Origin: an uncultured Vampirovibrio sp.
GTDB taxonomy: Bacteria; Cyanobacteriota; Vampirovibrionia; Gastranaerophilales; Gastranaerophilaceae
Length of the DNA: 64,000 bases
Assembly (NCBI GenBank): GCA_910577635.1
Contig: CAJTNR010000004.1
Coordinates: forward strand, 19,538-83,537
Direction of reading: 5' to 3'
The notes below the pieces were generated by a model that saw only the letters and a program-made list of their open reading frames with translations, did not search any database and was not told where the DNA came from. Made by a program: the position numbers and the translations under genes. Shown here piece after piece: positions 1 through 64,000 of the stretch (its first letter is position 1; every line of letters begins with the position of its first letter).

Positions 1-1
1 T

Positions 2-529
2 TCTGATAAACTAAAAGATGAGATTAAAAAAACAACAGTATCTGACAATGGATATGTTCTTGACAATGTATATTATGATGAAGACTACGCAGTAATTCCT
101 GAAGGAACAATTCTTCCAATGACAATTGATACTTGTATGAACACAAATAAGGTTCAAGAAGGTCAAGAGTTTGTTGCAAAAGCTCCTTACAACTTCGTAA
201 CAAGAGAAAAATTGATTGTTGTTCCTGTAGGTTTAGCAGTAAGCGGAAAAGTTCATAAAGTAACCCGTCCGCATAAATTCTTAACAAACGGATCAATGGC
301 TCTTACAATTTCAGATGTTGTTAATGACAGAGGAAGTGAAATTAAAGTCCTTTCTGCCGTTGGCGAAAGAAAAGCAGATATGAGAATCATAAGAAACGAT
401 CCTTATCTGACAAGAACAAGATACAACGTTCTAAGAGGACAAAACGAATATATTCACAAAGGTCAAAGAATAGATTTCGTACTGCTGGAACCTCTAAGAG
501 TTAAGATAAACAATAAAGATACAATGTAG
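2..529 (+). CDS. hypothetical protein, 5'-truncated at window edge
   Basis: The frame of the listed 119..529 ORF stays open back to position 2 (SDKLKDEIKKTTVSDNGYVLDN...), so the gene starts upstream of the window. It ends just before a strong hairpin terminator. No family recognised with confidence. Confidence 0.5.
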   Translation, partial: SDKLKDEIKKTTVSDNGYVLDNVYYDEDYAVIPEGTILPMTIDTCMNTNKVQEGQEFVAKAPYNFVTREKLIVVPVGLAVSGKVHKVTRPHKFLTNGSMALTISDVVNDRGSEIKVLSAVGERKADMRIIRNDPYLTRTRYNVLRGQNEYIHKGQRIDFVLLEPLRVKINNKDTM

Positions 530-530
530 A

Positions 531-580
531 AAATAAAAAATGCCCTTTTGTAAATTTACAAAAGGGCATTTTATTTTTTA
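531..580. terminator. bidirectional intrinsic terminator
   Basis: Near-perfect palindrome AATGCCCTTTTGTAAA/TTTACAAAAGGGCATT (about 539-572). It is flanked by an A-run (531-540) and a T-run (571-580) and sits between convergent genes. Confidence 0.75.
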
Positions 581-891
581 AAAGATTTTATCAAGCTGGC
601 CAAAGACCCTATTCCCAATGCAGTTATTGCAATTGATACAAAATTATTGAAATCAATATTTCTTTTTGTTTTTTTATTTGTGTTTTTATCAAGTTTATAG
701 GTAATATAAGGATTTTGCGCCTTATTTTTGCTCATAGTATCGCTAATCGGAGTATTTGATATCTTAGGAACATCAACAACGCCGACATTAGGTCTATTGA
801 ATTGTCTTTTAGGTTTAACAGCCTTTTTTTGCTCTTCTTTAGGAATTGTACTTGGTTTGGGCTGTTTAATTGCATTAATACTTGTTTCCAT
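571..891 (-). CDS. hypothetical small Lys-rich protein with C-terminal membrane anchor
   Basis: 106-aa ORF with a basic, low-complexity N-terminal part and a single C-terminal hydrophobic helix (FVSIAITALGIGSLASLI). No recognisable family. Confidence 0.5.
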   Translation of the reverse strand: METSINAIKQPKPSTIPKEEQKKAVKPKRQFNRPNVGVVDVPKISNTPISDTMSKNKAQNPYITYKLDKNTNKKTKRNIDFNNFVSIAITALGIGSLASLIKSFKK

Positions 892-985
892 AAATCAATA
901 AAAACAAAACAGGAATAATTATTGCTAATTGAATTTAATTTCAATAATTGATATAATCTTTTCTATAATTATAAAAGGTAATAAA

Positions 986-2296
986 ATGACTAAAGCTTAT
1001 AAAGCAAAGTGGATAATACCCTCAGACGGCAATGTCTATGAAAATTGTGCTTTAATTGTAGATGAGGGTAAAATTCAAGAGATTGTAAAACAGGAGAATT
1101 TAAATGAGAATCTTTATTCCCATATTAAAGACTATGGAAATAGTGTAATTACCCCTGGGTTTGTCAGCTTGCACAATCATTTGCAATATAGTGAAATAAA
1201 AAAACATAAAGTCGATTTAAAGGCGCGTTTTAAAAAGCTTTATACAATTTTTAAAAAAAATTATTTCCTTGCGGGGATTTCAAAAAAATCTTTTATTTAT
1301 CGACTTTCTAATCTTTTAAGTGATTACTTTTGTCTTAATCGAGACGAAAAAATTGCTTCTTTTAAAAAAGGGGTTGAATTAAGCCTGTTATCAGGAACAA
1401 CAGCAGTTGCACAATTGTCTAAAGAAAGTAAATATTTTAAAATTCTTAATGAAATGCCCCTTAAAACTTATTTGTTTTTCGAACTCTTCTCAGATTCCGT
1501 TGAAACAAGCAAAGACGAGTTTAGGCAAATTAAGAAAAAAATTGATAAACTAAAATTACAAAAGTCAGAAAATACTTTTATAGGAGTTGCTCCTCACAGT
1601 GTTTGTTGTGTACATAAAAGGCTTTTTAAGATTCTTGTTAAGTATTGTAAAAAACATAATATCCTAATGACCATAAGACTGGCTGAATCAATTGAGGAAA
1701 TGGATTGGCTGAAACACGGTTTTTCAGATGTTGATTTACTGAATGAATTTACAGGACACAAAAAATTTGAACCAATGGAAAAAGAACTTAGTCCTGTATG
1801 TTATCTTGAAAAATTGGGGGTTTTGTCAAAACAGCTGATAATTTCATATGGAAACTATCTTTCCTGCTGCGATTTAGAGCTTTTAAGAGCAAATAGAGTT
1901 TCTCTTGCCTATTGTCCTCGGGTAAGCGATAATCTTCACAATAAAAAACTTGATTTTAATAAAGTTTTAGACTATTTTCAGGGAAGATTCGGTTTTGGGG
2001 TTAATTCCTTATCTTTTAATTCGGATTTATCCTTGCTAAATGAACTAAAATATGTTAATCAAGGGCAATTAGATACAATTGAAGCACTTAAGTATTTAAC
2101 TATTATCCCTGCTAAAATTCTAAGGCTTAATAATATCATAGGTTCCTTAGAAGCCGATAAAGATGCGGATTTTAATGTTTTCAAGCTCAATGATAATGAA
2201 GATTATAATTCAATTCTTGATAAGTCATATCCTGATTTTGTCTATATTAGCGGCAAAAAAGTGGTTAAAGAAGGAAAATTGAATATAAGAAATTAG
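986..2296 (+). CDS. amidohydrolase-family metal-dependent hydrolase (chlorohydrolase / nucleoside deaminase-like)
   Basis: N-terminal ITPGFVSLHNHLQYS is an HxH metal-binding motif. Length and later motifs (GVAPHS, DADFNVF) fit the amidohydrolase fold. Start moved to ATG 986 (MTKAYKAKWIIP), which is more plausible than the upstream TTG at 929. Confidence 0.75.
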   Translation: MTKAYKAKWIIPSDGNVYENCALIVDEGKIQEIVKQENLNENLYSHIKDYGNSVITPGFVSLHNHLQYSEIKKHKVDLKARFKKLYTIFKKNYFLAGISKKSFIYRLSNLLSDYFCLNRDEKIASFKKGVELSLLSGTTAVAQLSKESKYFKILNEMPLKTYLFFELFSDSVETSKDEFRQIKKKIDKLKLQKSENTFIGVAPHSVCCVHKRLFKILVKYCKKHNILMTIRLAESIEEMDWLKHGFSDVDLLNEFTGHKKFEPMEKELSPVCYLEKLGVLSKQLIISYGNYLSCCDLELLRANRVSLAYCPRVSDNLHNKKLDFNKVLDYFQGRFGFGVNSLSFNSDLSLLNELKYVNQGQLDTIEALKYLTIIPAKILRLNNIIGSLEADKDADFNVFKLNDNEDYNSILDKSYPDFVYISGKKVVKEGKLNIRN

Positions 2297-2410
2297 GTTG
2301 TTGAATAATTATTAATTATAGGTTAGAATATTAAGAAATATAACAATTGGTAGCAAAAAAAAATGTTTTTAGGTTTTGTACAATAAACACTGAAAACATT
2401 GGAGAGTAAA

Positions 2411-2746
2411 ATGAATAACGATATAAAAGGAATAAATAATTATACCAATGCTAAAAGTTATATAAATCATATATCCCCTCAAGCAATTAATATCAAGAAT
2501 CAAAACGAAAGAGAAATCAGCGAATTTTCTATGAATGCACTTGACTCCCTGGGTAAAGCAAAGGTTAAACTGGACAACTGCACTATTAGTGCTTCAATTG
2601 ACAAATTTATTGCAGATTCTCACAAAGTTGAATACTACAATACTTTCTGCGAAGGATTAGTCAATAGAGGATATCCCTTAGAAACTGCAATTAATAAAAC
2701 AGAGCTTGTTTTTAGAGCGTTAAAAGAAAAAACAATATATAATTAG
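2411..2746 (+). CDS. hypothetical small protein
   Basis: ORF with GGAGAG 6 nt upstream of ATG 2411, so the listed TTG at 2399 is less likely. No family recognised. Confidence 0.5.
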   Translation: MNNDIKGINNYTNAKSYINHISPQAINIKNQNEREISEFSMNALDSLGKAKVKLDNCTISASIDKFIADSHKVEYYNTFCEGLVNRGYPLETAINKTELVFRALKEKTIYN

Positions 2747-2754
2747 GAATTAAG

Positions 2755-3417
2755 ATGAAAACACAACAATTAAATATTTCGGTATTGAAACATCCTGTTA
2801 TTGAGGACAATCTTGCAATTATTAGAGACAAAAACACAGATAGCGAAAGATTCAAAAATGCAGTCAGGAAAATTTCTTATTCATTAATTCTTGAGGCTTC
2901 AAAAAACCTTCCCATGGTTGAAAAAACAGTCGAAACACCCCTTGTTACAACTAAGTGCAGGGTTATTGATAAATCAATCCAGGTAATAATTGCCCCTATT
3001 CTTAGAGCAGGTTTGATTTTTAGCGAAGCAGCTAGCGAGCTTCTTCCTTTTTCCAATATCCACCATGTCGGGATGTATAGAAACGAAGAAACTTTAGAGC
3101 CTGTATGGTATTATGATAAAAAGAAAAATATAATTGACAATAAAGATAAAGTTTTTGTAATTATCCTTGATCCAATGCTCGCTACGGGAAACAGCGCTGT
3201 TGATACTATTGAAAACTTCATCAAAAAAGGAGCAAAGGAAGAAAATATTACTTTTGTAAGTTTAATAGCAGCTCCAAATGGCGTTAGTAATATTCAAGAA
3301 AATTATAGTAAAGTAAAAATTGTTACAGCTTCTCTTGATGATTCGATAAACGAAAAAGGCTATATTCTGCCGGGTTTAGGAGATGCCGGGGATAGAATTT
3401 TTAATACCATTGAATAG
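2755..3417 (+). CDS. upp: uracil phosphoribosyltransferase
   Basis: PRPP-binding motif VFVIILDPMLATGNSA and C-terminal GYILPGLGDAGDRIF are characteristic of Upp. Length 220 aa. Confidence 0.92.
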   Translation: MKTQQLNISVLKHPVIEDNLAIIRDKNTDSERFKNAVRKISYSLILEASKNLPMVEKTVETPLVTTKCRVIDKSIQVIIAPILRAGLIFSEAASELLPFSNIHHVGMYRNEETLEPVWYYDKKKNIIDNKDKVFVIILDPMLATGNSAVDTIENFIKKGAKEENITFVSLIAAPNGVSNIQENYSKVKIVTASLDDSINEKGYILPGLGDAGDRIFNTIE

Positions 3418-3527
3418 TATTTTGTAAATAAATGTAACAATAAAGAACCAAACCCTAAAGTTTGTTTTTATTTGTGTCGATATTCCTTAATGTAAGACAA
3501 TAGAGATCAGGAAATAAGGAGTCGACA

Positions 3528-3923
3528 ATGGATATTAATCAAGTAAGGTTTCAGAACTATTCGATAGGAAATTCTGGAGCACGAGCTAAAAAAGAAACAA
3601 AAAAAGAAGAACAAACGCCTTTATTGGAAACCAAAACCGATACTCAAATGCAGCAGTCTAAATCTGACAATGTATTGAATGCACTTAGTCTCCAAGGAAT
3701 TCAAAACAAAGCACAAATTATCCCGGCTAAAAAAGAGTTAGATATTGATGCGCTATTAGCCAAATATTCAAATCCTCAAAGCGCAAAAAGAATCGAATCT
3801 ATGATGAATGACTTTGAATCAAACGTAAATACGATAGCAAACACTGTGGAAACTGAGTTTCCGGGAGTTTTTTCCAAAGAATCAAAAAATGCTTTTGCAG
3901 CATCAATTTATGCGCAAGGCTAA
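3528..3923 (+). CDS. hypothetical small protein
   Basis: 131-aa ORF preceded by AAGGAG (about 3514-3519) and followed by a hairpin terminator. Hydrophilic, no recognised family. Confidence 0.5.
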   Translation: MDINQVRFQNYSIGNSGARAKKETKKEEQTPLLETKTDTQMQQSKSDNVLNALSLQGIQNKAQIIPAKKELDIDALLAKYSNPQSAKRIESMMNDFESNVNTIANTVETEFPGVFSKESKNAFAASIYAQG

Positions 3924-3967
3924 AAAGGATTTTCCTTATTCTCCTCTATTGTTTAATTTTTACTATC

Positions 3968-3997
3968 GACCGCTATATTTAGCGGTCTTATTTTTTT
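3968..3997 (+). terminator. intrinsic terminator
   Basis: Stem GACCGCT/AGCGGTC (3968-3974 / 3981-3987) with a 6-nt loop, followed by TTATTTTTTT. Confidence 0.7.
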
Positions 3998-5199
3998 AAA
4001 TAGCTTTCTATAAGTGCTTTGATATTTGAATCTTGTATTTGTTCAATAACGAGCTCATTAACTGAATCAGCCATATTCAATTGGGATAGAACACTAACAC
4101 TTTTTGCAATATAGCTTGGTTTTAGAGAGTTTGTGTTAATTAACTCAACAAGTTTATTAGAACTATCAGCAAGATTGAATTCTTTTATTATTGAAAGTGC
4201 GCAATCGAATCTGTAAGGAGTATTTTTGGCTTCATCAAGTTCTTTATCAAGTTTTATATAACTAAAACTTAAAGATTGAAGATGGCTTACAATTTTTGTT
4301 AACAATTCTTTAGAATTCTTATCTAAATCGAATAAATAAGACTCATTGTTTAAAAATTCTTCAAATTTTATCTTGGTTAAGCTAAGAACATTGTATGCAT
4401 ACTGGGTTTTTATGTCTTGAATAAATTTTATATAATCATAAACCTGATAAAACTCAATCGTATCAAGACTTGTATCTTCAGGATAAGAATCAATTAGAAT
4501 ATTAAAAATCTTTACAATTTCATCCGAATTAAGTGCTTTTTTTATAGAATCAAAACTATTGTAGTCAAGCAAAGCTGCAATAATAGTTGAAGCAAAGGGA
4601 TTTTTGGAAATATTTCTTGCGATGAACTTAATTGAATTTTCACCGCCATATGCACTGATAAACTCAAAAGCTTCCAGAGTTTCAAATTCGTCTTTGGAGT
4701 TTAGTACAAGTTCAAGCATTTTATTGAGAGTTTTTTTGTCTTCAAAAACACTCAAGGTTTGTGCACAGTTGATTTTTAAAGGTTTATAGGAGCTAAAAGC
4801 TTCTTTGTTAAGATATTCAAGAGCAAGAGTATCTTTTATATGGCTAAAATACAGTGCACAATATGTTTTTTGTTCTTTTGTCCCGTTTTTAAAAGTATCC
4901 AAGATTCTATCAGTTAGACTTTCATTCGCAAATTTTAACCAGGACTTAATTATGATTTCTTCAAAATCTGATGAGTAAATTTTTGCAAATTCAAAAATTG
5001 CATCTAAGTTTTCTTCGTTAACTAACTTAACAAAATCTTCAATTATTCTTTCTTTAAGAAAAGGAAATATAAAATCGCTATTATTTGCTAAAGTTTGAAA
5101 TTGTTCAGTATTAGTGCTTATTATAAGATTTTTGATTATATGTTTTGATAAAATAATATCTTTAGATGTAATATTTCTTATAAAATCTTTATCTATCAT
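3988..5199 (-). CDS. hypothetical protein, all-helical repeat-like
   Basis: 403-aa uninterrupted ORF in an AT-rich background. Leu/Ile/Glu/Lys-rich helical-looking sequence. No catalytic motif recognised. Confidence 0.6.
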   Translation of the reverse strand: MIDKDFIRNITSKDIILSKHIIKNLIISTNTEQFQTLANNSDFIFPFLKERIIEDFVKLVNEENLDAIFEFAKIYSSDFEEIIIKSWLKFANESLTDRILDTFKNGTKEQKTYCALYFSHIKDTLALEYLNKEAFSSYKPLKINCAQTLSVFEDKKTLNKMLELVLNSKDEFETLEAFEFISAYGGENSIKFIARNISKNPFASTIIAALLDYNSFDSIKKALNSDEIVKIFNILIDSYPEDTSLDTIEFYQVYDYIKFIQDIKTQYAYNVLSLTKIKFEEFLNNESYLFDLDKNSKELLTKIVSHLQSLSFSYIKLDKELDEAKNTPYRFDCALSIIKEFNLADSSNKLVELINTNSLKPSYIAKSVSVLSQLNMADSVNELVIEQIQDSNIKALIESYLKK

Positions 5200-5281
5200 T
5201 ATTTTATTATTACATATTACAAGTTTCTTGTGTATAATTGATTTAGATTATTTTTAATTGTTAGAATAAGAAGGAATAAAT

Positions 5282-6004
5282 ATGGCTGAATGTAAATATA
5301 AAAGAATATTACTAAAAATTTCAGGTGAAGCACTGCTGGGTTCGCAGCAATTTGGAATTGACCCTGAGCCTGTTCAAAAAATTTGTCATGAAATTAAAAA
5401 AGCTTATGACAAAGGAACTCAAATAGCACTTGTTGTCGGCGGGGGAAATATTTTTAGAGGCATGAAAAACTCCTCCAAACTTGGCATGGACCAGGCTTCA
5501 GGGGACTATGTAGGAATGCTTGCTACTGTTATGAATGCTATTGCAATCCAATCAGAATTAAGAAAGATAGGGGTTGATTGTCGTGTCCAATCGGCAATTA
5601 ATATGGATAAAATTGCAGAACCGTATATCCGATTCCGTGCAATTCGACATTTGGAAAAAAACAGGGTTGTAATATTTGCTGCAGGTACAGGCAATCCGTT
5701 TTTTACAACAGATACAGCAGCTGCACTAAGAGCAGCCGAAATTGGAGCACAGGTAATGCTAATGGCAAAAAACGGAGTGGATGGAATTTATTCTGATGAT
5801 CCAAAAACTAACCCGAATGCTAAAAAATATGATAGAATAAGTTATGATGATATCATTTCTAAGAATTTAAAGGTAATGGATTTAACTTCCGTTGCACTTT
5901 GCAAGCAAAACTCAATCCCGATTCATGTTTTCGATTTTTGTTTACAAAACAGTATTGTTGGAATTCTGGATAATGAAAAGATTGGATCAGTTGTCGATAA
6001 ATAA
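5282..6004 (+). CDS. pyrH: UMP kinase
   Basis: RILLKISGEAL, VVGGGNIFRG and FAAGTGNPFFTTDTAAALRA are canonical PyrH motifs. Followed by frr as in most bacteria. Confidence 0.95.
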   Translation: MAECKYKRILLKISGEALLGSQQFGIDPEPVQKICHEIKKAYDKGTQIALVVGGGNIFRGMKNSSKLGMDQASGDYVGMLATVMNAIAIQSELRKIGVDCRVQSAINMDKIAEPYIRFRAIRHLEKNRVVIFAAGTGNPFFTTDTAAALRAAEIGAQVMLMAKNGVDGIYSDDPKTNPNAKKYDRISYDDIISKNLKVMDLTSVALCKQNSIPIHVFDFCLQNSIVGILDNEKIGSVVDK

Positions 6005-6023
6005 TTAATACAGGAGAATATAT

Positions 6024-6584
6024 ATGTCAGTTGAAGAAATTAAAAAACAAGTTAGCGAAAAAATGGAAAAGTGCATTGTGCAGCTTAAAAAAGAGCTTGC
6101 TTCAATTAGAACAGGAAGAGCCAATCCGCTTATCTTAGACAAAGTTTTAGTTGATTACTACGGAGCTCCAACCGGACTCAGACAACTTGCCCAGGTAAGT
6201 GTAGCCGAAGGTACAACTTTAGTTATTACTCCTTTTGATAAAACAATAATTAAAGAAATTGAAAAAGCAATTGTTAAAGCAGACCTTGGAATTACCCCCA
6301 ATTCAGATGGAGTTGTTGTTCGTCTTCAATTCCCTCCTTTAACTGAGGATAGAAGAAAAGAGATTGCAAAAACAGTTAAAGCCCACGCTGAAACCGCTAA
6401 AGTTGCAATAAGAAATGTTCGCAGGGATGCAACAGAAGCAATTAAAAAACTTGAAAAGTCTGAAAATCTTCCTCAAGATACAATTAAAGATGAAACAAAT
6501 GAAATTCAAAAAATTACTGATAAGTATACAAAAATTGCAGATGAAACAACAGCGGCTAAAGAAAAAGAAGTAATGGAGATTTAA
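6024..6584 (+). CDS. frr: ribosome recycling factor
   Basis: 186 aa. LASIRTGRANPLILD, PLTEDRRKE and IRNVRRDA are typical RRF motifs. Located downstream of pyrH. Confidence 0.95.
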   Translation: MSVEEIKKQVSEKMEKCIVQLKKELASIRTGRANPLILDKVLVDYYGAPTGLRQLAQVSVAEGTTLVITPFDKTIIKEIEKAIVKADLGITPNSDGVVVRLQFPPLTEDRRKEIAKTVKAHAETAKVAIRNVRRDATEAIKKLEKSENLPQDTIKDETNEIQKITDKYTKIADETTAAKEKEVMEI

Positions 6585-6585
6585 C

Positions 6586-7491
6586 TTGGAAGACAATAGT
6601 GTAAAGAAGAATAAGATTTTGAGAGTAATTACAGGGATAATAATTTCTATTATCTCAATTGCAGCAATAATTCTTGGTTCAATTCCTCTTTATTTATTGC
6701 TGTTAGTTATAATTACTCTTTGCTGCCGGGAGTTTGTACAGATTCTAAAGTACAAGGGTTTTCATCCCAGTCTTCCTATTATTCTTTTTTCTGCAATCGT
6801 TTTTACAACCCTTACTTTTTTTCACAGATTCGACCTTGTACCTTCAATGCTTACTCTAACAATTGGCGCCTCTTTTCTTGTAGTATTGTTTTTAGGCCGT
6901 CAGCCTTATATTGTAAATGTTGCTACAACGACTTTAGGAGCACTTTATTGCGGGTGGCTGCCTTGTCATCTGCTTCTTATAAGACAAATCGGTCTTGATA
7001 GAGTGGGGGCTTTTGCTTTTTATCCTTCTCGGGGACTTTTTCTGCTTTTATTTGTATTTTTGGCTGTTGCAATGACTGACATTGGCGCTTATTACTTCGG
7101 GGTTAAATTTGGAAAACATAAACTGGCTGAGGTAATAAGTCCTAAAAAAACAATAGAAGGTGCAGCAGGAGGAGCACTTTGCGCTATTATTATTTCAATT
7201 TTTGGAATCTACTATGCACAATTAAGTCTTTTTCAGGCTATTGTCGGAGGCTTGTTAATAACATTGTCTGCTCAATTGGGAGATTTGTCAGAATCTTTAA
7301 TTAAAAGGGATGCCGGAGTTAAAGATTCAAGTGATATCCTGCCAGGGCACGGAGGGATGCTGGATAGGTTCGACGGCTATATTTTTGCAATTCCTGTGTC
7401 TTATTATTACTTTATGCATTTCTGTCAGGGAACAAATGTATTTATTGAATGTTTTAATTATTTAAAAGGTGCAATCAATGTCTATTTCTAA
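6586..7491 (+). CDS. cdsA: phosphatidate cytidylyltransferase
   Basis: Polytopic membrane protein with the CDS signature SESLIKRDAGVKDSSDILPGHGGMLDRFDG. TTG start at 6586. Confidence 0.9.
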   Translation: MEDNSVKKNKILRVITGIIISIISIAAIILGSIPLYLLLLVIITLCCREFVQILKYKGFHPSLPIILFSAIVFTTLTFFHRFDLVPSMLTLTIGASFLVVLFLGRQPYIVNVATTTLGALYCGWLPCHLLLIRQIGLDRVGAFAFYPSRGLFLLLFVFLAVAMTDIGAYYFGVKFGKHKLAEVISPKKTIEGAAGGALCAIIISIFGIYYAQLSLFQAIVGGLLITLSAQLGDLSESLIKRDAGVKDSSDILPGHGGMLDRFDGYIFAIPVSYYYFMHFCQGTNVFIECFNYLKGAINVYF

Positions 7492-8206
7492 AGAAAGAAT
7501 GGAAGTATTATTAAATTTTCAAAAAAAATATGGTTTTAATTTTTCTGATTTGGAATTATTAAACCAATCATTCTGCCATACTTCCTATACCAGGGAAAAC
7601 AATATAGAGGTATCTAAATCATATGAAAAATTGGAGTTTTTTGGAGATGCCGTATTAAAACTCGTTATAAGTGATATTGTCTATAATTACTTTACAAACT
7701 ACGCAGAAGGAATCTTAACAAAACTAAGAGCAGAGGTTGTTTCTGATAGAAATATCTATAGATATGCTCTAATGCTGGGTTTTGATAAGCTTATTATACT
7801 AGGTGAAAATGAAAGAAGACAAGGAGGACAAAAAAAAGAATCTATCCTTGCCTGTGCTTTTGAAGCTTTCTTAGGAGCAATTTTTATTGAATATAAAGAT
7901 GAAGGGTATAAAAAATCTTTTAATTTTATTAAAGACAACTTTTTTGATGATATTATATCAATTGAAAAAGAGCTAAATAAGCTCAATCCTAAGGCTGCCC
8001 TGCAGGAATACACTCAATCAGTTAATCATCAGCTTCCCAAGTACAATGTTGTTCGAGAAGAAGGCAAGGAACACGAAAAAATCTTTTTCGTTGAAGTTGA
8101 ATTTGAAAACCAAGTAATTGGTGAGGGAAGCGCTAAAAGTATTAAAGTAGCTCAGCAGGAAGCTGCTTTATGTGCACTTAAAAAACTTGGAGTCATAAGT
8201 GAATAA
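7469..8206 (+). CDS. rnc: ribonuclease III
   Basis: RNase III signature FCHTSY...YEKLEFFGDAVL plus a C-terminal dsRBD (PKAALQEY...EGSAKSIKVAQQEAA). The start is ambiguous between GTG 7469 and ATG 7478. Confidence 0.9.
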   Translation: MQSMSISKERMEVLLNFQKKYGFNFSDLELLNQSFCHTSYTRENNIEVSKSYEKLEFFGDAVLKLVISDIVYNYFTNYAEGILTKLRAEVVSDRNIYRYALMLGFDKLIILGENERRQGGQKKESILACAFEAFLGAIFIEYKDEGYKKSFNFIKDNFFDDIISIEKELNKLNPKAALQEYTQSVNHQLPKYNVVREEGKEHEKIFFVEVEFENQVIGEGSAKSIKVAQQEAALCALKKLGVISE

Positions 8207-8837
8207 TATTATAATATCTCCTTCAATTCTATCAGCTGATTTTTCTAATCTTGAAAGAGATATTAAAAAAGTAGAACCTTATGTCCCCTGGATTCATATT
8301 GATGTTATGGATGGTCATTTTGTCCCTAATATTACAATTGGAGTTCCTGTTGTCGAATCAATTAGAAAAGTGACTAAACTTTTTTTAGATACTCACTTAA
8401 TGATTGATAATCCCTATAGTTTTATTGATATTTTTAGTTCTATAGGAGCAGATTTAATTACCTTTCATTATGAAGCTGCTCTTGATAAAACCTTACAAAC
8501 GATTGAAAAAATTAAGAACAACAACAAAAAAGCGGGGCTTTCAATTAAACCTGATACTAAGGTTGATGAAATTGAACAGTATATTAATGAGGTTGATTTA
8601 ATCCTTATAATGACTGTAGAGCCTGGTTTTGGGGGACAAAAGTTTATTGAATCCCAGCTTAGCAAAATTGAAAAAATAAAAAAAATTGCCCCTCCTAATC
8701 TTATAATACAGGTGGATGGCGGAATTAATAATAAAACCGCTAAACTTTGTATTAATAAAGGGGCAAATAGTCTTGTTTCGGGTAGTTATATTTACAAATC
8801 AGCAAATATTAAACAAGCAATTGAAGCTCTTAGCTGA
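8199..8837 (+). CDS. rpe: ribulose-phosphate 3-epimerase
   Basis: PSILSADF, HIDVMDGHFVPN, MTVEPGFGGQKF and VDGGIN motifs. GTG start overlaps the rnc stop. Confidence 0.92.
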   Translation: MNNIIISPSILSADFSNLERDIKKVEPYVPWIHIDVMDGHFVPNITIGVPVVESIRKVTKLFLDTHLMIDNPYSFIDIFSSIGADLITFHYEAALDKTLQTIEKIKNNNKKAGLSIKPDTKVDEIEQYINEVDLILIMTVEPGFGGQKFIESQLSKIEKIKKIAPPNLIIQVDGGINNKTAKLCINKGANSLVSGSYIYKSANIKQAIEALS

Positions 8838-9933
8838 TTTCTTTGTACAAACTTGAATACTTGAGGTAATATTCATTAGGATTATCTTTAGCTGCTTGAA
8901 TTATATCTTGAATTTCGACAAATTTCTGAGCCAAAGCAGGGTCAAATTGAGCACCTGCGCATTTTTGAATTTCCTCAATTGCAACTTCATGGCAAAGCGC
9001 TTTTCTATATGAACGCGTGCTTGTCATTGCATCATAAGTATCTGCAATAGCAATAATTCTTGCATGGTATGGGATTTGCTCTCCTTGAAGCCTGTCCGGG
9101 TAGCCTTTTCCATCCCACCTTTCATGGTGATGTTTCATCCCTGGGGAAACTTCCTGCAATCTTTTAATGCTCTGGATTAGTTTTTGAGAATTTACAGGAT
9201 GTGTTTTCATAATAACAAATTCTTCATCCGTAAGTTTTCCAGGCTTGCATAGAATTGCCTGCGGAATAGCTATTTTTCCAATATCGTGCAATAATCCTGC
9301 CATTTCGATTTGTTCCAGCTGATTGGTTTCAATATTCAGTTCTTTTGCTAATATTATTGAATACAAAGTTACCCTCATTGAATGACCGTGGGTATAAGGA
9401 TCTTTGGCATCAAGGGCTGATGCGATTGATTTTATTGTTTTATAGAATAATTCTTTTAAATCCTTTAGAATTAATGATTTAGAACTTACAAGATCGAATT
9501 TATCTAATCCATTCCTTACTGCTTCTTGCAGCTCGTCCGGGTTAAAGGGTTTTAGGATGTATTGGAATAAATTGCACTTGTTAACTGCATCGGTTATAAT
9601 TTCAATATCTGAAAAACCGGTAAGAAGGATTTTTACAACATCCGGAGCAATTTTATTTGCTTCTTCTAAAAACTTCGTTCCTTCCATAATCGGCATTTTA
9701 TGGTCTGAAACAATTAAACATACTTCACTAAGATTGCTTTTCAATGTTTCAAGTCCTTCCAATCCATTAGAAGCAGTAATAATCTTATATTTGTTTCTAA
9801 AAGTTCTTTTTAATAACTGCAAATTATTAATTTCATCATCAACAATAAGAATTGTATGTTCGTTTCTTGCTGAAGTTGCACCAATTAAATCACCCACATC
9901 ATTAAGAATCAATTTGTTTTCTGTATCTAACAC
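8830..9933 (-). CDS. response regulator with HD-GYP phosphodiesterase output domain (RpfG-like)
   Basis: The N-terminal receiver has ILIVDDE, SDHKMP and a conserved K. The C-terminal part carries HGHSMRV, LLHDIGK and HHERWDGKGYP, the HD-GYP signature. Confidence 0.88.
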   Translation of the reverse strand: MLDTENKLILNDVGDLIGATSARNEHTILIVDDEINNLQLLKRTFRNKYKIITASNGLEGLETLKSNLSEVCLIVSDHKMPIMEGTKFLEEANKIAPDVVKILLTGFSDIEIITDAVNKCNLFQYILKPFNPDELQEAVRNGLDKFDLVSSKSLILKDLKELFYKTIKSIASALDAKDPYTHGHSMRVTLYSIILAKELNIETNQLEQIEMAGLLHDIGKIAIPQAILCKPGKLTDEEFVIMKTHPVNSQKLIQSIKRLQEVSPGMKHHHERWDGKGYPDRLQGEQIPYHARIIAIADTYDAMTSTRSYRKALCHEVAIEEIQKCAGAQFDPALAQKFVEIQDIIQAAKDNPNEYYLKYSSLYKEIS

Positions 9934-10072
9934 TTTTCTATCCTCTTATGTTATATTCAAATAAACGGCACAAAATCAAAAAACTTTAATTTTGTAACAA
10001 AAATTTAATAAAAAGTAAATTTTCACTACTAATAAAACTTTATATAATTAAGATATAAAGAGAGAAAAAACA

Positions 10073-10786
10073 ATGCCTAATATTGATATTCCTATCTACG
10101 ATAACCTTTTGCAATGGCAAAACAAGCACTATGCCAATGATACAACAGCACTTAATGCACTTGATGAAGGATATAATCAAGATAGTATTTTTGAAGTTTA
10201 CCAGCAGAAAAAAGAAGAAATTGGTCTTACTTTTGATTTTATGGAAGGAAAAGACCCCAAAAACGAGAACGACTATAAAACCCAGCTTGAAAAATTAGCG
10301 AAAGGCGAGCTTTCTTTTCACGACATTGACGAAGATGGAAAAATTTCTAAATCCGAGTATATTTTAAAAGAAGTTGGAAATATCAGCAACTACAAAAACG
10401 ACTTAGAAGCTTTTCAAGCAATTCTATACTCATATGTAATGTTTGAAGTATTAGATTGCGGCATGAAAGATTCAGTTGCCGATAATTCAATCAGTCAATC
10501 TGAATTTGAACATTTTTATATCAACTTAGACCAATATCAAGGTTTAGATGAAGAAAATAAACCTGTTTTAACTCAATCCGATGGAATTTTAGATATTGAT
10601 GCCTCAGGAAGCTTTTGTGTTGATATTCCTGGTTATTATAGCGGTGATTTAATTAATCAAGCTCTAGAATGCTATAATAACAACGATTTTGACAAAAACG
10701 ATTCTGATAGTCAAGATTTAAAAGACGCAAAAACCCTGGCAAGTTTTTGTAATAAAACCTTAGGAGTGATTAAGAAGTATTCTTAA
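10073..10786 (+). CDS. acidic protein with canonical EF-hand Ca2+-binding loop
   Basis: DIDEDGKISKSE (nt 10322-10357) fits the 12-residue EF-hand loop DxDxDGxIxxxE. A second, degenerate loop is DSVADNSISQSE. The rest is Asp/Glu/Asn-rich. Confidence 0.6.
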   Translation: MPNIDIPIYDNLLQWQNKHYANDTTALNALDEGYNQDSIFEVYQQKKEEIGLTFDFMEGKDPKNENDYKTQLEKLAKGELSFHDIDEDGKISKSEYILKEVGNISNYKNDLEAFQAILYSYVMFEVLDCGMKDSVADNSISQSEFEHFYINLDQYQGLDEENKPVLTQSDGILDIDASGSFCVDIPGYYSGDLINQALECYNNNDFDKNDSDSQDLKDAKTLASFCNKTLGVIKKYS

Positions 10787-11535
10787 TCTATTAGTTGAGT
10801 TGTAATCAGGGGTCCGTCTTGAGTTGCAATAACCGTGTGTTCAAAGTGCGCACTTGGTTTTTTGTCATTAGTTACAACAGTCCAGTTATCCTCTAGTGTG
10901 TGAACTTCATCGCACCCTAAGTTTAGCATAGGCTCAATTGCAATTGCACAGTTTGGTTTTATAATTATTTTAGAATTTGTCCTGTAGTTAAACAAAAAAG
11001 GCTCTTCGTGCATGTTTTTTCCAACCCCGTGGCCTCCGTATTCTCGAACAATTCCAACTTTACCTTCAAGCGCTGCATCTTCAATTGCAGCTGAAACAAG
11101 TTCTAAAGGTGAATCTGGAATCATTTGTTCAATTCCTTTAAAAAGAGCGTTTTTTGTAACTTCTAATAACTTTTGAACCTCACTTGAAATTTTCCCTACA
11201 GGATAAGTCCAGGCACCGTCTCCCACAAGTCCTCTAAAGGTTGCGCCAACATCAATCGAGACAATATCTCCTTCTTTTAGAATTACATCTTTATTAGGAA
11301 TCCCATGCACCACCTGTTCGTTAATTGAAGCGCAAATTGAAGCAGGAAAACCATTGTAACCTAAAAAAGTCGGAATTGCTTTGTTCTTTTTGATAATATC
11401 ATAAGCAATCTTATCCAATTCAAGTGTTGAAATCCCGGGTTCAATTACTTTTTCCATTTCCTTATGAACAAGAGCTACTATTGACCCTGCTATTTTCATT
11501 AGTTTAATTTCTTCTCTTGATTTTTTATTAATCAT
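10783..11535 (-). CDS. map: type I methionine aminopeptidase
   Basis: 250 aa with VVHGIP, DIVSIDVG, GHGVG and EPM motifs for the metal ligands of MetAP type I. Confidence 0.95.
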   Translation of the reverse strand: MINKKSREEIKLMKIAGSIVALVHKEMEKVIEPGISTLELDKIAYDIIKKNKAIPTFLGYNGFPASICASINEQVVHGIPNKDVILKEGDIVSIDVGATFRGLVGDGAWTYPVGKISSEVQKLLEVTKNALFKGIEQMIPDSPLELVSAAIEDAALEGKVGIVREYGGHGVGKNMHEEPFLFNYRTNSKIIIKPNCAIAIEPMLNLGCDEVHTLEDNWTVVTNDKKPSAHFEHTVIATQDGPLITTQLID

Positions 11536-11556
11536 AAAAATTTGCCTTTCAAATTA

Positions 11557-12792
11557 TTAAATTAAATCATTAAAACTATCAATTTTTCTTTGTTCTGCTG
11601 TTGTTAAGTCTTTTACGCTATAATACCCTTGGTTAATTTCATCCTCACCAAGAATAATAGCGCAAAGTGCGGTTTTTGACGCTTTTTCCAATTGCTTTGC
11701 AAATTTTCTGTTCTGATAGTCAAATTCAGCAGATTTTCCCTGTTCTCTTAGTTTTGTTGTTAGTTTTAGCGCTTCTTTTGGGTTATTTGAAACAACAAAA
11801 TAGTCAAGTTTTTTTGATTCAACCTTTTCAATTAAAGAATACAGTCTTTCAACTCCAAGCGCAAAACCAATTGCAGGGGTTTTAGGCCCTCCCAGGGTTT
11901 CAGTTAAATTATCATACCTTCCCCCTCCAAGAATTGCACTTTGAGATCCAAGTTTTGAGCTTTTAACTTCAAAAACGGTTCTATTGTAATAATCTAGACC
12001 TCTGACTAAAAATTTGTTAATTTTGTAGTTAATATTGAGCTCATCCAAGTATGAACAGAGGGTTTCGAAGTGATTTTTGCAGTCAGGACAAATATAGTCT
12101 TTAAGAACGATTTTTTTTACTTCTTCAAGTTCAAGAATTTCTTGACAGGAGTTTTGTTTGCAATCCAGTATTCTAAGAGGGTTTTTTTGATAGCGGATTT
12201 TGCAATCCTCGCACATTTTATCTATATGGGAAGATAAAACTTCTTTTATTGAAGCTTTGTATTCATTTTTGCACTTAGTGCACCCTAGAGAGTTTATTTC
12301 AACCTCAAAATCGGATAAGTTGAATGCTTTAAGAAAGGATAATGCTAATTGAATAATTTCAGCATCCATTGAAGGATTCTCACATCCGAATACTTCAACT
12401 CCAATCTGATGAAACTGCCTTTGACGACCGGCTTGCGGTCTTTCGTATCGAAACATTGGACCAAAATACCAGAATTTTTGAGGAGGACTCAAACGGGATA
12501 AATTGTGCTCAATAAAAGCTCTTACAACTCCTGCAGTGTTTTCAGGGCGAAGGGTGATGCTTGTTTCTTTTTTATCTATTCCTCCGATTGAAAAAGTATA
12601 CATTTCTTTATTAACAATATCACTAGATTCTCCTACACCTCTGTTGAATAGTTCGGTTGCTTCAAAAATTGGTGTTTGAATCTTTGAGAATCCTGCCAGG
12701 TGGAAAATATTAGAAGCAATTTTTTCAATTCTTTCCCAGTTATAAGATTCTAAAAACAGTATATCTTTTGTTCCTCTTTGCGCTTTAATCAT
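11557..12792 (-). CDS. hisS: histidine--tRNA ligase
   Basis: RGTKD at the N-terminus, LRPENTAGVVRA, FRYERPQAGRQRQFHQ (class II motif 2) and GGGRYD (motif 3). Confidence 0.95.
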   Translation of the reverse strand: MIKAQRGTKDILFLESYNWERIEKIASNIFHLAGFSKIQTPIFEATELFNRGVGESSDIVNKEMYTFSIGGIDKKETSITLRPENTAGVVRAFIEHNLSRLSPPQKFWYFGPMFRYERPQAGRQRQFHQIGVEVFGCENPSMDAEIIQLALSFLKAFNLSDFEVEINSLGCTKCKNEYKASIKEVLSSHIDKMCEDCKIRYQKNPLRILDCKQNSCQEILELEEVKKIVLKDYICPDCKNHFETLCSYLDELNINYKINKFLVRGLDYYNRTVFEVKSSKLGSQSAILGGGRYDNLTETLGGPKTPAIGFALGVERLYSLIEKVESKKLDYFVVSNNPKEALKLTTKLREQGKSAEFDYQNRKFAKQLEKASKTALCAIILGEDEINQGYYSVKDLTTAEQRKIDSFNDLI

Positions 12793-12859
12793 ATTTTTTT
12801 CCTTGTTTTTGTCAATTATAATTCTACAATAAAAAAGATAAAACGCTAAAGGAAAGTTT

Positions 12860-13519
12860 TTATAAGTTTTCGTTTTTTTCTAAATTAGGCAATCCATACC
12901 CTCCCCTTGGAGTTTCAAAACCAGCTGAGCGCTCAGGAAGGTTTTTGTATCCTTGATTAGATACAACAAATTTATATATATACTTATGGGTTTGACCGCC
13001 TTTTTCAAAAAGCTGTTTGATAACATTTTCTCTTTTAACTAAAGGATGAGAAATCTTTTCTAACTGCGGATTATCTTCCGTTAACTGCTTCCAGACCGCC
13101 CCTTCAAGAGTCCAGGCGTAGGTTTCTTCATTAATTGAATTTTCATCGTCCTGATGAATTGCCTCATGGGCTAAAAGTGCGCTTAGAGCTTCAATTGGAG
13201 CATCTTTATGCTTTTCGTTGATATAAATGCAGAGTCCTTTTCTTTCTAACCAGCCTAGAGCATCAAAATTAGCATAGAGAGGATTAATGTTTGCAAGGTT
13301 TGTAAATTCAATTTTTATAGGCTTTTCGGAATTATTGTTACCAAGGATTGCGTTTTTTGAAAATTTTCCTGTAGTATATTCCAGTTTTTCAACTGCCTGA
13401 ATTAAATTTGGATCTTTTGTAACTTTTCTATACTTTCTATAGAGTTCTTCATCAACTGCAAAAGCATTAGCAGCTAAGGCAGAAAACACAAAAAATGAAC
13501 TTAACAATTTCTTTTTCAT
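12860..13519 (-). CDS. secreted HExxH-motif protein (putative zinc metalloprotease-like)
   Basis: N-terminal signal peptide (MKKKLLSSFFVFSALAANAFA) and an LLAHEAIHQD (HExxH) motif. No specific family recognised. Confidence 0.6.
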   Translation of the reverse strand: MKKKLLSSFFVFSALAANAFAVDEELYRKYRKVTKDPNLIQAVEKLEYTTGKFSKNAILGNNNSEKPIKIEFTNLANINPLYANFDALGWLERKGLCIYINEKHKDAPIEALSALLAHEAIHQDDENSINEETYAWTLEGAVWKQLTEDNPQLEKISHPLVKRENVIKQLFEKGGQTHKYIYKFVVSNQGYKNLPERSAGFETPRGGYGLPNLEKNENL

Positions 13520-13623
13520 AGAATCCCCTCATAATAAAAAAATTAACTTATTAATATTATACGCATATATTATTTCTAATGACAAATTTAAATTATTCAA
13601 TTTTTTTATATTAGAATAAAGTT

Positions 13624-13962
13624 ATGCTTAAATATATAACACCAATTATTCTTCTTACAATTTCCAATGTCTTTATGACATTTGCCTGGTATGGGCATCT
13701 GCGCTATAAGAGCAAAGCAATAATGCTTGTTATTATAGTTTCGTGGTTAATTGCTTTTTTTGAATACTGTTTTCAGGTTCCTGCTAATCGTCTCGGGTAC
13801 GGGGTTTATAATGCTTTTGAGCTTAAAACAATTCAGGAGGTTATAACACTTATTGTTTTTAGTATTTTTAGCATTCTATACTTAAAAGAAGGTTTCCGCT
13901 CAAACTATCTTATTGGTTTTGTTTTTATAGTTCTTGCAGTATTTTTTATTTTTAAAAGGTAG
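13624..13962 (+). CDS. small DMT-superfamily membrane protein (DUF486-like)
   Basis: 112 aa with four predicted helices. The N-terminal pattern SNVFMTFAWYGHLRYK resembles the DUF486/DMT family. Confidence 0.7.
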   Translation: MLKYITPIILLTISNVFMTFAWYGHLRYKSKAIMLVIIVSWLIAFFEYCFQVPANRLGYGVYNAFELKTIQEVITLIVFSIFSILYLKEGFRSNYLIGFVFIVLAVFFIFKR

Positions 13963-13967
13963 TTTTT

Positions 13968-15209
13968 ATGACTCTTCACAACAAGCATTATTTACGATTC
14001 ATACTAATTTTTATTGCAACAATATTCTATTTTTTAGCAAATATTCAAAGGGTTAGTGTCCCTGGTGCAATTTTTGATAATTTGCAATCAGATTTTATGA
14101 CCGATGCTTCAAGAATAACTCTCTTAGGCGCTGTTTTTTGCTATATTTATGCTATAACCCAGCTTGTTGTAGGACTTTTAGTGGATAAAATCGGAGGTTT
14201 TAGGGTAGTTGCACTAGGATGCATTATTTTTTCTATTGGAGCAATTATTTTTCCTTTTTGTAATAATCTTGTTTTATTGTACTTATCAAGAGCTTTTTTG
14301 GGTTTTGGTGCGGCAACTTTTTACTTAAGCACTATAAGGGAAGTTAAAAAGTATTCTAAAGACAAAAACTTTTCTCTTAGTGTTTCATATATTCTTTTTA
14401 TAGGCTACAGCGGGGGAATTATTGCCAATGCTCCTTTTGTCTTTTTTGTTAATCAATGGGGCTGGAGAGCGGCTTTAGGGGCAATAGGGGTTTTTACTTT
14501 AGTACTTGGTTTAGTTTATCTTATCGTTCTTTTTATCTTTAAACCAGTCCATATTGAAAAAAAGACAAAGTTTTCCCTATCTCCTTTTCTTGAAGTTTTA
14601 TCAAAAAAAGAAAACATTAACCTTTATCTCTTTGGAAGCATAAACTATGGGCTTTATTATGTCTTACAAAGCGTTATAGGGAAAAAATTCTTAGAGGATT
14701 TTTGTTTTATAGGGGTTAATAAGGCTGCTCTGATTCTATCAATAATGGCTTTAATTTCTGCTTTTTCAGGTACAATCACCGCTTTTGTTTCAAAGTGTTT
14801 TTTGAACAATAAAAGAGCAATAATTTTTAAAACATTTGCTTTTTTATCTTTTTTATCTTGTTTATCAGTTTGTTTGTGTTTAGTTTTTAATATCCATACT
14901 AAACTAATTGCGCTGATATTTTGTATTCCTTCTTTTATTGGATCAATTTCGCCTCTTTTAATCCTTACTCTTCATTTGTATAACAGGTATCAGGTTTCAG
15001 CTACTGCTGTTTCAATACAAAACTTTGGTTTTTTTATGACAGTAGGATTATTAGGAACAATTATTGGACTGTTAATGAATGTTTTTGAGCCAATTAAAAA
15101 CGACTCAGGGGTTCTTGTTTATTCTAACAATTCATACCTGCTTGTTTTTGGTTTATTTTTGATTCTAAGTTTAGTTGAGTTTTATTATTCGCTAAAAATT
15201 AAAGATTAG
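13968..15209 (+). CDS. MFS transporter
   Basis: 413 aa with about 12 hydrophobic helices. An MFS-like loop motif (LLVDKIGGFRV) lies between TM2 and TM3. Confidence 0.8.
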   Translation: MTLHNKHYLRFILIFIATIFYFLANIQRVSVPGAIFDNLQSDFMTDASRITLLGAVFCYIYAITQLVVGLLVDKIGGFRVVALGCIIFSIGAIIFPFCNNLVLLYLSRAFLGFGAATFYLSTIREVKKYSKDKNFSLSVSYILFIGYSGGIIANAPFVFFVNQWGWRAALGAIGVFTLVLGLVYLIVLFIFKPVHIEKKTKFSLSPFLEVLSKKENINLYLFGSINYGLYYVLQSVIGKKFLEDFCFIGVNKAALILSIMALISAFSGTITAFVSKCFLNNKRAIIFKTFAFLSFLSCLSVCLCLVFNIHTKLIALIFCIPSFIGSISPLLILTLHLYNRYQVSATAVSIQNFGFFMTVGLLGTIIGLLMNVFEPIKNDSGVLVYSNNSYLLVFGLFLILSLVEFYYSLKIKD

Positions 15210-16606
15210 AACTTTTTAGTTACAAGGGCAAAAATATCATTATAACAAATTGCAATCATTAATAGAATTAGAAGAATAAAGAAAAAGTTATTAATCTTTT
15301 CAGCCGTTTTTTGACTTGGTTTTTTGCCTGTAATTTTTTCAACTATTAAAAATGCAATATGACCCCCATCAAGAGCAGGGATAGGTAAAAGATTCATAAT
15401 TGCAAGATTAATACTAATCATAGCAGTAAGCAATAGTCCATTAAGCATTCCTTTAGATGCTATAATATCTCCTCCGACTTTTACAATTGCAATTACTCCG
15501 TGCATATCAGAAGCACTTACTTTTCCTGTAATCAGCTGCCAGAGGCTAAATAGCATTGTTGCTGTAGTTGTGTATAAATAGTTAATTGATTTAACTATAA
15601 TTTGTCTAGGAGTTTTTGTTTCTTGATAAACATCATTAATTTCTAATAAAACTCCTAAAACCCCTTCTTGATTAACTTTTATATTATCTATAACTATTTC
15701 TTTATTGTTTCTAAGAACAGTTATTGATAAGGGTTTATAGGTATCAGACATTGCAATAGCTAAATCATTAAGACTTGTGTCAGAATCAAAGGTATAGGTT
15801 TTTTTATTGAGAATTTTATTTCTTAGCTCAATTTGGCTTTTGTTTAGTTCTATTCCTTGTTTTTTATATTTTTCCAATCCCGATAAGACATTATCATTAA
15901 CCAAAAGAGGATTTTCAGCAAATTGTTCCGCTAAAACTACAGTTGTACCTTTTTTTATTGTATTTTCTATCTTTGGATTGAGTTTTTTTAGCTCAATCAG
16001 GTTTTTTTCAATTAGAGTTTTTTGTGCGAAATTATCAAAAAGTTTTGAGTTTTGTGCAAAGAAACTAAGCTGGTATAAAGAATTAATTTTTTTACCATTA
16101 ACAGCTACAAACTTATCGTTTTTTTCTAAACCTCTAACTTGGGCATTTGAAGTGGTTTTATCAGAAAATCCACTGATGTAAATAACCTGTGAGCCTTGTG
16201 GAAGTTTTTGAAAGAAAATAGCAGCAGCAATTACAAGAAAAACTGCAAATACAATATTCATTAAAACCCCGGCGCTCACAACAAAAAGTTTTTGAGTAAT
16301 TGTTTTATTGTCATAGAGCTCAACTGAATCAGAAGGCAGATACTCGCTATCGTCTAGACCTTTATCTTCTTTTTCTTCTTTTGTTTGTGGTTCAGCTTCA
16401 GCAAAACTTACATAACCCCCAAATAAAAAAGCGTGAATGTAAAAAACTGTATCTTTCCATTTGAAAAGTTTCCAGGAAGGTCCAATGGGCATACCTATGC
16501 CAAACCTTGTAACTCTCACATTGCACATTCTTGCTGCTATAAAGTGTCCCAACTCATGCACAAGTACAAGTACACTAATGAGCAAAATCATTATTATTTG
16601 GTTCAT
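15206..16606 (-). CDS. rseP: RIP site-2 metalloprotease (M50 family)
   Basis: HELGHF in the first TM helix, a central PDZ-like region, and a C-terminal NLLPIPALDGGH motif typical of RseP. Confidence 0.85.
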   Translation of the reverse strand: MNQIIMILLISVLVLVHELGHFIAARMCNVRVTRFGIGMPIGPSWKLFKWKDTVFYIHAFLFGGYVSFAEAEPQTKEEKEDKGLDDSEYLPSDSVELYDNKTITQKLFVVSAGVLMNIVFAVFLVIAAAIFFQKLPQGSQVIYISGFSDKTTSNAQVRGLEKNDKFVAVNGKKINSLYQLSFFAQNSKLFDNFAQKTLIEKNLIELKKLNPKIENTIKKGTTVVLAEQFAENPLLVNDNVLSGLEKYKKQGIELNKSQIELRNKILNKKTYTFDSDTSLNDLAIAMSDTYKPLSITVLRNNKEIVIDNIKVNQEGVLGVLLEINDVYQETKTPRQIIVKSINYLYTTTATMLFSLWQLITGKVSASDMHGVIAIVKVGGDIIASKGMLNGLLLTAMISINLAIMNLLPIPALDGGHIAFLIVEKITGKKPSQKTAEKINNFFFILLILLMIAICYNDIFALVTKKF

Positions 16607-16617
16607 AAACTCCTCTT

Positions 16618-17577
16618 TTATTTTTTAGGGGTAACTTTTCTATAAAAACCAAAAAGTGTTGGTTTGTAAGAATTAAGATTTTTATTGGATTCAGCCAGTA
16701 AAAGTTTTAGTTTTTTATTCTGTTCCTCTAAAGAACGGGATTTATTTTCAAGTTTTTTATTTTTTTCTTTTAATTCAGATAACTGTGCTGAATTATCAAC
16801 ATCACGCAAATACATTGACCCAACGAATTTAGTAATTTTACGCGCAAGAGATCTTGCAATCATATTAAGAGTGCGCTCTGAGATATCCAGCTGGAATTCG
16901 TTGCTTTTTTGCTGTTCCTGGTCTTTTTTGTATTGTTCTGAATTAATATATTCTTTGAATTTTTCCTGAACTTCAAAAGAACTTGAAACAAGGCTCATAT
17001 CATCAGGGTCGGTATCTTTGCCGATTGATATAAGGTTTTGTTCAAATGCTTGCTGCTCTTTAATGTCTTCAGAAACAATCTGCATTGCACCTTCCAGGGT
17101 TCCAGGTCTTTTATGATGTTTTTTGAATTCGTCTATCTCATCTGTTTCTTTGTTTTCATCTTTGTCTTGTTCAAGATTTTCAGTTTTTTCATTTTCTGAA
17201 TTATCTGCTTCTGTTTCTACAATTTCCTTATCGGCTGTTGTTTGATCTTGCGCAGTTGCTTGTTCAATATTTTCTTTAAAAGATTCTTTTTGTTCTAATT
17301 CTTCTGGTTGTTGTGCAACAACAGTTTCTTGTTTTGTATCTTCTTTCATTGTTTCAATACCTTGAGGTTCTTGTGCGTCATTTGAAGCTGAAAAAAGATT
17401 GTTAATGATTAAATCCAGTGAGTTTTTATCATAGAACTCCTGTCCTTTTTCATCTTCAAAAATTGCTTCCACTTTCCATTGTTCAAAAAAGCTGTCTAGA
17501 GTATAGTTGTCAATATAATAACCCTTTGAAGCAAGATGTTCTAATATTTCACTTTTTGTATAAACATTTGATAACAT
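16618..17577 (-). CDS. hypothetical acidic coiled-coil protein (possible MerR-like N-terminal HTH)
   Basis: 319-aa ORF. The N-terminal 60 aa loosely follow a MerR-type HTH pattern (YTKSEILEHL...FYDKNSLDLI). A long Glu/Asp/Gln-rich linker follows, then a C-terminal coiled coil (KEKNKKLENKSRSLEEQNKKLKLLL). Confidence 0.6.
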   Translation of the reverse strand: MLSNVYTKSEILEHLASKGYYIDNYTLDSFFEQWKVEAIFEDEKGQEFYDKNSLDLIINNLFSASNDAQEPQGIETMKEDTKQETVVAQQPEELEQKESFKENIEQATAQDQTTADKEIVETEADNSENEKTENLEQDKDENKETDEIDEFKKHHKRPGTLEGAMQIVSEDIKEQQAFEQNLISIGKDTDPDDMSLVSSSFEVQEKFKEYINSEQYKKDQEQQKSNEFQLDISERTLNMIARSLARKITKFVGSMYLRDVDNSAQLSELKEKNKKLENKSRSLEEQNKKLKLLLAESNKNLNSYKPTLFGFYRKVTPKK

Positions 17578-17675
17578 AATTAACCTTATATTTATTATAA
17601 TCTAAAAATTTTTTCTAGTCTAGTCTCATAAAAAAAGCCTCAAAAAAAAGAGGCATTTATTGGTTGAGTATTATA

Positions 17676-18797
17676 TTAAATTGATTGTTTAACTCTTGAT
17701 AAAGAGCTTTTTAGACCGTTTGCAAGATCGCTTCTTCCGGATTGTTCGTAAATTTTTGTTACTGATTCTAAAAACTTTAAGTTGTCCGATTTAATTGTTT
17801 GTTTAACTGCGGGTTTTTCAACTTTTTTATTTGGTCTTTGAATATATGGGCTTGTAAATTTTTGAATATTTTCTCTTTTAGGAATCCCTACACTTTCTTT
17901 CTGGTTAAGTTTTATTACTTCTTGTTCTAAGTATGGATTTTTGGTGCTTTTTTGATACTGATTAAGAGCAATCCCCTTTTTAATAGGATCATAAACCTGT
18001 GCTTTTGGTTTTGTGCTGTATTTGTTTTTTAAATAATCCTGATACTTTTTGTGTGCTAAGCCAAGTTCCATTTGTGCTTTTTTAATTGTTTCGCTTCGTT
18101 TTGATAAATCATCCAATTCTTCTTGTTCTTGAATCGGCTCTTTATTAATATTCTGATTCAAACCGATTAAGGGTTCATTATCTAAAGATAGTTTTTTTGT
18201 TAATGATTTAATGATAAAAGCACTAAAGGCAAATACCGAAAGAATAATTAAAACAATTCCCAAGGGACCTTCTCTTAAACTTGAAAGAATAGCGCTTAGA
18301 AGCTGCGATAAATTGAAGGAATTATCATTCCAGCCTTGAATAATTTCACTATCATCAATATTTTGGTTAGTCGGCTGATAATCACTTAGAGGGCGGTTTA
18401 TAACCACTTTTTTTGAAGGATCTTTTGTTTCAAGCAATGAATTTACAAAAACAAGTTCTGTATTTTTTGCATTCTTCCCTTCAATATAAATTCTTACTTT
18501 GTTTTTATCAAGCTGTCTTACAACAACATTATCAATGTTTGTAACATCATCATATATTGTTCCTATTTCAGGAGCCAGAATTGAATTTTTTAAATCAAAA
18601 TAGATATTGCCGTCTTCATCTAAGTGGCTTTTAAACTGTGTGATTTTTGTTGAATCCACACTTAGTTCATAGGCATTTGCCCTTTCTTTTGAATTAGAAA
18701 TAGTAACCGAGGAAATAACATTCTCAGCTGCAAAACAAGGCAGTGCTATTATAGTAAACAATATCAAAAATAATATTCTTAAGGAATTTTTTCTCAT
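17676..18797 (-). CDS. hypothetical membrane protein with signal peptide and AMIN-like N-terminal domain
   Basis: Signal peptide, a beta-rich roughly 100-aa domain resembling AMIN domains (ISSVTISNS...YELSVDS...IYFDLKN...VVVRQLD...VRIYIEG), one internal TM helix and a Lys/Gln-rich tail. The domain call is tentative. Confidence 0.6.
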   Translation of the reverse strand: MRKNSLRILFLILFTIIALPCFAAENVISSVTISNSKERANAYELSVDSTKITQFKSHLDEDGNIYFDLKNSILAPEIGTIYDDVTNIDNVVVRQLDKNKVRIYIEGKNAKNTELVFVNSLLETKDPSKKVVINRPLSDYQPTNQNIDDSEIIQGWNDNSFNLSQLLSAILSSLREGPLGIVLIILSVFAFSAFIIKSLTKKLSLDNEPLIGLNQNINKEPIQEQEELDDLSKRSETIKKAQMELGLAHKKYQDYLKNKYSTKPKAQVYDPIKKGIALNQYQKSTKNPYLEQEVIKLNQKESVGIPKRENIQKFTSPYIQRPNKKVEKPAVKQTIKSDNLKFLESVTKIYEQSGRSDLANGLKSSLSRVKQSI

Positions 18798-18888
18798 TCC
18801 TAATACTCTCCCATAAAACCGTCTATAGTTAGATAATAGTAGATTTAGAGGATAGTATCATCAATCTTAGGATTGTTTTTTTATTGAT

Positions 18889-19362
18889 CTAAAGATTGAT
18901 TTTTTTTAGAACATTAACAGTTTCAATTGCCGCTTGAGCACACTCAGAGCCTTTATTTCCAGCTTTTGAGCCTGCGCGCTCTATTGCTTGAGCTAAAGTG
19001 TCTGTTGTTAGGACTCCGAATAATACCGGAGTTTGCGTTTGCATTGAAACAGAAGCAATTCCTTTTGAAAGTTCAGCACAAACATAGTCATAGTGGTCTG
19101 TTGAACCTTTAATTACAGCACCGAGAGCAACAATAGCACTATATTTTTTTGATTTAGCCGCAACAAGAGCTGTTAAGGGAATTTCAAAAGCCCCCGGAAC
19201 TTTTATAACGTCAATATTATTATCCTCGACATTGAGTCTTTTGAATGTGTCAAGAGCACCGTCAAGGAGTTTTGAACCTATAAAATCATTAAAACGGGAT
19301 ATTACAATACAAAATTTATCCTCTTTTTGTGCGTATAAATCACCTTCTAGAATATTTGCCAT
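18889..19362 (-). CDS. ribH: 6,7-dimethyl-8-ribityllumazine synthase
   Basis: 157 aa with [31 protein letters not shown] and FGVLTT motifs. Confidence 0.93.
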
Positions 19363-19374
19363 TATATAAGCTCC

Positions 19375-19800
19375 TTACTTTTTTGCTTCTTCTTTAGTAT
19401 AAGTAACAACAGAGGGCGGTTTAATTACGCTTCTTGCGTCTAAAACGCCTTTTTTATCATAAGTTGTAATTATTATTAAGTTTAAATTATCATCAAACTG
19501 TACACTGCTGCATCCTTTACAATCAGCTTCGAATGTATAGGTTTGATTTTTGCTGTCATATGGATTTTTAGTTTTAGAATTAAGCTCATCCACAATTTTT
19601 TGAGCAGCCCTGGAAGGTTTAATCATTGGATTGAGGTTAAACTCCTCAAGAATTTTAGTTACAAAAACAGAGTTAACTTGAGAAACTTTCTCAATTCTTT
19701 TTGCTTCCTGTTTTTTTCTAAAATCTGGCAAAAAGTAACATCCAACTCCGATTGAAGCTAAAATTAGCACAAGAAGTGCAATTACTATAGTTTTTTTCAT
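19375..19800 (-). CDS. hypothetical membrane-anchored protein
   Basis: ORF with an N-terminal TM anchor (MKKTIVIALLVLILASIGVG). Start placed at ATG 19800 (AAAGG upstream), which avoids overlap with the upstream gene. Confidence 0.55.
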   Translation of the reverse strand: MKKTIVIALLVLILASIGVGCYFLPDFRKKQEAKRIEKVSQVNSVFVTKILEEFNLNPMIKPSRAAQKIVDELNSKTKNPYDSKNQTYTFEADCKGCSSVQFDDNLNLIIITTYDKKGVLDARSVIKPPSVVTYTKEEAKK

Positions 19801-19807
19801 ATTTTTT

Positions 19808-20611
19808 TTACCTTTCAATTACCAAGAATGATTTTACTCTTCTTTGATATTTTCCTAAAGAGCCAATGTTCATATCTTTGTAGTTAATTGCTGTTGATAA
19901 TCCTCCATCTAGTGCCATTGCTTTTTTTAGCTTCAAAGTGTCTTTGGCGTATTGTTTGAGTTCATTAGCATCAACTTTATGGTCTTTTGTAAATAAAACA
20001 ATGTATAAGTTATTACCCTTAAGACCAATTAATGTTCTTTCTCTTCTTTTTAATATATCAACACTCTGCATTTTAACCCTGTCGTTTTCATAAACAACAA
20101 AACCTTCGCCGACTAAATCAACACAGGGGATAATCCCGGGTCCTGCCTGAAGAACATGTTTTATATGATAACCTTTTTTAACAGGATCATTGTGTCTTGC
20201 GATATCGAATTTCAATTTGTTTCTATCATTTTCAAGGATTCTTAACTCACTTCTTGATAAAACTTTATCCAGACGCTCTTCTTTTTTTAACCAGCCCACA
20301 AGTTCAGGAAGATTTGAAGGATCAGAAACTACTTTAGAGTCAATTGTAGTATAGGAAACGCTTTTTCCGCTTTTAACATCAAAAAAACCACCGTTAACAA
20401 CAAGATCAAAACAGTTTTGTTCATAAACCTTCTGGGGAGTTGTAAGATTAGCTGTAACGTATGGTTTAATTTTAGATCCATACTTTTTAGTGTTGATTTT
20501 AAACACATAAATCCCGTTTTGAGGGTTATCCACCTTAATTTTTTCTTTTGCGATAACAGGTGTCATTACAAACATTGATAGAATAAATAAACTTAGAATT
20601 TTCTTTTTCAT
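19808..20611 (-). CDS. phosphodiester glycosidase family protein (DUF2233-like)
   Basis: Signal peptide plus VVNGGFFD and ALDGGLSTA motifs typical of this family. Confidence 0.7.
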   Translation of the reverse strand: MKKKILSLFILSMFVMTPVIAKEKIKVDNPQNGIYVFKINTKKYGSKIKPYVTANLTTPQKVYEQNCFDLVVNGGFFDVKSGKSVSYTTIDSKVVSDPSNLPELVGWLKKEERLDKVLSRSELRILENDRNKLKFDIARHNDPVKKGYHIKHVLQAGPGIIPCVDLVGEGFVVYENDRVKMQSVDILKRRERTLIGLKGNNLYIVLFTKDHKVDANELKQYAKDTLKLKKAMALDGGLSTAINYKDMNIGSLGKYQRRVKSFLVIER

Positions 20612-21735
20612 TATAGATCCTTTACTTTCTTAATTATAAATATCGAGACAATAAAAAGTACAATTGGCAATCCTGCTGCAACAAATGAAGGCAGCACTCC
20701 TTTTTGAGCCAATAAATCAAAAAAAGGAAGAGTTATATAATAACCAAAAATTATTCCGACTGCAACGGTAAAACCTACCAGTCTTTGAGACCTTGGAGGC
20801 GAAAAACCTAACATACAGCCGATTATTGCAAAAAGAATACAAGTTAGAGGATGCAGGTATCTTTGATAGAGTTTTGTTTTAAAGTATCTGTATTCATCTG
20901 AAAAATTAGCTTTTTTTAACAGTTTTGAATACCTTGAGATCTGATGATTTGTAAAAACACGCTCTTTTCTTGTTGTATTGAGCATTAAATCCCAAACTTC
21001 CTGTGCTTTTTTTTCATCTCCGTCTAAAATAGGGTATTTTTCCTGATGAATAATATTTTCATAGATTCCATCATCATTAATTTCATATATAAGAGCATCA
21101 TATAGCATCCAGCAGTTTTTTTCTTTTTTCCCGAAAGGCGAAAAAACAATGCTTTTAAATGTTGTGGCATCGGAGTATTTTTCATTTGAAAAATTCATAA
21201 CTGTAATATCATAAATTTCAGTCGGGGAAAAATTTGAAACAATTATATTTCTCTTAGGTGTCTTATCAGGATTCTCGACAATATATACAAAATGGCTCCC
21301 TCCGCCTTTGGATTCACCCAGTTTTTGACTTGCAATAGGAACTAACTTATCGTTTACAATGTAGCAAAAAACACTTAAAATCACCCCAAAACAAATAACA
21401 GGAGCCATTATTCGATTAAAAGAAAGACCGATTCCTCGAAGAATTGATAATTCAGAGTTTTTGGACAATCTATCAAAAGTAAAAATTGACCCAAGAAGAA
21501 TTCCCACAGGAATTGCTTTAGCTAAGACTTTTGGAACCTCAAGAATCAGAAGTTTTAAGGCTGTTAAGTAACTTATATGGTCATTAAGAACTTTTTTAAT
21601 AACCTTGAACAATGTTTCAGGTGCAATCCATACAATAATAAAAAGAATAAGACAAACTATTGTTGCACCAAAAACCTGGGATAAGATAAAATTATCCAGC
21701 AAAGTGAGTTTAAGTTTTTTTGTCCTATTGTTCAT
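20611..21735 (-). CDS. LptF/LptG-family LPS export permease
   Basis: 374 aa with three TM helices, a periplasmic beta-jellyroll-sized insert, then three more TM helices. Lies immediately downstream of lptB. A YjgP/YjgQ-like LSILRGIG segment is present. Confidence 0.8.
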   Translation of the reverse strand: MNNRTKKLKLTLLDNFILSQVFGATIVCLILFIIVWIAPETLFKVIKKVLNDHISYLTALKLLILEVPKVLAKAIPVGILLGSIFTFDRLSKNSELSILRGIGLSFNRIMAPVICFGVILSVFCYIVNDKLVPIASQKLGESKGGGSHFVYIVENPDKTPKRNIIVSNFSPTEIYDITVMNFSNEKYSDATTFKSIVFSPFGKKEKNCWMLYDALIYEINDDGIYENIIHQEKYPILDGDEKKAQEVWDLMLNTTRKERVFTNHQISRYSKLLKKANFSDEYRYFKTKLYQRYLHPLTCILFAIIGCMLGFSPPRSQRLVGFTVAVGIIFGYYITLPFFDLLAQKGVLPSFVAAGLPIVLFIVSIFIIKKVKDL

Positions 21736-21741
21736 TTTTTT

Positions 21742-22482
21742 CTACAATACAAAGTCTTTGCCTAAGTAAAATTCTTTAGCTACAGGATCCACTGCAACAT
21801 CAGTGCTTTTACCTGAAATTTTTATTCTGCCGTCAAAAATAACATTTGCCCTATCTGTAATTGATAGTGTTGCTTTAGGGTTATGGTCGGTTATTAGAAT
21901 CCCTATGTTTTTCTCTTTTGCAAGTTTGTAGATATTCTCCTTGATTTCCCCTATTGCTATAGGGTCAATTCCTGTAAAAGGTTCATCCAGAAGAATAAAA
22001 GAAGGAGTTGCAGCAAGAGCTCTTGCAATTTCCACCCTTCGTCTTTCTCCCCCTGATAGGGCAACCGAAGGAGCTTTTCTTAATCTTTCAACACCAAACT
22101 CATTGAGCAAATTCTCCAATAGTTCGTCTTTTTGTTTTTGGTTCAATTTATCATTCATCTCAAGAACAAGTTTCAAGTTATCCTCAACATTTAGTTTTCT
22201 AAAAATTGAGGTTTCCTGAGGAAGGTAACCGATTCCAAGCCGGGCTCTTTCGTTCATTGGAAGTTCGGTAACATCAATTTGGGTTTTATCGTCATTTTCA
22301 ATTAAAACGCTGCCTTTATTAGCGCGCACAAGACCTACAACCATATAGAAAGTTGTGGTTTTTCCGGCTCCGTTAGGTCCTAATAATCCTACAACTTCAC
22401 CCTTGTTAACATCAAAAGAAACATCATTTACAACTGATCTATCACCGTATATTTTAACAAGATTTTTAGCTATTATTTTCAT
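21742..22482 (-). CDS. lptB: LPS export ABC transporter ATP-binding protein
   Basis: Walker A GPNGAGKTT, YLPQETSIFRKLNVEDNL (LptB-typical), signature LSGGERRRVEIARAL, Walker B ILLDEP. Confidence 0.9.
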   Translation of the reverse strand: MKIIAKNLVKIYGDRSVVNDVSFDVNKGEVVGLLGPNGAGKTTTFYMVVGLVRANKGSVLIENDDKTQIDVTELPMNERARLGIGYLPQETSIFRKLNVEDNLKLVLEMNDKLNQKQKDELLENLLNEFGVERLRKAPSVALSGGERRRVEIARALAATPSFILLDEPFTGIDPIAIGEIKENIYKLAKEKNIGILITDHNPKATLSITDRANVIFDGRIKISGKSTDVAVDPVAKEFYLGKDFVL

Positions 22483-22520
22483 ACTCTTCTCTCTTTTATA
22501 AATATTATATTATAAAAAAA

Positions 22521-23387
22521 TTATTTGAAAATTTTAATTAAAAAATCACTTCCTTTAAGAATAAAATATTTTTTTGTATTCTCGATTAAATCGTAGTTTT
22601 TAAGCTCATTATCAACAATATCAATTAATTCATAACTTTTAATTTCAATATATCTTGCCCCGACCTTGACATAAGGAGCTGCCCAGGGGTAAAGTGCCCT
22701 TAAGTGCCTTGAAACCTCTTGTTTTGTTTGGTTTAAGTTAATTATAACATTTTCCTCACTTAGCTGCGGTTCATAACTTGCAAATCTTTCATCCTGTTTA
22801 ATCGGCTGTATTTGTTTTTTATCAAAAAGCTCTAAAAACTCTCCCACAAGGACTTTTGCAAGCTGTGTCGTTTTATCCTTTAAGCTTTTTCCTGTCTCAA
22901 TTTCATCAATTGTTATTGCTTCCTGCGCTATGATATCGCCTCTATCAAAGTATTCGTTCATATAATGAATTGTCAGCCCGCTTACTTTTTGGTTTAGAAA
23001 AATTGACCAAAAATATGGATTAGCTCCTCTGTTTTTAGGCAGAAGCGCTGGGTGAAAATTAACAACAGGAACCTTATCAAGAATTCTTTTGCCGAACTTT
23101 TCAGCCCAAGACCCGACAATAATTAAATCAGGATTCAATTTATCAATTTCACTTATAAAATCATCGTCATTAACGCTTCTTGCTTTAATATCATACAATT
23201 TTTTTGATTTTATAATCGTATAATCCTGACTTGGATTAAACAAGTCTTTTATAAAAAGGGCTAAACCGTGATGGTTTAGTTTGTCACATCTAAAAACACC
23301 TAGAATTTCGTGTTTTTTAGAGGCTTCTATTCCTTCTATTAAGGAATAGAGCATTTGACCATAACCTACCAGTACAACTTTTGCCAT
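22521..23387 (-). CDS. formyltransferase-family protein (Fmt/ArnA-like)
   Basis: NFHPALLPKNRGANP is the formyl-transferase catalytic motif. Start moved to ATG 23387 (MAKVVLVGYG), which removes the overlap with the divergent promoter region. Confidence 0.8.
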   Translation of the reverse strand: MAKVVLVGYGQMLYSLIEGIEASKKHEILGVFRCDKLNHHGLALFIKDLFNPSQDYTIIKSKKLYDIKARSVNDDDFISEIDKLNPDLIIVGSWAEKFGKRILDKVPVVNFHPALLPKNRGANPYFWSIFLNQKVSGLTIHYMNEYFDRGDIIAQEAITIDEIETGKSLKDKTTQLAKVLVGEFLELFDKKQIQPIKQDERFASYEPQLSEENVIINLNQTKQEVSRHLRALYPWAAPYVKVGARYIEIKSYELIDIVDNELKNYDLIENTKKYFILKGSDFLIKIFK

Positions 23388-23494
23388 ATGACAATTATAA
23401 CATAAAATCTTCTTAACAAGAGTTAATATTCTTGTCGAAAACAATTTTTTGTAGTAATTTTAAATTGTATATTAACTTAATTAAGGATGAAATA

Positions 23495-24598
23495 ATGGTT
23501 AAAAAACTTATCACTCAGGATACAAGAATGTTCTTGACGGGTAATGAGGTTATTGCTTATGCGGCAAATGCTGCACAGGCTGAGTTTATGTATGGTTATC
23601 CTATTACTCCTCAGAATGAAATAATGCACACTTGGTGCAAACTATTACCTAAAACAGAAGCAGGGTTTTTGCAAACAGAAGATGAAATTTCAGCCGGTTT
23701 TTCAACAATTGGCGGAATCTTAGCAGGAAAACGTGCTTTTACTGCAACTGCAGGACCGGGAAATGTTATAATGCAGGATGCTCAATCAATGGCTGAAATG
23801 ATGAGAATTCCTTTTGTCTGCGCTGTTATGCAAAGGGGAGGACCTTCTACCGCTACTGTAATTTATGCTCAGCAGGAAACAAGGTTAACCTGTTTTGGCG
23901 GTAATGGTGAAGGTTTTAGAATCGTTTATTCAACCGCAGGACATCAGGATTTATTCGATTATATGATTAAATCCTTTAACACAGCCTGGAAGTACAGATT
24001 CCCGACTTTTATGCTTGCAGATGGATATCAGGGCAAAATGAGAGAACCTGTAACTTTGTATGATCCTACAAGCCGCGGAATTACCATGGAACCGACTCCG
24101 GCCGCTTTAAGAGCACCTGGTGTTATAGGGGTTGATAGAGAAGCAACACACTTAAGAAACACCTTTAACTTAGAAGAAGAACTAATGGAAAGACTTGATC
24201 AGTATCAGGTTGATTATGATAATATGAGCAAAGAAGTTGAAGAGTACTTTGAATACAAAGCAGAAGATGCCGAAGTTTTAGTTATTGCCCACGGTATTGT
24301 AGCAAGAAGCGCAATGACTGCTATTGATGAGCTTAGAGCTAAAGGAATTAAAGCAGGCTTGTTTAGACCAATCACAATAAGACCGCTTGCAGCTGAACCC
24401 TTAAGAAAAGCTGTTAGAAGAGCTAAAGAAGTACTATTCACAGAATCTGCTAATGGACAATTGGCGCAAATGTGTCTTGAAAAAATGTATGGTTTAACTA
24501 CACCTTATCAAACACTATTTAAAATGGGTGTTGGTGTAACAGGTGATGATATCGTTGAAAAAGTTGAATCAATGGTTAAAAAGTTAGCAAGTGTATAA
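23495..24598 (+). CDS. 2-oxoacid:ferredoxin oxidoreductase, alpha subunit
   Basis: LTGNEVIAYAA...GYPITPQNEI is a typical OFOR alpha N-terminus. AAGGA SD lies before ATG 23495. First of a four-gene alpha-beta-gamma-delta set. Substrate (2-oxoglutarate, pyruvate or other) cannot be assigned from sequence alone. Confidence 0.9.
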   Translation: MVKKLITQDTRMFLTGNEVIAYAANAAQAEFMYGYPITPQNEIMHTWCKLLPKTEAGFLQTEDEISAGFSTIGGILAGKRAFTATAGPGNVIMQDAQSMAEMMRIPFVCAVMQRGGPSTATVIYAQQETRLTCFGGNGEGFRIVYSTAGHQDLFDYMIKSFNTAWKYRFPTFMLADGYQGKMREPVTLYDPTSRGITMEPTPAALRAPGVIGVDREATHLRNTFNLEEELMERLDQYQVDYDNMSKEVEEYFEYKAEDAEVLVIAHGIVARSAMTAIDELRAKGIKAGLFRPITIRPLAAEPLRKAVRRAKEVLFTESANGQLAQMCLEKMYGLTTPYQTLFKMGVGVTGDDIVEKVESMVKKLASV

Positions 24599-24619
24599 AA
24601 TATTAAAGAGGAAATATAA

Positions 24620-25375
24620 ATGATTACAACACTAGATATTAAACCCGATTTAGCTAAAGCGCAAAATGCTGCTGCCGGAGCTTCAAAGTTCTGTCCTGGC
24701 TGCGGTCATGGCATGATTCTAAAAACCTTAGCTAAATCAATAGATGAATTAGAACTCAATGAAAGAGCGGTTTTTGGCTGTGATATAGGATGTTCTTTAT
24801 TATCCTGGAATTATATGAACCTTGATACTGTTCAAACTCACCATGGCAGAACAACCCCTGTAATTTATGGAGTTACAAGAGCAAACCCTGGAACTGTAGG
24901 AATTGCTTATATGGGAGACGGCGGCGGTCTTGCAATTGGAGCACAGCACCTTGTGAATGCTGCAACAAGAAGTGAAAACCTGCTCGTTATAGTTGCTAAT
25001 AACACAAACTATGGCATGACAGGAGGACAAATGAGCCCTACTACAATGCCCGGACAAAAAACAGAAACAACTCCATACGGCCGTGACCCTGAAGTAACAG
25101 GAAGACCTGCAAAAGCAGCGGAACTCGTTGCTGCAATTGCCGATCCTAATAAAGCATATGTTGCAAGGGCAAGTGTATCAAACTTAAGAAAGTTAAGCAC
25201 AATATTCAAAAAAGCTCTTAAAAATACTGCACAGGGAGGGTATTCTTTTGTTGAGGTATTATCTGTTTGTCCTCTTAACTGGAGAACAAATAACGAAGGA
25301 ACCTGGGATAGGCTCAAAACAATGGAAGAATGTTTTGAAGTTAAAGAGTTTTTAGTAAGAGAAGGATTGGAGTAA
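24620..25375 (+). CDS. 2-oxoacid:ferredoxin oxidoreductase, beta (TPP-binding) subunit
   Basis: FCPGCGHG cysteine motif and GDGG...NNTNYGMTGGQ thiamine-diphosphate binding motif. Confidence 0.9.
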   Translation: MITTLDIKPDLAKAQNAAAGASKFCPGCGHGMILKTLAKSIDELELNERAVFGCDIGCSLLSWNYMNLDTVQTHHGRTTPVIYGVTRANPGTVGIAYMGDGGGLAIGAQHLVNAATRSENLLVIVANNTNYGMTGGQMSPTTMPGQKTETTPYGRDPEVTGRPAKAAELVAAIADPNKAYVARASVSNLRKLSTIFKKALKNTAQGGYSFVEVLSVCPLNWRTNNEGTWDRLKTMEECFEVKEFLVREGLE

Positions 25376-25377
25376 TT

Positions 25378-25938
25378 ATGGCAAGAACAAGAATAGTTTT
25401 AGCAGGTGAAGGCGGACAAGGCGTTCAATCAATTGCAAAAATCCTGGTTGAAGCAGGCTATGAAGCAGGAAAAGAAATTCTATACATTCCTAACTTTGGT
25501 GTTGAACAAAGAGGCGGGGTTTCAGTTGCTTTTTGTCAGATTGCTGATGAAAAAATAGGCGAGCCCAGATTTGCTAAAGGAGATATTATTATCGCACTAT
25601 CTGATAGAGCAATACAACGCTGCGAAACTTATACAAGTCCTGATTCAATTGTTGTTTATGATTCAAGTGTATGCTCAACTAAACCCTGCGTTCCCTGCAA
25701 GGAAGCAATTGCAGTTGAAGCAAACAGAATCGCTAATGAAAAACTAAGCGCTCGTGTGTTTAATATAATGATTCTTGGAGTACTATTAAAAGCAACCAAT
25801 GTTTTAAAGCTGGATGATATTAAAAATGCTATGGAAATAGCATTGGGTAAAAAATTCGATGCAAAACCCGAACTTCGCGAGCTTAACTATAAAGCACTTG
25901 AGATGGGTATGGCAATGATAGATAAGGTTGGTGTATAA
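25378..25938 (+). CDS. 2-oxoacid:ferredoxin oxidoreductase, gamma subunit
   Basis: LAGEGGQGVQS...FGVEQRGG is a typical gamma-subunit pattern. Tightly coupled to the beta subunit (2-nt gap). Confidence 0.88.
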   Translation: MARTRIVLAGEGGQGVQSIAKILVEAGYEAGKEILYIPNFGVEQRGGVSVAFCQIADEKIGEPRFAKGDIIIALSDRAIQRCETYTSPDSIVVYDSSVCSTKPCVPCKEAIAVEANRIANEKLSARVFNIMILGVLLKATNVLKLDDIKNAMEIALGKKFDAKPELRELNYKALEMGMAMIDKVGV

Positions 25939-26196
25939 ATGGCAGAAGAAAAACAGTATAAAGGCTATAAGATAGAAAACGTTGCTAAGGGAAAAGCTGA
26001 CTGGTATATGTTTTCTGATTTGTGCAAAGGCTGCGGGCTTTGTATGGTTAAGTGTCCTAAAAAATGCTTAAGCTGGTCTAAGGAAGTGGGGTTATATCAG
26101 ACTCCTTGTGTTGAACCTAATCCAGAAGATTGCATTGCTTGCGGAACCTGCGCTCTAACTTGTCCTGACAGCGCTATTAAGGTTGTTAAAAAATAA
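25939..26196 (+). CDS. 4Fe-4S dicluster ferredoxin-type delta subunit
   Basis: 85 aa with two Cys clusters (CKGCGLCMVKCP and CIACGTCALTCP). The start abuts the gamma stop. Confidence 0.85.
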   Translation: MAEEKQYKGYKIENVAKGKADWYMFSDLCKGCGLCMVKCPKKCLSWSKEVGLYQTPCVEPNPEDCIACGTCALTCPDSAIKVVKK

Positions 26197-26215
26197 TCTT
26201 TTATAAATTTTTTCA

Positions 26216-26491
26216 TTAAAACGAGGCTATAAAGCCTCGTTTTTTATTTTTTAGCCAGCGAATAAATAGTAATAAGTTCAGTTCTTCATTTAAAAAGTTG
26301 TAATCCATAGTATATTTTTGTGCTAGTGCACTTTCATCTGTCGAATCTATCAAATTTTCAACAGTTATATATATTTCCTCAATATATTCAAGGACTATTA
26401 CAAGTTCTTTTTTAAGTTTTTTTAGCTGTTTTTTATTCAATTTGTTGACTTTAAAAATACATTGTAGACACGAAGATGATAGAAAAGACAA
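26216..26491 (-). CDS. possible hypothetical helical protein, divergent from the XRE gene
   Basis: A 91-codon open frame is unusual for an AT-rich spacer. However, it has a TTG start and no SD, its 5' end overlaps the XRE start, and its 3' end runs through the terminator hairpin. Kept as low confidence. Confidence 0.3.
   Translation of the reverse strand: MSFLSSSCLQCIFKVNKLNKKQLKKLKKELVIVLEYIEEIYITVENLIDSTDESALAQKYTMDYNFLNEELNLLLFIRWLKNKKRGFIASF
26218..26250 (+). terminator. intrinsic terminator of the oxidoreductase operon
   Basis: Stem AAACGAGGCT/AGCCTCGTTT with an ATAA loop (26218-26243), followed by TTTTTATTTT. Confidence 0.8.
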
Positions 26492-26829
26492 AAAAATATG
26501 TCTATTATAATGAAATGATAGAAGAAAGTACTATTAAAACCACTCTTGGCATGGTTATAAAAGATCTGCGGCATAAAAAAGGAATAACACAAGAAAAACT
26601 TGCAGAATTTCTTGGAATAGAAAGACAATCTATAGCAGCAATTGAAACAGGCAAAAGATTTATTTCAAGTGAATTACTTACTAAACTTTGTAATTTTTTT
26701 AATGTTGAACCTTATGTTTTCTTTTTAAAACAATCTAAAACATACAAAGAAGAAGATTTAGACAATATTAAACAAATAATTTCAATGCTTGAAAAAATAT
26801 ATAGTATTGTTTCTAAAACAAAGAGATAA
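26476..26829 (+). CDS. XRE-family helix-turn-helix transcriptional regulator
   Basis: LRHKKGITQEKLAEFLGIERQSIAAIETGKR is a classic Cro/C1-type HTH. Confidence 0.8.
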   Translation: MIEKTKKYVYYNEMIEESTIKTTLGMVIKDLRHKKGITQEKLAEFLGIERQSIAAIETGKRFISSELLTKLCNFFNVEPYVFFLKQSKTYKEEDLDNIKQIISMLEKIYSIVSKTKR

Positions 26830-26975
26830 AAACAATTAAAGCTAAAAAGTGTTCATTTTGTACCCTAACATACCTATGGAATAATTCTTAATCTTGTTAG
26901 CGACATTCTTAATATTTAATTGCAAAGGTTTCTAATTCGCAACATATATTATCAATACACCAATTAATATAAAAA

Positions 26976-27245
26976 ATGCAAGACGATAAAAATGTAATTT
27001 TTAGAACTGCTCTTGGAAAAGTTCTTCAAGAGCTAAGAAAAACAAATAAGAATAAATCTTTAAATAAACTTGCCCTGGAATACGATATCAACAAAGGGAG
27101 TTTAAGTAAACTTGAGCGCGGAGTCTATGATTGCCGTTTATCAACTGCTTGGAAACTCGCAGAAGCTAATGGTGTTAAATTTAGCGAATTTGCACAATTA
27201 TTAGAAAAAAACCTTGGTGAAAAATTTACTTTTATTGATTTATAA
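26976..27245 (+). CDS. XRE-family helix-turn-helix transcriptional regulator (short)
   Basis: LRKTNKNKSLNKLALEYDINKGSLSKLERGV...LSTAWKLAEANGV shows an HTH_XRE-like pattern. 89 aa. Confidence 0.75.
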   Translation: MQDDKNVIFRTALGKVLQELRKTNKNKSLNKLALEYDINKGSLSKLERGVYDCRLSTAWKLAEANGVKFSEFAQLLEKNLGEKFTFIDL

Positions 27246-27340
27246 ATACAAACTATAAAATATTTGCTAGAAAATATAGATTAAAAAAGACAGCTTTATT
27301 ATATCACAAGTGGACAAAATTATATTTATAATTGATACTA

Positions 27341-27349
27341 TGGTATAAT
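27341..27349 (+). promoter_or_regulatory. extended -10 promoter (TGgTATAAT), module 1
   Basis: TGGTATAAT at 27341-27349. No good -35 at 17-nt spacing, but extended -10 promoters do not require one. Architecture parallels module 2. Confidence 0.45.
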
Positions 27350-27441
27350 GTTTATGCAATATTATCATATATGACAAGGGAGTACAACTCTACCTCCAGC
27401 ACAGGCATTTTAACTAAAAAATCAGCTGGAAAGGAGGGTAA

Positions 27442-27522
27442 AACTATAATTTTAGAAAAATAATATTGCTATTCGTAGCATTAACTATGCTCACAGCAGC
27501 ATTAAATTTACTAAGATTATAG
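27442..27522 (+). pseudogene. decayed small hydrophobic ORF, module 1 (NYNFRKIILLFVALTMLTAALNLLRL)
   Basis: Open frame ending at TAG 27520-27522 in the same TAGGG context as the module 2 stop. It encodes a basic residue pair followed by a TM-like helix. The position aligned to the module 2 ATG reads ATA (27446-27448) and is out of frame. The only in-frame starts are TTG 27466 and ATG 27487, both far from the AAGGAGGG SD (27431-27438). Confidence 0.3.
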
Positions 27523-27566
27523 GGTGCTAAGTGAAATCTCAACAGGAATCTCAAACTTCGCTGGGA

Positions 27567-27614
27567 CTTTCTCCTATATCTATATTATACCCTATTTTAT
27601 AAAATTCAAGACTT
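27567..27614. repeat. conserved 3' box, copy 1 (CTTTCTCCTATA..ATTATACCCTATTTTATAAAATTCAAGACTT)
   Basis: Near-identical to 27976-28024 apart from small indels. On the minus strand it reads TTGAAT-14 nt-TATAAT. Confidence 0.7.
27584..27609 (-). promoter_or_regulatory. candidate antisense promoter, module 1 (TTGAAT / TATAAT, 14-nt spacer)
   Basis: Minus strand: -35 TTGAAT (27609-27604) and -10 TATAAT (27589-27584). The spacer is only 14 nt, so it may be weakened compared with the module 2 copy. Confidence 0.35.
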
Positions 27615-27694
27615 TGCACTGTTTTGGTTTTATCTTGTTGGGCTGATAATTTTTGTATCTATGCTAAACTATATTCCAGCTGATACCTCCGGCA

Positions 27695-27703
27695 ATTATA
27701 GCA
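27695..27703 (-). promoter_or_regulatory. extended -10 element on minus strand (TGCTATAAT)
   Basis: The reverse complement of 27695-27703 is TGCTATAAT. A transcript from here would run antisense into the 3' part of module 1. Confidence 0.3.
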
Positions 27704-27744
27704 GTATGTGCAGCTATAGCCGATAAAACAGCCTATTTTATCTT

Positions 27745-27773
27745 TTGTAAAATCAAGCTATGCTTGCTATAAT
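27745..27773 (+). promoter_or_regulatory. sigma-70 promoter with extended -10, module 2
   Basis: -35 TTGTAA (27745-27750), exactly 17-nt spacer, TGcTATAAT (27765-27773). Confidence 0.55.
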
Positions 27774-27856
27774 AATTCAAAGGGTAAGCTCCTTTTGCCG
27801 CCTGCCGCCACAGACTTGTTAAGTGGAAATTGAGCACAAAGGAGGTGATAAAAGAA

Positions 27857-27934
27857 ATGATTTTCTGTATAACAGAAAAAGCGCTATGGCTTATCTTAGT
27901 GATAATCATAACGCTTTCAATCATTTTCAAATAG
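27857..27934 (+). CDS. 25-aa hydrophobic peptide, candidate type I toxin (MIFCITEKALWLILVIIITLSIIFK)
   Basis: Not in the ORF track because it is under 60 aa. AAGGAGGTGA SD (27839-27848) with its GGAGG core 11 nt upstream of ATG 27857. A single TM-length hydrophobic stretch ends in Lys. An upstream CTCCTTT (27789-27795) is complementary to the SD region AAAGGAG (27838-27844). A 14-bp hairpin (27944-27978) follows the stop. Confidence 0.55.
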   Translation: MIFCITEKALWLILVIIITLSIIFK

Positions 27935-27975
27935 GGAGTTAAGAAGAACCTTGAGAGATAGCACCTTTCAGGGTT

Positions 27976-28024
27976 CTTTCCCTATATTTTCATTATACCC
28001 TATTTATTACAAAATTCAAGACTT
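27976..28024. repeat. conserved 3' box, copy 2
   Basis: CTTTCCCTATATTTTCATTATACCCTATTTATTACAAAATTCAAGACTT, paralogous to 27567-27614. Confidence 0.7.
27992..28019 (-). promoter_or_regulatory. convergent antisense promoter, module 2 (TTGAAT-16-TATAAT)
   Basis: Minus strand: -35 TTGAAT (28019-28014), 16-nt spacer, -10 TATAAT (27997-27992). The predicted start near 27985 points back through the hairpin and the 25-codon ORF. Confidence 0.55.
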
Positions 28025-28326
28025 GAAAGATTTTCTGAAAAAAGCGATAAAGTTTACTATGAGTTTAAAAACTTATTATTGAGATTGGCTTTTGGTAATT
28101 ACAGTTTTTTTTTATTTTTTGTATAATTTTTTAATCCCTAAAAAAACTAAAGACTAAAAGTTTTTATGCTAACTTTTTTAGCTAGCAGCAATTTTTGCAA
28201 TTTGATTGATAAATTAATAACAGGATTTATAGAAAACAACAAAAAAGTATTGCAATTGAAAATTAAAAAGATTCTTTATAAAGAATACAAAAATAGCAAA
28301 AATTTTTCAAGATTTTAATTTAAGTA

Positions 28327-28398
28327 AGCGGGAGACGGGACTCGAACCCGCGGCGTCAACCTTGGGAAGGTTGCATTCTACCACTGAATTACTCCCGC
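28327..28398 (-). tRNA. tRNA-Gly (anticodon CCC)
   Basis: The reverse complement folds as a cloverleaf: acceptor GCGGGAG/CTCCCGC, D arm ATTC..GAAT, anticodon stem CAACC/GGTTG with loop TTCCCAA, T arm with GGTTCGAGTCC. CCA is not encoded. Confidence 0.9.
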
Positions 28399-28411
28399 AT
28401 CAAAAGGTTGT

Positions 28412-28453
28412 AAAAATACAAAAACTGCCTTTTTGCAGTTTTTGTATTTTTTT
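28412..28453. terminator. 17-bp perfect hairpin between the two tRNA-Gly genes
   Basis: AAAAATACAAAAACTGC (28412-28428) pairs perfectly with GCAGTTTTTGTATTTTT (28435-28451), with loop CTTTTT. A/T tails on both sides make it terminator-like in either direction. Confidence 0.7.
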
Positions 28454-28470
28454 ATGAAATTTTTAAAAAA

Positions 28471-28546
28471 TGGAGCGGACGACGAGGTTCGAACTCGCAA
28501 CATCTTGCTTGGAAGGCAAGTACTCTACCAATTGAGCTACGTCCGC
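28471..28546 (-). tRNA. tRNA-Gly (anticodon UCC), CCA encoded
   Basis: Reverse complement: GCGGACG TA GCTC AATTGGTA GAGT A CTTGC CTTCCAA GCAAG ATGTT GCGAG TTCGAAC CTCGT CGTCCGC T CCA. Confidence 0.9.
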
Positions 28547-28573
28547 AAACAATTTTTATTCAATTATCAATTT
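28534..28573. repeat. direct repeat copy A (tRNA-Gly(UCC) 5' end plus upstream leader)
   Basis: GAGCTACGTCCGCAAACAATTTTTATTCAATTATCAATTT. It recurs at 28644-28684 with one extra base and one substitution. Confidence 0.85.
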
Positions 28574-28581
28574 TTTCGGGT

Positions 28582-28600
28582 CTGACGCAGCTCAATTGGT
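28582..28600 (+). other. inverted fragment resembling tRNA-Gly(UCC) positions about 3-20
   Basis: Plus-strand CTGACGCAGCTCAATTGGT compared with the tRNA sense strand (minus) GGACGTAGCTCAATTGGT. Two mismatches, opposite orientation. Confidence 0.5.
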
Positions 28601-28643
28601 TTATTACTATTTTTCATTGCCTCAACTAAAGTTTCTGCAACGG

Positions 28644-28684
28644 GAGCTACGTTTCGCAAACAATTTTTATTCAATTATCAATTT
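28644..28684. repeat. direct repeat copy B
   Basis: GAGCTACGTTTCGCAAACAATTTTTATTCAATTATCAATTT, about 110 nt from copy A. It lacks the rest of a tRNA. Confidence 0.85.
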
Positions 28685-28753
28685 ATTCTGCAAAAAATTC
28701 TTTGCTTACCAAACAATAATTTAACAAAAAAATAAAATATTTGCAAGAATTTT

Positions 28754-29941
28754 TTATAAATTGCTAAGCAAATTATCTAAACGCTCCATTGCTTCTTTGG
28801 TTGCTTCATAAGAATTAAAAGAAGTTAATCTAAAGAATCCTTCGCCATTCTTTCCAAAACCGCATCCAGGGGTTCCAACAACTGCGATATTGTATAAAAG
28901 ACAGTTGAAAAATTCCCAGCTTTCCATATTGGAGGGACATTTTAACCAAATATAGGGAGAATTAATTCCGCCAGTAAACCAGATATTGTGTTTTTTTAAA
29001 GTATCAGCGATTATTGACGCATTTTTTTTGTAATAATCAATATTCTCCTTAATTTCTTCCTGACCGGCTTCGCTAAAAACAGCTTCGGCTCCTTTTTGAA
29101 TAATATATGAAACGCCATTAAACTTAGTTGTTTGTCTTCTAAGCCACATCTTATTAAGTTCTGTGTTATTGTAGTTAAGATCCAAAGGAACTATTGTATA
29201 GCCCAGACGTGTTCCTGTAAAACCGGCGGTTTTAGATAAAGAACAAAACTCAATCGCACAAGACTTAGCGCCGTCAATTTCATAAATGCTTCTAGGTAAA
29301 TCCTTGTCAGTTATAAAGCTTTCATAGGCAGCATCGAATAGAATTACCGCATTATTCTCCAATGCCCAGTTAACCCAGGCTGTGAGCTGATCTTTATTAT
29401 AAACTGCTCCTGTCGGATTGTTAGGAGAGCAGATATAGGCTATATCTGCTTTTAAATTTTTATCAGGTACAGGAAGGAAGTTGTTATCCTTATTGGCTTC
29501 TAAAAAAACTATCTCTCTTCCATCCATTGTATTGGTATCAACATAAACAGGATAGACAGGGTCAGGAATCAAGACTTTGTTTTTTTTAGAAAAAATATCC
29601 AGAATATTTCCTAAATCAGATTTAGCTCCATCTGAAATAAAAATTTCCTGCGTTTTTAAGTTAACTTTTCTATTCTGATAATACTTTTGAATTTTTTCCC
29701 TTAAAAAGCTATACCCCTGTTCAGGTCCATAGCCATGGAACCCTTCTTGAGTACCCATTTCAACACAGGCTTTTTGCAGTGCTTCAACTACAGTTTTGCA
29801 CAAAGGTCTTGTTACATCTCCTATTCCAAGGCGGATGATATCTTTCTCTGGATGTTCGTTTATAAATTCAAAGACCTTTTTGCTGATTGTTGAAAACAAA
29901 TAACTTGTTTCTAAATTTTTATAATTATTGTTAATTTCCAT
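28754..29941 (-). CDS. dapL: LL-diaminopimelate aminotransferase
   Basis: N-terminal NNYKNLETSYLFSTISKKV matches the DapL-type N-terminus. PLP lysine motif SLSKTAGFTGTRLGY. Length 395 aa. Confidence 0.85.
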   Translation of the reverse strand: MEINNNYKNLETSYLFSTISKKVFEFINEHPEKDIIRLGIGDVTRPLCKTVVEALQKACVEMGTQEGFHGYGPEQGYSFLREKIQKYYQNRKVNLKTQEIFISDGAKSDLGNILDIFSKKNKVLIPDPVYPVYVDTNTMDGREIVFLEANKDNNFLPVPDKNLKADIAYICSPNNPTGAVYNKDQLTAWVNWALENNAVILFDAAYESFITDKDLPRSIYEIDGAKSCAIEFCSLSKTAGFTGTRLGYTIVPLDLNYNNTELNKMWLRRQTTKFNGVSYIIQKGAEAVFSEAGQEEIKENIDYYKKNASIIADTLKKHNIWFTGGINSPYIWLKCPSNMESWEFFNCLLYNIAVVGTPGCGFGKNGEGFFRLTSFNSYEATKEAMERLDNLLSNL

Positions 29942-29977
29942 AAAATCCTCTGTATTTAATAAGGATTCTATTATAAA

Positions 29978-31531
29978 TTAATTCAGCTCAACAGTCAATG
30001 TAATAGTTGCAGGTTTTGATAAAAACCCTTGAGCCGGAGGCTTCATAAACTTTAGAGTATCGGTTATTACTTTTTTAACCGAATTATCAATTAATCGAGA
30101 CCCTGAGGATTGATTAATTTTAATTGAGTTGATATCTCCAAGATAGTTAATTGTAATATCAGCCTTAACCATTCTGTTTATTGGTGCATCATTAACCAAA
30201 AGAAGGTCGTTTTGAAGGTTTAATTTTATGTTTTTTCCTGTAAGCTGCAAAAATTTAGTATAGTTTTTATTCTTAACAATGCTTTCAGGCGCCTCCCAGG
30301 AGACTTTTGATACACCAGGAGTATAGACGGGCTTAGCTGAGATCGGCTGGTTGATAACAAATTCTTCAATTCCTCTTTGTTTAGGAATTAACTTAGCCTG
30401 ATGGGAGGATTCAAAATCACTCTCAGTATAGTTAGTGTTCTCATCCTCAAGCTGGGCAATTTCGTGGTTCTGCTGAACAATCTCTTTAGTATCTTTAAGT
30501 GAAATTAAAGAAAAAGTCAAAAGAACAAAAAAGAGAATAACTGTTGTTATAATTGCTCTTGCACCATTTGTATTAACAAGTGTTTTAATTGTTCCGATTT
30601 CAATTTTTGGAATATCCGTAAAAACTGATTCAATAAACTTTTTAATTTGCGCTCTTTTGCCCCTAAACTCAACATTAGCTGCGCTTTTTTCGAATGCTTC
30701 TGCAGCTTGTGATACATAGTTTTTATATTCCAATGTTTCTGGGGGCTCCTGTGCTGCTATAACAGGATCAACAGCGCAAGGAGCAACAGGGACGCTTACT
30801 GGATTATTGTTCGGTTTTTGTCTTTTTTCACTAATTATATGAGGATACTTATTAACAGCATTTGCGGTTTTTTCAAACTCTAAAGTATCGATAAACCTTG
30901 CAAGACAAGCTTCACAGTTCATTATATGATTAATAAACTGTTTTTTATATTGAGACGATAGGTCCTTATCGATAAACTTGAGAAACAGACTCATACAGTC
31001 AACGTGGTTTCCTATAACAGGTTTTTTAGACAATGGATATTTAGTTAAACTTTTGAATTTTTCAAAACCAAAAACCAGATCTAATCTTGGATAATAATAC
31101 TTAGAATCATTCTTTGATTGAGGAACGTTTTTACCTTCAACAAAACCAATAAGTTTTGCTTCTTTAATTCTTGTTCCAATTTGAACGATAAAATAAAAAT
31201 CAGGCAAAATTCCCATTTCATCATGGATTTTAGGAATTTTTACTGTTTTTTCCTGATAGAGGGTAATAACATAAATTCTATAGCTATTGTAGGTAATATC
31301 GCTTATTCTAAACTCTTCATAGAGAATTGGAACTTTATAGATGCTTTTTTTAGTATCTGCTTTAATATTCTTTGAATAAAAATAATTAACAGCACAGTTA
31401 AGCCCCAGGACATCTATCAAGTATCTTTTTCTTTTTGCTGGATCATCTAATCTGGCACTTAGGAATCTGGCGTTTTTAGCTTGTTCTTCGTTGATTTGTG
31501 TAATTTGCGCTTTTTGCATTTTTATATACAC
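29978..31531 (-). CDS. membrane protein with zf-HC2 (anti-sigma-type) motif and TonB-C-like C-terminal domain
   Basis: HIMNCEAC (nt 30905-30928) fits HxxxCxxC. A single TM helix (IITTVILFFVLLTFSLISL) follows. The C-terminal roughly 80 aa (KADITINYLGDINSIKINQSSGS...VKKVI) resemble a TonB C-terminal fold. The N-terminal roughly 165-aa domain is unassigned. The start may be ATG 31519 rather than GTG 31531. Confidence 0.65.
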   Translation of the reverse strand: MYIKMQKAQITQINEEQAKNARFLSARLDDPAKRKRYLIDVLGLNCAVNYFYSKNIKADTKKSIYKVPILYEEFRISDITYNSYRIYVITLYQEKTVKIPKIHDEMGILPDFYFIVQIGTRIKEAKLIGFVEGKNVPQSKNDSKYYYPRLDLVFGFEKFKSLTKYPLSKKPVIGNHVDCMSLFLKFIDKDLSSQYKKQFINHIMNCEACLARFIDTLEFEKTANAVNKYPHIISEKRQKPNNNPVSVPVAPCAVDPVIAAQEPPETLEYKNYVSQAAEAFEKSAANVEFRGKRAQIKKFIESVFTDIPKIEIGTIKTLVNTNGARAIITTVILFFVLLTFSLISLKDTKEIVQQNHEIAQLEDENTNYTESDFESSHQAKLIPKQRGIEEFVINQPISAKPVYTPGVSKVSWEAPESIVKNKNYTKFLQLTGKNIKLNLQNDLLLVNDAPINRMVKADITINYLGDINSIKINQSSGSRLIDNSVKKVITDTLKFMKPPAQGFLSKPATITLTVELN

Positions 31532-31669
31532 TGCCCCATAGTCTTTATATTAATAATGTGACACATAATCAGATATTTTTCAAAAGTTTTTTTAAATTTT
31601 CTATAGTTTTGTTTCATTTTCTTAATATTAATTGTTTTAGTTTAGTTTTTTTATAATACAATTATTGGT

Positions 31670-33724
31670 ATGAAAAAAGATTTTTTATTGGAAATATTGG
31701 TTCAAGAGCTTCCCTATAAGTTCATCCCGAGCGCTATTTTGCAGCTAAAAAGCTCTTTTGAAAAACTATTCAAAGATTCTGGTTTGGATTATGGTGCAGT
31801 TGAAGTTTATGCAACTCCAAGAAGACTAGCTGTTCTGGTTAATAATTTATCCGAATCGCAACAAACTGTTACAAAAGATATTAAAGGTCCTGTTCTTTCT
31901 GCTGCAAAAACTCCGCAAGGAGATTACAGCCAGGCAGCAATCGGTTTTGCGAGGAAGAATAATGTTGACACAAAAGATTTATACGAAAAAGACAACTATA
32001 TATATGCAAAAGTTGAAATTAAAGGAAAAACCGCTCAAGATGTCCTTAAGGACAATGTTGAAAATATTATCCTAAAACTTCAAGGACCCCACTTTATGCG
32101 CTGGGGCTATAATACGCAAAAATTTTCAAGACCAATTGAGAATATTGTTGCACTGTTGGATAACGAAGTTATTGACCTATCAGTTTTTAATATTAAAGCA
32201 ACAAACAAAACCCAGGGTCATAGATACTCTAAAAACCGCTATTTGACAATCGATGAGCCTCGAAACTACGTAGAAATTCTAAAAAAAGGCAATGTTTTTG
32301 TTAATCAGGAACAAAGAAGAAAAATTATTGTTGAATCAGCACAAAACCTGGCTTCAAAAAACAATCTTACAATTGATTTATCCAATGTTGAGGAGTTGTT
32401 AGAAGAAATTACATATATTACCGAATATCCGGTTTGCGTGTTGTGTGAGTTTGATAAAAAATACTTAAAAATCCCTTCAATTGTAACAACTACAGTAATG
32501 ATTCAACACCAGAGGTATTTGCCCTTATGGGATGATAAAAACAACCTTTCGAATCATTTTATAACAATAGCAAACTATGTTGGATCTGATTTTTCAAATA
32601 TTCAAAGAGGAAATCAAAGAGTAATTACAGCTCGATTAGAAGATGCGGTATTTTTCTTTGAAGAAGATAATAAGACTAAACTAATTGATAAAATTGAAAA
32701 CCTATCTGGAATGACTTTCCAAAAAGGCTTTGGAACTTTATTTGATAAAACCAATCGTTTGGCTGAATTAGCTCAATACATAAGCGGGGAGCTAAAAATC
32801 GAAGACAACACAGACGTTTTGCGCTGCGCTAAGCTTGCTAAGTGTGATTTATCAACAAAACTTGTTTTCGAATTTACCGAACTTCAAGGTTTTATAGGTG
32901 AAAATTATGCATTATTAGATGGAGAAAAAGAAACTGTTGCGCGCGGAGTTAAAGAACACTATTTCCCTCTTTGCGCTAATTCTGAACTACCCGCAGAAAC
33001 AACAGGACAAATTGTTTCAATAGCCGATAAGATAGATACAATCTGCGCTTTGTTTTTATCAACCAAAGACAACAAAAAGAAACGCCCTACAGGCTCTAAT
33101 GACCCATTGGGTGCAAGAAGGGCTGCGATTGGGATTATAAGGACAATAATTGAAAAAAAACTTAATTTAGATTTAGATAAACTTATAAAATTCTCACTTG
33201 AGCTTCTATCTAAAGAATTCTCAATTAATGATATTCAAGAAGTTTATTTGGATATCAAAGAATTCTTTACTCAAAGACTTGTGGTAATGTTTGAGAGTCA
33301 ATTCAGCATTAATATTATCAATTCTGTTTTGTCTTATAATCCTTTAGTTAATCTTGAAGAATTTTTAAATAGAGCAAAAGTTGTCTTAGAATTCAATAAT
33401 AATCCCTGCTATATTCCTATTAAAGAAAATGCTCTTAGAATTCAAAGGATACTAAAAAATTCAGCAAATAATGAAGTTAAAGAAAACTTATTTGTATTAA
33501 ACGAGGAAAAAGAACTTTATAAAGCGATTGTTAATCACACGCAAACTCCTTCTAATTTGGCGCAATACATTGAATCTTTAAATCCTTTAAATAAATTTAT
33601 TGTTGAATTTTTCGACAAAGTTTTAGTAATGGATAAAGACGAAGCCATTAAAACCAACAGGCTTTCTCTTCTCAATTTATTAAGAACAAAGTACAATGCA
33701 GTTTGTGATTTTGAAAAACTATAG
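31670..33724 (+). CDS. glyS: glycine--tRNA ligase beta subunit
   Basis: 684 aa. N-terminal LLEILVQELPYKFIPSA, YATPRRLAV, and ELQGFIGENYA motifs are typical of GlyS. Confidence 0.92.
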   Translation: MKKDFLLEILVQELPYKFIPSAILQLKSSFEKLFKDSGLDYGAVEVYATPRRLAVLVNNLSESQQTVTKDIKGPVLSAAKTPQGDYSQAAIGFARKNNVDTKDLYEKDNYIYAKVEIKGKTAQDVLKDNVENIILKLQGPHFMRWGYNTQKFSRPIENIVALLDNEVIDLSVFNIKATNKTQGHRYSKNRYLTIDEPRNYVEILKKGNVFVNQEQRRKIIVESAQNLASKNNLTIDLSNVEELLEEITYITEYPVCVLCEFDKKYLKIPSIVTTTVMIQHQRYLPLWDDKNNLSNHFITIANYVGSDFSNIQRGNQRVITARLEDAVFFFEEDNKTKLIDKIENLSGMTFQKGFGTLFDKTNRLAELAQYISGELKIEDNTDVLRCAKLAKCDLSTKLVFEFTELQGFIGENYALLDGEKETVARGVKEHYFPLCANSELPAETTGQIVSIADKIDTICALFLSTKDNKKKRPTGSNDPLGARRAAIGIIRTIIEKKLNLDLDKLIKFSLELLSKEFSINDIQEVYLDIKEFFTQRLVVMFESQFSINIINSVLSYNPLVNLEEFLNRAKVVLEFNNNPCYIPIKENALRIQRILKNSANNEVKENLFVLNEEKELYKAIVNHTQTPSNLAQYIESLNPLNKFIVEFFDKVLVMDKDEAIKTNRLSLLNLLRTKYNAVCDFEKL

Positions 33725-33729
33725 TTCCA

Positions 33730-34437
33730 ATGGAAAAAATTACAGCAATAATTAAAACAAAAAACGCTGATAAGACTTTGTGCAATATCTTAGAGTCAAT
33801 AAAAACCATAGATGAAATTATTGCGCTTGATGATAATTCTACAGATGACACCATTGATATTCTAAAAGAATATAAAGCAAAAATTGTCTATTTTTCATAT
33901 AACGAGCTTGATTATGCCTTAAACCAGGCTTTAGCAGATGCAATGGGGGATTGGATTCTAATTGTCGAACAAGACGAAATTATTCCTTCAAGTTTAATTG
34001 AAAAACTAAAAAACTATAGTTTAAACCCTAAAAAAAATAAATATTCAGTTCTTTTGAACCAAAAAGTTTTCTATTTGAATAAAGAATTAAGAGCAGCTGC
34101 TAATTGGACTTTAAGGTTTTTTAAGAAAGACTGTTGTACTTTTAGGGATAATAAAGCTGTAATAAAAAAAGGAAAAAGTCTTAAAATTAAACCTTGCTTT
34201 TATAAGTATATCGACAATAATATTGTTAATAGATTGAATAACACCTTAAGTCAAAAAGCTCAGGCGGATTCTAGAGCTCCTAAGGTTTTTATTAATCCTG
34301 TTTTGAGTTTTTTCTATTACTATTTTTTTAAAAAGGCAATTCTTGATAAAAAACAAGGACTAATCTTTGCTCTTGAAAAAGCTTTCAATAGCTTTATTCA
34401 AGAAGTTATACTGTTTGAAAAAAAGGAGGAAGAATGA
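33730..34437 (+). CDS. family 2 glycosyltransferase
   Basis: The N-terminal ITAIIKTKNADKTL...IIALDDNSTDDT pattern (GT-A fold, DxD-like) is typical of GT2. Confidence 0.8.
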   Translation: MEKITAIIKTKNADKTLCNILESIKTIDEIIALDDNSTDDTIDILKEYKAKIVYFSYNELDYALNQALADAMGDWILIVEQDEIIPSSLIEKLKNYSLNPKKNKYSVLLNQKVFYLNKELRAAANWTLRFFKKDCCTFRDNKAVIKKGKSLKIKPCFYKYIDNNIVNRLNNTLSQKAQADSRAPKVFINPVLSFFYYYFFKKAILDKKQGLIFALEKAFNSFIQEVILFEKKEEE

Positions 34438-34889
34438 TAGTTGATAAACTTATGAATGCTAATCAATATTCTATGCTTAATGAAAACCTAAAAAAAGGCT
34501 TTGATTTTTTGCTTAATTCAAATTTAGAAAACCTGAAAGAAGGGAAACATACAATCCTAGGGGATGATATTTTTGCTCTTGTTCAAACGCTTACAACTAA
34601 ACAGGAAAGTGAAAAAAAGTGGGAAAAACACAAAAAATATATTGATATCCAATGCATTATAAAAGGGACTGAGCGCTTTGGATACGGCTTTTTGGAAGAT
34701 TTTAAAAAAGTCATAGTTCCATATGATGATAAAAAAGATATTGAGTTTTTAGATGGTGATAAGTTTAATTTTTTGAATCTAAAAAAAGGTGAATTTGTAG
34801 TTTTTTACCCTGATGATATCCATGCTCCAATGCTTTCAGTTGAAGATGATATTGAAATTAAAAAAGTAATTGTTAAAGTTAGAATTTAA
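34434..34889 (+). CDS. YhcH/YjgK/YiaL-family protein (DUF386)
   Basis: 151 aa with HKKYIDIQCIIKGTE and FVVFYPDDIHAP, characteristic of this cupin-like family. Confidence 0.8.
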   Translation: MIVDKLMNANQYSMLNENLKKGFDFLLNSNLENLKEGKHTILGDDIFALVQTLTTKQESEKKWEKHKKYIDIQCIIKGTERFGYGFLEDFKKVIVPYDDKKDIEFLDGDKFNFLNLKKGEFVVFYPDDIHAPMLSVEDDIEIKKVIVKVRI

Positions 34890-34944
34890 TTTATATTTCT
34901 TTACTTTAATTGATAATATCTAAATAAAAATATATAATTAAATT

Positions 34945-37194
34945 GTGGGTATGAAAAAAAAATTAAACATAGCTTTTATATGGCATTTTCATCAGCCTAA
35001 CTATCAACCTGATTATGATAGCGATTTTCTGCTTCCCTGGGTAAGATTGCACGCTTCTAAAGATTATCTTGATATGTTGAAGCGTATTGACAAATTTGAA
35101 AACTTAAAGCTTAATTTTAATTTTTCCCCTGTATTGTTAGGGGATTTGCAAAAATATGCAAGAGGGTATAAGGATATTCACCTTTGGCTTTTAATTAAAG
35201 AAATTAATGATCTTACTTTTCAGGATAAAATTTTCATTCTTAATAATTACTTTGATTTAAACTATAAAAACATGGTGCTTAAAAGACCATACTTTACGGA
35301 ACTCTATAACACAAGAGCAAATGCTAAAGCAATCAATACCCAGATGTTTACATCTCAGCAATATGCTGATATAATGGCAAATTTTACACTCTGTTGGATA
35401 GATGAAAGTTTTAAGAATGACTATCCGGTTCTTGTTGAATTATTTGATAAACAAAAAGATTTTTCACTGGATGACAGAAAAAAAATATATGATATTCAGC
35501 TTGATATAATTAAAAGAATCCTTGTTGAGTATAAAAATTATCAGGACAAAAATAAAATCGAAGTTTCAATAAGTCCTTATTATCATCCTGTTCTTCCCTT
35601 GCTTCTTGATTTTAAGAATAAAGAAATTAAGAATTATGAAAATTTACCGCACAATTCTTTATATATCAGCGATTCTAAAGAACAAATTGATCTTGCAGTT
35701 GATAAATACATTGAAATTTTTGGCAAAAAACCAAACGGAATCTGGCTATCCGAACAGTGTGTCTGTGCTAAGACTGCAGAATTAATTGCAAAAAAAGACT
35801 TTAATTGGACAGTTCTTGATGAAGGAATTCTATCGAAGAGCATAAAGAAAGAATTCATAAGGGATTTTGAAGGCAATCTTGAGAATCCATTTGCTCTTAA
35901 TACAAACTATAGAACAAAAACCAAGAATCCTATCAATATTTTATTTGCAGACTCATTCTTTTCTAATCTTCTCAATTTTGGATATGGCAATTATGATTAC
36001 AGAATTGCTGCTAATGATATGTATGAAAAAATTAAAACAATTCAATCCAAACTTCAAAGTTCCCCCAGAGAAGATCATATTCTAACAATAGCTTTAGATG
36101 GCGAAAATTGCTGGGAGACATATCAGAATGATGGAAGTGATTTTTTAGATGCTCTTTATGGATTAATTAATGCAGATGAAAGCTTGGAAACGGTTCTTGT
36201 TAATGAGTTTATAGAAAAAGCAAAGCCAGATATTCTTGAGAATCTAAAACCGGGTTCTTGGATAAACAGAAACTTTGATTTATGGATAGGTGAATCCACT
36301 AAAAACATCGCCTGGCTCTATCTAACAAGCGTTACTAATGATTTTTTAAACTACAAAAAAGAAATCCTTGAAAAAACAACCAATGCTAAAGAAAAAAAAG
36401 AAATAAAACGTTTGTTAGAACTTGCCCATAGGGAACTCTTGGTCTGTCAGGGGTCTGATTGGTACTGGTGGTACGGAGAGCCTAATGAATCAAGAAGTGA
36501 CGGCATATTTGATTTTCTATTCAGAACTCACTTAATGAATGTCTATCAATTCCTTGGTTTAGATATTCCTCAATACTTAACTGTCCCTTTGGCTAATGCT
36601 ACTACAAGACCGCTTAGAAATCCTATTTGTGAAATTAGTCCGAGTTTATCTTGTTATGATTCAAATAAAGAATGGGAAAACGCCGGTTTAATCTTTGTTC
36701 CTGACGGTCCTACCTCTAATATTAACAGATTAATTAAGAATATTTACTTTGGTTATGATAAAAAATACATTTATTATAGATTTGAACTCAATAAAAATTC
36801 GATTAAAATGCACTACAATCAAATCGAAAAACAGATTGCAATTTACTTCACAAGCGATAAATCAAGCTGTTTTTCACCTGTGCGCTTTGTAAGCAAAAAC
36901 GAGAATGCAATTTATCCAATAATCAAGAATCAATTCTCAAGAGAGCTAAGGTTTGTTTTTGATAATAAAAATGTTTCAAAGCTTTATTTAAACAAAGCCT
37001 GCCCCTGGGGCTTGTGGACAAGTTTGCAGGCAAAAAACTCAAAAATTGCATATAATGATGTAATTGAACTCAAAGTTGCTTACAGTGATTTGAACTTCGA
37101 AAACAATGAATTCTCATTCTTTATAATTGATTTATCCAATGAATTAATAAACGAAGCTTACCCTCAAGATGCTTTAATTGATTTAAAGTACTAA
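34945..37194 (+). CDS. glycoside hydrolase family 57 protein
   Basis: N-terminal FIWHFHQPNY...PWVRLHASKDYLDM and later ALDGENCWE motifs are typical of GH57. The start may be ATG 34951. Confidence 0.88.
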   Translation: MGMKKKLNIAFIWHFHQPNYQPDYDSDFLLPWVRLHASKDYLDMLKRIDKFENLKLNFNFSPVLLGDLQKYARGYKDIHLWLLIKEINDLTFQDKIFILNNYFDLNYKNMVLKRPYFTELYNTRANAKAINTQMFTSQQYADIMANFTLCWIDESFKNDYPVLVELFDKQKDFSLDDRKKIYDIQLDIIKRILVEYKNYQDKNKIEVSISPYYHPVLPLLLDFKNKEIKNYENLPHNSLYISDSKEQIDLAVDKYIEIFGKKPNGIWLSEQCVCAKTAELIAKKDFNWTVLDEGILSKSIKKEFIRDFEGNLENPFALNTNYRTKTKNPINILFADSFFSNLLNFGYGNYDYRIAANDMYEKIKTIQSKLQSSPREDHILTIALDGENCWETYQNDGSDFLDALYGLINADESLETVLVNEFIEKAKPDILENLKPGSWINRNFDLWIGESTKNIAWLYLTSVTNDFLNYKKEILEKTTNAKEKKEIKRLLELAHRELLVCQGSDWYWWYGEPNESRSDGIFDFLFRTHLMNVYQFLGLDIPQYLTVPLANATTRPLRNPICEISPSLSCYDSNKEWENAGLIFVPDGPTSNINRLIKNIYFGYDKKYIYYRFELNKNSIKMHYNQIEKQIAIYFTSDKSSCFSPVRFVSKNENAIYPIIKNQFSRELRFVFDNKNVSKLYLNKACPWGLWTSLQAKNSKIAYNDVIELKVAYSDLNFENNEFSFFIIDLSNELINEAYPQDALIDLKY

Positions 37195-39185
37195 TCTCTT
37201 ACCTCAAAGGATATTTCCCATTCTTCTTCTTTTTTTTGCTCTTCTTTAGTTATAGCCCCTACAAACTCAGCATCAATTTGAGCTTTCTTAGAATAATCCT
37301 CAATTTTTTCAATTTTAACATTAGGAAAATCGAGTTGCGCTGACTCTTTTTTAATATTTTGGATATTCTCAATTGTAGGAATGACTGGTTTTTCTTGTTC
37401 TTTTTGCTCTTCTTTAATCTCTTTTAAGGGCAGCCAAAAACCGAAAGTTGAGCCTTCTTTTGGTTTTGAATTAACAAAAACTTTTCCTTTGTGGTGTTTT
37501 TCAATTGCAACTTTTACCAAATGAAGCCCCAAGCCTGTTCCTTTAACTGTATGAACCTGGTTTTCAATTCTGTAGAATCTTTCAAAAATCATTTTTTGAT
37601 GTTCGGCAGATATTCCAACACCGTTATCTTCAACAGTTACCTCTAAATAATTAGTGTTTCTGGCAATTTCTGCCCTTATTTTTACTCTTGAATTATCAGG
37701 TGAATATTTAATAGCATTAGTAATCAAATTACTTAAAACCCTTTCAATACTCTGGGCATTGTAAGGAACATAGGGAAGGTTGTCCTCTTTTATAAAAGAA
37801 ATTGAAATTGATTTTTCATCTGCTAAAACTTTATGACTCTGTATAATTTTTTCAATAGTTTTAGTTATATCCTGACTCTCTTTTTCCATTTTCCTATCAG
37901 ATTGAATACGTGAAAAATCCAATATATCGTTAACCATGCGATTCAAACGGATAACTTCTTGATTTATTGTTCCAATGAATTCTTTTTGTTCTGCAAAATT
38001 AAAATTATCTCCATAATTATAAAGAGTATCAGCATAGCTGCTAAGGATAGTAACAGGAGTTCTTAATTCGTGTGAAACATTGGATATAAAGTCATTTTTG
38101 AGCTTATCAACCTCGATTTCTTTTGTAATATCAATAAGGATAATAATATATCCCAGATAATCATGCATTTTAGAATACATTGGAGAAATTATTGCCTTAA
38201 GAATTCTTGAATCTACTTCAATGTTAAACTCAAGTGGTTTTTTTTCAATTATATCTAAAGGAGTGTTTTTAAAAACTGCAATTTTTTCCCTAAAACACAA
38301 TTCTCCTCTTGTATCACAATAATTCTGAATCGAAGTGTTGAGAAGATCTTTTTGATTGCTTGCAAGAATCTTTAGCGCAGCAGGATTTATCATTGAAATT
38401 TTGTCATAATTATCACAAACAACAACACCATTAGCAATACTCATTAAAACAGATTCCAGTTTATTGCGCTCAAGTGTTAGTTGATCAACGTTTTGTTCTT
38501 CGTAGTTATGAAGTTTTTTTGACATATCATTAAAAGCATCAAACAACTCTTTAATTTCACCTGATGCCTGATTGTAATCTAAAACCGTTCCAAATTTTCC
38601 CTGCTCAATCTCTTTAACCCCCTGATGCAATAAATTAAGTTCTCTTCGAATTAAAAATGCATTAGCAAGTATTACAATTGTAAAAACAATCCAGATTGTA
38701 CTAAAAACAACAAACATTGAGTTTTTAGCAGTTAAAGTAACGTTTTTTGCTAAATCTGCCGACAATCCAACCTCAACTGTGCCGGTAATTTTATTGTTAG
38801 AATCAAGAATAGGAGAGGAAATATTCGTATCTGTTTTTTTTGCTCTTTTAGAATAGTTCTCAATTGTTGTATAGATAATTTCCCCTTTTTTATTCTTAAA
38901 AGTAATATAGGAAATATCATTAGTTGAAGAAAGAATTGAATTAACGTGTGCTTTAATAAAAGAGAGTTTTGTCGGATCCAGAGTATTTTTAGTAATCTCA
39001 TGGTTTTGAACAGCAAGGGTTTTAACAAGCAGCTGCCCAAAACTCTGATAGCTTTTATCCAATTCGCCCTTAACTTTATTAACCGCCCAAAAAGCAATAG
39101 TTACAATTAAAACGGTTGAAAAAATAAGAGCAAAAAGTATAAGTTTATTCTGAATACTTAAATCTATTGTAAATTTTTTCTTCAT
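37191..39185 (-). CDS. sensor histidine kinase (2 TM, HAMP, PAS-like, HisKA, HATPase) with acidic/basic C-terminal tail
   Basis: H-box NVSHELRTPVT, N-box LSNLITNAIKYS, G-boxes DNGVGI and GTGLGL. About 80 extra Glu/Lys-rich residues follow the ATPase domain. Confidence 0.9.
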   Translation of the reverse strand: MKKKFTIDLSIQNKLILFALIFSTVLIVTIAFWAVNKVKGELDKSYQSFGQLLVKTLAVQNHEITKNTLDPTKLSFIKAHVNSILSSTNDISYITFKNKKGEIIYTTIENYSKRAKKTDTNISSPILDSNNKITGTVEVGLSADLAKNVTLTAKNSMFVVFSTIWIVFTIVILANAFLIRRELNLLHQGVKEIEQGKFGTVLDYNQASGEIKELFDAFNDMSKKLHNYEEQNVDQLTLERNKLESVLMSIANGVVVCDNYDKISMINPAALKILASNQKDLLNTSIQNYCDTRGELCFREKIAVFKNTPLDIIEKKPLEFNIEVDSRILKAIISPMYSKMHDYLGYIIILIDITKEIEVDKLKNDFISNVSHELRTPVTILSSYADTLYNYGDNFNFAEQKEFIGTINQEVIRLNRMVNDILDFSRIQSDRKMEKESQDITKTIEKIIQSHKVLADEKSISISFIKEDNLPYVPYNAQSIERVLSNLITNAIKYSPDNSRVKIRAEIARNTNYLEVTVEDNGVGISAEHQKMIFERFYRIENQVHTVKGTGLGLHLVKVAIEKHHKGKVFVNSKPKEGSTFGFWLPLKEIKEEQKEQEKPVIPTIENIQNIKKESAQLDFPNVKIEKIEDYSKKAQIDAEFVGAITKEEQKKEEEWEISFEVRD

Positions 39186-39210
39186 ACTAAAAATTGTAAC
39201 ATAAATATAA

Positions 39211-40017
39211 TTATTGTTTATCTGCTAAAAGATTCTCGACTAAATCAATCTGTTTTTTTAGTTTATCAAGTTCTTTTTCAAGATTAGACCTGTCTTTTGC
39301 TTTTTTAATTTTTAATCTAACCTTCTCTTTTTCGCTCAACTCACCGATTGCATTCACAACAACCCCTACAATTACATTCATTACAATAAAAGAAGAGGAT
39401 AGTATAAATAGGATAAAATATATCCAGGCGTAAGGAAAAACAGCTATAACAGGTCTTGCGATACCCATTGACCAGCTTTCAAGGGTCATTATCTGGAATA
39501 GAGAAAACATGCTTTTCCCGATTGTTCCAAAAAACTCGGGAAATGCTTCTTGAAACATTGTTGTACCCATTATTGCAAAAATATAGAAAATTAAAAGCAG
39601 CAAAACACTAGCCCAGCCGACATTAGGGATAGATTCAATAATTGCCTGAACAATAATTCTTAATCTTTGAAGTCTTACAACAAGTCTTAATGCCCTCAAT
39701 GCCCTTAGAACCCTAAAAGCTCTAAAGGATGAGAAAATACCGCCTGTTGGTATCCAGGACATTGCAACAAGAATAAAATCGAAAATATTCCAAGGGTCTT
39801 TAAAAAAAGACTTTTTGTAAACATAAAGTTTAATTATAATTTCAATTGAGAAAATAATTACACAAATATTGCAGGTTAGATTAAGGAAACTCCCATATTG
39901 TTTGTGGATTTGAGGATAAGTCAAAAGCCCCAGCACAATTGAGTTAAAGATAATAGCTGCAAGAATAAAATTGACTGTGTAGTTGTGTTCTATAAAAATT
40001 TTTAGATTCTTTTTCAT
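39211..40017 (-). CDS. voltage-gated ion channel, bacterial NaV (NaChBac/NavAb-like)
   Basis: Six TM segments. S4 has Arg at every third position (FRAFRVLRALRALRLVVRLQRLR). The pore motif FQIMTLESWSMGIARP (TLESWS = nt 39469-39486) is nearly identical to the NavAb/NaChBac selectivity filter. C-terminal coiled coil present. Confidence 0.88.
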   Translation of the reverse strand: MKKNLKIFIEHNYTVNFILAAIIFNSIVLGLLTYPQIHKQYGSFLNLTCNICVIIFSIEIIIKLYVYKKSFFKDPWNIFDFILVAMSWIPTGGIFSSFRAFRVLRALRALRLVVRLQRLRIIVQAIIESIPNVGWASVLLLLIFYIFAIMGTTMFQEAFPEFFGTIGKSMFSLFQIMTLESWSMGIARPVIAVFPYAWIYFILFILSSSFIVMNVIVGVVVNAIGELSEKEKVRLKIKKAKDRSNLEKELDKLKKQIDLVENLLADKQ

Positions 40018-40038
40018 AGAATTATTATAATATAAAAA

Positions 40039-42738
40039 TTAATTTTTATTTATCTCATCAATTATTTTTTTATCCGCATTAATTAATTTTACAGGATCGC
40101 AAGAAAAAGCATAGCGGGCAGTCTTTTGGATATCTTCAATACCAATTCTATCCAATAATTCTATATTACTTTGAATTGATTCTAATCCCTGAGGTGTTTT
40201 TAAATATTCAAGAAGTTCAACTTCAAATGCAAAAGAAACATTTCTGCTGTTATAAATATTTCTTCTATATTCGCTTTTTGCTTCTTCTAATTCAGCGTTA
40301 GTTACGGGTTTTTGAATCAGTTTTTGAATATTATTTGAAAAACCTTGAAAAATTCTATCAACATCGTTTTTATTATTGCAGCTGGATTGAATATCCAGTG
40401 TAATTGTACCTAAAGACCCAAGTGAGCTGTAGTTTGCGCTGACACTATAAGCAAGTCCTTGTTTTTCTCGCAAATCATCGTATAACCTGTTACTTAAGAT
40501 AGAAGCTAATAATACAAACCTTATTCTATCTTTAGGATTAGAGTTAATTGAAAAATTATACAAACTTTGCATTCTAGGCTGCGCTAGAGTTTCTTTAGCA
40601 TATGTTTTTGAAGTAGTATTTTTTATTTTTCGCTCTATTTGCTCTTGAGGATTTTTAAAGCAATAGCCGCTAATATTAATCCCTGAAGCAATTTCATTTA
40701 ACAGTTGCAAATTATCAACAAAAGGAGCACTAACAACAACTGTTGAATAAGAATTCTTAACAATTTCATTGTAATAAAGAATTAATTCACTTAAAGTAAG
40801 ACTTTCAAGAGCTTTTTTCAGCTCATAAGGGTTTTTTGTATGGTTTTGACCAAACGCATCTTTGCAATAAGCACTGTAGGCATCTTCTTTTAAGTTGCTA
40901 ATATCAACCAGTGCTTCTTTTTTTGCTTCGTTGAATTTTTCTATTGTAAAATCGATATCATATCTTGATTTAAGAATTTTTAAAGTTTCAGAGATATTGT
41001 CCACTTTAGCTGATGCCCCGAGGATAAAACCTGTATTAGAATCAAGTGACAAAAAGGTTGTTGAATTATTTTTTATTTGATTATAGTTTTGTTCAACATT
41101 AAGTGAATTCTTCATTTTTTCAAGCACATATCTACAAGCGGTATTATAAGAATCTAAATTAGGATTATAAAGTTCTTTAATAATATTACATTCATTATTC
41201 TTTGAATTAAGCGCAATAAACCTTGTATTGTCGGGCAATATTGCAGTAAAAAGAGCATCTTTAGAATAAGGCTCAATGTTATATGTTTGCATTTTATTGC
41301 TAATATCAATTCTTTGAATATTTTTAGGAACAATTACAGGTTGAATCATTTTTTTCGAATCATTATATTTTTTTTCAATATCAGCTAAACTTGTCCCTTT
41401 GGGATGTACATTAACAAAAGCAAAATTATTAAAATCAAAGTATTTAATTGCATCTATAATATCTTCTTTAGATAAATTCCTAATAAGCTCTTTTTCTTGA
41501 CAAAAACCTGAATTCAAAAGGTTAGAACTTGCATTATCAGCTATTTGCAAGTTATCATTACAGCTAAGATCCAGCTTTTCTATTAATACGTTTTTGACAA
41601 AATCAAGCTGGTAATCCTCAATTCCTCCAAGGGTAAATTTTTTAAGCAATTCCTGAAGCTTATTAAGGAGCTCATATTCGTTTGTTTCATTAAGACTTGC
41701 CTCAAGAGAGATTGTTGAATAATAAGAATTCAAAGGAGCATTGAGCGAAACAAAATTGGTTGAGCTTTCAATAAGATACAATAGCGCATCCAATTTAATT
41801 TTTTCAATTGGATTATTACTCTTCTTAATTAAAAACTCGAGTTTTGTATAGCCGATTGTATCTTCCTTAGAGACAATATCTTTTCTTTTAATTCCCGTTT
41901 TTAAAGGAAAAAAAGGTCTTTTAGTTTCCTTTGCTTGTTTTTTATTATAGGCTTCAAGAAAAGGACCTGCAATACTTTTAATGAGCTTATCAGGGTTATT
42001 ATCGCTTACAATTACAAAAGCACTGTTATTTGGAGTATAGAAGCTGTCGTGAAAGCTGAATAAATCTTCTTTAGTAATTGAATCAATGGTTTTACTGTTA
42101 CCTGAAATTATATCAACACTATTTGAATCCAAACCGATTAGTTCTTTTTTTATCATGTTATTGGAAATGTTATATTCGTCTTGTTCATACTTTTGCGCTT
42201 CAGCTTTAACAACCGCTTTTTCTTTATCGAGCTTATTAAACTTAGGATTATAAATCATATCAGCAAGAATATCTATGGCTTTGACAATATTTTCTTCTTT
42301 ATTATTATCTAAAGTAATATAATAGCTTGTATCAAAGGTTGTTGTTGCAGCATTAGAATAACCACCGAGTTTTTTAATTTCGCTTTCAATATCTTCATAT
42401 TTTTTACTGCTATGGAAACTTGAATGCTCAATCAAGTGTGCTAAACCGGTTTTTCCCTCTGGTTCATCTAAAGAACCTGCACCAATGCGGCATTCTATTG
42501 AAGGACAGCCCTCCTTTTGAACAATTGCAATTTTTTGCCCGTTAGAAAGTCTGTAAATGTGGATATCATCATTATTGGGAGTCTTTTGTATCGCAAGTTT
42601 TATATAATCACTTTTTTGCACACCATAATAAGGCAGGTTTAAAGATTCAATATCTTTTGAATTTTTTTTCAATAAAACCTGCTTTTTTTGCGATTTATAA
42701 TAACTGTAAGAATTATTAATCGGGCTGAAATTAATCAT
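40039..42738 (-). CDS. M16-family (pitrilysin/insulinase-like) zinc peptidase, two-module
   Basis: Inverted zinc motif HLIEH (GLAHLIEHSSFH) near the N-terminus. At 899 aa it is consistent with fused active and inactive M16 halves. Confidence 0.85.
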   Translation of the reverse strand: MINFSPINNSYSYYKSQKKQVLLKKNSKDIESLNLPYYGVQKSDYIKLAIQKTPNNDDIHIYRLSNGQKIAIVQKEGCPSIECRIGAGSLDEPEGKTGLAHLIEHSSFHSSKKYEDIESEIKKLGGYSNAATTTFDTSYYITLDNNKEENIVKAIDILADMIYNPKFNKLDKEKAVVKAEAQKYEQDEYNISNNMIKKELIGLDSNSVDIISGNSKTIDSITKEDLFSFHDSFYTPNNSAFVIVSDNNPDKLIKSIAGPFLEAYNKKQAKETKRPFFPLKTGIKRKDIVSKEDTIGYTKLEFLIKKSNNPIEKIKLDALLYLIESSTNFVSLNAPLNSYYSTISLEASLNETNEYELLNKLQELLKKFTLGGIEDYQLDFVKNVLIEKLDLSCNDNLQIADNASSNLLNSGFCQEKELIRNLSKEDIIDAIKYFDFNNFAFVNVHPKGTSLADIEKKYNDSKKMIQPVIVPKNIQRIDISNKMQTYNIEPYSKDALFTAILPDNTRFIALNSKNNECNIIKELYNPNLDSYNTACRYVLEKMKNSLNVEQNYNQIKNNSTTFLSLDSNTGFILGASAKVDNISETLKILKSRYDIDFTIEKFNEAKKEALVDISNLKEDAYSAYCKDAFGQNHTKNPYELKKALESLTLSELILYYNEIVKNSYSTVVVSAPFVDNLQLLNEIASGINISGYCFKNPQEQIERKIKNTTSKTYAKETLAQPRMQSLYNFSINSNPKDRIRFVLLASILSNRLYDDLREKQGLAYSVSANYSSLGSLGTITLDIQSSCNNKNDVDRIFQGFSNNIQKLIQKPVTNAELEEAKSEYRRNIYNSRNVSFAFEVELLEYLKTPQGLESIQSNIELLDRIGIEDIQKTARYAFSCDPVKLINADKKIIDEINKN

Positions 42739-42776
42739 TATACTTTAATAAAACCTAAGAATGTATAAAAATTGCC

Positions 42777-43286
42777 TTATAAATTAAGCCTATAAACAAA
42801 TTCGTATAAATAAACATTTCCTCCTAAGTACCTTGCTATTTCCTTTTGAAAAACAAATCCCCAGGAAGTAAAAACCGAATTGGATGAGCTTTTGCTGTTA
42901 ACAATTGAAGCTTCAATTTTATTATAGCCGCATTTTTTACTCTCTTCTATCAGTAAATTTAGAATCTTTCTTCCCAAACCCTTATTTCTGTGTTTTTTTT
43001 CTAAAAAAAATCTTAGAATATTAAAAAAATTTTCTTTCAACTGCATCTCTAAAAACCCGATATAATTTTTTTCATAGCAGACAATGTAGTAATCTCTCTT
43101 TTTTTCTTTAATTTCCCGCGCTATGGTTTCTTTATTAATAAAAACAGATATACTGCTAAACTCTTGTTTGTTTAGAATCGGGTAAAAGTATTCTTTTAAT
43201 AAAGGCAGCTCAAGAGTAATTAAAGTATCTATTAATTTTTTATCATTTGATTTAAGTTTAACTAATTCAATCATTCTATTTATCAA
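42777..43286 (-). CDS. GNAT-family N-acetyltransferase
   Basis: Acetyl-CoA binding pattern HRNKGLGRKILNLLIEE. 169 aa. TTG start (an ATG 12 nt downstream is also possible). Confidence 0.75.
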   Translation of the reverse strand: MINRMIELVKLKSNDKKLIDTLITLELPLLKEYFYPILNKQEFSSISVFINKETIAREIKEKKRDYYIVCYEKNYIGFLEMQLKENFFNILRFFLEKKHRNKGLGRKILNLLIEESKKCGYNKIEASIVNSKSSSNSVFTSWGFVFQKEIARYLGGNVYLYEFVYRLNL

Positions 43287-43322
43287 AAACTAAGATTACC
43301 AGATATATGTCAAGAATAACAT

Positions 43323-43353
43323 AAAAAAACCCTTTCAGTTTGCTGAAAGGGGG
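43323..43353 (-). terminator. orphan intrinsic terminator oriented on the minus strand
   Basis: Stem CCCTTTCAG/CTGAAAGGG (43330-43338 / 43343-43351), loop TTTG. The minus-strand reading is followed by TTTTTTT (43329-43323). No annotated minus-strand gene lies upstream of it. Confidence 0.6.
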
Positions 43354-43568
43354 AATTTGTAAGTTTGATATCCTCGGGTTTTAATAATTACTCTCTTGTA
43401 TATATAAAGTATATTTGAGTTATAAAATTGCTATATAATTCTTATTTATTGCAATATTTCTTAACAAAAAACTTCAAACCCAATGTTTGCAATAGTTTTA
43501 AATTGTTAAGATAAATTAAGAAAACATTCAAAAAATAAAAGACTTATTAATATTTCTTAATAAACCTC

Positions 43569-43597
43569 TTGAAAAGATAATTTCATAATGATATATT
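43569..43597 (+). promoter_or_regulatory. sigma-70-type promoter of the sigma factor gene
   Basis: TTGAAA (43569-43574), 17-nt spacer ending in TGa, TATATT (43592-43597). Lies about 45 nt upstream of ATG 43644. Confidence 0.5.
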
Positions 43598-43643
43598 AAA
43601 TATATAAAGATTATATATTATTGTGTTGCAAAAGGGGTATTAT

Positions 43644-44429
43644 ATGAAAAATTTGAAAAAAACTGCCAAAACTATTGAAATTGATTTACTTATTAAAGCT
43701 CAAAAAGGGGATATTTATTCAAGGAATTTATTAATTGAAAAATCAATTCCTCTTGTTAAAAAAATTGCCGCAAAATGCATTCACTGCAGCAGTTTATCTA
43801 ATAATGACTTAGTGCAGGAAGGGATTTTAGGTTTAATAACAGCAGTTGAAAAGTTCAACCCCGCACTTGGAGCTAAATTTGAAACTTACGCTCAATGGTG
43901 GGTAAAACAAGCAATGTTTAAGGCAATATCTGAACAATCATATGCTTATAATATCCCTGTTTATGTTCAAGAGACTCTATCTCGCTACAAAAAAACAAAA
44001 CAAGAATTAGAACAAAAAGAAAATAGAGAAGTTGCAAAAAAAGATGTTGCAAAAAAGCTCAATTTATCAGAAGAAAAAATAGACACTTTTCTTAATGTTT
44101 TCAACAAAGCTCTTTCAATTGAATCAGGTTCTAAATTAACCAACAATAAAGAACTTTGTCTGGCTGAAATTATTGAAGATGAAAAACAAAATGTTGAAAA
44201 ACAGGTTATTGATATTGAACTTAGAAAAGATATTAAAAAAGCACTTGATAATCTAAAAGAAAAAGAAAAAAACGTCCTTATACTAAGATTCGGGCTTGAG
44301 AATAAACAAAAACAAACTCTTGAAGCAATCGGTGAATACTACAATGTTACTAAAGAATGCATAAGACAGATTGAGAAAAAAGCATTGAATAAAATTAGAA
44401 TTAATAATTCATTAATATCTTATAAATAA
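43644..44429 (+). CDS. RNA polymerase sigma factor, sigma-70 family (short, no region 1.1)
   Basis: Region 2 DLVQEGILGLITAVEKFNP...FETYAQWWVKQAM and region 4 HTH LEAIGEYYNVTKECIRQIEKKALNKIR. AAAGGGG SD before ATG 43644. Confidence 0.88.
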   Translation: MKNLKKTAKTIEIDLLIKAQKGDIYSRNLLIEKSIPLVKKIAAKCIHCSSLSNNDLVQEGILGLITAVEKFNPALGAKFETYAQWWVKQAMFKAISEQSYAYNIPVYVQETLSRYKKTKQELEQKENREVAKKDVAKKLNLSEEKIDTFLNVFNKALSIESGSKLTNNKELCLAEIIEDEKQNVEKQVIDIELRKDIKKALDNLKEKEKNVLILRFGLENKQKQTLEAIGEYYNVTKECIRQIEKKALNKIRINNSLISYK

Positions 44430-44474
44430 TTTTAGTGCTAGAATTATCTTATTCAATTAAATAGGAATAAGATA

Positions 44475-45752
44475 ATGGAAGAATTTAGTCCTTTAGCAGT
44501 AGAAATTGTTGAAAACGCTCAAAAAGAACTTGTTGATAAATTCGAGAAGCTCGATTTAATCGGTGAGTTTAATCAAAAAAAAGTGCTTGATTCTTTTTAT
44601 AAAAACAAAATAGCAGAAGAGCATTTCTACACTGTAACAGGTTATGGTCATGACGACATTGGAAGAGAAGCTCTTGATAAAGTTTATGCTGATACCTTTA
44701 AAACTGAATCTGCAATTGTCCGCCCTCACTTTGTTTCAGGGTCACATACAATCGCGTGCGCTTTATTTGGGGTCTTAAAACACTCGGATAGATTAGTTTC
44801 AATTGCAGGTGAACCTTATGACACCATGCGAGAAATTATAGGATCAAGAAAAACTGATAGTTATAGTTCAAGTTTAATCGGACAGGGGGTAAAATACTCT
44901 GAAGTTCCTCTTAAAAATGACAAGTGTGTTGATTTTGATAATATCGAAAAATATCTTCTTTCTGATACTAAAATGGTCTTAATTCAGCGCTCAAGAGGGT
45001 ATTCACTGAGGGATTCATTAACTATAGCAGATATTGAAAAAATTATTAAAATTGTAAAAAATAAAAACCCTGAAATTTGTTGTTTTGTTGATAACTGCTA
45101 CGGAGAATTCACACAAACCCAAGAACCAACAGAAATAGGGGCAGATTTAATTGCCGGAAGCTTAATTAAAAACCCCGGAGGGGGTATTGTTGAAGCAGGG
45201 GGATATATTGCAGGGTTAAAAAAATATGTCGACTTAGCAGCCAATAGATTAACAGCTCCTGGAATCGGCTCTTTAGGAGGAGCTATGCATAATCAGACAA
45301 GAATAATACTGCAAGGGTTGTTTCTTGCTCCTTCTATTACAATTGGAGCGCTTAAGGGGGCTGTTTTAGCTTCTTGTGTTTTTAAAAACCTTGGTTTTAG
45401 AACCCTGCCTGATACCAACAGCACAAGATGTGATTTAATTCAAACTATTGAGTTTGATTCAATAGCTCAACAACAAATTTTTTGTCAAATGGTTCAAAAG
45501 TACTCTCCTGTTGAAAGCTACCTGACCCCGATTCCTGATTGTGTCCCTGGGTATGATTGCAATTTGCTTATGGCAGGGGGTAGTTTTATTGAAGGCTCTA
45601 CAATTGAACTATCAGCAGACGGACCCGCAAGAGCACCTTATGCCATTTATATGCAGGGAGGATTAAGCTATTACCATGTAAAAATTGCACTTAAAGGAAT
45701 TGTATCAGAGCTATTAAAAACTAACTCTATTCATATCGAAGTGCATCAATAG
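44475..45752 (+). CDS. PLP-dependent YnbB-family protein (Met gamma-lyase-like / aluminium-resistance family)
   Basis: The N-terminal pattern FNQKKVLDSFYKNKIAEEHFYTVTGYGHDDIGREALDKVYADTF is characteristic of this family. 425 aa. Confidence 0.8.
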   Translation: MEEFSPLAVEIVENAQKELVDKFEKLDLIGEFNQKKVLDSFYKNKIAEEHFYTVTGYGHDDIGREALDKVYADTFKTESAIVRPHFVSGSHTIACALFGVLKHSDRLVSIAGEPYDTMREIIGSRKTDSYSSSLIGQGVKYSEVPLKNDKCVDFDNIEKYLLSDTKMVLIQRSRGYSLRDSLTIADIEKIIKIVKNKNPEICCFVDNCYGEFTQTQEPTEIGADLIAGSLIKNPGGGIVEAGGYIAGLKKYVDLAANRLTAPGIGSLGGAMHNQTRIILQGLFLAPSITIGALKGAVLASCVFKNLGFRTLPDTNSTRCDLIQTIEFDSIAQQQIFCQMVQKYSPVESYLTPIPDCVPGYDCNLLMAGGSFIEGSTIELSADGPARAPYAIYMQGGLSYYHVKIALKGIVSELLKTNSIHIEVHQ

Positions 45753-46953
45753 GATTCAATAAAGAAGCTTTATATGCAGGATAATACCCGAACCCGATTC
45801 CTACAATACCCGAAAAACAAAAAGACAGAATAATTGGCCCTATTGTAATTAGAATTGAGGTTTCAAAAAATACTCCAATTAATATGGCAATTACAATTCC
45901 TGCGACAACTCCAATTAATCCCCCTATTAAAGACAGGACAAGAGCTTCAATTAAAAATTGCGCCCTTATATCCTTTGCCCTTGCTCCAATAGCCATTCTA
46001 ATACCAATTTCTTTTGTTCTTTCAGTTACTGAAACAAGCATTATATTCATAATCCCTATTCCTCCTACAACTAAAGAAACAGAAGCAATTGAAGCAAGAA
46101 GAATTGCAAAAGTCTGCACAGTTGATTTCATTTTTTCTTGAAACTCAGCGCTATTTCTAATTTCAAAGTCATTTGGCTGAGATTTACCCAGATGATGCCG
46201 CCTTCTTAGAATTTCTTCAATATCACTTTGTGCAATTTGGGTTTCTTCTAAGGATTTAGCCTTAACTAGAATTTGATTAACAGACCCTGGAAAATCGACC
46301 CCAAAAACCTTTCTTTGAGCAGTTGTTATAGGAATAAAGATTAAATCATCCTGATCCATCGGACCCATTTGCCCTTTTGATTTCAGCGTTCCTATTACTT
46401 TAAATGGAACATTTCCCACCCGAATGGTTTTTCCAATTGAGTTAATATCTCCAAAAAGTTCTTTTTCAATGGTTGAACCAATTATTGCAACCTTTGAAGC
46501 ATTAAGCTCGTCCTTAGGATTCAGTGACCTTCCTAAATTAATTTCATAGTTTTTAACATATAAATAACTGGAAGTAACTCCATAAACTGTGGTTTGCCAG
46601 TTTTGATTGCCATACATTACCTGCTTTGAGGAATTCAAGACCGCAGCAACGCTTTCAACCCCCCTTGCCTGCATTCTTATAGCTGATAAATCTTTAATAT
46701 TCAAAGTCGGTTTAGATCCTAAACCCATCGAAACTCCACCTGTTTTAGCACTAGAAGAGCGTATAGTTAAAAGGTTAGAGCCCATTGACTCTAAATTCTC
46801 CTGAACCTTTTTATTTGCCCCTTGTCCGATTGCAAGCATGATAATAACAGCACTAACCCCTATAATTATCCCTAAGGAAGTTAGAATAGAGCGCATTTTA
46901 TTGACTTTTAAGGAATTAAGTGCAATTCTTAAGGTGGATTTAAAATCTATCAT
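45727..46953 (-). CDS. MacB/DevC-type ABC efflux permease (MacB_PCD plus FtsX domain)
   Basis: N-terminal LRIALNSLKVNKMRSILTSLGIIIGV, a large periplasmic domain, and a C-terminal FtsX-type four-helix region ending PIDALRYE. Confidence 0.88.
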   Translation of the reverse strand: MIDFKSTLRIALNSLKVNKMRSILTSLGIIIGVSAVIIMLAIGQGANKKVQENLESMGSNLLTIRSSSAKTGGVSMGLGSKPTLNIKDLSAIRMQARGVESVAAVLNSSKQVMYGNQNWQTTVYGVTSSYLYVKNYEINLGRSLNPKDELNASKVAIIGSTIEKELFGDINSIGKTIRVGNVPFKVIGTLKSKGQMGPMDQDDLIFIPITTAQRKVFGVDFPGSVNQILVKAKSLEETQIAQSDIEEILRRRHHLGKSQPNDFEIRNSAEFQEKMKSTVQTFAILLASIASVSLVVGGIGIMNIMLVSVTERTKEIGIRMAIGARAKDIRAQFLIEALVLSLIGGLIGVVAGIVIAILIGVFFETSILITIGPIILSFCFSGIVGIGFGYYPAYKASLLNPIDALRYE

Positions 46954-47642
46954 TGTTTATCCTTTTTCATATCCGATACAATTTTTCCATCTTTAAATCT
47001 GATAATTCTTTTAGTGTATTGTGCAATATCTTCTTCGTGAGTAACTAAAACTATTGTTTTTTTAAGATTTTCATTAAGATTAACAAAAAACTCCATAACA
47101 TCAATACTTGTTTTAGTATCTAAGTTCCCTGTGGGTTCATCTGCAAGTATTAAAGGGGCATCATTTACAATCGCTCTTGCAATTGCAACCCTTTGCTGCT
47201 GACCTCCTGACATTTGAGAGGGAAGATTATTTTCTTTTTTTTCTAAACCCACAATTTTAAGCGCTTCTTTTGCCCTTTTGTATCTTTCAGCTTCTTGAAT
47301 CCCTTTATAAATCATAGGAAGACAGACATTATCTATTGCACTTGTTCGATTAATTAAATTAAACCCTTGAAAAACAAAACCAATTTTATTATTCCTAATA
47401 TCCGATAACTCGTCGCTTCTTAAGGATAAAACATCAACTCCATCAAGATAATAGCTTCCTTGAGTCGGTTTATCTAAAGTTCCTAACATATTCATACAAG
47501 TAGATTTCCCAGACCCTGATGCTCCCATGATCGCTACAAATTCACCCTGTTCAATAGAAAAAGAAACATTGTTAAGAGCATAGAAAGTTTCTTCACCCAT
47601 ATTATAAGTTCTTATCGCGTTTTTTACTTCAATTAATGCCAT
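46950..47642 (-). CDS. ABC transporter ATP-binding protein (MacB/LolD/DevA-type)
   Basis: Walker A GASGSGKST, Q-loop, signature MSGGQQQRVAIARA, Walker B ILADEPTGNLD. Confidence 0.92.
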   Translation of the reverse strand: MALIEVKNAIRTYNMGEETFYALNNVSFSIEQGEFVAIMGASGSGKSTCMNMLGTLDKPTQGSYYLDGVDVLSLRSDELSDIRNNKIGFVFQGFNLINRTSAIDNVCLPMIYKGIQEAERYKRAKEALKIVGLEKKENNLPSQMSGGQQQRVAIARAIVNDAPLILADEPTGNLDTKTSIDVMEFFVNLNENLKKTIVLVTHEEDIAQYTKRIIRFKDGKIVSDMKKDKQ

Positions 47643-47651
47643 ATAATTATC

Positions 47652-48806
47652 CTACATTGGAGGTCTTCTCATTGAATTCTGCTTATTTTTTTTACCTTTT
47701 TTGCCCTGGCTTTCAATAATCACTTTATCATTTACATTAATTTCATTAGTTATAATTTGAGTTTTATTGTCATCTGATAATCCGAGTTCAACTTCAACTC
47801 TTTTTGGTTCTTTGTTATCAAGAATCCATATTCCTTGTGTTTCATACTTTTTTGTGTTATCCACAGGACTAAACTTAAAGGCTTTATTGTCAACGCACAA
47901 AACATCCTTAACGCTGCCAACAATTATAGAAACATTAGCGCTCATTCCTGGAATTACAAGTCCTTCTTCATTATCAATTGCAACAATAACCGAATAAGTT
48001 ACAACATTGTTAGTTGTAGTAGAAGCAAGTCTCACCTGGCTCACTTTTCCCTTAAAGACTCTATCTTGATAACCATCGAGGGTATAATCAGCTTCCTGTC
48101 CTACTTTAATTTTTCCAATATCAGCTTCTGAAACACTTGTTTCAATTTGCATTTTAGTTAAATCCTGCGCAACTTCAAATAGAGTCGGGGTATTAAAACT
48201 TGCTGCTACAGTTTGACCTACATCTACCGCTCTTGAGATTACTACTCCATTTACAGGGGAGGTAATTTTTGAATATCTCAAATTGGTTAAATTATTCTCT
48301 AAACTCGCTTTTGCAGCGCTGACTTCGGCTTTTGCAGCATCAAGCTCTGCTTTTGCTTGAAGGAAGTTAGCCTGCGCTAGTTCTACATCGTCTTTTGAAA
48401 CATAGTTTTTTTCAAACAAATGTTTGTACCTTTGATAATTATTCCTCTTATAAGCAAGGGTTGAATTAGCCTTAGAATAAGCAGCCTTAGCATTTGTAAG
48501 TTTTGCTCTTGATTGATCAACATTTGCTTCAAAAAGACTCGGGTCAAGCTCTGCCAACAATTGTCCTTTTTTAACATTTGAATTATAATCAACATAAATC
48601 TTAGAAACAGTTCCTGAAACCTGTGTTCCGACTTCAATAGTATTAATCGGCTTAATTGTTCCTGAAGCTTCAACATATTGGGTAATTGTATCTTTTTCAA
48701 TTGGTTTTGTAATATATTTTTCCTGCGTTTTATTCTTATGACAAAAAACAGCGCCAAAAACAAGGATTATTGCTATAACTATAATTATATATCGTTTTTT
48801 AATCAT
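47652..48806 (-). CDS. efflux periplasmic adaptor (MacA/HlyD/DevB family)
   Basis: N-terminal TM anchor, lipoyl-like motifs (VSGTVSKIYVDYNSNVKKGQLLAELD ... SPVNGVVISR) and a central coiled-coil hairpin. Confidence 0.88.
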   Translation of the reverse strand: MIKKRYIIIVIAIILVFGAVFCHKNKTQEKYITKPIEKDTITQYVEASGTIKPINTIEVGTQVSGTVSKIYVDYNSNVKKGQLLAELDPSLFEANVDQSRAKLTNAKAAYSKANSTLAYKRNNYQRYKHLFEKNYVSKDDVELAQANFLQAKAELDAAKAEVSAAKASLENNLTNLRYSKITSPVNGVVISRAVDVGQTVAASFNTPTLFEVAQDLTKMQIETSVSEADIGKIKVGQEADYTLDGYQDRVFKGKVSQVRLASTTTNNVVTYSVIVAIDNEEGLVIPGMSANVSIIVGSVKDVLCVDNKAFKFSPVDNTKKYETQGIWILDNKEPKRVEVELGLSDDNKTQIITNEINVNDKVIIESQGKKGKKNKQNSMRRPPM

Positions 48807-50338
48807 CTTACCCCCATTGATTTTAACAAGGTTTCTCTTGCACTATTATAGTTAAACACAGCTTCAACAAAATTCAACTGCGCGGTATTATAGTTAGTGA
48901 GTGCATCTTGAAGTTCAACATAGTTGTTTAATCCAACGCTGTATCTTCCATCTGCTAGTTCAAAGTTTTCAAGCGTTGCCTTAATTTTTTCACTCAACAG
49001 CGGGATTTTCTTTTCCAGCGTTCTCATATTAACATAATTATTCTGAACTTCATAAAAAATATCTGCTTTAGCAATATTGATATTATAAAGAGCAATATCA
49101 AGATAACTTTGCGCTTGTTGTACTTGATAATGAATTGATACAGGATTCAATGACCCTAAACCTATGCTTGCACCAAATTGCAGGGGGCTTGAATAGGTTG
49201 ATTCGTTTTTTGTATAGCCCCAGGTTATATCAGAGTTGATTTCAGGAGCATATTGTTTTTTAATTGCCTTTAAAGACTGGGTTTGAACCTCTGCTAACAT
49301 TCGATTGGATTTTAAATCAGGTCTTAGTTCAAGTGCTTGATTAACAGCTTCTTGTTTTGATATTGCAAGGGGTTTAAATTCAAAATTTTGGATAATATCG
49401 TTATGTTCAATACCGCTTGTAAGCATTATTAAACCATTATCTGTTTTTTTAACAATATTAGATATTGGTTTAATTGTCATCATGTTCTCAATCTTTTTTC
49501 TATAATCAGCTTTTAAAAAAGCAAAGTTTTCAGTGTTTTCTACAATAAAAGGGTCGTCTTCTTGATAGAACATTGAATTTTTAAGTGCAATAATAGAAGT
49601 TTGAAGAGTGTTTCTTCCCTCAACAAGCTGGATTTTAGCATCTGCTAAGTTAACTTGTGCGTTAACTACATCAATTTTAGATTTTAATCCCTCATCAAAC
49701 ATTGCTTTTGTTCTATCGAAGTTGAGTGTTTGAATTCTTACGTTTTGTTCGTAAATATCAAGCTTTGCTAATGCCGATAAAACCTTATAATAGTTAATTT
49801 TAACATCATATATAACGCTTAAAACTTCCCAATCATAATCATATTGAGCTGATTCAGTGTCAAATTTTGCCATGTCAATTCTTGCTTTAGTCCTGCCAAA
49901 ATCCCATATTAATTCAGAAATTCCGACATTAAACCCTAAAGAGTTATCATGGGAATTAACAATTCTTGAGCCTTGATTGGAATTATGGTTGTAGTTAACT
50001 CTTGCTGTTAGTCTTGGAGCATAATTAGACCTTGACTCTCCAATTGAAGCCTTAGCAGCTTTTATTCTTTCATAGGAAACAGATAAATTAGGGTCATGGC
50101 TTATTGCATACTCAACACAATCAACAAGTGTCATAGTTGATAGTTTGGAAAAAGGAATTTTTGGTTTTCCTTCCTGAACTTTTGGAAGTTCAAGTTCTTT
50201 TATCCTTTCTTTTTTCTCTTTTATAGTTTTTTTTGTTTTTATCGCTTTTTTAGCTTTAACTTCTTCAATAGCATAGCAAAAATTGAAAAAGAAAAAAGAA
50301 AGCAGTAATAAAGTTAATATTTTTTTAATCCTACCCAT
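48803..50338 (-). CDS. TolC-family outer membrane efflux protein
   Basis: Signal peptide after ATG 50338 (MGRIKKILTLLLLSFFFFNFCYA). Two-repeat OEP architecture with long helical segments. Overlaps the adaptor gene by 4 nt. Start trimmed to avoid overlapping the divergent gene at 50368. Confidence 0.85.
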   Translation of the reverse strand: MGRIKKILTLLLLSFFFFNFCYAIEEVKAKKAIKTKKTIKEKKERIKELELPKVQEGKPKIPFSKLSTMTLVDCVEYAISHDPNLSVSYERIKAAKASIGESRSNYAPRLTARVNYNHNSNQGSRIVNSHDNSLGFNVGISELIWDFGRTKARIDMAKFDTESAQYDYDWEVLSVIYDVKINYYKVLSALAKLDIYEQNVRIQTLNFDRTKAMFDEGLKSKIDVVNAQVNLADAKIQLVEGRNTLQTSIIALKNSMFYQEDDPFIVENTENFAFLKADYRKKIENMMTIKPISNIVKKTDNGLIMLTSGIEHNDIIQNFEFKPLAISKQEAVNQALELRPDLKSNRMLAEVQTQSLKAIKKQYAPEINSDITWGYTKNESTYSSPLQFGASIGLGSLNPVSIHYQVQQAQSYLDIALYNINIAKADIFYEVQNNYVNMRTLEKKIPLLSEKIKATLENFELADGRYSVGLNNYVELQDALTNYNTAQLNFVEAVFNYNSARETLLKSMGVR

Positions 50339-50367
50339 AGTTAATATTTTACTATAAAATAATAAAT

Positions 50368-51291
50368 ATGGAAAAAAGATACTATCCTCTAAGTAAATAT
50401 TTACAAAAAACATACGGGAAAAAGGTTTATAAAATTACCTTAGATGCCGGTTTATACTGCCCTAATAGAGATGGAACAATATCAAGGGGCGGATGCATTT
50501 TTTGCGATGACAAGGGAAGCTATTCAAGATGTTTAGATAAAAAACTAACAATAGCCCAACAAATTAATAAAAGCATTATAAAACTATCTGATCAATTCAA
50601 AGCAGAAGCTTTTATTGCATACTTTCAATCCTTCTCGAATACTTATTCTGATATTAAAACCTTAGAAAAAATTTACAGCAGTGCTTTTTGTGATAATAGA
50701 ATTGTAGGAATTTCAATTGGAACAAGGCCTGATTGTGTAGATAGTGAAAAACTTGATTTAATTGCATCATATAAAAACCCCACAATTGAATATGGGATTC
50801 AAAGTGCTAATGATGAAACCTTGAAGCTGATTAATCGAGGTCACGACTTTGCTTGTTTTAAAAATGCTGTAATTGAAACAAAAAAGAGAAATATAAGAGT
50901 TTGTGCACATATGATTCTTGGGTTTGAAAATGAAAATCGGCAAATGATTATTAACAGCGCTAAAAAAATTGCCAAACTCGGTATTGATGCTATTAAAATT
51001 CATATGCTTACTGTGTTAAAAGATGCTCCTTTATATCAGCTTTATAAAGAAAAACCTTTCTATTTAATGACACAAGAACAATATTGTGATCTGGTAACAG
51101 AAATTCTTGAATATATGCCCAGAAATACCGTTATTGAAAGAATTGCAGGAACAGGTTACAGTGAAACAACGATTGAACCCAAATGGGTTAATCGGAGGTT
51201 TGAAATTCTTAATATGATTGATAGAATAATGATTCAAAAAAACATCTGTCAATCGGATAAATATTGTGATATTAATATAAAAGGCAATTAA
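50368..51291 (+). CDS. TIGR01212-family radical SAM protein (YhcC-like)
   Basis: KITLDAGLYCPNRDGTISRGGCIFCD is a Cys cluster typical of this family. 307 aa. Confidence 0.85.
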   Translation: MEKRYYPLSKYLQKTYGKKVYKITLDAGLYCPNRDGTISRGGCIFCDDKGSYSRCLDKKLTIAQQINKSIIKLSDQFKAEAFIAYFQSFSNTYSDIKTLEKIYSSAFCDNRIVGISIGTRPDCVDSEKLDLIASYKNPTIEYGIQSANDETLKLINRGHDFACFKNAVIETKKRNIRVCAHMILGFENENRQMIINSAKKIAKLGIDAIKIHMLTVLKDAPLYQLYKEKPFYLMTQEQYCDLVTEILEYMPRNTVIERIAGTGYSETTIEPKWVNRRFEILNMIDRIMIQKNICQSDKYCDINIKGN

Positions 51292-51347
51292 CAATTTAAA
51301 CTTTCAATATATAATAACTTTGTTTAAAATTTAATAAGGAAAAAATT

Positions 51348-51764
51348 ATGAGAAATTGGATTATAGTTTTGCTAATTTTTACTATGCCCTTAGGACTTTA
51401 TGCTTACCTGGACGCTAAAGCGCAAAACGATATGATGTGTCAAGTTAAAGGAAACAAAAATATTGAAAGCGCTAAGGTAAAAATTATTAAGTTTTCCTCA
51501 CCAATGTGTTCTGAATGCAAAGAAGCAGCAATTGAAATGGACAAAGCATTAAAAAATTACAAAGAAGGAGTTGTGGTTGAGGAAATTAATGTTGTTGAAA
51601 ACACAGGAAAGGGAGTTGAGTATAACAAGGCTGCAATTAAAAAGTACAAGGTAGCTCTTGTTCCTACCCTTGTTTTTGTTGACAAGGAAGGTCATACAAT
51701 AAAAAAATACGAAGGCGCTATGAAAGCGGATGAAATTGTTAAAACATTAGATGGAATTAAATAG
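51348..51764 (+). CDS. membrane-anchored thioredoxin-fold protein (CxxC)
   Basis: N-terminal anchor, active site-like CSEC, and a cis-Pro region VPTLVFVD. Upstream of ccdA. Confidence 0.7.
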   Translation: MRNWIIVLLIFTMPLGLYAYLDAKAQNDMMCQVKGNKNIESAKVKIIKFSSPMCSECKEAAIEMDKALKNYKEGVVVEEINVVENTGKGVEYNKAAIKKYKVALVPTLVFVDKEGHTIKKYEGAMKADEIVKTLDGIK

Positions 51765-51766
51765 AA

Positions 51767-52480
51767 ATGATTGCACAACTAACACAGAATCTTACCCAGT
51801 ACTTGCAAAACGGAGAATTTTCACTGTTATTTCTCCTTGTAGCTTTTTTAGGAGGAATACTTGCGTCAATTTCTCCCTGCTCAATAGGCATGCTTCCTTT
51901 AATAGTAGGCTACATTGGAGGATATGGCGATAGTGATAAACTAAAGACATTTATCCAGTTGAGTTCTTTTACTTTTGGTTTAGCTTTTGTCTTAACCATA
52001 ATAGGGCTTGTCTGCGCAATAACCGGCAATGTTTTTGTATCAATTGGAGGAAGCTATTGGATTCTGTTTCTGGGCTCCTTTATTCTAATAATGGGGTTAA
52101 ACCTGCTTGGATTAATTGATCTTAACTTATCCCCGATTGTTAAAAGAATCCCCAAAGGAAACAACACAAGTCTTTTTATTTATCCTTTTATAGTAGGAAT
52201 CCTGTTTGCTTTTGCCGCAAGTCCCTGCTCGACTCCAATACTCGCCGGGATAATGGGTTTTGCAGCATTGAGCAAAAATCTTTTGTTTGCAGGTTTAATG
52301 CTCCTTTGTTTTTCTTTAGGCCAAGGTGTAATTGTAATACTTGCTGGTGTTTTTACTTCTTTTTTAAAGGGAGTCCGCAACTTTTCCAATGTTTCTGAAG
52401 TTCTTATGAAAATTTCAGGAGTACTGTTAATCATTGCAAGTATTCTTATTTATATTAAAGTTTTTTCTAAATTCTTTTAA
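51767..52480 (+). CDS. ccdA: cytochrome c biogenesis / thiol-disulfide transfer protein CcdA (DsbD TM domain)
   Basis: Six TM helices with the two conserved SPC motifs (ILASISPCSIGMLP and FAASPCSTPIL). Confidence 0.88.
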   Translation: MIAQLTQNLTQYLQNGEFSLLFLLVAFLGGILASISPCSIGMLPLIVGYIGGYGDSDKLKTFIQLSSFTFGLAFVLTIIGLVCAITGNVFVSIGGSYWILFLGSFILIMGLNLLGLIDLNLSPIVKRIPKGNNTSLFIYPFIVGILFAFAASPCSTPILAGIMGFAALSKNLLFAGLMLLCFSLGQGVIVILAGVFTSFLKGVRNFSNVSEVLMKISGVLLIIASILIYIKVFSKFF

Positions 52481-52515
52481 AAATTAAAAAAAGCCCTGCA
52501 AGTTTTCTTGCAGGG
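52481..52515 (-). terminator. intrinsic terminator (metG side; may also serve ccdA)
   Basis: Stem CCCTGCAAG/CTTGCAGGG (52494-52502 / 52507-52515), loop TTTT. The T-run is on the minus-strand reading (52493-52481). Confidence 0.7.
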
Positions 52516-52549
52516 TATAGAATTTGTATCTTAAAAACTTATTGTTAAA

Positions 52550-54103
52550 TCATTTTTTATCTGCAAATTCACTATCGATTCTCAAAAATACAGGTTTAAT
52601 TTCTTCTTTTGAAATTAATTTTTGAGCTTTTATGTTACTAAACATTATATCATCAAAAGTAGTATTAATGTCAAATTTTAATTGCTGCGTCATCAATCTT
52701 GCGATATTAGGACAATATGGCTCAATTAAAAACGCAACTACGCACATAAGTTCTAAAACTACATATAAAGTTTGTCCGCATTGAGTCCATTTTTCTTCTT
52801 TGGCTAAAGTCCAGGGAGCATTATCTGTTACAAATTTATTAAGCTCATAAACAAACTCCATAATCTCAGCTGAAGCTTCTTGAACTTCAAAATTATCAAA
52901 ATGAGTTTTTGTTTTATCAATTAAAACCTGAGCTTTATCAAAAAGTTCGTTTTTAACTATAAATTCAGGTTTTATTATTCCATCAAAGTACTTAACAAGC
53001 ATTGATAGAGTGCGGTTCAACAAGTTGCCCATGGAATTTGCTAGTTGAGCATTAACTTTTTCTTTAAAATCTAAATCAGAGTAGTTTCCATCCTTTCCGA
53101 CAGGCGCACTTGCTGCTAAATAATAGCGAAAAGCATCCGGGTGGTTAAGTTCGAATCCTTTAAGGACATTTTCAGGAGAAACCACATTTCCTAATGATTT
53201 TGACATTTTAGCTTCATCTAAAGTTATCCAGCCATGGGCTAAAATGTGTTTTGGTAAGGGTAAATCAAGCGCCATAAGGATTGCAAGCCAGTAAATGCTA
53301 TGAAACTTAAGAATATCCTTACCTATAACCTGAACATTAGCCGGCCAGTATTTTTTAAACAATTCATCCGATTCCCCTTCAGGATTATACCCAAGAGCAG
53401 TAATGTAGTTAGATAAAGCATCAATCCAGACATAAATTACCTGACTATCATCATCAAGAACATCAATTCCCCAATTAACACTCGATTTAGCTCTTGAAAC
53501 AGAAATATCTTCAATATCTTGAAGCTGATTCAAAACTTCCTTAGCACGAAAGTCAGGGACGATAAAATCTGGATGAGTTTTAATGTATTCTATAATTCTA
53601 TCTTTGTATTTGGTTAATTTGAAAAAATAGTTCTCTTCACTAACTAAATCCGGTTTTTTTTGATGAATTAAACAGCATCCGTTTTCATCCAAGTCTTTAT
53701 CGGATAAAAAGCACTCACAGCCTGAACAATAGAGTCCTTTATAAGAATGTTTATAGATATCACCTTTTTCAAGGAGTTTTTTAAATATTTTTTGAACAAT
53801 TTTTTTATGGTTAGTATTAGTTGTCCTTATCAGCTGGTTGTAGTGTATATCCAAAAGATTCCAGCATTGGACAAATTTTTGCGCGTTGTTATTGCAAAAA
53901 TCCTGCGGGCAAATTTCAAGTTTAGCCGCTGTTTTTTGAATTTTTATACCGTGTTCATCGCAGCCTGTTAGAAAATAAGCATTTTTTGTTCTTTTAGCAA
54001 AATGACGAAAAATAACATCTGTTAATATTTTCTCATAAGCATGACCAATATGAGGAGAACCATTTACATAGTCAATTGCTGTTGTTATATAAAACTTTTC
54101 CAT
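52550..54103 (-). CDS. metG: methionine--tRNA ligase (short form without C-terminal tRNA-binding domain)
   Basis: HIGH motif (NGSPHIGHAYE), zinc knuckle cysteines (CSGCECF...CCLIH), KMSKS (KMSKSLGN). 517 aa. Confidence 0.95.
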   Translation of the reverse strand: MEKFYITTAIDYVNGSPHIGHAYEKILTDVIFRHFAKRTKNAYFLTGCDEHGIKIQKTAAKLEICPQDFCNNNAQKFVQCWNLLDIHYNQLIRTTNTNHKKIVQKIFKKLLEKGDIYKHSYKGLYCSGCECFLSDKDLDENGCCLIHQKKPDLVSEENYFFKLTKYKDRIIEYIKTHPDFIVPDFRAKEVLNQLQDIEDISVSRAKSSVNWGIDVLDDDSQVIYVWIDALSNYITALGYNPEGESDELFKKYWPANVQVIGKDILKFHSIYWLAILMALDLPLPKHILAHGWITLDEAKMSKSLGNVVSPENVLKGFELNHPDAFRYYLAASAPVGKDGNYSDLDFKEKVNAQLANSMGNLLNRTLSMLVKYFDGIIKPEFIVKNELFDKAQVLIDKTKTHFDNFEVQEASAEIMEFVYELNKFVTDNAPWTLAKEEKWTQCGQTLYVVLELMCVVAFLIEPYCPNIARLMTQQLKFDINTTFDDIMFSNIKAQKLISKEEIKPVFLRIDSEFADKK

Positions 54104-54154
54104 TATCTTCCTTTTTTAATTGAAAATTTACAGGAAGATTATATCATAAAAAAA

Positions 54155-54814
54155 TTATTCTTTCCAACCCGCTCTTGCACCTGAATAAGTGTAAATAAAA
54201 GGCAGAATTTTACTTACAGGAATAATTTTATCGATTTTTGAGAATCCGATTTTTATTGTCGCGATTACATCATCAAAGTTAGCGATTGAATCTTTAATTG
54301 TGTACTTGCGCTCGGGTTCTGAGTCTTCTTTAGTTAAGTTAGTAATTTTAGTCGCAATAAAAGCTCCGCTTGTCATGCCAATAATTGAACCTATTATTCT
54401 TGAGATATTGTTGTTAAGCTTTGAAAATTTATTACAAGTACTAAGTGCAAGTGTTACAAGAATCATAGGGATTGACATATTCATAATTTGAAAACCGGCT
54501 TCTCTAACTTTTCTTTCCCTAGATTCTTTACTTGCACCCTTAGAACCCCCTATAACTCCTCCGACATTAGCAAGAACTGCTGTTGTTATCATATCAAGAG
54601 CTTCAACAAAAGGGATTTTAGCTTCTTTATCTAACCCTTTTTTAAATTGAATTGAACTATTTAAACTTTTATAAGCGGTTTTTGATAGAGCAATACCGCT
54701 TATAGCTCCAATAGCCGCTCCAATAATGGGTTTACCATCCCTATGTTCTTCTTTTTTATTTCTATAACTGGTATAAGGTTTAAAATTGCCAAATATTTTA
54801 GTTTCTGTTAACAT
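54155..54814 (-). CDS. hypothetical membrane protein with glycine-zipper segments
   Basis: GxxxG-rich helices (IIGAAIGAISGIAL, LANVGGVIGGSKG, IIGSIIGMTSGAFIA). No family recognised. Confidence 0.55.
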   Translation of the reverse strand: MLTETKIFGNFKPYTSYRNKKEEHRDGKPIIGAAIGAISGIALSKTAYKSLNSSIQFKKGLDKEAKIPFVEALDMITTAVLANVGGVIGGSKGASKESRERKVREAGFQIMNMSIPMILVTLALSTCNKFSKLNNNISRIIGSIIGMTSGAFIATKITNLTKEDSEPERKYTIKDSIANFDDVIATIKIGFSKIDKIIPVSKILPFIYTYSGARAGWKE

Positions 54815-54876
54815 TGTTCATTCCGCCATTAATATAAAAGCAGAAAATAAAAATTTTTGCTATTAATCATAAAAAT

Positions 54877-55017
54877 TTATAATATTTCTTCAAATTCTGC
54901 TTTAGATGCTTGACACACAGGACAAACCCAGGATTCATCCAGGTCATTAAAATCGACATTATTATTTTCCTCAGGTTTATAAATATATCCACAAGCTGTA
55001 CAAATATAGTCTTTCAT
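54877..55017 (-). CDS. rubredoxin
   Basis: A 46-aa ORF absent from the track: MKDYICTACGYIYKPEENNNVDFNDLDESWVCPVCQASKAEFEEIL. The two CxxC knuckles (CTAC, CPVC) and the W-x-CP-x-C context are canonical for rubredoxin. Confidence 0.85.
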   Translation of the reverse strand: MKDYICTACGYIYKPEENNNVDFNDLDESWVCPVCQASKAEFEEIL

Positions 55018-55180
55018 TGTTCCTCCTTTTTTATTTATCTTATTTCAATTTATAAAAAAATATATAAGACAATCGGCTAATTTTATTTACAAAAATTTAC
55101 AAAAAACATAAATTAGTAAATTCGCGAAAACTAAAATACTTTATTAGATTATAGGGGTTTTAATAAGGAGAACACACACT

Positions 55181-56920
55181 ATGTCAAATGTGTCAGGATT
55201 AGGGTTGTCCCCGGAAAAATGGGAAACAATGGTTAGAGAACAGCAGCAGGCAACTATTGCTAAAACTACAGGTCGAAGCATGGCTACAACAAGTTCAACT
55301 TCTTCTTTAAATACCACAGAAGCTCAAGAAGAAGTTCTTAAGGACAAAGATGGAATTCTTGGTTTTTTACATAGTTCCAATACTTGTACCGATGGAAAAG
55401 ACGATGGAAAAATTGGTTTTTTATCCGCTACAGCAAATATAGCCCAAGGTGCAGTTAAAGGTCTTGTAAATGGAATAGTCGGATGTTTTACAAATAAAGA
55501 AGGAAAGTTTTCTTTAGGTAAAACTGTGCTTTCTCTTGCTGCAGCTGGCGTTTGTATAGCTTTTCCTGCCGTAGGGTTCGCTGCTTGCGCAATTGGAGCA
55601 GTATCAGGCGGAGCTAAAGTAATAGGGGGAATTAAAAACGCACTCGGCGCTAAATCAGATGCGCAAGCAAAAGATGCCTTCGAAGCAATAGGGGATGGGG
55701 CTTTCACCACAGCTTCTTCTATAGTCGGAGCCAAGGCAAGTTATAAAGCAATCGGTAAAAGTTCAACAGGCGCTATTGATGATGTTGTTAAAAATGTTAC
55801 CAAAGGAATTGATAAAACAGATGATGGAATAAGAATAACAGGTGAAAGCACTAAAGCAATTAAAGAAGCTCTTAAAAACAGTAATGTAAAAAATAAAAAA
55901 GGTATTGTTGATAAAATAAACAAAGCAGCAAACGAAAAAGGGGCGACAATAGAAAAAGTTACAACCCTTGCAAAAGAAGCTATAACAGATAACTGGAAAG
56001 GCAGTAAAACCGCAATAGGAAACTTAGACAAACTGGATGACAGCGCTACAATAGGTGAAAAAATAAGCCAGGGAGGAAAATTCGCTAAGGCATTAGGGAA
56101 AGATATGATTTCCTCAACCAAAAACAATGGAGCTAAACTGGGAGCAGAACTTAGTGCAATTAAGGATTCTAGAAAAATTACAAAAAACGAAGCAAAAATT
56201 GAGAATAATAATAAAAAACTAAGTCAAAAAGGAGATAAAAAACTAAACAAAGACCAAAAAGCAGCACTTGAAGAACAAAACAAGGCTCTTAGTGAAACAA
56301 ATGCTAAAATAAGCGAAAAGTATCAGAATAATGGAAAAGAAGAGTTATTAAACTCAAAAATTGAAAAACAAAACAACAAAATTGATACAAAAAAAGAACT
56401 GGCTAATAATGTTGAGGAAGCAAAACAGAATAAAAATGACTTAAAAGAAATTCTTAATGAAGCTAAAAAGACGAAGAATAAGACAAAAATTGAAAAAGCT
56501 TCCAAAGCCTACAATGAAGCAAAAACAGAGCTTAAAACCGCTCAAAGAGAACAAATGCTAAATAAAACAGGTCTTAATAAGCTTGTTGATACAGCTAACA
56601 ATAGTAATACCGGTAAGTATATCAAAGAACATATGCCTGAAAAAGCTGCAGCAAAAGCCAAAAAAACAAATGTCAAAGGTTTTTCAAACAAAGTTACAAA
56701 CTTAAAATCAAACCTTGAAACAATGAGGAATAATGTTACTTCTATTGATTATAAAGGATTCTTAGAAGCATTATCAGACGATGGAAAAGCAATTGTAGAT
56801 TTTCTAACAACAACAAACGGATCTTATGCTCAGGCTGTACAAAAATACGGTTATCAAAACGTTCTTGAAGTAATGGAAGTCTATATAGCATACAATACAA
56901 CAGAAAAAACAGCAGCTTAA
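55181..56920 (+). CDS. hypothetical 579-aa protein: Gly/Ala-rich hydrophobic N-terminal region plus Lys-rich coiled-coil
   Basis: GGAGAA SD before ATG 55181. Residues around 110-190 are Gly/Ala-rich and membrane-like (LSLAAAGVCIAFPAVGFAACAIGAVSGGAKVIGG). The remaining part is Lys/Asn/Glu-rich and helical. No family recognised. Confidence 0.65.
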   Translation: MSNVSGLGLSPEKWETMVREQQQATIAKTTGRSMATTSSTSSLNTTEAQEEVLKDKDGILGFLHSSNTCTDGKDDGKIGFLSATANIAQGAVKGLVNGIVGCFTNKEGKFSLGKTVLSLAAAGVCIAFPAVGFAACAIGAVSGGAKVIGGIKNALGAKSDAQAKDAFEAIGDGAFTTASSIVGAKASYKAIGKSSTGAIDDVVKNVTKGIDKTDDGIRITGESTKAIKEALKNSNVKNKKGIVDKINKAANEKGATIEKVTTLAKEAITDNWKGSKTAIGNLDKLDDSATIGEKISQGGKFAKALGKDMISSTKNNGAKLGAELSAIKDSRKITKNEAKIENNNKKLSQKGDKKLNKDQKAALEEQNKALSETNAKISEKYQNNGKEELLNSKIEKQNNKIDTKKELANNVEEAKQNKNDLKEILNEAKKTKNKTKIEKASKAYNEAKTELKTAQREQMLNKTGLNKLVDTANNSNTGKYIKEHMPEKAAAKAKKTNVKGFSNKVTNLKSNLETMRNNVTSIDYKGFLEALSDDGKAIVDFLTTTNGSYAQAVQKYGYQNVLEVMEVYIAYNTTEKTAA

Positions 56921-56941
56921 TATATATTAACAATAAAAAAC

Positions 56942-56975
56942 AAAGACGGGTTAAAAAAATAACTCGTCTTTTGTT
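56942..56975 (+). terminator. intrinsic terminator
   Basis: AAAGACGGGTT / AACTCGTCTTT stem (one G-U pair) with an A-rich loop, followed by TTTGTT. Confidence 0.7.
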
Positions 56976-57013
56976 CTATTGTATTTTATTTATTTAACCT
57001 GTATTATTATTAT

Positions 57014-58342
57014 ATGAGTAATGATTTTAATACAGATGTTATTGTTGTAGGTGCAGGTCCCGCCGGGATTAGCGCTGCAATTGAAGTAGCAAAAAACGGA
57101 AGAAAAGTAGTATTATTGGAAAGAGCTCAGTATCCGGGTTCTAAGAACATGTTCGGAGGAGCTGTTTATCATAAAGCACTGGAAGCGGTTTTTAAGGACA
57201 AAGTCAGCGAACTGCCTTATGAAAGAATAATTAACGAACACACTTATTCTTTTTTAACAGAAGATTCCTCGGTTGATTTAACTTATAAAAACAATTCTTC
57301 AAAAAATGCTTATGCAATAAAAAGATTCAACTTAGAACACTGGATGATTGAACAAGCAAAGCAGCAAGGGGTTTATTATTCACCTAATACTTTAGTTAAA
57401 AAACTAATTCAAAAAAACGATTGCACTGTAGGTGTTGAAACTGAATATGAACAATACTTTGCTCCTATTGTAATTTTAGCTGATGGAGTTAACTCACTCT
57501 TAGCTAAAAAACTGGGTTTAAGAGAAAACTTTAAAAGCAAAGACTTCATTCTCAGCGCTAAAGAAGTAATAAAACTTAACAAAAAAACAATTGAACAAAG
57601 ATTCAATCTCAAAGAAGACTTATCTAACGGAGTTAACAAACAATACTTCGGGTCGGACTTTGGAAGTCTTAAAGGAATAAAGAATCTTTTTATGATGAGC
57701 TATTTATACACCTTTAAAGATTCAATTTCAATAGGAGTAGGGGTTAATCTTGAAGATTTAGCCAAAACCAAACTCAATATTAACGAAGTACTAGATGAAG
57801 TAAAAAAACACCCGAATATTGCTCCTTTAATAGCTGAAGGACAACTGGTTGAATACAGTGCTCACTTAATCCCTGAAGGAGGATTTAAAAATCTTCCCAA
57901 GCTGACTTCTAACGGGGTTTTAATAGCAGGCGATGCAGCAGGATTTGTTAACAGTGTACATTTTGAAGGAACAAACTTTGCTCTAATCTCAGGAAAACTG
58001 GCAGGAGAAACTGCTCTTATAGCACTCGATGACAACGACTTTAGAGAATCCAAACTGGCAGTTTATAAAGACAAACTTGAAGAATCATTCATTTTAAAAG
58101 ACCTTTATTCATATAGAAACGTAATTGATTTACTTCATTATAGAGCAAATTCTCTATCGGTTTATTATCCTAATAAAATTAAAGAATTCTTTGAAATTGT
58201 AACTGGAGTTTCTTGTTGTTCTAAGGCTGTAGAATTTAGACAATTCTTGTTTAATTTTATTAAAAATAGAAGTATAATGGAATTGTTCAAAGATATTGCA
58301 GCATTTTTCAAGTGTGCTGTTGATGTATTGTTAGGAAAATAG
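57014..58342 (+). CDS. fixC: FixC-type FAD-dependent oxidoreductase (ETF-quinone oxidoreductase-like)
   Basis: DVIVVGAGPAGISAA dinucleotide fold, length about 440 aa, and an immediately following FixX-type ferredoxin. Confidence 0.85.
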   Translation: MSNDFNTDVIVVGAGPAGISAAIEVAKNGRKVVLLERAQYPGSKNMFGGAVYHKALEAVFKDKVSELPYERIINEHTYSFLTEDSSVDLTYKNNSSKNAYAIKRFNLEHWMIEQAKQQGVYYSPNTLVKKLIQKNDCTVGVETEYEQYFAPIVILADGVNSLLAKKLGLRENFKSKDFILSAKEVIKLNKKTIEQRFNLKEDLSNGVNKQYFGSDFGSLKGIKNLFMMSYLYTFKDSISIGVGVNLEDLAKTKLNINEVLDEVKKHPNIAPLIAEGQLVEYSAHLIPEGGFKNLPKLTSNGVLIAGDAAGFVNSVHFEGTNFALISGKLAGETALIALDDNDFRESKLAVYKDKLEESFILKDLYSYRNVIDLLHYRANSLSVYYPNKIKEFFEIVTGVSCCSKAVEFRQFLFNFIKNRSIMELFKDIAAFFKCAVDVLLGK

Positions 58343-58345
58343 GTA

Positions 58346-58642
58346 ATGGATAATAAAGACAATAAAAAATCAATACAGGAAAAACTGAACACAATTAAGT
58401 ATAATTGTGCAAATAAAACTCACTTAATCGTTGATGACAAAAAGTGCAAAAAGTGCAAACAAAAAACCTGCAGCTTTATTTGCCCTGCTAATGTTTATGT
58501 GATTGATGATGAAACCAAAGAAACAATTGTGCAGTATGAAAACTGTCTTGAGTGCGGAGCTTGCAGAATTTCCTGCCCTCAAGGAGCGATTGATTGGCGC
58601 TACCCTGAATCAGGACAGGGAGTTGTTTTTAAGAATAGCTAA
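58346..58642 (+). CDS. fixX: FixX-type ferredoxin-like protein
   Basis: 98 aa with CxxCxxxxCxxxCP and CLECGAC clusters. This is the typical partner and size for FixX downstream of FixC. Confidence 0.85.
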   Translation: MDNKDNKKSIQEKLNTIKYNCANKTHLIVDDKKCKKCKQKTCSFICPANVYVIDDETKETIVQYENCLECGACRISCPQGAIDWRYPESGQGVVFKNS

Positions 58643-58659
58643 AAGAACTGAGGAACAAA

Positions 58660-59088
58660 ATGGAGAATCAATATTTTTCAAGATGGTATGATAAAGACCC
58701 TGTTTTATCAATGTCTATGAGAACTTTAGCAAGTTCATCAGATGAAAGGCAAATTTCCGTTGCACTCAATTTAATTAAAGTCATTATCGAGCACAATATC
58801 CAGGATAATCAATATGAAAATGTTGAGGATATAATGTCTGCTGTTGAAGACGGAAGAATTCAAAGGGGGCATCACCGCTGGTATGATATTGACTCAACCA
58901 TAAGAACTGCAATTCAGATGCTGGAAAAATGCCCCCCTGAAACAAAGAAAAAAGTAGCACTCGATATGGCGCAAATTGTAATTGAAAAAATAATTCAGGA
59001 TGATGATAAAATTGAACTCGATAAAGAAGAAAAAAACGAAATTTCTTCTTCTTATGAAGTTGATTTGAATTTAGATGAAAATTCTTAA
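58660..59088 (+). CDS. hypothetical protein
   Basis: 142-aa ORF with GAGGAA SD, co-directional in a tight gene string. No family recognised. Confidence 0.55.
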   Translation: MENQYFSRWYDKDPVLSMSMRTLASSSDERQISVALNLIKVIIEHNIQDNQYENVEDIMSAVEDGRIQRGHHRWYDIDSTIRTAIQMLEKCPPETKKKVALDMAQIVIEKIIQDDDKIELDKEEKNEISSSYEVDLNLDENS

Positions 59089-59093
59089 GTAAA

Positions 59094-60014
59094 ATGGATG
59101 AAGCTGCTAAACTTGAAAACCTCCAGACAACAATAAAACTAAATCCTAAAAACTTTCAAGCAAGAAGGGAGTTGATAATGCTTTGTCTTGATCTGGGGTT
59201 TGAAAAAACTGCACTTTATCACATTGATTACCTGCTTAAAATTTTCCCTGATGATTCTAATTTGTATTACAACAAAGGAATTTGCGCTGAAAAACTAAAA
59301 GATACGACTTGTGCTCTTTTGTCTTATCAAAAAGCAGTTGAGCTCAAAAACGATGATCCCGATTATTTATACAACCTTGCGCTGCTGCAAGAGGAAACAG
59401 GGGATATTGATTCAGCCATGGCGAATTTAAAAAAAGTAATATATTACAAAAACGAAGATGCAAATGCCTTTTTTTCAATTGGGATTCTATACTCCAAAAA
59501 AAACGATTCAACAACTGCGATTAAGTGTTTTAAAAAAGCAATTGAGCTAAACTACAGCGACTACTTTTCCCACTTCTATCTTGCAGGTGAATATAAAAAA
59601 ATTGGTGATTCAACAAATGCTCTTGTTGAATATAAAAAAGTACTGGAGCTTTCTTGCGATTACTCCTGGGCTTATTATAATATAGCTCAAATTTATTTTG
59701 AGCAGGGAAGAATCACCGATTGTATTACAATGCTTAGAAAAACAATTGAAAAAAACCCTGGTGATATTGATGCAATTAAACTTCTAGCACAAATTCTAAT
59801 TAATGAAAACAATAGTGATAAGGCACTTGCTCTGTTAAGTAAAAAAGTGGAAAAATATCCTACTGGAGATTTTTACTACTTAATGGCTAAATGTTTTAGT
59901 TTAATAGAAGATTACCCCTCAGCTAAAAATTGTCTTGAACTTAGTTTAAATAACCCGCAGACCTTAAGTTATAACTATAAAGCTGTTGAGCAGGAATATA
60001 AGGAAATAGGATAA
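59094..60014 (+). CDS. tetratricopeptide (TPR) repeat protein
   Basis: Multiple 34-aa repeats with the TPR pattern (e.g. YYNKGICAEKLKDTTCALLSYQKAVELKNDDPDY, FFSIGILYSKKNDSTTAIKCFKKAIELN). Confidence 0.8.
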   Translation: MDEAAKLENLQTTIKLNPKNFQARRELIMLCLDLGFEKTALYHIDYLLKIFPDDSNLYYNKGICAEKLKDTTCALLSYQKAVELKNDDPDYLYNLALLQEETGDIDSAMANLKKVIYYKNEDANAFFSIGILYSKKNDSTTAIKCFKKAIELNYSDYFSHFYLAGEYKKIGDSTNALVEYKKVLELSCDYSWAYYNIAQIYFEQGRITDCITMLRKTIEKNPGDIDAIKLLAQILINENNSDKALALLSKKVEKYPTGDFYYLMAKCFSLIEDYPSAKNCLELSLNNPQTLSYNYKAVEQEYKEIG

Positions 60015-61120
60015 TGTTACACCAAGAAACTAAAGAAAACTTACAGTATTACTGCGCTTTTAGCTATCTTTCAATTAATCCCTGGTTTAAAACAAGAGTT
60101 TTTCAATTCTTTGACTATGACATTAAAAAAGCTTTTCTGGCTAATGAAAAAGAACTTAAAGAATTAGTTGAAAAAGAAAATATTACAATCCCAAAAGACT
60201 ATTTCTACAAAAAGAATAAACTAAATCCTATTGAGTGTTATAATAAAGCTTTTTTGGATAAAAATGTAAAAATTATTACTTACAATGATAAACAATACCC
60301 TCCTTTGTTGAAACAAATTCCTGATTTTCCTCTATCACTATACTACAAGGGAAATATCGATATTATTAACTATGACCATGCTCTTGCAATAGTTGGGTCA
60401 AGAAAAGCTTCCCAGGAGGCAAAAATTGCTCTTAATAATATCCTATCAGACTTCAAAAACAGCAATTTGTGTGTTGTTTCAGGTCTTGCCTATGGAATTG
60501 ATACACAGGCGCATACAAGTGCTATAGAGAACAATATTAAAACAATAGGAGTTATAGGTTCAGGTCTTGATATAACTTATCCCATTCAGAATAAAAGGCT
60601 TTATCAAAAAATCGAAGAGGATTCAGGAGTAATTTTTAGCGAATACCCCCTTAAAACAAAACCTTTTGCTTATAATTTTCCGCAAAGAAACAGAATTGTT
60701 ACAGGAATGAGCAAAGGAACTCTTGTAGCTGAAGCACAGCTTAAATCAGGTGCAATGATTAGTGCTAACTTGACCCTTGAATACAACAGAGAACTTATGT
60801 GTATCCCTGGAAATATAACCAATCCTAACACAACAGGAATTTACCATTTAATCAAAAACGGAGCTTCAATTGTTTGTAATTCTAAGGATTTGTTAAATTG
60901 TCTTGATTGGGATATTATTGAAAATAACAATAATTTTAAAATTCCTTTAAGTGATATTCAAAAAAAGATTTTTGAATCAGTTGAACTTGAAGCGCAAACA
61001 TTTGATAGTATTGTAATCAAGACAAAAGAAAAAGTTTCTATGGTCATGGTAAGCTTGACAGAACTTGAACTTAAAGGTTTAATTAAACAGGTGGGCAATA
61101 AATATTATAAAATAATATAG
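60014..61120 (+). CDS. dprA: DNA-processing protein DprA (Smf)
   Basis: AIVGSRKAS, VVSGLAYGIDTQAH and FPQRNRIVTG motifs. Conserved position upstream of topA. Confidence 0.9.
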   Translation: MLHQETKENLQYYCAFSYLSINPWFKTRVFQFFDYDIKKAFLANEKELKELVEKENITIPKDYFYKKNKLNPIECYNKAFLDKNVKIITYNDKQYPPLLKQIPDFPLSLYYKGNIDIINYDHALAIVGSRKASQEAKIALNNILSDFKNSNLCVVSGLAYGIDTQAHTSAIENNIKTIGVIGSGLDITYPIQNKRLYQKIEEDSGVIFSEYPLKTKPFAYNFPQRNRIVTGMSKGTLVAEAQLKSGAMISANLTLEYNRELMCIPGNITNPNTTGIYHLIKNGASIVCNSKDLLNCLDWDIIENNNNFKIPLSDIQKKIFESVELEAQTFDSIVIKTKEKVSMVMVSLTELELKGLIKQVGNKYYKII

Positions 61121-61127
61121 GTTAACA

Positions 61128-63401
61128 ATGGCTACAAAAACAACCAAAAACAAAGAAGAAAAAACTCTTGTAATAGTGGAATCTCCGGCAAAATCCAAAA
61201 CAATAGGTAAAATCTTAGGAAAAAACTACATAATCCAAGCATCAATGGGTCATGTAAGAGATTTAGCCTCTAAGGGTTTAGGGTTCGATATTGAAAACAA
61301 CTTTACCCCGACTTTTGAACTTATTCCTGAAAAGAAAAAAGTTATAACAGAGCTTAATAAGATTGCAAAAACTGTTGATAAAGTTTATCTGGCATCTGAC
61401 CCTGATAGAGAAGGAGAAGCAATTGCCTGGCATGTCAGGGAATGTTTAAAATTTCCCCAGGATAAAATTTTTCGAATAGTTTTTAATGAAATTACCCCTA
61501 AAGCAATTAAAGAAGCGGTTGCAAACTACCACCAGATTGATATGCTCAAAGTTGAAGCACAAAAAACAAGACAAATACTTGATAAGCTAGTGGGTTTTAA
61601 AATCAGCCCTATTCTATGGGAAAAAATGAAAAACTACAAACTTTCAGCAGGTCGTGTGCAGTCTGTTGCACTTAAGATGATTTGCGAAAGAGAAGATGAA
61701 ATTGAAGCTTTTAAACCCGTTGAATACTGGACTATTGAAGCGCTTCTTAATAAAGATAAGTCAAATTTTACTGCTCAATTGGCAAAAATTGTCCTCGAAA
61801 ACGGAAAAGAAGAAAAAATTGAACTTCATAATGAAAAAGAGGTTGAAAAAGTCCTTAAAGACTTAAAAAAAGCAAAGTACAAAGTTAGCAAAATTAACTA
61901 TAGAGATACGCAGAGAAAACCCCAGCCTCCTTTTATAACTTCAACACTTCAAAGAGAAGCAAGTTCTAAACTTGGATATGGCGTTGCAAAAACAATGCAG
62001 ATAGCACAAAAACTCTATGAAGGAATTGAACTTCAAGATGGTTCTGTTGGTTTGATTACCTATATGAGAACAGATTCAACAAGAATTTCAGATGATGCTC
62101 AAAGTGCCTGCAAGGATTTCATCTTAGAAAACTTCGGACAAGATTATTACCCTAAAACTCCTAACATTTACACAAAAAAGAAACAAAACACTCAAGATGC
62201 CCACGAAGCAATTCGTCCGTCATACATTGAACGAACGCCTGAGAGTATAAAAAAATATTTAACTTTAGAGCAATACAAGCTCTATAAGCTAATCTGGGAT
62301 AGGTTTACAGCGTCTCAAATGACAAATGCTAAAGTTAAGAATTTAACTATTGATATTGAAGCTAACAATTATATATTCAAAATGGGCTCTTCTAAAATTG
62401 TCTTTGATGGTTTTTCAAGAATCTACAATGATGAAGAAACAATTCTGGGTCAAAAATTCCCGAATCTTGAAGTCGGGGACATTCTAAACCTTGAAAAACT
62501 AAACCCCGAGCAGCACTTCACCCAGCCGCCTTCAAGGTATTCAGAAGCAAGTTTAGTTAAACAATTGGAAGAATACGGGATTGGAAGACCAAGCACCTAT
62601 GCTCCTATTATTACTAAAATTCAGCAGAGAAACTATGTTGAAAAAACAGAATCAAAATCCTTAAAACCAACTCCTTTAGGAAGGGCTATTTGCAAACAAT
62701 TAATTGAACATTTCGTAAAAATCATGGACTATAAATTCACCGCTCAAATGGAATCAAGTCTTGATAATATAGCAGAAGACAAACAAAACAGTATTGAGTT
62801 TTTGAATGATTTCTGGAAGCCTTTTTCAAAAGATTTAGATGAAGCAAAGAAAAACATGAAACGAGAAGATATTGAAACAGATAAGCTCTGTCCTAACTGC
62901 GGAAAGAAAATGGTAGTTAAATTATCAAGGTTTGGAAAACAATTTTTAGCGTGTTCCGGGTATCCTGAATGCAAAACCGCACTTCCAATGGAAGGGGATG
63001 ATAAGATTGAAATTCCTAAGGATGAACCTACTGATAAAAAATGTGAAAAATGTAATTCCGATATGGTTATTAAAACAGGTCCATACGGGAAATATTACCA
63101 GTGTTTAAATGAAAAATGTAAAAAAAGATACTCAATTGTTGAATCCTCAGGGGTTAAGTGCCCAAAATGCCTTGAAGAAGGAAGGGACGGGGAATTAGTT
63201 AAAAGAAAATCCAGATACGGGACTTTCTTTTGGGGATGTTCTAAGTATCCGGATTGCTCTTTTGCACTCTGGGCTGAGCCGATTGAGGAAAAATGTCCTC
63301 AATGCGGGAGTATTCTTGTTAAAAAATACTTAAAACGGGGTAATAAAATTGCCTGTTCTGATAAAAACTGTAAATATTCAAGAGAACTAAAAGAAGAGTA
63401 A
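61128..63401 (+). CDS. topA: DNA topoisomerase I
   Basis: TOPRIM (LVIVESPAKSKTI, DPDREGEAI), the active-site region GLITYMRTDS (catalytic Tyr), and four C-terminal CxxC...CxxC zinc ribbons. Confidence 0.95.
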   Translation: MATKTTKNKEEKTLVIVESPAKSKTIGKILGKNYIIQASMGHVRDLASKGLGFDIENNFTPTFELIPEKKKVITELNKIAKTVDKVYLASDPDREGEAIAWHVRECLKFPQDKIFRIVFNEITPKAIKEAVANYHQIDMLKVEAQKTRQILDKLVGFKISPILWEKMKNYKLSAGRVQSVALKMICEREDEIEAFKPVEYWTIEALLNKDKSNFTAQLAKIVLENGKEEKIELHNEKEVEKVLKDLKKAKYKVSKINYRDTQRKPQPPFITSTLQREASSKLGYGVAKTMQIAQKLYEGIELQDGSVGLITYMRTDSTRISDDAQSACKDFILENFGQDYYPKTPNIYTKKKQNTQDAHEAIRPSYIERTPESIKKYLTLEQYKLYKLIWDRFTASQMTNAKVKNLTIDIEANNYIFKMGSSKIVFDGFSRIYNDEETILGQKFPNLEVGDILNLEKLNPEQHFTQPPSRYSEASLVKQLEEYGIGRPSTYAPIITKIQQRNYVEKTESKSLKPTPLGRAICKQLIEHFVKIMDYKFTAQMESSLDNIAEDKQNSIEFLNDFWKPFSKDLDEAKKNMKREDIETDKLCPNCGKKMVVKLSRFGKQFLACSGYPECKTALPMEGDDKIEIPKDEPTDKKCEKCNSDMVIKTGPYGKYYQCLNEKCKKRYSIVESSGVKCPKCLEEGRDGELVKRKSRYGTFFWGCSKYPDCSFALWAEPIEEKCPQCGSILVKKYLKRGNKIACSDKNCKYSRELKEE

Positions 63402-63406
63402 AAACT

Positions 63407-64000
63407 ATGGATAAAAACTACAAACTGGCTCTTATAGGCTATCCTCTGGGGCATTCTTTGAGTCCTGTATTATATGAAGCTGCTTTTTCGAATCTTAATA
63501 TCAAAGGAAGCTATGAGCTTCTCCCCACTCAAAGTGAGGATCTGGTTAATCAAATCAAGTATTTGAAAAAGAATAAATACTATGGATTCAATATAACAAT
63601 CCCGCATAAGGTTCCGACAACGCTCTTTCTTAGCAAGTATGATGAGTTTGTTAATCTTACAGGAGCTGTTAATACTATCAAAATTGAAGAAGATTTGAGC
63701 TTATCAGGCTACAATACAGATGTTTGGGGTTTTGTTGAAGCAATTGATAAATCAATTGATTTAAACAATAAAAAAGCTGCTGTTATAGGAACAGGAGGAG
63801 CCTCAAGAGCAGTTTGCGCCGGGTTATACAAACGGGGTATAACAAAAATCGATATTTATACAAGAAACATTGTAAACTCTAAAGAAACCCTGGAATTACT
63901 AAGACAAAGATATCCAAATATTGAATTCCACTCAATTCAAACCTCAATGATGCAAGAATTGAGCGATGTTTCAATTCTTGTTAATACAACTCCTGTCGGT
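63407..64000 (+). CDS. aroE: shikimate dehydrogenase, 3'-truncated at window edge
   Basis: Not in the ORF track because it runs off the window. MDKNYKLALIGYPLGHSLSPVLYEAAF...GFNITIPHK...GYNTD...GTGGASRA are canonical AroE motifs. Confidence 0.85.
   Translation, partial: MDKNYKLALIGYPLGHSLSPVLYEAAFSNLNIKGSYELLPTQSEDLVNQIKYLKKNKYYGFNITIPHKVPTTLFLSKYDEFVNLTGAVNTIKIEEDLSLSGYNTDVWGFVEAIDKSIDLNNKKAAVIGTGGASRAVCAGLYKRGITKIDIYTRNIVNSKETLELLRQRYPNIEFHSIQTSMMQELSDVSILVNTTPVG

Follow-up and report, generated by a model that had tools for sequence, protein, structure and literature searches.

A new type I toxin-antitoxin-like family in Melainabacteria

Does a 280-nucleotide stretch with a 25-codon hydrophobic ORF, a sequestered Shine-Dalgarno (SD) sequence and a convergent antisense promoter represent a genuine type I toxin-antitoxin module, or a chance arrangement of AT-rich DNA? 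A first-pass annotation of a 64-kb window (the whole stretch of DNA analyzed, 64,000 nucleotides of contig CAJTNR010000004.1 from an uncultured Vampirovibrio sp. of the Gastranaerophilales, Melainabacteria) proposed such a module at positions 27745-28024. To get a clearer picture, we re-examined the locus and searched for homologous modules in related genomes. Every feature listed in that annotation was found where it had been placed, and the observation is therefore confirmed. The locus contains the following features:

27745-27773, plus strand: promoter of the peptide mRNA, TTGTAA-17-TATAAT with a TG extension (TGcTATAAT), with a predicted transcription start at about 27780 (AAGGGTAAGC).
27780-27856, plus strand: 5' leader of about 77 nt, with a near-invariant 5' GGGUAAGCU, anti-SD CUCCUUU (27789-27795), a loop with CACAGAC (27809-27815), an "address" hexamer GUUAAG (27818-27823) and SD AAGGAGGUGA (27839-27848).
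27857-27934, plus strand: 25-codon ORF, from ATG 27857 to TAG, encoding MIFCITEKALWLILVIIITLSIIFK, with one predicted membrane helix and a terminal Lys.
27876-27917, minus strand: hairpin inside the ORF (27878-27917), followed on the minus strand by UUUUU (27880-27876), the inferred intrinsic terminator of the antisense RNA; on the plus strand it is mRNA secondary structure.
27931-27985, plus strand: 3'UTR structure, in which a closing stem AUAGGGA (27931-27937)/UCCCUAU (27979-27985) encloses a 6-nt bulge GUUAAG (27938-27943) and the terminator hairpin (27944-27978); UUUU follows at 27987-27990.
27992-28019, minus strand: antisense promoter TTGAAT-16-TATAAT (28019-27992), with a predicted start at A, about 27985.
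27876-27985, minus strand: predicted antisense RNA of about 110 nt, complementary to codons 7-25 and to the 3'UTR, inferred from the promoter and terminator positions; its bulge CUUAAC is complementary to the leader hexamer.
27339-27614, plus strand: degenerate tandem paralogue.

In the minimum-energy fold of 27780-27990, CTCCTTT at 27789-27795 pairs with AAAGGAG at 27838-27844; the fold has z = -6.2, and 0 of 200 shuffles were as stable. The 3' hairpin is terminator-like (27943-27979, 15 pairs). When both strands of the window were scanned for an SD followed by a strongly hydrophobic ORF of 18-45 codons, only this ORF was returned.

One correction is needed, since the first-pass annotation missed that the whole module is tandemly duplicated. 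Positions 27393-27614 are homologous to 27801-28024 (nhmmer E 1e-5 to 1e-7; E 2e-10 against the family profile described below), and the block taken as the antisense promoter consequently occurs twice (27573-27614 and 27981-28024). The upstream copy retains TGgTATAAT (27341-27349), anti-SD CCUCC (27393-27397), SD GGAGG (27433-27437), a 25-codon hydrophobic frame, YNFRKIILLFVALTMLTAALNLLRL (27445-27522), and the 3' block (27573-27614). However, it shows signs of decay: TAT sits where the ATG should be, the leader and UTR hexamers do not match, and the antisense promoter spacer is shortened to 14 nt.

To find homologous modules, we first examined close relatives. Same-species contigs (L081-L090) are 99.3%-100% identical and were uninformative, with no change in the ORF and one change in the leader. 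No gene was called in this interval on these contigs, and a 34-aa TTG-extended version of the ORF is not on record. The dapL-flanking regions of 14 related MAGs hold no module; the locus is not syntenic. The XRE-neighbour contigs of P0003, P0004 and P0009 hold no module either. Exact-pattern scans built on the 3' repeat block (TATACCCTATTT..TAYAAAATTCAAGAC in genome contigs, and a looser version in metagenome contigs) found nothing; that block is species-specific. In contrast, a homologous module was found in the nearest species (locus L091, nhmmer E 1e-14), and two further pattern scans recovered 9 plus about 70 further loci, nearly all in Gastranaerophilales/Melainabacteria MAGs and two complete genomes (CP017245 and OZ007029); all relatives are MAGs or uncultured genomes. 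Because these patterns fixed parts of the sequence (CACAGACTTGT with AAGGAGGTGAT, then GAAAAAGCGCTA...ATAATCATA), invariance of those blocks reflects ascertainment and is not evidence. A profile built from the family finds 93 modules, so that the family comprises at least 93 copies in about 55 species-level genomes of the order, often several per genome and in tandem arrays of up to 4.

We next asked whether the ORF is coding or merely incidental to a non-coding structured RNA or repeat element. The latter could be argued from the strong conservation of RNA structure on both strands, from the overlap of the ORF core with a conserved hairpin, and from the fact that the element is repeated and sometimes flanked by short direct repeats. 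However, in the main subfamily (64 copies) the frame of 24-26 codons is intact in 60, giving 59 distinct peptides with lengths of 72, 75, 78 or 81 nt only, and a start codon lies about 7 nt after the SD in 63 of 64 copies. Indels occur only in multiples of 3 nt, in a hypervariable tail that has 52 distinct sequences of only 12, 15 or 18 nt. This tail has 0 of 56 in-frame stops, against 12 and 24 in the other frames and a mean of 17 (minimum 8) in shuffles. Its last residue is K or R in 54 of 56, and per-position entropy runs pos2 < pos1 < pos3. The constraints on the ORF hairpin and on the peptide core cannot be separated, since both are encoded by the same bases. Readings of the element as a MITE or att site were rejected, since no terminal inverted repeats were seen around the module and the repeated block is the internal 3' end of tandem units. 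We therefore consider a purely non-coding element very unlikely.

Covariation supports the folded structure of the mRNA. In the alignment, 95.6% of cells are paired, compared with 88.4% in shuffles, and 20 pairs show double changes; 0 of 500 shuffles reached the observed values, and slid controls gave 40%-53%. The SD and anti-SD co-vary (CCUCC:GGAGG in 23 copies versus CCACC:GGUGG in 17, counted by alignment column; centre pair U-A 22, A-U 20), and an adjacent 3-bp helix co-varies in 52 of 56 copies. In the copy under study the canonical anti-SD position is mutated and occlusion relies on a shifted CUCCUUU. The ORF hairpin is 95% paired across 56 members, 12 of 14 pairs in the 3' hairpin show compensatory changes, and the closing stem is 98% paired. 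A possible pairing of CACAGAC with the 5' arm of the ORF hairpin was rejected because the leader motif does not change when that hairpin co-varies.

The minus-strand promoter lies at the same alignment columns in all members while its spacer sequence varies freely. Of 90 modules, 88 match TTGAAA/TTGACA-16/17-TATAAT at 9/12 or better; the -10 box is TATAAT in 60 and AATAAT in 19, and the spacer is 16 nt in 62 and 17 nt in 26. Two family loci, L103 and L101, score 11/12. The sense promoter is weaker and more variable: a -10 box lies at the homologous position in family members, and 50 of 69 modules have a 9/12 or better match there. Folding of the minus strand gives the ORF hairpin followed by the U-tract as the inferred antisense terminator, although a simple terminator scanner does not detect it. 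In one family locus, L100, an unrelated 7-bp stem, GTCCTAG/CTAGGAC, preceded by A6, occupies the same place. It could be argued that the minus-strand element is a DNA-binding site, or a promoter whose transcript stops at the first hairpin, leaving only a self-occluded small gene: the 3' hairpin lies immediately downstream of the predicted start, and AT-rich DNA gives promoter-like matches easily (11 found against 7.4 expected in 1.8 kb). The conserved position of the -35, spacer length and -10 argues against this. In addition, the first hairpin on the minus strand is not followed by a U-tract, whereas the ORF hairpin is, and the hexamer coupling described next has no explanation without a minus-strand RNA carrying the complement. 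We regard this alternative as improbable, with the antisense RNA itself predicted from sequence alone.

The leader hexamer is identical to the 3'UTR bulge hexamer in 60 of 63 copies (permutation mean 33.8, maximum 46 in 10,000 permutations), with about 11 coupled switches. Fitch changes on a neighbour-joining tree number 14 for the leader, 11 for the UTR and 14 jointly, and adjacent paralogues in one genome carry different matched hexamers (seen in the paralogue pairs at L132 and at L159). In the fold of the antisense RNA, CUUAAC is the only unpaired stretch of the 5' domain. The predicted leader/antisense duplex is -14.6 kcal/mol, and predicted duplexes are about 3.6 kcal/mol weaker between different hexamer classes. 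Intramolecular pairing of the two hexamers is excluded, because direct repeats such as GUUAUG and GUAAUG are not self-complementary. The coupling would imply that the antisense RNA also contacts the leader in trans, although such a contact is only 6-11 nt and AU-rich, and no leader/3'UTR repeat signal was detected in the divergent subfamily B.

Database comparisons gave no match to any known RNA or protein family. No Rfam family reached gathering score in the window apart from 2 tRNAs, and at E up to 10 only noise hits were seen (for example Teg49, 28 bits against a 186-bit threshold), with none to the known antitoxin RNA families (RatA, SR4-type, Sok, Sib, RNAII, IstR and others). Pfam returned no hit for 40 members, NCBIfam gave no family, and the anti-phage defence profiles of PADLOC returned no hit for three representative peptides. 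IMG/VR, PLSDB plasmids and INPHARED phages gave no match.

Taken together, these results support the interpretation given in the first-pass annotation, and we are fairly confident that the locus is a chromosomal type I toxin-antitoxin-like module. In this view, a moderate promoter makes a roughly 210-nt mRNA (about 27780-27990) for a 25-residue single-helix membrane peptide, and in the nascent or free mRNA the SD is locked in a stem with the upstream anti-SD, so translation would be occluded. Hydrophobic peptides of under about 60 aa are characteristic of the type I class, in which intramolecular SD occlusion of the toxin mRNA is common, though not universal. A stronger convergent promoter just beyond the 3' hairpin would make the roughly 110-nt antisense RNA ending at the hairpin plus U-tract inside the ORF. 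This RNA would be fully complementary to the last two thirds of the ORF and to the 3'UTR, so that the duplex would lead to degradation. Its CUUAAC bulge could also pair in trans with the matching hexamer in the loop of the SD-sequestering stem-loop, providing a second contact next to the ribosome-binding site and giving each paralogue its own specificity. The analysis itself demonstrates the homology and copy number of the family, coding constraint on the ORF, covariation of the SD helix and 3' hairpin, positional conservation of the antisense promoter and coupling of the two hexamers; that both RNAs are made and where they end, that the peptide is toxic and that the antisense RNA represses it are inferences.

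The computational evidence supports a small membrane peptide with a cis-antisense RNA and SD occlusion without bearing on toxicity. The peptide might thus be a non-toxic regulatory or accessory subunit of a membrane complex, whose level the antisense RNA simply tunes; most copies are intact (60 of 64), and the module has no fixed protein-coding partner. We consider this unlikely, since multi-copy and tandem amplification, rapid diversification, a stronger antisense than sense promoter and double translational locks are typical of type I toxins and unusual for housekeeping small proteins. The same holds for sporadic ORF-inactivating mutations in otherwise intact RNA scaffolds (a frameshift in L091, a nonsense mutation in locus L107, start loss in locus L129, and the upstream copy in the window), which are the only indirect hint of toxicity. 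In addition, L100 carries an unrelated peptide in the same scaffold. A bolder reading is possible, though we hold it as less likely than not: the hexamer (GUUAAG, GUUAUG, GUAAUG, GCAAUG, GUGAAG) would be a specificity code, letting several paralogous antisense RNAs in one Melainabacteria genome each control only their own mRNA through a trans kissing contact beside the ribosome-binding site. The RNA scaffold would then be a portable cassette able to host unrelated peptides, as in L100, and the family a lineage-specific, expandable set of orthogonal RNA-controlled membrane effectors, possibly stress- or phage-triggered, and not a single addiction module.

We found no report of type I systems in this lineage and nothing similar to the module in the literature. 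A 2025 paper states that such systems were known only from Proteobacteria, Firmicutes and Tenericutes, plus one new cyanobacterial candidate (PMC12390103), and short peptides and antisense RNAs have been proposed to escape homology searches (PMC5367252). The present finding would add a well-populated, unannotated family in Gastranaerophilales, uncultured non-photosynthetic relatives of cyanobacteria that live in human and animal guts, with a regulatory architecture mapped base by base through covariation. It supplies concrete peptide, antisense RNA and hexamer constructs, a natural set of matched and mismatched RNA pairs for studying antitoxin specificity, and a profile for annotating these loci in MAGs, where no gene is currently called.

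Several known systems resemble the module in part. MsoT1/MsoA1 of Microcystis aeruginosa, the first candidate type I system in Cyanobacteria, comes from the sister lineage, and its antisense RNA overlaps the 3' end of the ORF and the 3'UTR (PMC12390103). However, MsoT1 is 63 aa with two predicted membrane helices and a high pI, is unrelated in sequence, and is supported by toxicity data, whereas toxicity of the present peptide is only inferred. The multi-copy chromosomal Ibs/Sib, Ldr/Rdl and Zor/Orz loci of Enterobacteria also encode very short hydrophobic peptides in several diverged copies per genome, often in tandem, and each antisense RNA reportedly discriminates its own mRNA (Fozo et al. 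2010 and related work); a tandem-repeat criterion is mentioned in the T1TAdb paper. Their geometry differs, with Sib covering the whole ibs ORF and Rdl and Orz acting at the 5' end, and there is no sequence similarity.

In TxpA/RatA, BsrG/SR4 and related Bacillus systems, the cis-encoded antisense RNA is likewise convergent and overlaps the 3' part of the ORF and the 3'UTR (T1TAdb paper), and the toxin is a small single-helix membrane peptide. Those toxins are longer (38-59 aa). There is no homology to them and no Rfam hit to their antitoxin RNAs, and no co-varying leader repeat is known for them. In SprA1/SprA1AS of Staphylococcus aureus, the antisense RNA is encoded at the 3' side and overlaps the mRNA, while the functional interaction lies outside the overlap, at the 5' region (T1TAdb paper); PepA1, however, belongs to the Fst family, and there is no sequence or RNA-family similarity.

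The par system (Fst/RNA II) of Enterococcus faecalis pAD1 and its chromosomal homologues differ in that Fst-type toxins have a hydrophobic domain with a PXXXG(C) motif, a conserved Trp and a charged C-terminal tail (PMC7472228). The consensus of the present peptides, M-x-F-[CS]-I-T-E-K-A-L-W-L-I-L-x-I-I-I-A-L-x-x-x-K, has no Pro or Gly motif, and its tail is a single K. In par the two RNAs share a bidirectional terminator, whereas here the predicted antisense RNA overlaps two thirds of the ORF, starts at the 3' hairpin and appears to have its own terminator in a different hairpin inside the ORF. A single 6-11-nt repeat is placed in a loop and a bulge, rather than DRa and DRb covering the start codon and SD, and the host is a diderm of the Cyanobacteriota/Melainabacteria group. 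Nevertheless, par shows convergent promoters, a 5' stem-loop that sequesters the SD, and a DNA direct repeat transcribed in opposite directions that gives the antitoxin RNA a second region of complementarity near the ribosome-binding site, outside the overlap, with repeat sequences that differ between paralogues and prevent cross-talk (PMC7472228; T1TAdb paper). The co-varying direct repeat linking the leader and the 3'UTR corresponds to this arrangement as an analogy of mechanism, not as homology.

The first-pass annotation had described a forward promoter, a leader able to pair with the Shine-Dalgarno (SD) region, a 25-codon hydrophobic ORF, a hairpin beyond it and a promoter on the opposite strand directed back across the ORF. 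Its description holds in full, as each of these elements is present in the sequence:

27745-27773, plus strand, predicted promoter TTGTAA-17-TATAAT with a TG extension
27789-27795, plus strand, CTCCTTT (anti-SD)
27838-27844, plus strand, AAAGGAG, the SD region (SD AAGGAGGTGA)
27857-27934, plus strand, ORF from the ATG at 27857 to TAG 27932-27934, encoding MIFCITEKALWLILVIIITLSIIFK
27943-27979, the only terminator-like hairpin of the region
28019-27992, minus strand, predicted promoter TTGAAT-16-TATAAT

Folding of 27780-27990 as RNA gave -68.6 kcal/mol (z = -6.2; 0 of 200 shuffles as stable), with the anti-SD paired to the SD, a long hairpin in the ORF and a 3' stem-loop. When both strands of the 64-kb window were scanned for an SD followed by a short, strongly hydrophobic ORF, only this ORF was returned.

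The first-pass annotation missed that the module is tandemly duplicated. The block CCTATAT..ATTATACCCTATTT..AAAATTCAAGACTT occurs at 27573-27614 and at 27981-28024, and homology extends over about 220 nt (27393-27614 against 27801-28024; nhmmer E 1e-5 to 1e-7). The upstream copy keeps a TGgTATAAT box, a CCUCC/GGAGG pair that is paired in its fold (z = -3.7), a 25-codon hydrophobic frame that ends at the homologous TAG, and the 3' block. However, TAT stands exactly where the ATG should be, 7 nt after GGAGG, the minus-strand promoter spacer is 2 nt shorter, and the leader and 3'UTR hexamers do not match. We read this copy as a decaying paralogue.

The neighbouring LL-diaminopimelate aminotransferase places the window in Gastranaerophilales/Melainabacteria, with a best match of 84% identity. 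Same-species contigs are nearly identical and uninformative. The only other haplotype of this species differs at 6 bases plus a 2-nt deletion (28105-28106) in 1.1 kb (window positions 27785, 27572 and 27381 compared with the same-species contigs L082-L090): 27572 T>C restores the UCCCUAU arm of the decayed upstream copy, and 27785 T>C changes GGGTAAG to GGGCAAG, the form of a second subfamily, B, described below. Next to the module (28327-28546 on the minus strand, 28519-28608 and 28544-28688) lie two tRNA-Gly genes (ccc, tcc), with an inverted partial copy of the tRNA-Gly(tcc) 3' half at 28584-28608 and a 34-nt direct repeat at 28544-28577 and 28655-28688. Related genomes keep only tRNA-Gly(tcc) after dapL, which suggests past rearrangement or integration at this spot.

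The XRE-type gene just upstream of the module has an 82%-identical homologue in the nearest MAG (locus L091), where a homologous module (nhmmer E 1e-14) follows it directly in a different genomic neighbourhood. A pair of small XRE-type helix-turn-helix genes lies directly upstream of the module on the same strand in the window (26476-26829 and 26976-27245, plus strand), in this nearest species (L091:3580-4270) and in two more genomes (L159:1973-2683; L175:4780-5473), whereas most other modules have no such neighbour. This may be a mobile cassette of XRE, XRE and the peptide module, or a regulatory link. In L091, a 33-nt direct repeat (TTATTATTTTTCAAGCCGTTTTAGAATTGC; 4339-4368 and 4630-4660) flanks the single module, and its upstream copy looks like the tail of a deleted tandem unit.

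To find additional family members, we used a pattern taken from the leader (CACAGACTTGT..AAGGAGGTGAT), which found 9 further Melainabacteria loci. A pattern from the ORF hairpin found 79 loci, nearly all Gastranaerophilales/Melainabacteria/'Vampirovibrio' MAGs and two complete genomes; by accession prefix this is about 55 species-level genomes. Two module-bearing contigs, L104 (JAHALR010000014.1) and L130 (CAZRHI010000214.1), are labelled Clostridium sp. and Acetobacter sp. MAGs; these are probably mis-binned Melainabacteria contigs, although horizontal spread was not excluded. A profile search of the fetched loci found 93 modules, with several per genome and tandem arrays of up to four. Nothing similar is present in IMG/VR, PLSDB plasmids or INPHARED phages. 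The divergent subfamily B (L144:5858-7100, with four tandem copies; L147, L166, L121, L123, L172 and others) has the same peptide core and antisense promoter but a different 3'UTR (GGGCUUUUAA...GCCCUU).

We next asked whether the ORF evolves as a coding sequence. In the main subfamily (64 modules), 60 frames are intact, with 59 different peptides, ORF lengths of 72, 75, 78 or 81 nt only, and ATG (38), GTG (23) or TTG (2) starts. The consensus is M-x-F-[CS]-I-T-E-K-A-L-W-L-I-L-x-I-I-I-A-L-x-x-x-K. The C-terminal tail is hypervariable, with 52 distinct sequences, but comes only in lengths of 12, 15 or 18 nt. No in-frame stop was found in 56 tails, compared with 12 and 24 in the other two frames; shuffled tails gave a mean of 17.4 and a minimum of 8. 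The tail ends in K or R in 54 of 56 cases, and per-position entropy is lowest at codon position 2 and highest at position 3 (0.38, 0.53 and 0.67 for positions 2, 1 and 3). We conclude that this is coding-type evolution. Four modules carry a frameshift, a nonsense codon or a lost start inside an otherwise conserved RNA scaffold, as does the window's upstream copy.

The RNA architecture of the sense strand was tested by placing a hand-written five-helix structure on a MAFFT alignment of 56 distinct predicted mRNAs. In this structure 95.6% of cells are paired, compared with 88.4% in shuffles and 40-53% when partners are slid; 20 pairs have changes on both sides, and 0 of 500 shuffles reached any observed measure. 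The centre of the SD helix switches between U-A (22) and A-U (20), corresponding to CCUCC:GGAGG against CCACC:GGUGG. The three bases next to the anti-SD (CCG, CCU or CUG) find their reverse complement just 5' of the SD in 52 of 56 copies (permutation maximum, 42). A small hairpin right after the start codon co-varies (U-A 31, A-U 20), which converts Cys to Ser while keeping Thr, and the 3' hairpin has compensatory changes at 12 of its 14 pairs. In this window's copy the canonical anti-SD is mutated, and the upstream CUCCUUU noted in the first-pass annotation takes its place. The mRNA 5' end GGGUAAGCU and the loop motif CACAGAC (window 27782-27790 and 27809-27815; columns 1-14 and 42-48 of the family alignment A5) are nearly invariant, even in members found with a pattern that did not include them, but no pairing partner or function was found for them.

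In all ten leader-ascertained members, the minus strand carries TTGAAA, TTGACA, TTGAAT or TTGCTA, then 16 nt, then TATAAT, at the same alignment columns while the spacer sequence varies freely. Over 90 modules, 88 match at 9/12 or better; TATAAT occurs in 60 and AATAAT in 19, and the spacer is 16 nt in 62 and 17 nt in 26. A promoter scan gave 11/12 for family loci L103 and L101. The sense promoter is weaker and less conserved (50 of 69). A transcript starting about 7 nt downstream of the minus-strand promoter (A at 27985) would read through the complement of the 3' hairpin and the ORF tail and reach the ORF hairpin, which on this strand is followed by UUUUU, the complement of the Glu-Lys codons GAAAAA. 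This terminator is inferred and is not flagged by a simple terminator scan; the predicted antisense RNA would be about 110 nt (27985 to about 27876). One family member, L100 (3087-3392, minus strand), keeps the whole RNA scaffold and both promoters but encodes an unrelated, amphipathic 24-aa peptide (MKRDIIKKVLATLGHLIQILAEFV). It still has an A6 run followed by a different perfect 7-bp hairpin at this place inside the ORF, which argues that the hairpin plus U-tract is selected for itself.

The hexamer after CACAGACUU in the leader loop equals the hexamer after AUAGGGA in the 3'UTR in 60 of 63 modules (GTTAAG 43, GTTATG 13, GTAATG 3, GCAATG 1), whereas permuting partners gave a mean of 33.8 and never more than 46 in 10,000 trials. 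On a neighbour-joining tree built without these positions, Fitch parsimony needs 14 changes for the leader motif, 11 for the 3'UTR motif and 14 for the pair. Therefore, essentially every 3'UTR change coincides with a leader change. Tandem neighbours in the same genome (L132, L159) carry different matched hexamers. Direct repeats cannot pair with each other, and the only partner that automatically tracks the 3'UTR copy is the antisense RNA. In the covariation-supported structure the hexamer is the 6-nt bulge between the closing stem and the hairpin. Predicted leader/antisense duplexes average -10.5 kcal/mol for cognate pairs and -6.9 kcal/mol across hexamer classes; this window's pair gives -14.6 kcal/mol. 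No leader/3'UTR repeat was detected in subfamily B.

We propose that the sense mRNA is made with its SD locked. In this view, an abundant antisense RNA would pair over 110 nt with the ORF and 3'UTR and would also touch the loop of the SD-sequestering stem-loop through the hexamer, keeping the peptide off and marking the mRNA for decay, while loss of the antisense RNA would allow synthesis of a membrane-active peptide. The first part of this scheme rests on covariation, while the last two steps are inferred from the behaviour of known type I systems; expression, toxicity and rescue likewise belong among the inferences. The finding is real, and the type I toxin-antitoxin reading of the first-pass annotation holds as far as sequence analysis can take it. 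The module represents a new family of such type I-like loci in a lineage where none was charted, with an unusually complete covariation-based map and a testable specificity determinant.

Literature searches on Melainabacteria or Gastranaerophilales together with type I systems, antisense RNA or the peptide motif returned nothing relevant. The only reported cyanobacterial candidate, MsoT1/MsoA1, has an unrelated 63-aa toxin with two helices. The overlap geometry of the module resembles that of TxpA/RatA and BsrG/SR4, and SprA1/SprA1AS, like par/Fst-RNA II, acts outside the 3' overlap (T1TAdb paper). Membership in any of these families, or in par/Fst-RNA II, fails, as there is no Fst motif, no Pfam, NCBIfam or PADLOC hit, no Rfam hit and no shared bidirectional terminator. 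The closest working analogue is nevertheless par/Fst-RNA II, which has convergent promoters, a 5' stem-loop that hides the SD, and DNA direct repeats transcribed from both strands that give a second, specificity-determining complementarity near the ribosome-binding site (PMC7472228).
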